Shown one piece after another: positions 1-24,000 of a DNA stretch of 24,000 bases. A program made the translations under genes and the position numbers. The notes beneath the pieces are model-generated. The model ran no database searches. It was not told where the DNA came from and saw only the letters and a list, made by a program, of their open reading frames with translations. Numbering within the stretch: the stretch's first letter is position 1; the number at the start of each line of letters is the position of its first letter. The stretch is from Candidatus Woesearchaeota archaeon (GTDB lineage: Archaea > Nanobdellota > Nanobdellia > Woesearchaeales > UBA9642), in contig BPGB01000011.1 of the NCBI GenBank assembly GCA_026002815.1, positions 2,280 through 26,279 on the forward strand, read 5' to 3'.

Positions 1-74
1 CAGTAATAATAGAGTGAAATTAGTTATATTATCTATTATTTTATTAACATTAATATACACAGTATTGAAGAACT

Positions 75-317
75 ATGGAATCAATAAAAAAAATATTTAC
101 AGGTTATTTAAACTGGGCAAAAGACGAATTGGGAATATTGGAACATTCAAAAATAGAGAGAGCAAAGAAAAGATTTGAAGTTTGTATTGGGTGTGAAAAT
201 TTTGATTCTGAAAATAACAAATGTAAATTATGTACTTGTCCTTCAGGGTCAATAAGGGCAAGAATTTTTTCTGATATAAATGCATGTCCTGATACTCCAT
301 CCAGATGGAAAGAATAA
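75..317 (+). CDS. Small Cys-rich (zinc-ribbon-like) protein, function unknown
   Basis: 80-aa ORF with an ATG start. It has paired cysteines (CIGC ... CKLCTC ... C) typical of a small zinc-binding fold, and its end overlaps the next ORF by 13 nt, as in packed phage operons. Confidence 0.5.
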   Translation: MESIKKIFTGYLNWAKDELGILEHSKIERAKKRFEVCIGCENFDSENNKCKLCTCPSGSIRARIFSDINACPDTPSRWKE

Positions 318-535
318 AATATAAAAAAGAAGAAGTTAAATGGGTAGATTGTCATTCATTGGATCAATGGAGAGATCCTGAGGTTGAAGAATTATATATA
401 ATAACAACAATAGGATTTAATGTATATGAAGATGAAACACAGGTGCAAATTGCATCTTCTGTAGGAGCAGATAATCAATGTGCATGTACAATGGTAATCC
501 CCAAAACTGCAATACGTTACAGAAAAAAACTATGA
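305..535 (+). CDS. Hypothetical phage protein
   Basis: 76-aa ORF, same strand and packed against its neighbours. No motif recognised. Confidence 0.4.
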   Translation: MERIKYKKEEVKWVDCHSLDQWRDPEVEELYIITTIGFNVYEDETQVQIASSVGADNQCACTMVIPKTAIRYRKKL

Positions 536-584
536 AAATTATTGAAGAGATTATTTCTACTTCTTATAAAAAGAATAAAAAAGG

Positions 585-3413
585 ATGAAGATTAAAGATT
601 TGTTTGGGATATGTTTTTATTACTGGTATGGCTCAGGTGGACATCAGTCAATAGGAAAATTACCTCTTTCAGTCCAGAATACTGAACTTATTAATGCAGA
701 TGGTAAATGGGTTAGTACTATAAGAAATACTAATGAATTCAAACTTCATAGAGCATTTGTAGATAATTGGATTGTAGTACCTGAAACTGAGTCTAATAAT
801 CAAACATTTACACTTAAAACAAATCCTACAGAACAGAATTTTTACTTTGATGAGTATTTTAAACTCATGAAAGCCAATGGTATTACAAATATCTGGTGTG
901 CTTCAGGATGTTTTGACTGGTATAAACCATTTCTTGGTTCTAATTCACAAAGAAAATCTGCCTGTTATGACCCAAGACTTTCTCCATCTGACCCGGCAGC
1001 ATGGAAAGATTTTGCTCATCTTTGTAAGTTAATAGCTCAAAAGTACAATGATACAGGTCTGGTAGATTATATTCAGTGTTTAAATGAGTGGGATTTCAGA
1101 TGGAATGTGGCACGGGTAATTACTCCGGAAGAATATGCCGTATGTTTCAAACAGTGTTATGATGCTATAAGAAGTGTATCACAATCACAAAAGATAATGG
1201 CAGGTTGTACATTAACCCCTGATATGGATACTGCTATAAGATTTGTAAATAAACTTGAACAACTTTATCAGGATGAAGGTAAATCCATGCCAACTGACTG
1301 GGTTTATACTTTTAATAACTATATCAGAACTGAATCCAATAATCAAGGTTCTGGTGTAGGAGCTACAGCAGAAGAAGTAGATAGATATAATGTATTCTTT
1401 AAACCACTTAATGATTTTCTTACAGAAAAAAATATAGATGGTTTTGCTTGTACAGAATCAGGATGGAATACTTCTCCATCTACTTCTGTATCAGCCATGA
1501 AATCCAAAGCCCCCTCATTAGAAGGATTTTCAATTGAAGAAGCTCAGGGTATTCTCATGATAAGAACAACTTTGATACTTGCATCTCTTCCAAAATTTAA
1601 AGGAATTACATATTATCATTGTCGTGATGAATATGAAGCAGAACCATTTACTTATATGGGGGTTAACAGAAAAGACTGGACACCAAAACCAGCAAGGATA
1701 ATAATACAGCAGTTTCTAAATGAATATGGAAATAATGAGGTTAAATCATTTTTTAGAACAGGAGATACATATCATGTAATATTGGATAATAATAATACAT
1801 TATCATGGACGGATAAAACAAATATAGGAACATTAACACCAATGCCAAAGAAAACAGTTATGAAACATTTGGAAGTAAAAAACAATAGATTATATCTGGA
1901 TAATGAATTATTTAAAATTATAGAAGCTAATTCCCCTGAAACACGATTAAAAGAATGTTCTATACAGGAACTGAATGAACTGAATTCTTACGGTGTAAAT
2001 ACAATTTATGCAACTTGTTTTGGAAAAGATGGGTCAGTTCCAGTCACACCATTTATAAATAATGACCCAAATCAAGGATTTGATGATAATAAAGTAAATA
2101 GATGGCTTACATATCTTGAATACTGGGTTTATGGATTTGAAAACAAACATATATGTCACTTGCTTTTATCAGAAAAAGAAACACATTATAGTCTTTCTGA
2201 ACAAAAGCATAAGGAAATGATTGATTATTTAACCAATAAATTCAAATCAATAGAAGGTTATATAATCTGGGACAGAGAAGAACTTGACCAGGGTAAATCA
2301 GATTATATAAATACATTTTATTCTTATCTTAAACAGAAAGCTCCTTATTCTATAAGAGCAATGCATAATAACACAAATGAAAATCCATGGGCTGGTTTTG
2401 AAAATTCAGATTTAATTCAGCTTTTATCTCTTCAGGAATGGCAAGGTAATTTTGACAGAAGAATCAGAGAATTAACAACTAATACACAGTGGGCAGTATA
2501 TGTATCTGAAGTAACTGGTGGGTTTCAACCAAATGATATTCAAAAAACAATTGATTTATGGAATGCTGGTGGGAATAAATCATCTGGTATTGGTTTTTAT
2601 ATTGCATCAAAAGACCAGTCTCCTCCAACATTTCACTCACAATATAAGAATCTTTATCTTAAAGTAGCAGAATTAAATAAACAAATACAACAACCAATTT
2701 ATGGATGTACAGATCCTACAGCACTTAATTATGACCCAAATGCAACCATTGATAATAATACATGTATTTATGAAAATCAAAATGATATTATGACTATAGG
2801 ATATTCAACAAAAGCAGACAGAACTGATTTTAAAGAATTAAATTCAGGAGATACAATTCCTACAGGAACATATTATATTGAAGCAAGGAATGTAAAGGCT
2901 CCTGTATTCTTTACTCTTGAAAAAGATGGTGTAACTTTAGTAAAAGACAAACAGGAAAATATTACTCCTTTTGATCTTGATGGAGGAACTCCCAGAAATT
3001 TTACTAACGGTAATTATTCACTTACAGTAAAAGATAAAACATCACAATTCAGAATAAATTTTGTTGTTGGCACATTATTAAAAACAGGTACATTATCTGT
3101 TACAACTTCACCAATAAAAAGTGGTATTTATATAAATAGTAAGAAAGAAGGTACTGGTTCAATATCATTAATGCTTCCTGTTGGGGATTATACAATTAGT
3201 TATGATGCTGTAGATGGTTATACAACACCAGACCCCCAGACTATAAAAATAACTGAAAATTCTATTATTTCAATAGAAGGAATATATGAACAAATAATTC
3301 ATGAGGAAGTTTATGAAACAAATGAACCAATGGTATTACAATTTACAATTAATGAAATGTCGTTTATGACAAAAAGAGGAAAAGTTACATTAAAATATAA
3401 ACCTGGTGTATAA
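585..3413 (+). CDS. Multidomain glycoside hydrolase-like protein (two clan GH-A-like TIM-barrel regions, a Cys-bounded module and a beta-rich PEGA-like C-terminus); candidate polysaccharide depolymerase
   Basis: 942-aa ORF. The N-terminal half carries a GH-A style catalytic pair: acid/base CLNEWDF (NE at nt 1083-1088) and nucleophile-like FACTESGWN about 125 aa later. A second barrel-like region lies at aa ~430-690 (GVNTIYATCFGKDGSVPVTPF, IIWDREELD, YVSEVTGG). Then come GCTDPTALNYDPNATIDNNTC (nt 2703-2765) and SPIKSGIYINSKKEGTGSISLMLPVGDYTISYDAVDGYTTP. Family assignment is by motif recognition only. Confidence 0.6.
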   Translation: MKIKDLFGICFYYWYGSGGHQSIGKLPLSVQNTELINADGKWVSTIRNTNEFKLHRAFVDNWIVVPETESNNQTFTLKTNPTEQNFYFDEYFKLMKANGITNIWCASGCFDWYKPFLGSNSQRKSACYDPRLSPSDPAAWKDFAHLCKLIAQKYNDTGLVDYIQCLNEWDFRWNVARVITPEEYAVCFKQCYDAIRSVSQSQKIMAGCTLTPDMDTAIRFVNKLEQLYQDEGKSMPTDWVYTFNNYIRTESNNQGSGVGATAEEVDRYNVFFKPLNDFLTEKNIDGFACTESGWNTSPSTSVSAMKSKAPSLEGFSIEEAQGILMIRTTLILASLPKFKGITYYHCRDEYEAEPFTYMGVNRKDWTPKPARIIIQQFLNEYGNNEVKSFFRTGDTYHVILDNNNTLSWTDKTNIGTLTPMPKKTVMKHLEVKNNRLYLDNELFKIIEANSPETRLKECSIQELNELNSYGVNTIYATCFGKDGSVPVTPFINNDPNQGFDDNKVNRWLTYLEYWVYGFENKHICHLLLSEKETHYSLSEQKHKEMIDYLTNKFKSIEGYIIWDREELDQGKSDYINTFYSYLKQKAPYSIRAMHNNTNENPWAGFENSDLIQLLSLQEWQGNFDRRIRELTTNTQWAVYVSEVTGGFQPNDIQKTIDLWNAGGNKSSGIGFYIASKDQSPPTFHSQYKNLYLKVAELNKQIQQPIYGCTDPTALNYDPNATIDNNTCIYENQNDIMTIGYSTKADRTDFKELNSGDTIPTGTYYIEARNVKAPVFFTLEKDGVTLVKDKQENITPFDLDGGTPRNFTNGNYSLTVKDKTSQFRINFVVGTLLKTGTLSVTTSPIKSGIYINSKKEGTGSISLMLPVGDYTISYDAVDGYTTPDPQTIKITENSIISIEGIYEQIIHEEVYETNEPMVLQFTINEMSFMTKRGKVTLKYKPGV

Positions 3414-3930
3414 ATTTATTTCTGAGTTCAATATAGATTCTAATTTTTGGGAATTAAACCCACATTTTAAATATCTTACTGAATTTAAAGAATTATACGA
3501 AAAAGACAAATCAAAAAATAAAGAGTTTTCTTCAAAACAATTATGGGCTATAGCACTATATGTAGATATAAATTCACCATTCAGAAGAATGGCACCTGAA
3601 ATAAGAAAAAAAGAAATTTTAAATTATCTGACAAATAAACATAAATGGGAAGACCTTGAACCATATTTTCAGAAATATGAACAGGTTTGTCTTACTGAAA
3701 AACAACAATTATTCAAATCATGGGGGGATAAACTACGTGCTAGAGAAAAGTTTATAAGAGATACTGAATATAAAGCATCTACTTTTAAAATGCTTGACCA
3801 GATGATGGCGGATACAAAAAAAATGTGGGATAATTATAAGCAGGTAGAAGCTGAAATGATAGAAGAAGCAAGACAAGAAATTATTAGAGGAGGAAGAAAA
3901 AAATCAAAATCTGAACGTAAAGAAATTTAA
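3406..3930 (+). CDS. Hypothetical protein; possible small terminase subunit by position only
   Basis: 174-aa ORF with a GTG start that overlaps the stop of the upstream gene. It ends one nt before the TerL ATG. The C-terminus is basic and helical. No diagnostic motif, so the function is positional inference. Confidence 0.4.
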   Translation: MYKFISEFNIDSNFWELNPHFKYLTEFKELYEKDKSKNKEFSSKQLWAIALYVDINSPFRRMAPEIRKKEILNYLTNKHKWEDLEPYFQKYEQVCLTEKQQLFKSWGDKLRAREKFIRDTEYKASTFKMLDQMMADTKKMWDNYKQVEAEMIEEARQEIIRGGRKKSKSERKEI

Positions 3931-6324
3931 ATGGAATTTATTAAAATAAAAGATTCATCTCCATGGATTATTAAAGAACTAGAACAATACCATCCAGATT
4001 CAGACAGGCATACACAATACTGGAGGTCTCTTAAAAAGAAGGCTATAGAAGGAGTATGGGGAGAGGATTTTAATAATGAATTCAGATTTATGCCTCCAAA
4101 ATTATGGTTTTATATTAATTTTGGAATAATACAAGATGAAGATAAAAAAACTAAAGCAAGAAAGGAAATAAAACCAAAGCTTGCTGATACAATGTGGGAA
4201 ATTTCATATGCTTGTCTTGAAGCAAGAGGTTTTTCAGGATTTGAAGAAGACCATCTCAGAACAGGAGACAGATACATATTAAAATTTTCAAAATCAAGAA
4301 CCCCAACATCAAACATAGACGAATCATTATATTTTAAACCAAATGGTACATTTAAAGATTTTGTTGAACCAAGAGAACTATTAAGGTCAAGACATGATAA
4401 ACCATATGGTTGTCCCTTATATAATAACGATGCAAAAAATCTTATTATTCTTGGTGCAAGGTCTGGTGGTAAAAGTTTTTATATAGCTGTAGCAGAATTA
4501 TTACATGAAATATTGTTTGACGGTGCAAAAAAATATACTGAAGAATCAATAAAGAATCCAACTAAAGTAGAAGTATTTCTTGGTTCAGCTATTGCTTCAA
4601 AATCAAATGAAACTGCACAGAAAATAAAAGCAGCACAAAATGCACTTGCAATAAGACAGGATTTAGGTGCATGGGGAGAATTACATGATATAGATTATGA
4701 ACCATCTCCTTTTTATAAAGATATGGTGGGAGATATTCTTGCAAATAATATGCGTTCTCCATGGAGACATGAATATGAGGAAAAAGTAAATGGAAGATGG
4801 GTAGTTTCCGGAACCAAATCAGTTTTAAAACATGGAGTATATACAAAAGAAAATTTACAAGCTGCAGCAGGTGGTAGATATACTATAATGTTTGGGGAAG
4901 AAGTGGGTCTTTGGCCAAATGTAATAATACCACACTGGTCTAATGAGGCATGTATGAGGATTGGTACAAGAAAGTTTGGGTCTGCTTTTTATGTAGGTAC
5001 AGCAGGGAATATGGAAAAAATTATAGAATCACAGGAAATATTTGAAGCTCCTGATGAATATAATATGTTGTCATATCCAAATGATTGGGAAAATATGTCA
5101 ACACAAAAAATAGGATTTTTCCTTCCGGCTTATTATACAAATTTTGATTTTAAAGATGAACATGGTAATACTGATGTAGAAGCTGCAAAAAAACATTATG
5201 AAGAATTACATGAAAAAGCCAAACAATCAAAGAATTCAGCAGCCTATGAAGGAGAATTGATGAATACTCCTATTTATCCATCACAGATGTTTATACAAAA
5301 ACAAGGTAATATATTCCCTATTGCTGAATTAAAAGACCATTTAAAATCACTTGAATATTCTGAAGCTTATAAATATGCAACTAATGTAACTCTTAAATTT
5401 GACCCAAAAAGTATTTCAGGAGTTTCATATGAACCGGATACAAAAGGTGAATTGAAACCACTTGATAGGTTTCCATTACCACAGAATGAAACAAATAGAG
5501 AAGGATGTGTAGTAATATATGAGTTTCCAATAACAGATGAAACAGGAAAAGTTCCTCCGGGATTATATATAATAGGACATGACCCTGTAGCAAAAGATGA
5601 TGTGAATGGTGATTCACTGTCTGCTATATATGTACTTAAGACCAAAAAGTATTTTCATAAATATGGTCATGATGAAATAGTTGCAACATATGTTGGAAGA
5701 CCATATGGTGGAATGGAACAGGTAAATGAAACTCTTGAAAAACTGGCTATGTTTTATGGTGCTTCTCCACGAATGATATATTTTGAAAATATGGTTGGGG
5801 AAGTAAAACCTTATTTTGAAAAGAAAAAGAAATTAATACTTCTTGCAACCCAACCACAAACTGTTCTTACCAATACCCACAAATCCCGTATGTCAAAACT
5901 TGTATATGGTTATCCAATGTCAAACCAGTATATTAAACAGGAAACATGCAGATATATAAGACAATGGTTACTTGATGAATGGGGCAAAGATGATAAAGGA
6001 AATGTTCTATTAAATCTTCACAAAATACGAGACAGAGCATTAATACAGGAATTAATTGCATTTAATATGAAGAATATGAATGCAGACAGAGTTATGGCAT
6101 TTGGAGGATGTATAATAGGGCTTGAAGAAACACATAATCAGTTTATAAATGCAATTGAAGATGCAAAAAAACCAAATTCAGTAATAAATTTTTTAAAAAG
6201 AGGAGCAGAATATTTAAAAGGTAATGAGTACTATATCCCAACCAAAACAAAAACTAAGCCTGAACAAGAAAAACAAGCTTTGGAGGAAAGAAAATGTAGA
6301 TTTCCTTTGCTCTCAAGCCAATGA
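3931..6324 (+). CDS. terL: Terminase large subunit
   Basis: 797-aa ORF. It has a Walker A-like ILGARSGGKSFYIA, a Walker B/catalytic Glu-like YTIMFGEEVG, a YVGTAGNM motif and a C-terminal nuclease-type LYIIGHDPVAKDD. It sits immediately upstream of the portal-sized gene. Confidence 0.85.
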   Translation: MEFIKIKDSSPWIIKELEQYHPDSDRHTQYWRSLKKKAIEGVWGEDFNNEFRFMPPKLWFYINFGIIQDEDKKTKARKEIKPKLADTMWEISYACLEARGFSGFEEDHLRTGDRYILKFSKSRTPTSNIDESLYFKPNGTFKDFVEPRELLRSRHDKPYGCPLYNNDAKNLIILGARSGGKSFYIAVAELLHEILFDGAKKYTEESIKNPTKVEVFLGSAIASKSNETAQKIKAAQNALAIRQDLGAWGELHDIDYEPSPFYKDMVGDILANNMRSPWRHEYEEKVNGRWVVSGTKSVLKHGVYTKENLQAAAGGRYTIMFGEEVGLWPNVIIPHWSNEACMRIGTRKFGSAFYVGTAGNMEKIIESQEIFEAPDEYNMLSYPNDWENMSTQKIGFFLPAYYTNFDFKDEHGNTDVEAAKKHYEELHEKAKQSKNSAAYEGELMNTPIYPSQMFIQKQGNIFPIAELKDHLKSLEYSEAYKYATNVTLKFDPKSISGVSYEPDTKGELKPLDRFPLPQNETNREGCVVIYEFPITDETGKVPPGLYIIGHDPVAKDDVNGDSLSAIYVLKTKKYFHKYGHDEIVATYVGRPYGGMEQVNETLEKLAMFYGASPRMIYFENMVGEVKPYFEKKKKLILLATQPQTVLTNTHKSRMSKLVYGYPMSNQYIKQETCRYIRQWLLDEWGKDDKGNVLLNLHKIRDRALIQELIAFNMKNMNADRVMAFGGCIIGLEETHNQFINAIEDAKKPNSVINFLKRGAEYLKGNEYYIPTKTKTKPEQEKQALEERKCRFPLLSSQ

Positions 6325-8746
6325 TTACTACTCAACTGAGTGGTACAGGATACAAAGTAATTATAATCTCCTTAATAATATTATAAATCAGGAGGAATTT
6401 CAGAAATTATGTGACCCTTTGAAACTTGATATGGGTAAAGACTATGTGCAGGCATTTAACCAAATGCATAATAAAATTAATGTTCTTAAAGGAGAAGAAT
6501 CAAAATTACCCTGGTCTTTTAATGTTATAGCATATTCACCTGAAGCAGCAAATGAAATAAACAGAAGAAAAACAAAAGAAATAAAAAACTATATTTCCTT
6601 TCAAATTCAAAAAGAACTATCATTAGCTCAGGCAAGGATACAACAGCAGGTTATGTTGGAAACACAACAAGTTTCACAGGAAGAAGCAGAACAGTTCTTT
6701 AAACAGAGAGTACAAGAGCTTGAAGAACAAGAAAAAGAATTCCTGAATCCTGAAGAAATAATAAATAAATACAGAAAATTCAGACTTAACGAAGAAATAG
6801 CATTAAGTAAAATCTTAATTAACCAACGTGACAGATTGAAACTAAGGCATCTCAAAAATGAATCATATGAAGCAGCACTTGTTGCAGGAATTGAAGCTAT
6901 AAAAGTAGCACCAGTAAATGGTATAGAACAAGTAGAAGTTTTAAATCCACTTGGATTAGCTTATCATAAATCTCCCGAAATACAATTCATAGAAGATGGT
7001 GATTGGGTGGTATATAAACAGGAAAAAACTATTGCTGATGTTATAGATGAATATGGTGATAGATTACATCCGGATGACCTTAATGAATTGGAAACAAGAT
7101 TGTCAAGAGTTTATGGAACTGACGCAAAAATGTATTCCAAAGATGCTTATTCTCCATCACATTGGGAAAATTTATCTAAATATAACAGAACATTTGGATT
7201 TAATGATGTACCCCATACAGGACAATACGGACAATCTGTTGCAAATTATCATGATTATTTAACAGTTTATACTTGTTATTGGAGGTCACAGAGAAAAGTA
7301 TATTTTTTATCATGGGTAGATGATTATGGTAATGAACAAATGGACATAGTATCTGAAGATTTTATAATCCCTGAAAATCATACTGAAAGACGAGTCAAAG
7401 ATGAAGTAAACAATATTACAAAAAAAATAATTCAGTGGTTGGACCCTGAAACCCAAATTGTTTATTCTCTGGAAGAAAAATGGATACCACAGATTTGGGA
7501 AGGTACAAGAATTGAAGATCATATTTATGTTGATATACAACCAGTACCCTGGATTAATACTTCAATAGAAAGACCATATGATGTAAAACTACCTATATAT
7601 GGAGCACCATATTCAGCAAAAAATGCTCCAATAACATCTTTATTTGACAGAGGAGTTCCATGGCAGAAACTTTATCTTTTTGTGATGGCAAAATGGCTGA
7701 AATTAATACAACAGGATAGAGGAGTAGTTCATACCTTTAATACTTTAATGGTAGATGAACAATTAGGGATTGATGAAACGCTCAGATATATGTTTGATAT
7801 GGGGTTTATTCCTATTAATCCTATTGCAAATGCTGAAGCAGCACAGATTTTAGGAAACACACTTAAAATGGCTGAAACAATCAACCTATCTAATTCAAAT
7901 CAGCTTTCTCAATACACCCAGATACTTGCATTCATAGAACAACAAATAGGAATTTCAATGGGAGTACCACGTGAAAGAGAAGCAAGAACAAGTCCAAATA
8001 CTAATGTTACTGATAATCAACAAGATTTGATACAATCTTCCCATATTACCCAACCAATCCTGGCACTACATAATATTATATGGGAAAATGTACTTAATGC
8101 TTTACTTAATCTGACAAAAGAAAGAATTAAAAAAGGTGCTAAAACATGGAGATTTATTTTATCAGATGAAGAAATAGCTACTATAGAAATAAGTCCTGAA
8201 AATCTTGACAACTTTGATTTTGGAGTATATGTTAAACAAAATGAAAAAGCAAGAGAAGTATTAAAGCAAGCACAATTACATGCTCAGGCTTTAATACAAA
8301 ATGATAAATTAAATCTTTCAACTTTCATAGGAATGCTTGAAACTGAAAATTTAGGTGAATTTAAACAAATGGTCCGACAAATGGAAAATGAACTTTCTCA
8401 AAGAGAATTACAATTACAACAACAGCGATTGGAAGCTCAGGCTAAACAACAGGAGAGAGAAATTGAATGGAGAGAAGACCAGCAACAACATGAAATAGCT
8501 ATGGAAGAAATGAAAGGAAATATCCAGAAAGAAATAACTGTTTTAAAAGAACAATCCAAAAACCCTGAGCAAAAAGATGATACTCTTGAACTTAAAAAAC
8601 TTGAACAAAAAGAAAAAGAACTCAAAGAAAAAATTGAGATTGAGAGGAAAAAAATTTTACAGAAACAAAAAGAATCAGATGAAAATATTAAACTTGAAAA
8701 AGAAAAACTCAAACTAAATGAAAAATTAAAAAATAAAAAATCCTAA
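6224..8746 (+). CDS. Portal protein with long charged C-terminal coiled coil
   Basis: 840-aa ORF directly after terminase, with size and position typical of a portal. The last ~120 aa are an uninterrupted E/K/Q-rich helical tract. ATG 6224 is the only ATG before ~6430, which implies a 101-nt overlap with terL. No catalytic-type motif exists for portals, so the call is positional. Confidence 0.7.
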   Translation: MSTISQPKQKLSLNKKNKLWRKENVDFLCSQANDYYSTEWYRIQSNYNLLNNIINQEEFQKLCDPLKLDMGKDYVQAFNQMHNKINVLKGEESKLPWSFNVIAYSPEAANEINRRKTKEIKNYISFQIQKELSLAQARIQQQVMLETQQVSQEEAEQFFKQRVQELEEQEKEFLNPEEIINKYRKFRLNEEIALSKILINQRDRLKLRHLKNESYEAALVAGIEAIKVAPVNGIEQVEVLNPLGLAYHKSPEIQFIEDGDWVVYKQEKTIADVIDEYGDRLHPDDLNELETRLSRVYGTDAKMYSKDAYSPSHWENLSKYNRTFGFNDVPHTGQYGQSVANYHDYLTVYTCYWRSQRKVYFLSWVDDYGNEQMDIVSEDFIIPENHTERRVKDEVNNITKKIIQWLDPETQIVYSLEEKWIPQIWEGTRIEDHIYVDIQPVPWINTSIERPYDVKLPIYGAPYSAKNAPITSLFDRGVPWQKLYLFVMAKWLKLIQQDRGVVHTFNTLMVDEQLGIDETLRYMFDMGFIPINPIANAEAAQILGNTLKMAETINLSNSNQLSQYTQILAFIEQQIGISMGVPREREARTSPNTNVTDNQQDLIQSSHITQPILALHNIIWENVLNALLNLTKERIKKGAKTWRFILSDEEIATIEISPENLDNFDFGVYVKQNEKAREVLKQAQLHAQALIQNDKLNLSTFIGMLETENLGEFKQMVRQMENELSQRELQLQQQRLEAQAKQQEREIEWREDQQQHEIAMEEMKGNIQKEITVLKEQSKNPEQKDDTLELKKLEQKEKELKEKIEIERKKILQKQKESDENIKLEKEKLKLNEKLKNKKS

Positions 8747-8850
8747 CTAAACACCAAAAAGAAAATTTAGACACATAAATAAATAATCTAAAAAACTGGT
8801 TTTATCAAAAAAATTCTTATATTTATACCAGAAATAAACTAAATCAATTA

Positions 8851-9000
8851 ATGACAGACAGAATTGCAAAACCGTTTTTGAAGTGGGCAGGTGGTAAAAC
8901 TCAGCTTATAAACACTATTGAAAATGCTTTGCCCAAAGACATTTACAGTAACAAATTCACATACATTGAGCCCTTTGTTGGAAGTGGTGCAGTTTTATAA
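8851..9000 (+). pseudogene. dam: 5' fragment of a Dam-type (D12 class) N6-adenine DNA methyltransferase gene, truncated after motif I
   Basis: Translates as [59 protein letters not shown] and EPFVGSGAV (the FxGxG SAM-binding motif) are the hallmark N-terminal motifs of Dam-family enzymes. The reading frame ends at the IS left end, and no DPPY-type catalytic half follows anywhere downstream. Confidence 0.8.
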
Positions 9001-9014
9001 AACGGAGCGTAAAA

Positions 9015-9037
9015 CCCACAAATCTTTAGTTTGTGGG
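9015..9037 (+). repeat. IS200/IS605 left-end subterminal hairpin
   Basis: CCCACAAA-TCTTTAG-TTTGTGGG: a perfect 8-bp stem with a 7-nt loop, ~15 nt inside the dam/IS junction. It has the same loop and the same first four stem pairs as the hairpin at 10110-10132. Confidence 0.7.
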
Positions 9038-9047
9038 ATGTAAGCGA

Positions 9048-9134
9048 CTAGCCCTGATTGAGAATATACTCACGAATGGTATCAGGAGAAGCCTCACCAA
9101 TTGAGCAAACGAAATAACCATCTGAACGAAACTT
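9048..9134 (-). pseudogene. tnpA: 3' remnant of IS200-type Y1 transposase gene
   Basis: The minus strand reads (stop)KFRSDGYFVCSIGEASPDTIREYILNQG*. The GYFV.S.G....I..YI.NQ pattern is the conserved C-terminal end of IS200/IS605 TnpA. An in-frame TAA (9135-9137) cuts it off upstream, so only 28 codons remain. Confidence 0.65.
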
Positions 9135-9144
9135 TTACAAAAAC

Positions 9145-9175
9145 TTGAAATATGTGTGAATAATTAGTATCTTTG
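9145..9175 (+). promoter_or_regulatory. Bacteroidota-type promoter candidate for the endonuclease gene (TTG, 20-nt spacer, TAtcTTTG)
   Basis: TTG at 9145-9147 and TATCTTTG at 9168-9175 fit the -33 TTTG / -7 TAnnTTTG architecture. The ATG at 9180 falls where the transcription start would be, which suggests a leaderless mRNA. Confidence 0.4.
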
Positions 9176-9179
9176 CATT

Positions 9180-9887
9180 ATGAAAAATGAAGTTTACATA
9201 TACGGTTTAAAGTGTCCTGAAAAGGGTGTTATTAGGTATATCGGCAAAAGCAAAAACCCCAAAGCAAGATACCATACACATTTAAGTCATTCCAAAGCAG
9301 AAAGATATGATAACATTCATCTTTACAGGTGGATTGCTAAACTTTTAAGAAACGAGTTAAAACCTGAATTAATCATATTGGATAGTTGTAGTAACACAGA
9401 TTGGAAGGAGAAAGAGAAAGAATGGATTAATAAATATGGATTAGACAATTTGCTGAATATGAATGAAGGTGGGATTGAACCGCCAGATAATACAGGTTTT
9501 AGATGGTCAGAAGAACAAAAAGCAAATCATTCATCACATAAAAGAAAAGGTAAACCACAATGGACGAATATTCCGCATCCACTTTTAGGCAAAGAACATC
9601 CTGCTAAAGGTCAAAAACGTTCTAAAGAGTTTTGCGAATTAATGAAAAAACAAAGATTAGAAAACAATGGTATGAAAGGTGTAAAACTTTCTAAAGAACG
9701 TATAGAACAGATTAAAGAGGTTAATTCAAAGAGGGTGGCTCTACTTGATGATAACGGAAACATACAAAAAGAATATAATTCTCAATCAGAAGCGGCACAG
9801 GATTTAGGTTTACACCATTCGGCAATAGGGAGAGTTTGTAAAGGAGAATACAAACATACAAAAGGACATAAGTTTAAATGGATATGA
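9180..9887 (+). CDS. GIY-YIG homing endonuclease with NUMOD3-like repeats and a C-terminal NUMOD1/IENR1-type helix-turn-helix
   Basis: 235-aa intact ORF. GIY-YIG motifs are VYIYGL ... IRYIGKS ... KARYHTH ... EKEWI ... LLNMNEGG. The middle region has GKxHxxKGxKxS-type NUMOD3 repeats (LLGKEHPAKGQKRSKE, GMKGVKLSKERIEQIK). The C-terminus YNSQSEAAQDLGLHHSAIGRVCKGEYKHTKGHKFKW is a typical HEG DNA-binding HTH. Confidence 0.85.
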   Translation: MKNEVYIYGLKCPEKGVIRYIGKSKNPKARYHTHLSHSKAERYDNIHLYRWIAKLLRNELKPELIILDSCSNTDWKEKEKEWINKYGLDNLLNMNEGGIEPPDNTGFRWSEEQKANHSSHKRKGKPQWTNIPHPLLGKEHPAKGQKRSKEFCELMKKQRLENNGMKGVKLSKERIEQIKEVNSKRVALLDDNGNIQKEYNSQSEAAQDLGLHHSAIGRVCKGEYKHTKGHKFKWI

Positions 9888-10135
9888 ATAGCCCCAAAAC
9901 TTGTAATGTGTGTGGATGGATAAATCAAGATTTAAATCTTTCGGTTCGTGAATGGACTTGCAAAAATGGACATAAATTAGACCGTGATTTAAATGCAGCA
10001 AAGGTCATTCTGAAAGAAGGATTGAAAATAATATCGGGTGGGACGCTCGATAACACGGATGGAGATGGTGTAAGAAGTAGTAATACTCAACTATCTGCGA
10101 AGTCCGAAGCCCATTTGTCTTTAGCAAATGGGTAG
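9878..10135 (+). pseudogene. tnpB: 3' remnant of tnpB (zinc-ribbon plus last RuvC motif only)
   Basis: Reads ..SPKTCNVCGWINQDLNLSVREWTCKNGHKLDRDLNAAKVILKEG...SAKSEAH..*. The C..CG...L.LS.R.W.C......DRD.NAA pattern is the TnpB/OrfB zinc-ribbon and RuvC-III region. Stops lie immediately upstream in frame, the second Cys pair is incomplete (CKNGH), and about 300 N-terminal codons are missing. Confidence 0.8.
10110..10132 (+). repeat. IS200/IS605 right-end subterminal hairpin
   Basis: CCCATTTG-TCTTTAG-CAAATGGG: an 8-bp stem with a loop identical to the left-end hairpin. It overlaps the last codons of the tnpB remnant, as expected for an IS605-type right end. Confidence 0.7.
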
Positions 10136-10156
10136 TTCACTTAAACCTTAAAAACA

Positions 10157-12589
10157 GTGGGGGGTAAATTAAAATACACAAACAATGGTATAGAAAGAAT
10201 CAGTTCTACCAATAGAAAATTCTTTTATCCATATAAAACAATTCAAAATAATAAAGAAAGCCCTGTTAATTTTACTGGATATCTTAAAGGCTCTTCTACA
10301 GTTTCAAATCCATATAATTTAATTCCTTCACATACCATCACTACTACCAACATGGCAGGTCCTATTCTTGCTAATGGACAACTTTTATTACCAAATACCG
10401 GAGATTATTATTTTGAAAAAATTCCTGTAGTAGAAAAAAGACTATTTCAAAAAGGAGGAACAATAGATACACTCTTTGTATCTAATCCCAAGGACTCAAG
10501 GTTAAAGGCTTATAAAGATAGTTTAATGTTGTATAATGCTAGTAAAGAATATGAAGGTAAATTACCTGTAATATCAGTTGAAGCTGTCAGATATATTATG
10601 AGACCCGGACAACCAAACTCTGAATATTATTATAATAAAGTTGCAACTTTACCAAATAATGATCCTATTGGTTATTATGTAGAAAAACCAACTCCATATA
10701 TTACAAATTATTATCCAAAACATGCAAAACCAAAACAACCAGTAGTTTATAAACCTAACCATTTAGAACTTCAAAAACTTTCCACACTTCCATCCAATCC
10801 AATTTTTAACCCCCCTAACCCTCAACCAAAATCCATAATACCCCCAAGAACTAGTATAAACTGGGAAACTGAAAAGAGCAATAGAAAATACTATACAAAA
10901 AGTTTTGACCCAAAATCTGAAATTGAAAAATTATGGAATCCTGTTATTAAAAGAACCAATGAATTAAGATTAAAACATCCCCCTGCTATTACAAAAAAAT
11001 GTGATTCAAGATATAAATATAATGATTGTCCGGTATTTAAAGAAGAAAGAATAAAAAAATTTAAAAACAAATATCAAAGTGGTGGTTATCAGTGGTCAAC
11101 AGAAGACCCAGAGAATTATCGGCAACCATTAATTATTCCAGATGCAGTTGTGATTCCAACTGATGTATTAAAACCTTCTATAAAGGACTATTCAATAACA
11201 CAGGACTATCCAATAACACATAATGAATATCCTCCTATACAACATCCTGGATATATTAAGCAATTACCAAAAGGAAGTCTTCTTAAAAAATTTCTGTTTG
11301 CTCCTCTTGCAACATCATTAGGAGTAAAAGAAGGAAATATTCCAGATATGTTTCTAAGTTTGCCTGCTCATACTGGAGCTGCAGCAATAGAAACAGCAAA
11401 AAATATATCACATCCAATAAGAACTATAAAAACTCTGGGAAAAGCAGGAATAAATTTTATAACAGACTTATCTGGGGAACAAAATCCTTATCCTGGAAGT
11501 ACTTCTAAAGCTCTTGATATTATACTTGATGCATTAGGTACAGTACCATTATCACCAGGACGTCAACTGACAAGTAAATTAATAGAATTACCAAAAAATG
11601 AATTACGTGAACTTGCTTACACAATTGGGACACAATCAGAACATCCATATCGATCTACAGAACAGATAATAAGAGGTATAAAAGATTATAAAGATAACAT
11701 CAAACGAAGATTACACAATGAACCACCAGAATATTATGATCTTAATTACACAGGTGATTACTCAGGACGTGTGGATCTTTTAAAAGCATATTTAAAACAA
11801 GACTATACAGGTCTTACACCATCAAATCTCCCACTTTCTACATATCAAGAACTAATTCAGGGGAAAACTCCATACATGAAATTTAAATTACCATTATATG
11901 ATGATAGCCCAGCAAATTTATTAGAACTTGAAATAAGGACTCCATCAAAAGACCTTAATATTTTTCAACAGCTTAAAACTATAGAAGAAGAAATTAAAAA
12001 AAAGGGAAGATTTGAAGCAGGTGTGGATGTGGGTCTACTTCCACCAGAAACTAAAGCTTATTTAAGTAACTATCGTGCACCAACATCATTTAACATTGCA
12101 GGACATGAAATATTAATAATACCAGGGGGAAAATTAGGACATAAATTAATATTTACTGACCACTGGGGGTTCATAAATGAAGTTAAAAGACCTGGATTTC
12201 CAAAAGGAAATTATATAAGGAAATGGAGGGTGAACAGTAATGATATAGGTAAACCAATTGTACCTGCCTTTCTGCAGCCAAAATTAATGGGAATGATAGG
12301 AAAACCATTTATACTTCAAAATGAGATAGATTTGGCACTTCCAAAAACTGTAGCTGGTAAAAAAAGACTGGCTCAAGATATTGGTGGATTATCTATGTTA
12401 AGAAGAATAGACAAAAGAATATATGACTCGAAAAAAAGTATGGTGCCAGAAAAGGTATTAGGAGAAACCGAAATGGATGTATTAAATTTAATGGACCAAT
12501 TAAGAGACAAAATTAGTAAAACACACTATAATTTCAAACATGGTGGTAAATATACTCGAATATCACCAAAGAAAAATAAGAAAATATAA
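10157..12589 (+). CDS. Large virion-associated protein of unknown function (Pro-rich segment; recurring aromatic-x-x-GG motif); possible internal/ejected protein
   Basis: 810-aa ORF. The frame opens at 10145, right at the IS right end. Its only early start is GTG 10157, and the first ATG is ~62 codons further in. The Pro-rich tract is KPKQPVVYKPN...NPIFNPPNPQPKSIIPP. The motifs FQKGG, YQSGG and FKHGG recur. No enzymatic motif recognised. Confidence 0.55.
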   Translation: MGGKLKYTNNGIERISSTNRKFFYPYKTIQNNKESPVNFTGYLKGSSTVSNPYNLIPSHTITTTNMAGPILANGQLLLPNTGDYYFEKIPVVEKRLFQKGGTIDTLFVSNPKDSRLKAYKDSLMLYNASKEYEGKLPVISVEAVRYIMRPGQPNSEYYYNKVATLPNNDPIGYYVEKPTPYITNYYPKHAKPKQPVVYKPNHLELQKLSTLPSNPIFNPPNPQPKSIIPPRTSINWETEKSNRKYYTKSFDPKSEIEKLWNPVIKRTNELRLKHPPAITKKCDSRYKYNDCPVFKEERIKKFKNKYQSGGYQWSTEDPENYRQPLIIPDAVVIPTDVLKPSIKDYSITQDYPITHNEYPPIQHPGYIKQLPKGSLLKKFLFAPLATSLGVKEGNIPDMFLSLPAHTGAAAIETAKNISHPIRTIKTLGKAGINFITDLSGEQNPYPGSTSKALDIILDALGTVPLSPGRQLTSKLIELPKNELRELAYTIGTQSEHPYRSTEQIIRGIKDYKDNIKRRLHNEPPEYYDLNYTGDYSGRVDLLKAYLKQDYTGLTPSNLPLSTYQELIQGKTPYMKFKLPLYDDSPANLLELEIRTPSKDLNIFQQLKTIEEEIKKKGRFEAGVDVGLLPPETKAYLSNYRAPTSFNIAGHEILIIPGGKLGHKLIFTDHWGFINEVKRPGFPKGNYIRKWRVNSNDIGKPIVPAFLQPKLMGMIGKPFILQNEIDLALPKTVAGKKRLAQDIGGLSMLRRIDKRIYDSKKSMVPEKVLGETEMDVLNLMDQLRDKISKTHYNFKHGGKYTRISPKKNKKI

Positions 12590-12591
12590 AA

Positions 12592-12777
12592 ATGATAAGA
12601 AAAGATGCTTATTGTTTTCTATGTGACCAAAATAAACCAATCAAAGATTTTCCATATTTACTCCAGGAATTAGTGAAGATAACAGGTAATTATGAAAATA
12701 ATTTAGCATGTAGGAAATGCCTTGGTTACAGAAGAAGAAGTTATAGAAAAAAGAAAAGAAAAGAACCAAAATTTTAA
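12592..12777 (+). CDS. Small zinc-ribbon protein with a highly basic tail
   Basis: 61-aa ORF with CFLC ... CRKC pairs followed by GYRRRSYRKKKRKEPKF. It starts 2 nt after the upstream stop. Confidence 0.5.
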   Translation: MIRKDAYCFLCDQNKPIKDFPYLLQELVKITGNYENNLACRKCLGYRRRSYRKKKRKEPKF

Positions 12778-12816
12778 AAAATTTTAAAAGATACATAATT
12801 TTTATTGTTAATTATA

Positions 12817-12824
12817 TAACTTTG
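12817..12824 (+). promoter_or_regulatory. Possible -7 promoter element (TAacTTTG) ahead of the scaffold/capsid block
   Basis: TAACTTTG matches TAnnTTTG and lies 25 nt upstream of ATG 12849, in one of the few intergenic gaps. No well-spaced -33 element is present, so the call is weak. Confidence 0.25.
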
Positions 12825-12848
12825 TGTTAGAAACATAACTTATTTATT

Positions 12849-13991
12849 ATGGGAAGACTTATACAACCAGTAGATATACCTACCTTTGATGATGACATCG
12901 AAATACCTAAAAATATTGAATCTGAATCAGAGCCAAAAAAGACATTAAAAACAACTATAGAACCAGTTGACACTCCATCATTTGAAGATGAAGAACCAGT
13001 AAAAAAGAAATCAAATTATCTTAAAGAAGAACTAGAAGAACCAGAAGAGCAGGAAAATGAACATGAAGAAATAGAACAGAATGAACTTTCAGAATCTGAT
13101 ATTGAAGAAGTAAAATCTTTGTTTCAGAAAATGCAAGATATGGGGGTTTTTATAGGTTTACCTGAAGATTTTGAATTTGATGGTACACCTGAAAAACTTG
13201 AAGAAGCATTTCAGATTGACCAGGATACAAGATATGCTCTGGTACAAAAAGATTTGTTGTCAAGGATACAGGACCCAATGTTAAGGGAAGCTATTGATTA
13301 TGGTATTAATGGTGGAACACTTGCAGATTTTGATACCTATCTTCAATTACAAAAAGACCTTTTAAATGCGGAAATTGAAATTAAAAATGAAGAACAGGCA
13401 AAGAATCTTATTATTAAAAAATTACAATCACAAGGAATTAAAGATGATAAAATAATTGAACTCTATCTGGAAGATATAGAGGACACCAAAGGTACATTTA
13501 TGGAAGCTGGAAAAGAAGCTGCTGAATATTTTAAAAAGGAAGTTGAAAAAAGAAAAGAAATGCTTGTACAGCAGGCAAAACAGATTGAAGCTGAAGAAAG
13601 AGCTGTTCAAGAAGAATATGAAAAAGCATTCATAAATGCATTAAAGGAATCTAAAATGAGCCAAAAAGCTCAGGATACCATTCTGTCTATGTTTGACCCT
13701 ATAAGGCTTAAAAATGGTGTTTCATATCCAAGGCATGAGCTTATAAGATATCAGATAGAAGAAAATCCTGCACACTATATACAATTTCTGGATTTTTTGG
13801 CAACCTATGATCCTGAAAAAGGTTTTGATATATCTAAGTTCAAATCACAGGGTAAAACAGAACAGACTAAAAAAATTTATGATATTCTTAAACAATCTGA
13901 AACAAAATCAAAAGGAAGAACTGTAAATTATACAGGTAAAAATAATACTGTTTTCAGAAATCCTGTAGACTCTAATATAATAATTAATTAA
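12849..13991 (+). CDS. Scaffolding-like protein (acidic, helical)
   Basis: 380-aa ORF. It is very acidic and E/K-rich with long predicted helices, and lies immediately upstream of a capsid-sized gene. It has a duplicated N-terminal motif: IQPVDIPTFDDD and IEPVDTPSFEDE. Confidence 0.5.
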   Translation: MGRLIQPVDIPTFDDDIEIPKNIESESEPKKTLKTTIEPVDTPSFEDEEPVKKKSNYLKEELEEPEEQENEHEEIEQNELSESDIEEVKSLFQKMQDMGVFIGLPEDFEFDGTPEKLEEAFQIDQDTRYALVQKDLLSRIQDPMLREAIDYGINGGTLADFDTYLQLQKDLLNAEIEIKNEEQAKNLIIKKLQSQGIKDDKIIELYLEDIEDTKGTFMEAGKEAAEYFKKEVEKRKEMLVQQAKQIEAEERAVQEEYEKAFINALKESKMSQKAQDTILSMFDPIRLKNGVSYPRHELIRYQIEENPAHYIQFLDFLATYDPEKGFDISKFKSQGKTEQTKKIYDILKQSETKSKGRTVNYTGKNNTVFRNPVDSNIIIN

Positions 13992-14004
13992 AACTTAAGA
14001 AAAT

Positions 14005-15537
14005 ATGCTTTTTACAATGGGTGGGTTAAAACCCACAACAATTACAGAAGGATGGGGTGGTAATTCAGTTAATTCAACCCACCTTATTAGAACTTATGGA
14101 TTGGATAAACCACATGATTTATCCTACAATGCAACAAATATTGCCCAATTGTTTTCAGCTACAGATAGGTATAAAGACAAACCACTTATTGGTATGACTG
14201 AGGCTAAAGGAAAGAAAATTTATCTTTCCAGTCGTCAGTACACCTGGAAACTTATTGGACATATGAAACAAGCTGCCAGGGTTACTTCTGTTGTAGAAAC
14301 ATCTACAGAACCTGGACGTAATGAACAAACATTTAAAATCCGTTTAGATAAAGGTTGGTTTGATAAACCTGATATTATTCAGGGACAAGCTGCAGGAAAT
14401 AATTTTCCGCTGGAAGTTATATCAAAAACCAGGGTTGGACTTGAATGGGAGTATGAAGTTCAACTTCATGGTTCAGATCCTAATAGGTCATTTCCTGTTG
14501 CTGGTCTTCAGATAAATCAGGAATTTTACAAAGTTGGTACTACTGTAAGGGATGAAAGTAATAATGAGTATGGTACAATGCAATTTAATTCTATCTTTGA
14601 ACTAAGGAACCAGCTTGGTAATGTTGCTGAGAAGATTGAATTTACTGACAAAGCTTTGAGGATTGATAAAAACTCCGGTGAAGTTGTACAGAAATTGAAA
14701 TCATGGAGAGTCCCATTTTTGGATAATAAAGGTAAAAAGTATTATAACTTTATGCCGATGGCTGAAGCTGAAGTTTTTGAAAATATTTATCAGGATATTG
14801 AATGGGCACTTAACTTTGGGCGTAAAGGTCTTAAGATGGATATTGTAAATAATGAAGGTTATGTAAGAACTACTGGCCCTGGTTTCAGACAGCAATCTGA
14901 AGATGGTCATGTTTTGACCCACAATGGAAACCTTACCCTTTCAAGATTGGATGAATTCTTAACTTCTATCTATCGTGGTAGGAAAGATGCAACACCTGCA
15001 AACAGAAAAATTGTTCTTTCAACTGGTGAAATGGGTGCAAAAATGTTCCATGAGATGGTTCTTTCAGATGCAACTTCATTTTTAACTCTTAATGATTCTC
15101 TCTATATTGATGGTAAAGACTTTAGGCACCTTTCTTATGGTGTACAATTTACTCATTACAGGGGGTCAAATGGTCTGGATGTAACAGTAATGCTTGACCC
15201 TTCTAAAGATAATCCAATATATTGTCCACAAACACATCCTGTAATTACTGATGCTTGCATTGACTCATGGAGGATGGATATAATGGATTTTGGCCAGACA
15301 GCACAGAGTTCTGGTGAAACTGGTGATAATATTTCAATGGTATGTGAAAAATTTGCTGATTATTACTTTACTACAGCTGGAAAATGGGACCCAAAGACTG
15401 GAATGCCAATTAATGATGGTTCACATGGAGTATCTGGTGGAGTTTCAGGATATGCAACATATGTAGAAAAATCATTTGGTCTAATGATTCGTGATATTTC
15501 AAGATGTGGTGTAATAAAACTTAATTTTGATAACTAA
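14005..15537 (+). CDS. Major capsid protein candidate (by position after the scaffold-like gene)
   Basis: 510-aa ORF directly after the scaffold-like gene. The size fits large HK97-type capsid proteins. An alternative start is at 14017 (MGGLKP). No diagnostic motif recognised. Confidence 0.45.
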   Translation: MLFTMGGLKPTTITEGWGGNSVNSTHLIRTYGLDKPHDLSYNATNIAQLFSATDRYKDKPLIGMTEAKGKKIYLSSRQYTWKLIGHMKQAARVTSVVETSTEPGRNEQTFKIRLDKGWFDKPDIIQGQAAGNNFPLEVISKTRVGLEWEYEVQLHGSDPNRSFPVAGLQINQEFYKVGTTVRDESNNEYGTMQFNSIFELRNQLGNVAEKIEFTDKALRIDKNSGEVVQKLKSWRVPFLDNKGKKYYNFMPMAEAEVFENIYQDIEWALNFGRKGLKMDIVNNEGYVRTTGPGFRQQSEDGHVLTHNGNLTLSRLDEFLTSIYRGRKDATPANRKIVLSTGEMGAKMFHEMVLSDATSFLTLNDSLYIDGKDFRHLSYGVQFTHYRGSNGLDVTVMLDPSKDNPIYCPQTHPVITDACIDSWRMDIMDFGQTAQSSGETGDNISMVCEKFADYYFTTAGKWDPKTGMPINDGSHGVSGGVSGYATYVEKSFGLMIRDISRCGVIKLNFDN

Positions 15538-15563
15538 GATAAATACTTAATATACACATAAAA

Positions 15564-16631
15564 ATGAAAGTAATATTACAACCAAATCCATATAAGAAAC
15601 CTGTTATTAAATATGATAGGATTACTGATATTAGGAAAGGAAAGGATGGTCTTCTTGAAGAATCCACTATTGAAGAACAGGAACTTACAAGAGCACCTGG
15701 AACAATAGAAGTTCTTTGTGCAAATCCATCAATGTCAAAAGGAGGATTATTGAATACAGGACTTGATAGAATGGTGGAGAATGAATTTGCTGAAGAAAAA
15801 CATTATAGGGATGAACAATTCAGAGCTGTCCTTGAAGGAAAAAAAGAAGCAAAACTCCAACATATTCTTGAATATAAACACGGTAAACCATTTAATTATT
15901 ATACAAATCAGATAGATTATCAAAAGAAATATACTTCAGAAAATCTTCATACTATACCTTTTTTTCAGACTGCAGAATCATTTTTTAAAGTAAAGGATGG
16001 TGCTAATTTTCTTGATACATCTATTCCAAGAGAAGAAATAATTTATTATTATCTTACAGCACCAGGAAGAACTGATGTGTGCACATCTTTTTCTGAACTT
16101 AATGGTAATCACAGATGGTTATTAACTACACAAGAAGAAATTGAAGAAGTTAAATCTTCAAAAAAGAAAGAAAAGAATGCTATTATTGCTAAATTCCAGG
16201 AAATTGAAGATAAAAAAGATGATACACTCCTGAAATTTGCTAAAATACTTAATCTTGCAAGGAGAAATATGTCAAGAGACCAGGCATATACAGCACTTGA
16301 TAATTATCTTAATCAACCAGGGAAAAAAGGTGAACTTGCAAGGGCTGAATTCAATTCAGTGTATAAATTGTGGAATGACAAGACTACAAGAGAAAAGTTC
16401 AATGTAAGAGCACTCATTTGGGATCTTGATTCATACAGAGTAGTATATAGAACTTCAGGTAATTCCAATTATGTATGGCAACCACCAAAAGATGAGAATG
16501 GTATTACTCCAAAACCCATGGAATGGACAAGATACAATGATCTTGTTAAATTCATGTTAGATCCAAAAAATGAACCAGAAGTTTCACTAATGATTAATCA
16601 GTTAGAGATTAAAAAAGGATTTCTTGATTGA
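15564..16631 (+). CDS. Hypothetical structural-module protein
   Basis: 355-aa ORF with an ATG start, in the same operon-like run. No motif recognised. Confidence 0.45.
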   Translation: MKVILQPNPYKKPVIKYDRITDIRKGKDGLLEESTIEEQELTRAPGTIEVLCANPSMSKGGLLNTGLDRMVENEFAEEKHYRDEQFRAVLEGKKEAKLQHILEYKHGKPFNYYTNQIDYQKKYTSENLHTIPFFQTAESFFKVKDGANFLDTSIPREEIIYYYLTAPGRTDVCTSFSELNGNHRWLLTTQEEIEEVKSSKKKEKNAIIAKFQEIEDKKDDTLLKFAKILNLARRNMSRDQAYTALDNYLNQPGKKGELARAEFNSVYKLWNDKTTREKFNVRALIWDLDSYRVVYRTSGNSNYVWQPPKDENGITPKPMEWTRYNDLVKFMLDPKNEPEVSLMINQLEIKKGFLD

Positions 16632-17368
16632 CAATTCAACAATTACACTATGAACTTGAACTGGAGGTCAATAAAATTGATTCAAATGACAGAATTGATT
16701 TACTTCCAGCAGAAAAAGATGCCTATCTCAATAGAGCTATATGGATTTGGTTTAAAAACAGATATGGTTCAGAAAAACCAAAAAGAGGTTTTGAAACAGA
16801 TCAGTTAAGAATTTCAAATTTAGCTTCACTTCATATAAAATCCCCGGAACTCCAACCCCCTCTCACCCCAACCCTTTTATCTAATGGAATATATGAAGTT
16901 AAGTTAAATAATCTGGATTACAATTATTTTGTTCTTACAAGAGCCAGAGCTGATATAATAAAAGATAATTGTACAGAAACACAGGTTCAGGTAAAATTGG
17001 TTGAAACAGATGACATGAATGAAATGAGATTTTTAAAACCATCATTTAAATGGAAAAGAATTAATGCAAGATTTGGAAGATCATCTGATAAAAGTGAAAC
17101 TCAATCATTATATCTTGACACAGGAAATGATTTTATAATTTCAAATGTTTATATAGATTACCTTAAACAACCAAATATAGTATTTATTGGAGGATATGAC
17201 AGAACAGCAATAGGACTTGGAAACTCACAAACTCCTGTACAATGTGATATAGATTCCAGTTTCCATTCTGAGATTGTTTCAATAGCAAGACAAGAAGTAG
17301 AAAGAGATCTTTTAAATCAACTTCCACAATTAACAATTAATAAAAATCAATTAGAATCAATTAATTAA
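16628..17368 (+). CDS. Hypothetical structural-module protein (possible head-tail connector/adaptor by position)
   Basis: 246-aa ORF with a TTG start that overlaps the upstream TGA (cTTGATTGA). There is no in-frame ATG near the 5' end. Confidence 0.4.
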   Translation: MTIQQLHYELELEVNKIDSNDRIDLLPAEKDAYLNRAIWIWFKNRYGSEKPKRGFETDQLRISNLASLHIKSPELQPPLTPTLLSNGIYEVKLNNLDYNYFVLTRARADIIKDNCTETQVQVKLVETDDMNEMRFLKPSFKWKRINARFGRSSDKSETQSLYLDTGNDFIISNVYIDYLKQPNIVFIGGYDRTAIGLGNSQTPVQCDIDSSFHSEIVSIARQEVERDLLNQLPQLTINKNQLESIN

Positions 17369-17370
17369 TT

Positions 17371-18735
17371 ATGGCAACATTACAATCAAACAAAGTTAGA
17401 ATTGATAAAATCCTGGTAGCTGATGGCAATGCTCCATTGGCTACTGCCGGAACAAAACTTTCAGCATTAACCACACATGGTAAATTGGGATTCTATAATC
17501 AATCAACCAATTTAGCAACAGTTCCTCTTTTTGAAACAGACCCTGTTATTTTTATTGCACAGGGACAGTCCACAACTAATCACACATATCCACTTACTCC
17601 AAGGCCACAGGAACGTTCTATGCCTATTGATGGAGAAAGAGTAGTAAGTGTATATAAAACAGCTTATTCTGCCCCAACCAATAATGTTTGGGTAATTGGG
17701 GATGCAAATGGACAAGCTGGTGAAATTAATGTGGCTGATGATACTACATATGAACTCACTATCAAATTTGATGGTCGTAGAGTTGATATTCTTAATGGAC
17801 GAAATCAACCAGCTATTTTTCCTCAATTTACTACCCCGGATTATTCATCTAATGGTCCGGCAACTGAAGTGTTACAGAGAGATCATTTAATACAAAATCT
17901 GGTGTTTGAAGTCCAACAGCAATCAGTTCTTAAGAGAGAATCAGGTGCTCAGATTGTAGTTCTTGCAGTTGCAGATTCTGCAAATACTGGAAATACATCT
18001 GGAATTACATTATCCGCAATAGCAGCTTCTCCTGCTGGTACAAGCTTTATTGTTGGTTATAATGCTGATGGTTCTGCTGTTAACTGGGTTCCTACAGCAT
18101 CTGAAAAACTTTCTATTACCAATGCAATAGCACAGATTGTAACAAATGGTGTACCTACTGGTCTTACAGGTGCAAATGAATTGGTACTTCCAGTAGTTAT
18201 AAATCCTCCGGCAGGTTCAACTGCTGCTGCTGCTATTTCAGCTGGAACAGCTGCTCTTGCTGGTACATCAACAAATGCTACATATATTCTTGTTATAGTA
18301 AGAGATGATAGTACAGCATTTTTTGACAGGATTCCTCAAACCAAAGTATCTGTTGATATTGGATTGAGGCAGGGATTTAATGTTAGTACAGTTCATATAT
18401 CTGAAGTAGAATATGCTTTTGAAGGAACTGGAGTAGGACGTCATTGGGCATTAGCCTACGATGAATCAGATGCATTAAGGAAATATGATACAAGCCAAGT
18501 ACCAGGAGAATATGCAATTCAATATCCTTCACCTGTAGACCCTACAGCAACTTATAATAGTTATACTATTACACATTCTTTGCCTGTAGTAACATCAGCA
18601 GGAACAGTTTCTTTAAATCCTTATGAAACTATAGTTTTAATTGAATCAGGAGATACTGTTACATCTGCAGATTTTGAAGACCAATTGAGAGGTTGGCTTG
18701 ATTCACTTCCTGTAGTTCCAGCTTATAATTTCTAA
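17371..18735 (+). CDS. Abundant-type major structural protein (alternative major capsid candidate)
   Basis: 454-aa ORF starting MATLQSNK. Its composition shifts to A/T/G/S/V-rich and K/E-poor, unlike neighbouring genes. The segment TYELTIKFDGRRVDILNGRNQPAIFPQF followed by ATEVLQRDHLIQNLVFEVQQQS resembles an E-loop hairpin plus spine helix of the HK97 fold. That is inference from pattern only. Confidence 0.45.
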   Translation: MATLQSNKVRIDKILVADGNAPLATAGTKLSALTTHGKLGFYNQSTNLATVPLFETDPVIFIAQGQSTTNHTYPLTPRPQERSMPIDGERVVSVYKTAYSAPTNNVWVIGDANGQAGEINVADDTTYELTIKFDGRRVDILNGRNQPAIFPQFTTPDYSSNGPATEVLQRDHLIQNLVFEVQQQSVLKRESGAQIVVLAVADSANTGNTSGITLSAIAASPAGTSFIVGYNADGSAVNWVPTASEKLSITNAIAQIVTNGVPTGLTGANELVLPVVINPPAGSTAAAAISAGTAALAGTSTNATYILVIVRDDSTAFFDRIPQTKVSVDIGLRQGFNVSTVHISEVEYAFEGTGVGRHWALAYDESDALRKYDTSQVPGEYAIQYPSPVDPTATYNSYTITHSLPVVTSAGTVSLNPYETIVLIESGDTVTSADFEDQLRGWLDSLPVVPAYNF

Positions 18736-18760
18736 TCATAAAAATTTAAAATTAAAACTA

Positions 18761-19165
18761 ATGAGTGTACGCAGATCTTCTGAGAAAACTTACATTTTCA
18801 AGTATGACGTTAGTGGTGGAGATAAAGCAACTGGGACAGTAACTCTTGGTTCACTTCCCAGTAACTTTGTAATCACACAGGCATGGATTCATGTTCTAAC
18901 TACATTTACTTCAGCTACAGATGCAGCTACTATAGCACTTGGTTATACAGGAGCTACAGATGCATTTGATGCTGCTATAGCAATTTCTAATGCATCAAAT
19001 CCTTGGGATGCAGGAGCACCAAGAACATCAGATGTTGCTGCAGATGGTGCGGTAGGTAATTTTGTTACTACAGCAGCTGGAGACGATGTTCTTGCAACAG
19101 TAGCTGTAGAAACCCTTACTGCAGGAAAACTGCTTCTGGTTATTAAAGGATATGTTGCATTTTAA
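18761..19165 (+). CDS. Small Ala/Thr-rich structural protein (possible capsid decoration/accessory)
   Basis: 134-aa ORF with the same skewed composition as the upstream gene. It is the last gene before a long non-coding gap and a terminator. Confidence 0.45.
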   Translation: MSVRRSSEKTYIFKYDVSGGDKATGTVTLGSLPSNFVITQAWIHVLTTFTSATDAATIALGYTGATDAFDAAIAISNASNPWDAGAPRTSDVAADGAVGNFVTTAAGDDVLATVAVETLTAGKLLLVIKGYVAF

Positions 19166-19412
19166 TTAACCAAGCAAACAGTACAACCCCGTAAGGTTAG
19201 TATTATAAAATAATAATAGAAATGGGTGCAAAAACAAGATACTTGCCTTTTGGTGTATTTGTTTCAAAACAAAAATCACCTAAGATTACTGATTTTAGAC
19301 ACAAATGGTATATATCAGGTGTAATAGAGATAACAACACCTGTAATGACTTAATAAAATGAATAAACTATAGCAGAACTCTAACTTTCATATTACTATTT
19401 AAAATTAAGAAG

Positions 19413-19449
19413 GGCAGAGTCTGTTTAAAATAACTCTGCCTTTTTATTT
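19413..19449 (+). terminator. Rho-independent terminator
   Basis: GGCAGAGT, a 12-nt loop, then ACTCTGCC (perfect 8-bp GC-containing stem), followed directly by TTTTTATTT. Confidence 0.7.
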
Positions 19450-19531
19450 ATATGGGGACAAAATCAGGAGCAAAAATGGAGAAGTTAAGAATAATTCTTA
19501 ATCTTCTCAAAAAAGTAGTTAAACAAATTCA

Positions 19532-20617
19532 ATGAGTTTAAATAAAAACCAGTGGACTAATCAGCAATCTGATGAAGTCAAAATACTGGATGATATTCTT
19601 AATTGGCTTAAAAAACTTAATACTGTTGTTGTATCAGGAGTATCCACTCAAATAGGCAGTCCTGTAATCAATGGTACTGCTGGTGCTATATTATTCATTG
19701 ATGGATCTGGTAATTTAGGACAAGATATAACAGACAATAATGGATTATCTAGAAATACATCAACTGGTAATGTTATTATAGGTGGTGCTCCTACTAATGC
19801 AACACATAAACTAACAGTATTAGAAACCGGTACTAATGTACTTTACATACAATCATCTCCTGAGGCAGGTGCAACAGCCAGAATAGAAGTAGGCAATGAC
19901 CTGTTTGGACAGACTGGTGATAATGGTATTGGGTATGCTTATCTTGCACAATCTGGAGATTTGTTAAGCACTGTTGTAGGCGAACAAAATGGTATAAATG
20001 TAATCAGGTCTGGATATGACAGTACAAATGGTGATTCACAAAACATAACTATTGCCACAGATTACGTACAAGTACTATCATTAGATACTGCTTTAGGTAA
20101 TATCCCTATAGGTGTTGCAGTTACAGATAAGACGTCTGATGGTGGAGTGGTTGTGCAAGGTAAAGGCACAGGCAATGAGGTTGCCTTTAGAGTTAAGCAA
20201 GGTTCATATCCTAATCTGTTCAATGGTAATGATGTATTTACAGTTACTTGTGATGGAAAGGTTACTGTATCTTCTTTGGCTGGCTCTGGTGATGGTGTGG
20301 TTGGGGTTGACAATTCCGGAGTATTAAATTTCACATCTTATCAAAGCATAGGGGCGAATCTTATTATAGATGATAATGATGCTAATATCTATACAAGGAA
20401 TGCCAATCCACTCAAATGGTTCATTTGCTACTATCGTGATTGGGCAAGGCGCATCTGGGGATACTCCTTCCATTGTTATTGGGCATTTTTCAGCAGGAGG
20501 ACAAAATTCTGTCGTTATAGGATCATTTGCAGGAGCAGCACGAAATGCTGTTGCAATTTTAGGACTTGCTCTGCTGAAAAATCAATTGCAATAATTGGGG
20601 ATAACTACTGCTCCTAA
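19532..20617 (+). CDS. Tail fibre protein, N-terminal portion (the reading frame becomes implausible after ~nt 20400)
   Basis: 361-aa ORF that is Gly/Thr/Asn/Val-rich and fibre-like up to ...GANLIIDDNDANIYT. The remaining ~70 aa (WFICYYRDWARRIWGYSFHCYW...) look out of frame, while frame 0 (20370-20594) reads fibre repeats. Confidence 0.6.
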   Translation: MSLNKNQWTNQQSDEVKILDDILNWLKKLNTVVVSGVSTQIGSPVINGTAGAILFIDGSGNLGQDITDNNGLSRNTSTGNVIIGGAPTNATHKLTVLETGTNVLYIQSSPEAGATARIEVGNDLFGQTGDNGIGYAYLAQSGDLLSTVVGEQNGINVIRSGYDSTNGDSQNITIATDYVQVLSLDTALGNIPIGVAVTDKTSDGGVVVQGKGTGNEVAFRVKQGSYPNLFNGNDVFTVTCDGKVTVSSLAGSGDGVVGVDNSGVLNFTSYQSIGANLIIDDNDANIYTRNANPLKWFICYYRDWARRIWGYSFHCYWAFFSRRTKFCRYRIICRSSTKCCCNFRTCSAEKSIAIIGDNYCS

Positions 20618-21245
20618 TCAAATGGTGGTAGGGTCTGATACAATTAATATAAATGACATATATTTTGGCAAAGGTGTTACGAATGAATCACCACAATCAT
20701 TTACCATAAATGCAACTGGTGGTAATGGTACAGATATATCTGGTGCATCAGCAATCATTGCAGGGGGTAAGGCAACAGGGATAGGCAATGGTGGTGATGT
20801 GAAGATTAGAACATCTGTGCCTGGAAGCTCTGGTTCAACGTTGCAATTATTAGGAGATAGGCTAAATATTAAAGGGAAGTATATTAATTTAATTAATTCA
20901 ACTCCTACAACAATTTCTACTGTCAATATTCCGGAGGGCACAGTCGCAGGTGGTAGTGTTAATTATACAATTGAGGCTACAGATGCGACAGACTTTCAGG
21001 CACTCACAGGCTCCGTCATTTGGAGTGCCGTCAACAAGGCAGGGGCACTTACAATAGCCTTTGATGATGACCAACAAACAAGTCCTGCGGTAACGATAGG
21101 TACGCTATCAAGTATTGCAACAGTTGTTGATGGTGGAGGTGGGAATTTAGAGATAAAGCTTACAGTAATAAGTTCATTAACTGGAGCAACAATAAGAGTG
21201 TCTTTTTTACATTGGAAGAATTTTGGAACAGGGGATATAGTATGA
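20595..21245 (+). CDS. Tail fibre protein, C-terminal portion (continuation of the 19532 gene after frame disruptions)
   Basis: Same frame as ORF 20370-20594, separated from it only by TAA 20592-20594. It reads ..TAPNQMVVGSDTININDIYFGKGVTNESPQSFTINATGGNGTDISGASAIIAGGKATGIGNGGDVKIRT.., which is fibre-like. The first ATG is at 20622. Confidence 0.6.
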   Translation: MGITTAPNQMVVGSDTININDIYFGKGVTNESPQSFTINATGGNGTDISGASAIIAGGKATGIGNGGDVKIRTSVPGSSGSTLQLLGDRLNIKGKYINLINSTPTTISTVNIPEGTVAGGSVNYTIEATDATDFQALTGSVIWSAVNKAGALTIAFDDDQQTSPAVTIGTLSSIATVVDGGGGNLEIKLTVISSLTGATIRVSFLHWKNFGTGDIV

Positions 21246-21323
21246 TAAAAGTTACAGAAGATGAAAACTATAGTACTAATTACAACAATAAATATTTAAA
21301 ATTCAGTACTAAAATTTAGATAA

Positions 21324-22433
21324 TTGACTAATTTAGATTTTAATATAATCTCAACCGGAGACTGTTCAAGAATAGAATTTCAAAACTGTAGTACTTACTG
21401 CATTGGTACATCATATACCCATGATTATCTCATTGGTTCTTGTTATGCAGTAGAAATACTTGGATTTACTTCAACTACAGCAAAGGTAAAATTATATAGT
21501 TTAGTACAAACATCTGGAACAGTTTCTACTTATTCATGGACATTTGGTACTACAACAATAACCACAGCAGATGCTACATTTAGTTTTCCACTAAATACCA
21601 TAAGCACAGTAACTCTTGTAGTAACAGATTCAAATGGATTAACCTCAACAAATACAATGAAGATAAATGTTGGGGCTGAAGGAGCAGATTTAAATTGGTT
21701 TGTATCACCATCAGTAAGTATTTCTCCTGGTCCAAATACAACACTATCAGTTTATTTTGCAAATAATTCATATGTAGAAACTACAACTGTAAACACTACT
21801 ACAGATTTGTTAGATTTTGGAGATTCTTCTACTACTACTATTATACCTGCATCTCACACATATACATCTACAGGTACTAAATCACTTGTATATAGTTTTG
21901 ATGAATCTATAGATGGAGAGTCAGTTAATGTGGAATTTCAATATAAGCTAACACCAACTACTACAGACTGTCAGAATCAATTAACAACAACTAATATTGA
22001 TAGTGTAGAATTACATATTACTGACCCTGATGGTATAACAGAAACTGTGGATATTACAAATTCATTTTTTAATGCTCCATTTTATATTTTACAAAAAGAT
22101 CTTAATAAAGTAAATTTTACAAATTCAGGTATATGGGAATTCCTTGTAGAAGTAATAAAAACAGATGGAAATACATATATATTTTCAAGGTGTAAAAAAA
22201 TAGTTATAATTTGTGATATTAAATGTAAGTATGATAAACTACTGTCTTCCAAAACTGGAATAGATAAAGATTGTGTTGACTGTGAAGAGATAACTCTTAA
22301 TCAAATATTTAATATAAGCATTTTTTTGTCTGCATTAAAAGATGATATTGCTTGTCTTGATACTGCTGCAATAAATAATAAAATTACAATATTGAAAGCT
22401 CTTGTAGCTAATACAGATTGTGATTGTTCATAA
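21324..22433 (+). CDS. PKD-domain-containing fibre/adhesin-like protein with Cys-rich termini
   Basis: 369-aa ORF. It has two PKD-like signatures (YSWTFGTTTITTADATFSFPLNTISTVTLVVTDSNGLTS and LLDFGDSSTTTIIPASHTYTSTGTKSLVYSF) and a Cys-rich C-terminus (CDIKCKY..CVDCEE..ACLD..TDCDCS). A TTG start directly follows an in-frame TAA, and the first ATG lies ~111 codons in. Confidence 0.55.
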   Translation: MTNLDFNIISTGDCSRIEFQNCSTYCIGTSYTHDYLIGSCYAVEILGFTSTTAKVKLYSLVQTSGTVSTYSWTFGTTTITTADATFSFPLNTISTVTLVVTDSNGLTSTNTMKINVGAEGADLNWFVSPSVSISPGPNTTLSVYFANNSYVETTTVNTTTDLLDFGDSSTTTIIPASHTYTSTGTKSLVYSFDESIDGESVNVEFQYKLTPTTTDCQNQLTTTNIDSVELHITDPDGITETVDITNSFFNAPFYILQKDLNKVNFTNSGIWEFLVEVIKTDGNTYIFSRCKKIVIICDIKCKYDKLLSSKTGIDKDCVDCEEITLNQIFNISIFLSALKDDIACLDTAAINNKITILKALVANTDCDCS

Positions 22434-22444
22434 ACTAAAACAAA

Positions 22445-23032
22445 ATGGCTTACTGCAATACTTGTAAATCTAATGATTGTAGCTGTAATACATATACTTT
22501 GCCAGGAGGTGCACCAGGACCTCAAGGACCTCAAGGACCTCCAGGACCTCCAGGACCAGCAGGAGCTACAATTTTATTTAATCGGGTAATAGATATTTCT
22601 ACTTCTACAACATCATGGGAAACACTTTATACATATACACTTACTGGTGGAACATTAGATGAGGAAGGTGATGTATTAATAATTACTGCTTTTTATAAAA
22701 CAAATGATAATACAGTAGGACCTGTTTATGATAAAAAAATAAGAATAAGATTCAATGGTGTAGACCCATTCAATGGACTTGAACCACCTTTTTTTGTTGG
22801 ACAAAATAAATTTATTTTAACTATAAAAATTAACAGGGTTACAAATACAACATTTACAGGTGAATATAGACTTATTTTTGACAATGGAATAGGTTCTATA
22901 GAAACATACTTTACAGGATTAAGTATTACCAATCTTGACAATGATTTGAATATAACAATAGAAGCAAATAGTTTTGTTGCAGGAGATATTACACTTGACC
23001 ATTTAAAAATAGAAAAAAGAGAAAAAGTATAA
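22445..23032 (+). CDS. Collagen-like repeat tail fibre protein
   Basis: 195-aa ORF with a Cys-rich N-terminus MAYCNTCKSNDCSCN, then GAPGPQGPQGPPGPPGPAGAT (seven G-X-Y triplets), then a beta-rich C-terminal domain. Confidence 0.7.
   Translation: MAYCNTCKSNDCSCNTYTLPGGAPGPQGPQGPPGPPGPAGATILFNRVIDISTSTTSWETLYTYTLTGGTLDEEGDVLIITAFYKTNDNTVGPVYDKKIRIRFNGVDPFNGLEPPFFVGQNKFILTIKINRVTNTTFTGEYRLIFDNGIGSIETYFTGLSITNLDNDLNITIEANSFVAGDITLDHLKIEKREKV
22508..22570 (+). repeat. G-X-Y collagen-like tract built from 9-bp tandem units
   Basis: GGACCTCAA x2 followed by GGACCTCCA x2, flanked by GGTGCACCA, GGACCAGCA and GGAGCTACA. Read directly from the sequence. Confidence 0.85.
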
Positions 23033-24000
23033 TGGCAGACTGGAAACCATTACAATCTATTGAGATAACAGGTGCAGGGACGAAGACTCTCACCTTATCT
23101 GATATTACAAAAATATACAGATTTTATACATCAGGAACTGTAAATATAAATGCAGGGCAAACTGTAGCAATTGTAACATCTGGTACACCCGTGTATGGAA
23201 ATAAAATAACTATCCTATGGGAATGTAATATTGTATTAGCAAATAGTGCAACAGCTGTAGTAGATTTCTTTTCTTCACTGTTCACTATAAAAGGAGATAA
23301 TTCAGGTACATTTTCATCAAATTATTCAACTACAAAAATGTTAATTGAATTATATTATGAGGGGGCTGCATGGAGGTATGTTATTAATCCTTCCTTTGAA
23401 GAAAACAATATAATAAGTACAGATAATATAAGAGATAATGCTATTACACAAGTAAAAATAGCTGATGACTCTGTAGGAATGGCAAAACTTAATTCTGAAG
23501 AATTTACAAGAGGAGATATAATTGTAGGTAATTCAAATGGTGATCCATCACTACTACCAATAGGGGCTTCTGCAACAATACTACAATCCAATGGTTCAGA
23601 CCCATCTTGGGTTACTGTTTCAGGAGATATAACTATTGCAACAGGTGGGGAAGTTACTATTGTTGCAGATAAAGTAGATAATAACAAACTTGCTAATATG
23701 CCAAGAGGTACAATTAAAGTTGGTGGTGTAGCTAATGCTCCTACTGACCTTGATGCTAAAAATCCAGGTTATATTCTTGTAGGAGATGGTACCGATATTA
23801 AATCTGTACCAATATCAGGGGATGCTACTTTAAGCCCAACAGGAGTACTTACTTTAACCTCAAACCCTCTTGATTTATATGATGAAAACCCTGATTCAAA
23901 TATTTCAAATACTGTTACTGGCTTAGATGCAGTAGCTATTGGAGAACAGAATACAGTTTCAGGAAATAATGCTGTAGCAATTGGATTAAATTCTACAGCA
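23032..24000 (+). CDS. Tail fibre protein, 3'-partial (runs off the window)
   Basis: Not in the ORF track because no stop is reached. ATG 23032 overlaps the upstream TAA (TAATG), and 323 codons are open to nt 24000. It contains fibre-type repeats: NIRDNAITQVKIADDSVGMAKLNS, VADKVDNNKLANMPRGTIKVGG, and GLDAVAIGEQNTVSGNNAVAIGLNSTA at the end. Confidence 0.7.
   Translation, partial: MADWKPLQSIEITGAGTKTLTLSDITKIYRFYTSGTVNINAGQTVAIVTSGTPVYGNKITILWECNIVLANSATAVVDFFSSLFTIKGDNSGTFSSNYSTTKMLIELYYEGAAWRYVINPSFEENNIISTDNIRDNAITQVKIADDSVGMAKLNSEEFTRGDIIVGNSNGDPSLLPIGASATILQSNGSDPSWVTVSGDITIATGGEVTIVADKVDNNKLANMPRGTIKVGGVANAPTDLDAKNPGYILVGDGTDIKSVPISGDATLSPTGVLTLTSNPLDLYDENPDSNISNTVTGLDAVAIGEQNTVSGNNAVAIGLNSTA

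Follow-up and report, generated by a model that had tools for sequence, protein, structure and literature searches.

A GIY-YIG homing endonuclease gene in a gutted IS200/IS605 element of a crAss-like phage, and its recurrent association with one site in tnpB

The stretch of DNA analysed here (24,000 nucleotides, hereafter the window) contains three nested layers, of which the outermost is a damaged methyltransferase gene. Positions 8851-9000 (plus strand) contain the first 49 codons of a gene for an N6-adenine methyltransferase of the Dam family (D12 class), and the reading frame ends at a stop codon created at the junction with an insertion sequence (IS). This piece matches the Pfam profile MethyltransfD12 with an E-value of 9.4e-10 over profile positions 1-34 of 253. 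No DPPY-type motif occurs in any plausible ORF of the entire 24-kb window, and the dam ORF is a gene fragment without the catalytic (D/N)PP(Y/F) motif. The damage extends past the IS insertion since the remainder of the gene is missing from the window. The host of the element is a crAss-like phage that is a singleton in the databases. Relatives of its portal protein in INPHARED and IMG/VR share at most 27% identity, neither the portal protein nor the dam fragment has an exact match on record, and the sole close match of the 810-aa neighbour is this protein itself, encoded on an NCBI MAG contig labelled Woesearchaeota. Versions of this phage locus that lack the IS or the endonuclease gene were looked for and not found. 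Moreover, neither the dam fragment nor the right flank is similar to any of the retrieved loci, except for one unrelated Dam N-terminus in L109.

The second layer is a non-autonomous IS200/IS605 derivative of 1,142 bp (8999-10140), whose parent is a 1,749-bp IS that is found intact in other phage contigs (L216). The pentanucleotide TTTAT (8994-8998, plus strand) lies directly 5' of the left end (LE) and is the predicted transposon-associated motif (TAM) of the IS family; the equation of the target pentanucleotide with the TAM follows what a review of IS605 biology sets out on this point. TTTAT precedes the LE at ten independent insertion sites, namely in the window and at nine others with differing flanks. 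The right flanks of the insertions also differ and do not repeat the left flank, so there is no target duplication. The LE (8999-9047, plus strand) is 100% identical to the intact copies L213-L216 and L220 and contains a subterminal hairpin (9015-9037, CCCACAAA-TCTTTAG-TTTGTGGG) with a perfect 8-bp stem and a 7-nt loop. The hairpin of the right end (RE; 10110-10132, CCCATTTG-TCTTTAG-CAAATGGG) has the same loop and shows compensatory changes at six of its eight pairs in 44 sequences. Both ends of the element thus carry subterminal hairpins, and terminal inverted repeats are absent.

Inside these ends, only remnants of the two IS genes are left. The stop codon and the last 25 codons (SDGYFVCSIGEASPDTIREYILNQG and the stop) of a Y1 transposase gene are located on the minus strand (9048-9125) and match positions 98-121 of 121 of the Pfam profile Y1_Tnp with an E-value of 2.3e-4 and a score of 21.7 bits, which is slightly below the Pfam cut-off of 23 bits. 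The nucleotide identity to intact tnpA is 100% up to position 9125 and the sequences diverge beyond it. The original prediction had identified this remnant correctly, but had given it 28 codons; comparison with the intact IS assigns the leading 'KFR' to the inserted cassette. No Y1 (HUH) transposase is therefore encoded, and the element cannot be autonomous because the last 25 tnpA codons alone remain. On the other side, an ORF of 83 codons (9884-10135, plus strand) encodes the Zn ribbon and the RuvC-III 'DRD' motif of TnpB. The sequence 9878-10135 matches the Pfam profile Cas12f1-like_TNB, the TnpB Zn-ribbon domain, with an E-value of 2.3e-9, and in an alignment with a 401-aa phage TnpB the stub covers residues 316-401. 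Its ATG overlaps the stop codon of the endonuclease gene as ATGA (9884-9887). The real tnpB sequence begins at 9895, and from there onward it is 100% identical to the intact tnpB genes of L098 and L216. The element has kept residues of about 316-401 (Zn ribbon and RuvC-III) and lacks RuvC-I and RuvC-II.

Positions 9895-10140 (plus strand) are the final 246 nt of the parent IS; they comprise the tnpB 3' end (about 80 codons) and the RE and terminate in ...GGGTAGTTCAC. By analogy with characterised IS605 elements, this region probably corresponds to the omega/reRNA guide-RNA scaffold, a role that is taken from the literature. Consensus folding of the 250-nt tail for delimiting the omega RNA recovered the RE hairpin alone. 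Covarying inner hairpins can be seen by eye in the alignment of the tail. The right flank (10141-10160, plus strand; TTAAACCTTAAAAACAGTGG) occurs once in the window and, by the same analogy, would serve as the guide in an omega RNA reading through the RE.

The intact IS L216 consists of the LE, a 137-aa tnpA on the minus strand, the intergenic region, a tnpB of about 400 aa and the RE. Positions 8999-9125 and 9895-10140 of the window are 100% identical to intact IS copies (L216, L098, L213-215). Between them, a 769-bp cassette (9126-9894) stands in place of 1,370 bp of the parent IS, and what was lost is the larger part of tnpA, a portion of the intergenic region and the first 315 or so codons of tnpB. 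A chance arrangement is excluded, as the sequences on either side of the cassette recur with 100% identity in an intact IS of other contigs. The intact parent that had been asked for is thus available, along with tnpB genes that lack a homing endonuclease gene (HEG) and have 100% identical flanks, and the nested layout proposed earlier (a HEG in a gutted divergent IS605 element in a truncated dam gene) is borne out by this parent. The RE of the parent family was detected in at least 120 viral contigs and the full tnpB in 47. There are also short HEG-less minimal deletion derivatives of the parent IS (L162, L178).

The 5' part of the cassette (9126-9179, plus strand) is, according to the alignment with L216, a diverged copy of the IS605 tnpB promoter and intergenic region (ACGGAACTTTTACAAAACTTG...TAGTATATTTG). 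It contains a -33-like TTG (9145-9147) and a -7-like TATCTTTG (9168-9175), and there is a sigma-70-like match at 9145-9173. The -33/-7 reading rests on the Bacteroidota promoter consensus. The intergenic region had been thought to be replaced together with the 5' parts of both genes. However, this replacement is not a simple one, as about 54 nt (9126-9179) are a diverged tnpB promoter of the IS family. Since the flanks are 100% identical to the intact IS and the promoter is only a diverged homologue, the cassette came from a different IS relative, and recently. Positions 9140-9161 also agree with the start of the tnpB stub at 19 of 22 nt. The upstream 'AAAACTTG...' motif was considered as a simple target-site duplication, which was rejected because the motif is at least partly the -33 region of the tnpB promoter of the IS family. 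The 14 nt that follow this -33 part are closer to the start of the stub than to the promoter (19/22 in the window; 21/23 in L088, as counted by hand from the L088 sequence). The motif is possibly an operator or a relic.

The innermost layer is an intact free-standing GIY-YIG homing endonuclease gene (9180-9887, plus strand) encoding 235 aa, as indicated by Pfam and PDB matches. The protein matches the Pfam profiles GIY-YIG (PF01541; E-value of 5.9e-7, above the cut-off) and I-HmuI_NUMOD-like (PF22083; E-value of 6e-10). It consists of a catalytic domain (residues of about 1-98), a NUMOD-like linker and, at its C-terminus, a DNA-binding helix-turn-helix domain of the I-HmuI type; residues 155-234 match residues 92-170 of I-HmuI (PDB 1u3e) with an E-value of 8.6e-5. 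In an alignment of 18 homologues, the residues Y8, Y20, R30, H34, E79 and N93 are invariant; they correspond to the catalytic residues of I-TevI. The protein has 50 homologous clusters, the closest of which shares 91% identity. A group I intron around the gene was considered and dismissed, as an Rfam scan of 8500-10600 at E<=1 retrieved no intron family. All six pieces of the original prediction were recovered, each at or within a few bases of its predicted position, and the dam N-terminus, the Y1 TnpA end, the GIY-YIG domain and the TnpB tail were all matched in the Pfam profile searches.

The arrangement is not confined to this phage. Among the loci returned by pattern-based retrieval, about 20 non-redundant ones encode a related HEG C-terminal domain, and in all of them the HEG is located at the PSS/KTCxxCG codons of tnpB, at most 11 nt away (the window, L002, L004, L008, L058/59, L076-L078, L080-L084, L087-L091 and L236). 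The group comprises every locus with a HEG identity of at least about 47% or a C-terminal domain identity of about 60% or more. In contrast, none of 15 loci with more distant HEG homologues has a TnpB fragment. The TnpB fragment starts at residues of about 313-320 in all associated loci and lies directly after or beside the HEG, and the fusion proteins P0028 and P0045 also carry a HEG together with a TnpB fragment. In 14 loci, the distance between the HEG stop codon and the Lys codon of KTCxxCG is -2 to +11 nt, and the tnpB homology starts at the (P)SS codons both for the forward type-1 HEGs and for the inverted type-2 HEG of L002. In L216-type tnpB genes, codons of about 295-335, which contain the junction, include …AATCGCTTTTACCCCTCAAGCAAAACTTGTAATGTGTGTGGATGG….

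At least five IS backbones have a HEG at this site; the HEGs stand in either orientation and have one of two unrelated catalytic domains. The carriers are divergent tnpA/tnpB elements (the window, L008, L077), a co-directional tnpA-tnpB element (L090) and tnpB-only elements with a different RE (L004, L236, L089). Type-1 and type-2 HEGs have residues 119-235 alone in common (63% identity); their GIY-YIG domains are unrelated, and both types are found at the same tnpB site. The association with tnpB follows the DNA-binding domain. Furthermore, the identities among HEGs and among stubs are weakly correlated (Spearman 0.22), and examples of uncoupling exist in both directions (HEG versus stub, 88% versus 37% for L004/L078 and 63% versus 92% for L008/L058). 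Four stubs are nearer to an intact tnpB than to other HEG-bearing stubs. Ten of 892 nt distinguish L058 from L059, and nine of the ten are concentrated in one 22-nt patch, which corresponds to the S-K-T-C-x-x-C-N codons just 3' of the HEG stop codon. In L088, a duplicated stub comes after tnpB codons 1-358. A second endonuclease family was observed inside tnpA (L088 702-1481; L219).

We consider it rather likely that these genes belong to a HEG lineage whose homing site is tnpB itself, a cleavage specificity that is suggested by the position of the genes. Relatives are found at the same tnpB spot in many sequences, and the HEGs thus probably specialise in invading transposons. The idea that the HEG uses the IS as its homing site, one of two readings originally put forward, has thereby gained strong comparative support. 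The IS200/IS605 element inserted 3' of TTTAT in the phage dam gene. According to the proposed scenario, the I-TevI-like GIY-YIG HEG in the cassette would be expressed from the tnpB-type promoter. Its C-terminal DNA-binding domain would recognise intact tnpB near the ...F-Y-P-S-S/K-T-C-x-x-C-G codons, the enzyme would introduce a double-strand break there, and repair of the break would copy the HEG-bearing allele into the cut IS. On the 3' side, homology of the tnpB tail would guide the repair and yield the fixed right junction. On the 5' side, any available homology or microhomology may be used, which would produce variable left junctions and the loss of the tnpB 5' part. Cleavage and copying of this kind gain indirect support from the uncoupled HEG and stub identities and from the 22-nt patch of differences between L058 and L059. 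The invaded element would be immune to recutting because the insertion splits the recognition site. With LE, RE and guide-RNA region kept, it could also still be acted on by TnpA and TnpB that intact copies provide in trans, and intact IS copies are common in phage contigs.

Some observations fit this scenario less well. HEG targets usually lie in hyper-conserved stretches. However, the junction is just as conserved in nucleotide sequence as the gene overall (mean of about 0.70 in 37 intact tnpB genes); this hallmark of HEG targets is therefore absent, and a hyper-conserved target was dropped as an argument for homing. A simple insertion allele, in which a complete tnpB 5' part is followed by the HEG and the stub, was not seen among the loci; L088 comes nearest, and its arrangement is unexplained by a simple homing model. 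Likewise, we did not find two related genomes of which one carries the intact IS and the other, at the same position, the HEG-bearing IS. Moreover, selection for the omega RNA could contribute to the fixed boundary because the retained length of about 250 nt approximates the published scaffold length.

Alternatively, the HEG could be a passenger that one ancestral IS derivative captured beside the tnpB tail, with its real target elsewhere, for example in phage genes, and that spread solely as a non-autonomous IS via TnpA in trans, with occasional recombination with intact copies; we regard this as unlikely. The idea is in line with the fully intact LE and RE in the window (100%), with the abundance of the parent family in viral contigs, with a tail whose length of about 250 nt fits the preservation of a guide-RNA gene and with a junction region that is not hyper-conserved. 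However, one ancestral junction cannot yield the observed pattern because HEGs sit at the same tnpB codons across elements with differing ends and layouts, in an inverted copy and with a second, unrelated catalytic domain. Identical HEG proteins occupy one genomic site each (P0044 in 24 contigs, P0032 in 10 contigs) and thus give no sign of transposition as a composite unit, and the flanks in the window match the intact IS right up to the cassette edges. The second reading originally put forward, a cassette bounded by IS ends that moves by TnpA in trans, is still plausible given that neither end has changed (100%), but a composite at a second site was not found. The idea that an unrelated phage endonuclease gene landed by chance and without specificity in a dead IS is extremely improbable. 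The phage is indeed a database singleton whose dam gene is damaged beyond the IS insertion, but about 20 independent loci with the same junction refute a one-off event, and no decay is apparent in the IS flanks when they are compared with intact copies.

It is also conceivable, but in our view very unlikely, that the endonuclease, the tnpB tail and the guide-RNA region cooperate, with the GIY-YIG domain replacing the RuvC nuclease. For instance, the GIY-YIG nuclease might be tethered or guided by omega RNA through the Zn-ribbon/C-terminal fragment of TnpB, to which we give equally little credence. The stub ORF is open in 13 of 13 complete cases, its ATG frequently overlaps the HEG stop codon as ATGA (the window, L008, L078, L088), and in-frame fusions of HEG and stub exist (L080, P0028, P0045). 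However, the stub in the window matches an intact tnpB at 100% identity, so that its open frame is explained without selection. The fragment also lacks the WED, REC and RuvC-I/II parts, which are the omega-RNA-binding parts in published TnpB structures. Moreover, the HEG has a complete DNA-binding domain of its own and is inverted relative to the stub in L002. A previously unseen RNA-associated GIY-YIG system that uses omega RNA, or a trans-acting TnpB bound to it, for finding its targets is accordingly a long shot.

Homing endonucleases invade conserved housekeeping genes, introns and inteins, and TnpB, from which Cas12 descends, is itself a 'homing' nuclease, guided by RNA. Here, a whole HEG lineage appears to be at home in the nuclease gene of another selfish element. 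Literature searches combining GIY-YIG with TnpB or IS605, crAss-like phages with TnpB and HEGs with tnpB did not uncover a description of this arrangement, in agreement with the initial impression that a HEG-in-IS605 chimera was undescribed. If HEGs of this lineage indeed home to tnpB, a protein-guided endonuclease that disables tnpB and spares the IS ends and the guide-RNA region would clearly exemplify hyperparasitism between mobile elements. It would provide a concrete mechanism for the inactivation of IS200/IS605 elements and for the origin of non-autonomous derivatives, and an extra player in phage-phage competition, as the IS family is common in phage genomes. It is even conceivable, though improbable, that the tnpB- and tnpA-directed HEG lineages form a hyperparasite guild that drives the decay of IS605 elements in phages and makes non-autonomous derivatives. 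The enzymes would also be natural endonucleases with a predictable target of about 30 bp inside tnpB. For genome annotation, short 'TnpB' or 'TnpA' ORFs beside endonuclease genes would have to be regarded as scars of invasion.

The endonuclease resembles the free-standing GIY-YIG HEGs of phages (I-TevI/I-BmoI-type enzymes; Seg and Mob of T4) in its GIY-YIG domain, its NUMOD-like linker and its C-terminal helix-turn-helix. It also resembles them in the lack of an intron and in the presence/absence polymorphism at a fixed position of a host gene. There is possibly a target-like sequence in its own promoter, comparable to the one through which I-TevI represses its own synthesis. However, the invaded gene is here the tnpB of a mobile element rather than a housekeeping gene, and its 5' three-quarters are lost. 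With the IS605 group (IS605, IS608, ISDra2), the element shares hairpin ends without inverted repeats, insertion 3' of a fixed pentanucleotide (here TTTAT), a parent with divergent tnpA and tnpB and a guide-RNA region at the tnpB 3' end. The interior of IS605 elements encodes the transposase and TnpB, whereas the element in the window encodes a protein-only homing endonuclease instead; with 1.14 kb and a coding interior it also differs from PATEs, which are short non-coding derivatives. IStrons (CdISt1/CboIStron) are likewise chimeras of IS200/IS605 elements with a second class of selfish DNA that is classically linked to HEGs. In IStrons, TnpB replaces the endonuclease inside an intron, whereas in the window the endonuclease replaces TnpB inside an IS and no ribozyme was detected with Rfam. 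Finally, the GIY-YIG enzyme is, like TnpB, an IS-encoded nuclease, and it would likewise promote the copying of its carrier by break-induced recombination. However, an RNA directs TnpB to the empty donor site, which it cuts, whereas the GIY-YIG enzyme is protein-guided and probably cuts the intact IS. For this reason, it would parasitise the IS rather than maintain it.

All six pieces into which the original prediction had divided the composite element were found in the window, and Pfam backs four of them: the N-terminal piece of a Dam-type gene (8851-9000; E 9.4e-10, profile positions 1-34 of 253), the C-terminal end of tnpA on the minus strand (E 2.3e-4, positions 98-121 of 121), an endonuclease with GIY-YIG and I-HmuI-like NUMOD domains (9180-9887) and the Zn-ribbon tail of TnpB (9878-10135; E 2.3e-9). 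The two hairpins have perfect 8-bp stems, and the 7-nt loop is TCTTTAG in both. No group I intron was detected around the endonuclease gene.

The contig was deposited in the metagenome-assembled genome (MAG) Candidatus Woesearchaeota archaeon (KatS3mg002; P0051), and an NCBI MAG with this label has an entry identical to the neighbouring 810-aa protein. The window encodes an 840-aa portal protein (6224-8746), whose best identity to crAss-family portals is 27%, and an ORF at 14005-15537 with a Crass_capsid match. Since the portal and major capsid genes are crAss-like, this is most likely a phage contig that was binned with an archaeon, and the Woesearchaeota label is probably a binning error. 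Judged by its genes, the source appears to be a distant crAss-like phage; no close relative was found in the collections searched. An independent assembly of this phage (L003, a Logan contig from DRR290133) starts at window position ~9058. The assembly break falls in the tnpA tail, a stretch common to intact IS copies, and thus intact copies may co-occur in the DRR290133 sample.

The insertion point of the IS follows GTT TTA T (codons 48-50) in the Dam-type gene, the remainder of which is absent from the 24-kb window. Read across, the imagined empty site gives ...GAVLFKP*, which argues that the truncation of dam is independent of the IS. Either a later deletion started a few bases past the right end (RE), or the IS entered a pre-existing fragment. 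The comparison locus L088 is a second case in which this IS family adjoins a methylase gene: six to seven copies of the tandem repeat ACAGTAAGGA (3975-4055) lie directly 3' of the right end, and from 4056 onward they give way to a gene for a DPPY-motif DNA methyltransferase.

A scan of IMG/VR with the right-end motif TCTTTAG-N5-GGGTAGTTCAC yielded at least 120 contigs. A full tnpB gene adjoins the motif in 47 matches, short tnpB stubs starting at residues 343-361 occur in six, and beside many others tnpB is wholly missing. An exact scan with the left end (LE) returned 12 contigs, among them L216, which carries a complete 1,749-bp IS with the order TTTAT, LE, tnpA (137 aa, minus strand), intergenic region, tnpB (~400 aa, GTG start) and RE. 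The same insertion is present in L213 and L215, the IS occupies other sites in L214 and L220, and its right half is visible in L098. TTTAT directly precedes LE at ten independent sites and therefore defines the target of the IS; by analogy with published IS605 elements, it is the predicted transposon-associated motif. Minimal, PATE-like derivatives of about 285 bp also exist (L162, 595-877; L178, 856-1136), in which LE and part of the tnpA tail run straight into the final ~190 nt ahead of RE.

The window and the L216-type IS are 100% identical over 8994-9125, starting with TTTAT/LE, and over 9895-10140, ending with RE; between these stretches, 769 bp (9126-9894) stand in for 1,370 bp of the IS interior. 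The identity of the flanks to an intact IS indicates a recent entry of the cassette into this IS type. The cassette opens with ~54 nt that are a diverged homologue of the tnpB promoter of the L216-type IS (window ACGAAACTTTTACAAAAACTTG...TAGTATCTTTG...ATG versus ACGGAACTTTTACAAAACTTG...TAGTATATTTG...GTG). Thus, the cassette originated in another member of the IS family, whose promoter came with it. Moreover, the endonuclease promoter region includes, at 9140-9161, a degenerate version of the 22 nt with which the tnpB stub begins (9896-9917), with 19 of 22 positions identical (AAAACTTGAAATATGTGTGAAT versus AAAACTTGTAATGTGTGTGGAT); in L088 (2962-2985), promoter and stub start agree at 21 of 23 positions. 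This copy could serve as an autoregulatory operator that mimics the homing site, be left over from the original insertion, or be a chance likeness atop a promoter element.

The window endonuclease has homologues in 50 clusters, nearly all of which either lack a name or bear the source label 'group I intron endonuclease'. Their genomic context was collected by exact look-ups and profile-based scans, and all loci were scored by tblastn for the homing endonuclease gene (HEG), TnpA and the full TnpB of Parabacteroides phage PF672P2 (L001). Wherever the HEG homologue is at least ~47% identical, a TnpB fragment starting at residues ~313-320 directly follows it. By tblastn, no adjacent fragment was found in L061-L075, whose homologues are 24-45% identical; the sole TnpB trace there is a short piece in L065, ~1 kb upstream on the opposite strand. 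Across 14 loci, the spacing between the HEG stop and the KTCxxCG Lys codon ranges from -2 to +11 nt, and the kept tnpB sequence begins at the (P)SS codons just ahead of this Lys. The IS backbones differ in their ends and in layout, being divergent, co-directional or tnpB-only. In L080 (607-1566), P0028 and P0045, the endonuclease ORF runs in frame into the Zn-ribbon stub, giving a fusion protein. In L152 and L205, which have the same right-end type, a distant GIY-YIG gene whose product is 29% identical to the N-terminal domain ends ~160 nt ahead of the RE motif, and no tnpB stub is detectable beside it.

The left junctions vary. The window retains a 25-codon tnpA tail, and L008, L077, L078 and L080 a nearly complete tnpA. 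A junction of TTTTTTAGAC with TAA[A/T]ACTTG is found in L008, L078 and L080, and in L059, L081 and L087, where tnpA lies only in part within the loci; read codon by codon in L008, it takes the place of the tnpA start codon. L004, L090 and L236 keep tnpB codons 1 to about 44-65, and in the latter two the end of this fragment overlaps the HEG start as ATGA. The tnpB N-terminal ORF of L089 has 104 codons, of which ~90 can be aligned with TnpB; small unrelated ORFs fill the next ~2.5 kb (468-2945) up to the endonuclease gene and may have been imported along with it. In L088, an almost complete tnpB (codons 1-358) precedes the HEG, after which comes a duplicated stub. Inside tnpA, L088 (702-1481) and L219 (9068-9844) harbour another endonuclease gene of a different kind, which encodes 259 aa with NUMOD3 repeats and the N-terminus MxNKRKYHYIY. 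In L088 it makes a clean split of tnpA between codons 106 and 107, so that one IS carries two different endonuclease genes, one each in tnpA and tnpB; in L219 it follows a tnpA tail beginning at ~codon 109. The window's left junction (9125/9126, tnpA codon ~112) is within ~15 nt of this insertion site, and in the endonuclease-free L179 (1420-1500), where tnpB is intact, a deletion of independent origin in tnpA ends at codon 113. This part of tnpA may be a breakage hot spot.

Several findings favour specificity over common descent. A further HEG type (P0044 in L002; L090, L091, P0045) resembles the window protein over the C-terminal 117 residues only (63% identity), and its GIY-YIG domain is unrelated in sequence. 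Because it is found at the same tnpB boundary in both orientations (forward, L090; inverted, L002), the association tracks the DNA-binding domain; an inverted copy is not derivable from a forward one by homologous exchange. P0045 begins with 16 residues of the window-like enzyme before the other catalytic domain and is thus recombinant. The identities of HEG and stub are uncoupled (Spearman 0.22): 88% vs 37% for L004/L078, 89% vs 53% for L008/L080, 63% vs 92% for L008/L058 and 68% vs 88% for window/L083. The stubs of the window, L083, L076 and L082 match intact tnpB genes (100, 94.7, 86.8 and 79.5% identity) more closely than they match the stub beside any other HEG. L058 and L059 agree at all but 10 of 892 positions, and nine of the differences sit inside a 22-nt patch (the S-K-T-C-x-x-C-N codons right after the HEG stop), a pattern that local break repair or target-site variation would give.

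The most economical reading of this anatomy would be a free-standing GIY-YIG homing endonuclease with a putative homing site across the tnpB codons FYPSS and KTCxxCG. Insertion would cut this site in two and so render the carrier immune, while an intact IS would be cut and then repaired from the carrier. Homology in the tnpB tail and RE would account for the fixed right junction, and a left-side repair depending on the homology available from the donor for both the left deletions and the collateral DNA in L089. After invasion, the element still has LE, RE and the ~250-nt tnpB tail/RE region, which codes for the omega/reRNA scaffold in characterised IS605 elements; TnpA and TnpB of intact copies could therefore still act on it.

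It counts against a tnpB homing site that the junction nucleotides are not hyper-conserved; no simple insertion allele was found among the loci examined, and the stub duplication in L088 is left without explanation by homing. Retention of the guide-RNA gene by selection could contribute to the fixed boundary; that HEG and omega RNA form a functional unit is quite improbable in our view. We consider it unlikely, if less so, that the gene is a passenger, and hardly credible that the arrangement, met at so many loci, is a one-off accident.

This combination as a recurrent, position-specific association, in other words a homing endonuclease lineage living in tnpB, was not found described in the searched literature. 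Its components are familiar: the endonuclease is an ordinary member of the I-TevI-like GIY-YIG/NUMOD enzymes, and its carrier an equally ordinary IS605-group element that reduction has left non-autonomous. The nearest published chimeras are the IStrons, which differ from the window element in being built in reverse, with a ribozyme inside.

Follow-up and report, generated by a model that had tools for sequence, protein, structure and literature searches.

Two hairpins on a phage-like contig as the probable ends of a non-autonomous IS200/IS605-family element

Meers et al (2023; PMC10055086) established by experiment that excision requires the left end (LE), the right end (RE), the cognate TAM and a matching guide. 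ISGst2 of Geobacillus stearothermophilus, a member of the IS200/IS605 family, uses the TAM TTTAT and a TEM that departs from it at positions 3 and 5 (PMC10055086). The cleavage site of IS608, from Helicobacter pylori, pairs with the tetranucleotide that lies 5' of the hairpin foot, and this principle of pairing between guide and cleavage site was confirmed by Meers et al (PMC10055086). IS609 of Escherichia coli K-12 (NC_000913.3, 1503161-1504908) also has the target TTTAT, and its tnpA and tnpB genes are divergent. The window considered here, which is the whole 24,000-nt stretch of DNA that was analysed, belongs to a phage-like contig encoding a terminase, a portal protein and a major head protein. 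We consider it highly likely that two hairpins in this window are the LE and RE subterminal palindromes of a 1,142-bp non-autonomous IS200/IS605 derivative belonging to the TTTAT-targeting, ISGst2/IS609-like group.

Hairpins, boundaries and guides of the element

The left hairpin, CCCACAAATCTTTAGTTTGTGGG (9015-9037, + strand), consists of an 8-bp stem with arms CCCACAAA and TTTGTGGG that closes the heptaloop TCTTTAG. The right hairpin, CCCATTTGTCTTTAGCAAATGGG (10110-10132, + strand), with arms CCCATTTG and CAAATGGG, has the same loop TCTTTAG and the outer stem of the left end, its inner 4 bp being strand-swapped. The preliminary description had reported this arrangement of a common loop and common outer pairs with differing inner pairs in fully paired stems, and it is borne out here; the interval given there, 9001-9047, covers the left end only, the right end being situated at 10106-10140. 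When folded as single-stranded DNA, both sequences adopt the predicted stem-loop, at -8.4 kcal/mol (z = -2.8) for the left hairpin and -9.3 kcal/mol (z = -3.4) for the right one. The pattern CCCANNNNTCTTTAGNNNNTGGG, searched with at most one mismatch, gives 2 matches in the window against 0.01 expected from 100 shuffles, which rules out a chance origin of the pair, and the whole 1.7-Mb, 26-contig assembly contains no match beyond these two. The loop is asymmetric and both hairpins lie on the + strand, a same-strand orientation that recurs in all 47 paired relatives.

The limits of the element are given by an intact relative on the viral contig L094 (2628-4376), a 1,749-bp element in which divergent tnpA and tnpB genes lie between identical hairpins. 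Its TnpA matches PF01797 over positions 3-121 of 121 (E = 5.6e-32) and its TnpB is complete (PF12323, PF01385, PF07282). Positions 8999-9125 of the window (127 bp) are 100% identical to positions 1-127 of this element, and positions 9895-10140 (246 bp) are 100% identical to its positions 1504-1749. Since its arms equal the ends of the intact element, the window element can be delimited at 8999-10140 (+ strand), boundaries at which the flanks of the relatives diverge, and its 769-bp interior stands in place of 1,376 bp of the IS. The earlier attribution of the hairpins to IS200/IS605 ends is corroborated by the presence, between the same hairpins, of a full Y1 TnpA and a TnpB. The left boundary had likewise been placed correctly, at GCAGTTTTAT/AA: the TAM or target motif TTTAT occupies 8994-8998 (+ strand), directly 5' of the element, which begins at 8999, and 47 related elements stop resembling each other at this point. 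On the right, related copies share a sequence finishing in TGGGTAGTTCAC and diverge immediately after it; the TEM, or right cleavage motif, TTCAC lies at 10136-10140 (+ strand), and the element ends after C10140.

What is left of the two IS genes agrees with the earlier statement that the element is non-autonomous. The tnpA remnant (9048-9131, minus strand) comprises the last 27 codons and the stop codon (9048-9050) of a Y1 HUH transposase; its translation, which ends in DGYFVCSIGEASPDTIREYILNQG before the stop, is 96% identical to residues 111-137 of the L094 TnpA (tblastn). It was recognised by translation and tblastn, the 38-residue tnpA piece giving no Pfam match. The tnpB remnant (9890-10135, + strand), within the ORF 9878-10135 and with its stop at 10133-10135, retains the C-terminal ~81 codons, that is, the zinc finger and the last RuvC motif (RuvC-III) forming the tail of TnpB (PF07282, E = 2.3e-9); it is 98.8% identical to residues 324-404 of the L094 TnpB (tblastn).

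The family to which these ends belong is widespread. The right-end signature CCCANNNNTCTTTAGNNNNTGGGTAGTTCAC was retrieved from more than 120 viral contigs in one scan and from more than 119 bacterial contigs in a genome scan, with many bacterial copies in Sphingobacterium, Chitinophagaceae, Prevotella and other Bacteroidales, as well as in Sulfurovum and a Helicobacter; the hairpin clade is thus found mainly in phage contigs, Bacteroidota and Campylobacterota. The 47 two-ended elements share a left frame, in which flank and TTTAT are followed by ~16 nt ending in AAAA, the hairpin and ATG(T/A)A, and a right frame made of GAAG, the hairpin and TAGTTCAC before the flank; outside this frame their flanks are unrelated. 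The spacing from hairpin to hairpin falls into classes of 117-554 bp (gene-less), ~1.2-1.4 kb, ~1.7 kb and 2.0-2.3 kb, the gene-less elements with the same ends measuring 164-415 bp. L026 and L111 carry near-identical 234-bp gene-less elements at separate sites, and L006 and L050 share an identical 1,308-bp element but not its flanks. In relatives that have a longer hairpin with a different loop, the frames GAAG...TAGTTCAC and ...TAAAA...ATGTAAGCGAC are kept, and the two hairpins of one element are of the same type, short or long (L180 and L183 have both ends on the contig).

Forms with a single hairpin were also observed in viral contigs (L025, L044, L077 and L099; L008, L055 and L124). In some of these hybrids the left-end leader (GGAGCGTAAAA) and the hairpin run into the right-end tail TAGTTCAC, as would result from recombination between LE and RE via the shared hairpin, and others are perfect long palindromes of the form GTGAACTA-hairpin-TAGTTCAC.

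The T-rich motif that had been put forward as target and TAM is confirmed in the relatives, TTAT/TTTAT being located 15-18 nt ahead of the hairpin in essentially all of the 101 left-end contexts with the guide AAAA. In the window, this guide forms the 5' foot of the left hairpin (9011-9014, + strand). Guide and target covary across subfamilies: AAAT is accompanied by TTAA in 7/7 left-end contexts, AAAG by TTAC in 5/5 and AAAC by TTAG in 2/2, while three contexts combine GAAA with TTCAT. Changes at the fourth guide base are matched at the final position of the target in the four Watson-Crick combinations, which is the IS608 guide rule, and the AAAG/TTAC subfamily presumably reproduces the pair of IS608 itself. 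At the right end, the guide GAAG (10106-10109, + strand; 5' foot of the hairpin) accompanies TCAC and is conserved in relatives: among 56 aligned matches to the right-end tail, AAG is found in at least 90% and the first G in at least 70%, the exceptions being ends without a link to tnpB, and the 25 tnpB-linked ends have GAAG without exception. The combination of TTTAT and TTCAC is common to the window and all paired relatives, and the differences between the two motifs, at positions 3 and 5, conform to the description of ISGst2. The 5 nt that follow the right end of the window element are TTAAA, which is not a repeat of TTTAT.

By analogy with IS608 and ISGst2, we propose that the top (+) strand would become single-stranded and that a dimer of the Y1 HUH transposase TnpA would bind both hairpins, each of which would offer the enzyme an identical loop and identical outer CCCA/TGGG pairs. 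The foot guides, AAAA on the left and GAAG on the right, would pair with TTTAT and TTCAC, and this pairing would fix the two cuts, one directly 3' of T8998 and one directly 3' of C10140. The excised element would be a single-stranded circle, which would integrate 3' of a further TTTAT. For the inner four stem pairs, pairing would be the sole requirement, and the RE hairpin may have a second role as the last stem of an omega-RNA-like scaffold encoded in the 3' end of tnpB. Because tnpA and most of tnpB have been replaced by a GIY-YIG cassette, movement would take place only with TnpA provided in trans.

The endonuclease cassette and present mobility

The replacement cassette (9126-9894, + strand) is composed of a promoter-like leader and an intact gene of 235 codons (9180-9887, + strand) for a GIY-YIG and NUMOD-like homing endonuclease (PF01541, PF22083). 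The leader (9126-9179; AACTTTTACAAAAACTTG...TAGTATCTTTGCATT-ATG) resembles the tnpA-tnpB intergenic or promoter region of L094, and from this resemblance the endonuclease ORF seems to have taken over the start of tnpB. A microhomology, ACGA/ACGGA, marks the left breakpoint of the cassette at 9125/9126. In nearly all contigs examined, the endonuclease homologues (37-91% identical) lie within remnants of IS605 elements, and the tnpB remnant beside them always begins at about residue 311-326. The tnpA gene is variably kept in these relatives, every examined copy being truncated or devoid of a start codon; L180, considered as an autonomous element combining tnpA and the endonuclease, was rejected on the latter ground. 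The closest relatives of the endonuclease (75-91% identical) reside in IS copies with the long hairpin, and the arms of the window element are those of the intact short-hairpin IS, a distribution which suggests that the cassette has moved between IS lineages. The 100% identity of the arms to the intact IS, together with the residence of the endonuclease kin in long-hairpin IS, would fit a recent invasion of an intact element.

One relative of the cassette has a distinctive structure. In the Logan contig L405 (1-1178), which encodes a 91%-identical endonuclease, tnpB C-terminal sequence is present on both sides of the cassette: residues up to ~365 upstream (85% identity to L094) and from ~residue 322 downstream (97% identity to L094). 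Its right hairpin is of the long type, though the adjoining 226 bp are 97% L094-like. This partial duplication of tnpB looks like the footprint of an invasion into a full tnpB.

It can be hypothesised, tentatively and as a reading that we hold to be rather unlikely as a whole, that the window element is a functional three-way chimera, which joins ends competent for TnpA with an intact omega-RNA module and a homing endonuclease of the GIY-YIG type. The endonuclease lineage would parasitise IS605 elements by cutting intact tnpB, convert them to endonuclease-bearing copies, cross between IS lineages with different hairpins and still ride on TnpA in trans.

The context of the element does not correspond to a simple insertion into an intact gene. 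The left flank (8851-9000, + strand) contains 49 codons from the N-terminal end of a DNA adenine methyltransferase of the D12 class (Dam), with a match to PF02086 at E = 9.4e-10 that covers profile positions 1-34 of 253. This piece is 61% identical to the Dam N-termini of Lak phages, and its stop codon TAA (8998-9000) straddles the junction between flank and element. When the right flank is joined to dam, the reading is F K P followed by a stop, so that the frame continues for ~3 codons at most; it is from this lack of continuation that the present context is judged not to be a simple insertion. An orphan gene of 810 aa (ORF 10157-12589) opens directly at the right end of the element (10141-10160), with a GTG as the only start nearby, and the loss of the remainder of dam, however it came about, may have affected the 5' end of this gene. 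No relatives of this neighbour were found in metagenome contigs or phage records, and those of the portal protein are only ~24% identical.

From the sequence of the arms we infer that the ends are still competent for mobilisation by TnpA in trans; whether the element is mobilisable at the present day is, in our judgement, evenly balanced. Mobility is favoured by the zero divergence of both arms from the intact copy, 127 + 246 bp without a difference, which indicates that no decay has yet occurred, and by natural gene-less mini-elements that have much shorter arms and are nevertheless present at several sites. The alternative that survives best accepts the ends as correct and regards the element as a fixed fossil, which no cognate TnpA reaches and whose flanks stem from a later rearrangement; we see this as possible, if somewhat doubtful. 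It is consistent with the arrest of dam at the right end, no other Dam piece being found in the assembly, and with the state of tnpA in the endonuclease-bearing relatives. The preliminary description had advised looking for empty sites and for further copies, and neither search gave what was hoped for: no empty site was found, the joined-flank pattern being absent from viral contigs and the 810-aa neighbour having led to none in metagenome contigs or phage records, and the genome holds no second copy of the hairpins, so that support comes instead from other phages and from bacteria. The fossil interpretation also draws on the assembly itself, in which no Y1 transposase (Y1_Tnp) was detected, and on the hairpin family being found in 0/60 related genomes of the bin, only some of these relatives carrying TnpA genes, which are unrelated ones. 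However, the bin is 82% complete, and the absence of the family from the 60 relatives implies that the phage contig is probably not from the lineage of the bin, which is probably not its true host; the family is, by contrast, common in Bacteroidota and phages.

Three further observations concern related sequences in the assembly and in an independent one. A 70-nt relic of the same IS family (G000:C16:3898-3967) consists of TTTAT, ATAAAGGAGCGTAAAA, a degenerate hairpin and GGGTAGTTCAC; it is intergenic, beside a RuvC-like gene, folds poorly (-3.3 kcal/mol) and is the only other family member in the bin. On another contig, phage-like surroundings contain an intact TnpB of 391 aa that belongs to a different lineage (G000:C10:52510-52710; L003:1390-2565, minus strand); its ends differ, and no hairpins of the window's family are nearby. 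The Logan contig L407, in which the same phage was assembled independently, breaks within the left arm, at ~9058 of the window, as would be expected if other copies of the IS were present in that sample.

Selection on pairing and the omega-RNA-like scaffold

The claim that the stems are under selection for structure is upheld by the relatives, in which the scans left the inner 4+4 stem positions free, so that pairing there is unbiased. Among right ends, 184 of 220 unique contexts are perfectly paired and 31 have one mismatch, with 25 different inner stems; among left ends, perfect pairing is seen in 79 of 102 unique contexts and one mismatch in 15, with 18 inner stems. The pairing of four positions by chance amounts to 0.4%. 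In an ungapped alignment of 68 left ends, 95.7% of the cells of the left hairpin are paired, and each inner pair has undergone ~30 double-sided changes. The covariation score of the left end reaches 0.575 versus 0.158 in shuffles, none of the 500 attaining the observed value, and controls with slid partners give 0.07-0.13. These results show that, within the clade, the loop and the outer stem are fixed and the inner stem is selected for pairing only; the inner four pairs differ between the two ends and among relatives because they need only pair.

A second, outer helix encloses the left end, in which GGAGC (9004-9008, + strand) pairs with GCGAC (9044-9048, + strand) around an internal loop GTAAAA/ATGTAA. 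It contains tandem G.A/A.G in the subfamily of the window, and among the 68 left ends it is 75.5% paired, with double-sided changes at all 5 pairs.

The inner stems of LE and RE of one element were identical in 0/50 pairs from viral and bacterial loci. The repertoires are mostly CAAA, CAGG, TCGG and TAGG for LE, and mostly TTTG, TGAG, TTGG and CGAA for RE. The idea that selection keeps the two inner stems different was dropped, as ~1/50 identical pairs would be expected from the stem frequencies and the deficit is not significant.

The right end has a further structural feature. RNAalifold applied to the 25 tnpB-linked right ends predicts 23 pairs, 12 of them with compensatory changes, in an omega-RNA-like structured 3' region (10036-10140, + strand; start approximate) formed by a local stem at ~10038-10053, a long-range stem and, last of all ahead of the boundary, the RE hairpin. 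A search of Rfam over 8500-10600 returned no relevant family, the one weak snoRNA match being attributable to chance. The RE hairpin is probably both a TnpA site in DNA and a stem of the omega-RNA, and its covariation could come from the RNA role alone; the covariation of LE is free of that confound. As the LE hairpin lies outside the omega-RNA, it offers clean evidence for a constraint at the DNA level.

This distinction bears on a second alternative, according to which the right hairpin is kept only as an omega-RNA stem, its likeness to the left one is incidental and recognition by TnpA is not the constraint. We judge this to be very improbable. It would agree with the terminal position of the RE hairpin in the covarying scaffold and with a tnpB-only element of the Parabacteroides phage PF672P2, where the RE hairpin is kept (7/8 pairs) and no matching LE hairpin exists, but it leaves the LE hairpin out of account, which, outside any omega-RNA, matches the right one in loop and outer stem and covaries just as strongly. 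Moreover, short and long hairpins are never mixed within one element, both hairpins are kept in gene-less mini-elements, and the DNA and RNA roles are compatible rather than exclusive. The last alternative, that the hairpins are intrinsic terminators of tnpA (minus strand) and of tnpB or the endonuclease gene (plus strand), can be set aside almost entirely, for although each hairpin is located at or just past a coding end (the tnpA and tnpB stops), no terminator is predicted on either strand in 8700-10400, no T-run follows either stem, the gene-less mini-elements retain both hairpins, and the fixed spacing to TTTAT and TTCAC as well as the covariation of guide and target would be left unexplained.

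Comparison with known systems

The reading of the two hairpins as LE and RE of a non-autonomous IS200/IS605 derivative is in agreement with the traits of the family, namely the derivation from a Y1 TnpA element, subterminal palindromes on the same strand without terminal inverted repeats, insertion 3' of a TAM and the guide rule; tnpB and a covarying scaffold upstream of RE are traits of the IS605 group. The hairpins are textbook IS200/IS605 ends, the mechanism is ordinary and the kind of element is well known. The interest of the locus lies in the natural data set that it opens, with more than 300 related ends in phages and bacteria. The rule linking guide and target, which is experimental for IS608 and ISGst2, holds in nature in all four Watson-Crick combinations, and targets, and with them the TAMs of TnpB, are predictable from the left-end sequence alone. 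Phages carry this IS clade in abundance, and its ends stay intact on both sides of foreign cargo.

The designation of the element as PATE-like, made in the preliminary description, is appropriate in one respect and not in the other: the element is non-autonomous with both ends and with TnpA in trans, but it is not short, gene-less and multicopy, since it measures 1,142 bp, contains a GIY-YIG gene and is represented by one copy and the 70-nt relic. True gene-less relatives comparable to PATEs do exist in the family of the window; the window element differs from PATEs in its length of 1.1 kb, in being single-copy in the assembly and in carrying a passenger gene and an omega-RNA-like module.

With IS609, the similarity extends to the layout of the left end, which as in the window comprises an outer helix, GTAAAA, the hairpin, AT(A/G)TAA and the other arm of the outer helix, this helix being GCGCC...GGCGC in IS609. 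The TnpA and TnpB of IS609 are 36% and 33% identical to those of L094, respectively, and the hairpin sequences differ; the right end of IS609 finishes in GTCAA and that of the window element in TTCAC. No match to the element was found in E. coli at the DNA level. IS608 follows the same guide rule, whereas the window element uses AAAA/TTAT and GAAG/TCAC. A further counterpart is ISGst2 (Meers et al, 2023), to which the element is likened by its published description. The window copy departs from ISGst2 in the loss of tnpA and most of tnpB and in the presence of a GIY-YIG gene; in addition to the TAM and the TEM, the two systems have in common subterminal palindromes on the top strand, guides at the hairpin feet, tnpA together with tnpB, an omega-RNA overlapping RE and PATE-like gene-less derivatives.

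Follow-up and report, generated by a model that had tools for sequence, protein, structure and literature searches.

A homing endonuclease gene in the place of tnpB in an IS200/IS605-family element of a crAss-like phage, followed by an omega-RNA-type module

In the stretch of phage DNA analysed here (24,000 nucleotides, hereafter the window), an endonuclease gene is directly followed by the last part of a tnpB gene and by a hairpin. The locus raises the question of what this remnant is and why it begins where it does. The original prediction held that the tnpB deletion stops just where the omega-RNA-encoding region begins, and that an orphan omega-RNA might still be produced from it. In our estimate (a probability of about three in four), positions 9887-10165 comprise 246 bp at the right of an IS200/IS605-family element, which is non-autonomous, and 25 bp of phage flank. 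The element itself is probably a nested selfish element, in which a homing endonuclease gene (HEG) behind the apparent tnpB promoter stands where codons 1-315 of tnpB would be.

Anatomy of the element

The element is 1142 bp long and occupies positions 8999-10140 within crAss-like phage DNA; all its features lie on the forward strand, except for the tnpA remnant. It is directly preceded by TTTAT (8994-8998), the TAM and target site. About 30 copies with otherwise unrelated upstream sequences all carry this motif before the left end, it also precedes the HEG-bearing copies L086, L160, L163 and L081, and it is the TAM of GstTnpB2/ISGst2 (Meers et al.); insertion 3' of such a short conserved motif, without target duplication, agrees with the IS200/IS605 family. 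The left end (LE, 8999-9047) carries a subterminal hairpin at 9015-9037 (CCCACAAA-TCTTTAG-TTTGTGGG), whose arms were found as an inverted repeat in a repeat search of the window. The right end (RE) carries another one at 10110-10132, with the arms CCCATTTG (10110-10117) and CAAATGGG (10125-10132) and the same loop TCTTTAG; its survival had been correctly predicted. Imperfect subterminal hairpins at both ends and the lack of terminal inverted repeats agree with the IS605 group. The last base of the element is 10140 (...GGGTAGTTCAC), right after which the flanks of about 50 different copies diverge. On the left side, the insertion has ended a gene of a D12-class (Dam-like) DNA adenine methyltransferase, of which a 49-aa N-terminal stub is left on the forward strand (8851-9000; PF02086, E 9.4e-10); the remainder of this gene was not found after the element, and past 10140 all frames run into a stop within 3-8 codons.

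The outer parts of the element with its target site, 8994-9124 and 9895-10140, match intact 1754-bp elements of other phage contigs with 100% identity: the former to positions 2498-2628 of L002, whose element encodes a TnpA of 137 aa and a TnpB of 396 aa, the latter over 246 nt to intact elements in the IMG/VR contigs L001, L002 and L005. Between them, the HEG stands in place of 1.37 kb of tnpA and tnpB. What is left of tnpA, the Y1 transposase gene, is the stop and the final ~25-27 codons on the reverse strand (9048-9124; …GYFVCSIGEASPDTIREYILNQG and stop), 96% identical to residues 111-137 of the L002 TnpA by tblastn; the deletion joint in tnpA is marked by the sole two mismatches to L002, at 9126 and 9128. 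The tnpB remnant (9896-10135, codons 316-396 and the stop), identical in nucleotides to L001, L002 and L005, encodes the zinc ribbon, the RuvC-III DRDxNAA motif and the variable C-terminus; the open reading frame 9878-10135 matches the C-terminal TNB/zinc-ribbon domain of TnpB (PF07282, E 2.3e-9) and corresponds to residues 316-396 of the intact 396-aa protein. The original prediction was therefore right in stating that most of tnpB is gone, that its C-terminal part is kept, and that this part shares the strand of the endonuclease frame and directly follows it. The stretch that it set at 9887 to ~10145 is real, but homology starts at 9895/9896 and the element ends at 10140. With remnants only of both genes (TnpA residues ~112-137, TnpB residues 316-396), and with full tnpA and tnpB present in relatives sharing its ends, the element is a derivative member of the IS200/IS605 family and is not autonomous; because both genes are remnants, it cannot move or cut alone.

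The HEG (9180-9887) encodes a GIY-YIG homing endonuclease of 235 aa, recognised by PF01541 (30.1 bits, cut-off 22.6) and PF22083 (39 bits, cut-off 27), with an I-HmuI/NUMOD-like C-terminal DNA-binding domain; 50 homologues with intact frames were found. It is free-standing, i.e., a separate frame with its own start, around which no group I or group II intron model matched in an Rfam search of the window. The preceding region, 9125-9179, aligns to the tnpA-tnpB intergenic region of the intact L002 element (CTTTTACAAAACTTG…TAGTATATTTG) with 71% identity. It contains the left copy of a 22-nt direct repeat (9140-9161) and a promoter-like site (9145-9173) with a -33-like TTG(AAA) at 9145-9150 and the box TATCTTTG at 9168-9175 of the TAnnTTTG type, which is the -7 box of Bacteroidota. 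Thus, the HEG appears to use the tnpB promoter.

The omega-RNA-type scaffold, its predicted guide and the possible supply of TnpB

The omega-RNA-type scaffold with the RE hairpin spans positions 10033-10140. It consists of stem A (10033-10051), a helix CGGAT (10056-10060)/GTCCG (10102-10106) around a bipartite stem (~10070-10097), then the RE hairpin and finally ...TAGTTCAC. Among 47 intact elements, 92.1% of the cells are paired vs 27-44% in slid controls (0/500 shuffles), and 18 of the 29 scaffold pairs show compensatory double changes; the RE hairpin covaries between subfamilies. The minimum free energy fold contains the same helices (z = -3.2); folding and covariation against full-length elements had been proposed as a check of the original prediction, and both support a conserved structure. 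There was no Rfam 15 match in this region, either in the window at the gathering threshold or in 8900-10300 at E<=10. The covariance model built here (R1) matched at full length at 10033-10140 (98.5 bits, E 4e-19) and also finds held-out copies. Synonymous-codon identity climbs to ~0.8 no earlier than tnpB codon ~361; in 9896-10032 it is 0.59-0.67 vs a baseline of ~0.58.

The one consistent feature of omega-RNAs is a hairpin within 10 nt of the scaffold 3' end (Nety et al.), and the module under discussion lies at the tnpB 3' end and RE, its hairpin stopping 8 nt short of the element boundary. Its size of 108 nt agrees with that of known scaffolds (106 nt in AmaTnpB; 79 to 466 nt for processed scaffolds in general, Nety et al.), which we counted as support. 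The RE hairpin is predicted to serve TnpA as a single-stranded DNA substrate and, in the omega-RNA, to form the 3' stem-loop. Judging from the sequence, the scaffold and the right end are complete, unmutated and identical to those of intact elements. As covariation, the covariance-model match and the rise of synonymous-site conservation agree on ~10033, the predicted coincidence of the deletion end with the omega-RNA start was not confirmed: 138 nt of ordinary coding sequence separate the remnant start from that of the scaffold.

Since the element ends at 10140, the predicted 16-nt guide is TTAAACCTTAAAAACA (10141-10156), the flank directly outside RE; the role of this stretch is inferred from the known mechanism of TnpB (Meers et al., Nety et al.). 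The guide formerly proposed, 10146-10165, was 5 nt off and was taken for the first nucleotides of the 810-aa gene, while 10141-10156 adjoins the GTG start of this frame (10157) on the 5' side. The window contains no second TAM-adjacent match to the guide. No terminator-like site was found between the HEG and RE, and the order of promoter, frame and omega-RNA module would match that of the transcript of an intact element; it is therefore plausible that an orphan omega-RNA is made here and could serve a TnpB provided in trans. The predicted production of such an RNA by read-through from the HEG promoter thus gains from the completeness of the scaffold and the lack of a terminator-like site, but the break point is not accounted for by where the RNA starts.

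As to the source of TnpB, no intact tnpB is present in the 24-kb window, in 2.3 kb of extra flank or in the adjacent Logan contigs. Sphingobacterium genomes and other phage contigs contain many related intact copies, the bacterial TnpBs found being only 78-85% identical to the cognate TnpB. An exact match to the RE 34-mer was found 62 times in GTDB genomes, most of them Sphingobacterium, with intact tnpA/tnpB and no HEG. One contig holds an intact tnpB (L010) together with a HEG-bearing copy (L164), the scaffolds of the two belonging to different subfamilies.

The recurrent HEG-tnpB junction and its possible origin

The junction at 9895/9896 is conserved across the HEG clade. All HEG relatives of at least 52% identity with a readable flank (about ten contexts: L163, L083-85, L086, L087/88, L160-162, L089, L164/165, L090 and L042) continue within 0-11 nt into tnpB at about codon 316, the codons at the junction ranging from 293 to 317 among homologues of 52-91% identity. 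The left neighbour of the HEG varies: it may be tnpB 1-369, a tnpB N-terminus of 44-50 aa, a full or a partial tnpA, or an Arc-like RHH frame. Where the identity of the homologue is 45% or lower (L095, L167-L181), no tnpB remnant follows the HEG. One of these, L171, has a tnpB fragment ~1 kb upstream, on the opposite strand. A second type of HEG (L081, L091-94), which shares only the C-terminal DNA-binding half, occupies the same position in tnpB, 15 nt away and in the opposite orientation. Probably, the position of the break was set by the conserved junction of the HEG clade and not by the omega-RNA start.

The HEG and its flanks differ in history. Between the window and L163, the promoter regions (9125-9179 in the window) are 92.5% and the HEGs 87.7% identical, but the tnpB remnants only 80.9%, that of the window being 100% identical to one intact element and that of L163 94.8% identical to another; this suggests that the HEG spreads among IS copies. 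HEG-less elements with intact tnpB and HEG-bearing ones with identical flanking element sequence occupy different genomic sites, and no HEG-free allele was found at the site of any HEG-bearing copy. The 30 nt with the highest conservation in the whole tnpB gene (0.88 vs a mean of 0.74) lie 7 codons downstream of the junction. We suppose that the endonuclease may cut intact tnpB near this zinc-ribbon-coding stretch, and that the HEG may be copied in by recombination, for which the 3' part of tnpB would act as the right homology arm and thereby fix the junction; we lean slightly towards this route of spread. The codons 316-396 left in the window are the part downstream of the fixed junction, and a further deletion of ~370 bp has removed tnpA codons 1-~110. 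As for the RNA, the HEG transcript would continue into the omega-RNA module, a TnpB from an intact copy, if present in the host or in a co-infecting phage, would process and load the omega-RNA, and the loaded TnpB would cut "empty" TTTAT-TTAAACCTTAAAAACA sites, so that the composite element would be retained and homing favoured; this scheme is possible, although we would sooner bet against it. More doubtful still is the broad picture of a clade of classical, protein-guided GIY-YIG endonucleases specialised on phage IS605 tnpB, which overwrites the gene behind its own promoter and in every case keeps the omega-RNA and both ends. Such a hyperparasite would convert intact copies by homing, borrow TnpA to move, and borrow TnpB, through the orphan omega-RNA, to be reinstated at, or to spread to, empty sites.

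The constant right junction could instead reflect a need for the whole 245 nt, e.g., as a longer omega-RNA. According to this explanation, selection for an orphan omega-RNA fixed the break point, and the entire remnant is an omega-RNA gene for a TnpB encoded elsewhere. The completeness of the scaffold and its identity to intact elements agree with it, as do the 466 nt reached by the longest known omega-RNAs, a possible pairing of the invariant TGGAC (9953-9957) with GTTCA (10135-10139), and the earlier proposal that PATE omega-RNAs act in trans (Meers et al.). Moreover, at least six independent shortened copies break in a 48-nt interval just upstream of 9896, and the 138 nt between junction and scaffold have been lost in no HEG-bearing lineage. 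In three shortened copies without a HEG (L029, L049 and L012), the break likewise falls in the 45 nt before this point, for which HEG homing alone is insufficient, unless these copies derive from HEG-bearing ones; nor does homing account for the layout of L163 (tnpB 1-369, HEG, tnpB 317-396). However, 9896-10032 shows neither covariation nor extra synonymous-site constraint, no more than 187 and 134 nt are left in the deletion derivatives L075 and L041, respectively, and the HNH gene inserted in L038 sits immediately ahead of the 110-nt module and leaves it intact. The junction is tied to the HEG stop codon in all lineages, and HEG biology suffices for it without any RNA; we thus regard RNA selection as an unlikely cause of the break.

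The element might also be a passive, recent wreck, a leftover of random deletion or insertion that will decay, with no omega-RNA or HEG homing at work. The 100% identity to intact copies leaves no time for decay, and intactness alone proves nothing; the window lacks tnpB, and neither relatives of this phage nor empty insertion sites were found. We nevertheless consider a wreck improbable: about ten contexts show this architecture, with HEGs of as little as 52% identity and remnants of different tnpB subfamilies, unlike a one-off accident, and the HEG frames are intact throughout. It is least credible, with very little in our judgement to recommend it, that the remnant is kept as a protein of 81-88 aa (zinc ribbon and RuvC-III), translationally coupled to the HEG and modulating TnpB or the omega-RNA. 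A start codon does overlap the HEG stop (ATGA) in the window, L086, L163 and L090, and gene callers give frames of 71-88 aa; but L042, L087 and L029 have no in-frame start, L087 is apparently frameshifted in the C-terminal part with the RNA-level sequence kept, the ATG is a by-product of the xxA-TGA ending, and neither RuvC-I/II nor the WED/REC domains are part of the fragment.

Significance and comparison with known systems

That degenerate IS605 elements carry orphan omega-RNAs is an already accepted idea, and this point alone is modest. A classical homing endonuclease recurrently occupying the slot of an RNA-guided one, with a fixed junction, appears to be undescribed, as no account of it turned up in the literature that could be searched; a 2026 review argued that protein-guided endonucleases are ill-suited to serve transposons. 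If the HEG truly targets tnpB, this would be a three-layer conflict of phage, transposon and HEG and a natural system for studying whether selection acts on omega-RNAs in trans and what restrains TnpB-bearing transposons in phage populations. A further yield would be a compact natural scaffold of ~110 nt with a TTTAT TAM.

The closest known systems are the IS200/IS605 TnpB/omega-RNA elements, such as ISDra2 and ISGst2 of G. stearothermophilus. They share with the element described here the subterminal LE and RE hairpins, TTTAT 5' of LE, divergent tnpA (Y1) and tnpB (in its intact relatives), a scaffold that overlaps the tnpB 3' end and finishes in the RE hairpin 8 nt short of the boundary, and a guide taken from the flank outside RE. 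In contrast to them, it retains only ~25 codons of tnpA and 81 of tnpB, and the frame behind the apparent tnpB promoter encodes a protein-guided GIY-YIG endonuclease. PATEs, the MITE-like IS605 derivatives whose omega-RNAs need TnpB in trans (Meers et al., 2023), likewise keep LE, RE and the omega-RNA module after loss of the transposase and nuclease genes, TnpA and TnpB being proposed to come from other copies. PATEs have no protein-coding genes, whereas this element belongs to a recurrent HEG-bearing lineage and carries an intact, apparently functional 235-aa HEG, for which reason we rejected its assignment to PATEs.

Free-standing phage GIY-YIG HEGs (Seg/I-TevI-like, with intronless homing) resemble the HEG of the window in the combination of a GIY-YIG and a NUMOD-type DNA-binding domain without an intron, in the location beside a highly conserved coding stretch, and in the mosaic history of insert and flanks. 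Their niche, however, is a conserved phage gene and not tnpB of an IS605 mobile element, and they are simple insertions, while the HEG discussed here replaces ~950 bp. Finally, IStrons, chimeras of a group I intron with IS605 tnpB and omega-RNA (Zedaveinyte et al.), also combine an IS605-type element with a second selfish element on one transcript common with the omega-RNA. The element is not an IStron, as no intron model matched on the window; unlike IStrons, it shows no group I intron detectable with Rfam, has lost tnpB and has a HEG as its partner.

Anatomy of the element

The window carries a non-autonomous IS605-type element in which the nuclease gene is overwritten by a homing endonuclease gene (HEG), while the omega-RNA module and both ends are intact. 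According to Pfam matches, the plus-strand ORF 9180-9887 encodes a GIY-YIG endonuclease of 235 aa with an I-HmuI/NUMOD-like DNA-binding domain, and the plus-strand ORF that it immediately precedes (9878-10135) encodes the TNB/zinc-ribbon C-terminus of TnpB (PF07282). On the minus strand, translation and tblastn revealed the last 27 residues of an IS200-type Y1 transposase (…GYFVCSIGEASPDTIREYILNQG*, 9051-9131). With the 85-aa remnant as query, IMG/VR yielded 113 related loci confirmed by tblastn; 80 of them were kept, most with an open tnpB frame of ~400 aa. The complete element of the intact reference locus, L002, is 1754 bp long and consists of tnpA (137 aa, minus strand) and tnpB (396 aa). 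Positions 8994-9124 and 9895-10140 of the window are 100% identical to it, and the only two mismatches reported for the left block, 9126 and 9128, mark the deletion joint. Given the identity of both outer blocks, the observation behind the original prediction, namely that most of tnpB is gone but its 3' end and the right end survive, is real and far beyond chance.

The TTTAT pentamer directly before the left end (LE) is invariant in ~30 copies with unrelated upstream flanks, and in ~50 copies sequence divergence begins right after …GGGTAGTTCAC, so the element occupies 8999-10140 and its transposon-adjacent motif (TAM) 8994-8998. The TAM of GstTnpB2/ISGst2 is likewise TTTAT (Meers et al.). The right end (RE) had earlier been placed 5 nt too far to the right, since the copies diverge after 10140, and the guide is not formed by the first nucleotides of the 810-aa gene: the predicted guide flank TTAAACCTTAAAAACA (10141-10156) lies directly upstream of the GTG start (10157) of this ORF. 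The occupied site reads …GTTCAC/TTAAACC…, the empty one would read …GCAGTTTTAT/TTAAACCTTAAAAACAG…. On the left, the ORF 8851-9000 (plus strand) encodes the first 49 residues of a D12 (Dam-like) methyltransferase (Pfam match). The sequence 3' of the transposon (10141-10200) does not continue this gene and contains a stop within 3-8 codons in every frame; thus, the rest of the methyltransferase gene was lost rather than merely interrupted.

A 510-aa ORF (14005-15537) matches Crass_capsid, which makes the phage crAss-like. For the 810-aa protein (10157-12589), the sole homologue is the identical sequence in an NCBI MAG (KatS3mg002_1369 [Candidatus Woesearchaeota archaeon], 49.6-kb contig), and the contig appears to be a crAss-like phage contig binned into an archaeal 'Candidatus Woesearchaeota' MAG. 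No relatives of the host phage that could show the uninterrupted site were found: the N-terminus of the 810-aa protein and a portal fragment had no match in IMG/VR, and neither the exact 23-mer of the empty site nor the 30-34-mers of its two flanks occur in viral or JGI metagenome contigs. The Logan assembly of DRR290133 breaks on both sides of the TAM and LE (8946-9043, the ends of contigs L096 and L082) and is unbroken at the RE; the breaks hint that the sample also contains further copies of the left end or a variant free of the IS, and are not interpretable with confidence.

Conserved HEG-tnpB junction

Fifty HEG homologues were found in the protein collection. In every one with 52-91% identity and a readable flank, tnpB codons 293-317 (…SSKTC…) are reached 0-11 nt past the HEG stop. 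The tnpB remnant follows the HEG in L163 (91%), L083/84/85 (76%), L086 (75%), L087/88 (71%), L160-162 (69%), L089 and L164/165 (62% each) and L090 (52%), as well as in L042, whose contig holds only the 3' end of the HEG. Conversely, two ~88-aa remnant proteins, chosen solely for their long contigs, are both preceded by this HEG. C-terminal tnpB remnants of 75-90 aa form 87 clusters. The junction is thus conserved across a HEG clade; homologues of at most 45% identity (L095, L167-L181) have no tnpB remnant after the HEG, and one of them, L171, carries a tnpB fragment ~1 kb upstream on the other strand. What lies to the left of the HEG varies: L163 has tnpB 1-369, L084, L089 and L090 have an N-terminal tnpB piece of 44-50 aa, and the window has a tnpA tail of 25 codons; tnpA is nearly complete in L086 and L160 and reduced to half in L087, and L087/L089 carry an Arc-like RHH ORF. 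This RHH_5 (Arc-like) ORF of 45 aa overlaps the HEG start in both loci (2374-2511 in each); IS605 Arc repressors have been described recently.

A second, different HEG, which has only the C-terminal DNA-binding half in common with the first (63% identity), lies at this tnpB position too, shifted by 15 nt and reversed in orientation; the LE is retained (L081, L091-94, L166). The most conserved 30-nt stretch of tnpB (0.88 vs. a mean of 0.74) follows 7 codons after the junction of the first HEG, and highly conserved coding stretches are the kind of site exploited by homing endonucleases.

As to the origin of the arrangement, the 55 nt preceding the HEG of the window can be aligned to the region between tnpA and tnpB in intact elements (CTTTTACAAAACTTG … TAGTATATTTG-N6-GTG). 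We take this region, from the alignment, to be the tnpB promoter, in which case the HEG ORF appears to stand behind it in place of tnpB codons 1-315. Between the window and L163, the promoter is 92.5% identical, the HEG 87.7% and the tnpB remnant only 80.9%; the closest intact elements also differ, the window remnant being 100% identical to L002 and that of L163 94.8% to L114. The HEG and its flanks therefore have a mosaic history, and the simplest reading is that the HEG clade lives in, and spreads among, tnpB genes of IS605 elements. We suppose, with a probability of about 0.55, that intact tnpB is cleaved by the HEG close to the zinc-ribbon codons and that the HEG is then copied in by recombination, for which the 3' part of tnpB would provide a fixed right-hand homology arm. 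HEG-free alleles were searched for at the insertion sites of the HEG-bearing copies and none was found. No close relative of the HEG was detected among INPHARED phages, where the best TnpB match is a full-length unannotated tnpB of Parabacteroides phage PF672P2.

The HEG is bracketed by a 22-nt direct repeat (9140-9161 and 9896-9917, 19/22 identical), the right copy of which lies in the zinc-ribbon codons. A target-site duplication was rejected, because comparison with L002 places the left copy in the apparent native tnpB promoter; the repeat is at most a microhomology, which may have been used in junction formation or be due to chance.

Three HEG-less truncated copies also end near the junction (L029 at -16, L049 at -25 and L012 at -45 nt), which is only partly accounted for; L012 looks like an L084-type element minus its HEG. 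In-frame 'mini-tnpB' ORFs (L012 3776-4252; P0065, P0067) consist of ~45 N-terminal aa (HTH_OrfB_IS605) fused to ~100 C-terminal aa and may have arisen when an L084/L090-type element lost its HEG. In L163 (668-2769; Logan SRR28113952_14884), the closest HEG relative lies between tnpB 1-369 and a second copy of 317-396, so that tnpB is partially duplicated on either side of the HEG. In L038 (800-2960; IMGVR_UViG_3300034378_000186), two other endonuclease-like ORFs, one of 349 aa and an HNH one of 194 aa, have invaded a related tnpB; the HNH gene is located exactly at the boundary between tnpB codon ~365 and the omega module, and the 110-nt module is intact (102 bits).

The omega-RNA scaffold and the position of the break

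Rfam searches, at the gathering threshold as well as at permissive ones, matched no family to the region or its surroundings, whether omega-RNA, intron or other, so we built an omega-RNA model from the relatives. In an alignment of 52 distinct 3' regions folded with RNAalifold, covarying helices are confined to the last ~110 nt, with none further 5' in the surviving region; a possible pairing of TGGAC (9953-9957) with GTTCA (10135-10139) is invariant in the consensus and hence uninformative. Covariation was tested in 47 elements, with the window and other truncated copies left out, for a structure comprising stem A, a 5-bp enclosing helix, a bipartite stem and the RE hairpin. Paired cells made up 92.1% (27-44% with slid partners), compensatory changes occurred in 18 of 29 pairs, and none of 500 shuffles matched the score of the structure. 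The covariance model derived from this alignment matches window 10033-10140 over the full length of the model (98.5 bits, E 4e-19), a match which Rfam families had not provided. It also recovers held-out truncated and HEG-bearing copies (L163, 117 bits; L042, 108; L089, 104; L160, 86; L087, 84; L081, 36; L086, 30). The helices reappear in the MFE fold of 10033-10160 (z = -3.2). Across 46 intact tnpB genes aligned by codon, synonymous-codon identity stays at ~0.55-0.65 through most of the gene, with 0.59-0.67 for codons 316-360, and leaps to ~0.8 only from codon 361, where amino-acid identity falls to 0.5. Taken together, covariation, covariance model, fold and synonymous sites place the beginning of RNA-level constraint at ~10033. 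A second peak of synonymous-codon identity in the intact relatives (0.80 vs. a baseline of ~0.58; nucleotide conservation 0.87) at mid-gene codons 211-240 (L002 3686-3775) could be an internal RNA or DNA signal.

By analogy, a 108-nt scaffold with a hairpin ending 8 nt before the guide fits known TnpB omega-RNAs: that of AmaTnpB is 106 nt, the published range is 79-466 nt, and the one constant feature is a 3' hairpin within 10 nt of the scaffold's 3' end (Nety et al.).

The claim that the deletion stops just where the omega-RNA region begins did not survive, since the tnpB break (9895/9896) sits 138 nt upstream of the scaffold. The module was correctly recognized as intact, but what coincides with the break is the junction of a HEG clade, not the RNA start. 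Selection for a 245-nt omega-RNA is accordingly an unlikely cause of the boundary. The scaffold is complete and, in alignment with intact relatives, neither truncated nor mutated. That the remnant is a functionless wreck we consider improbable. Less credible still is a small protein made from the remnant ORF: its start codon overlaps the HEG stop (ATGA, 9878-9887) in the window, L086, L163 and L090, but the overlap is absent in L042, L087 and L029, and for this lack of conservation the small protein was rejected as the main explanation.

Possible action in trans and relation to known systems

A promoter-like site is present at 9145-9173, with a box TATCTTTG (9168-9175) fitting TAnnTTTG, the Bacteroidota -7 motif, and no terminator-like site was found between the HEG and the RE. 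In an intact element, TnpB carves the omega-RNA out of the 3' end of its own mRNA (Nety et al.), and the predicted transcript layout of the window element would match this. The occupied site is safe from self-targeting because the guide match is preceded by GTTCAC, not TTTAT, and the window has no other TAM-adjacent guide match.

As for the nuclease, the original prediction had suggested a TnpB encoded elsewhere in the phage or host. Neither the 24-kb window nor a further 2.3 kb of flanking sequence taken from Logan contigs contains an intact tnpB, so TnpB must come from elsewhere; beyond the window, intact relatives do exist, and in three further viral contigs their 3' ends are 100% identical. 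GTDB genomes contain 62 occurrences of the exact RE 34-mer, mostly as multi-copy matches in Sphingobacterium species with intact tnpA/tnpB (TnpB 78-85% identical in amino acids to that of L002), and never with the HEG. Among these loci (L098-L159), Sphingobacterium cavernae, S. litopenaei and S. bovisgrunnientis have it in very many copies, and numerous matches lie at contig ends; it is also found on Patescibacteria/Saccharibacteria-labelled contigs, which may be mis-binned phage or Bacteroidota DNA. As a caution, an intact tnpB (L010) and a HEG-bearing copy (L164) lie together on one viral contig, yet their scaffolds belong to different subfamilies.

Judging from the sequence, the chance that the omega-RNA of the window is made and used in trans is somewhat below even. 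The composite would be movable by TnpA in trans, as copies at five different target sites have kept TAM, LE and RE intact. With TnpB also supplied in trans, the omega-RNA might direct cutting of empty TTTAT-TTAAACCTTAAAAACA sites and thereby favour the retention and spread of the element, which we propose tentatively.

Full-text literature searches turned up no account of classical GIY-YIG HEGs repeatedly nested in tnpB at a fixed junction, and HEG-in-tnpB is not mentioned in a 2026 review of homing endonucleases and OMEGA systems; the lineage is a variant that we did not find described and is worth following up. Its omega-RNA part is unremarkable among IS605/TnpB systems. The element differs from IStrons, an identity that was rejected, in having no intron (Rfam). 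It works like PATEs, for which trans-acting omega-RNAs were proposed (Meers et al.), but, since it encodes a protein, it is not a PATE.
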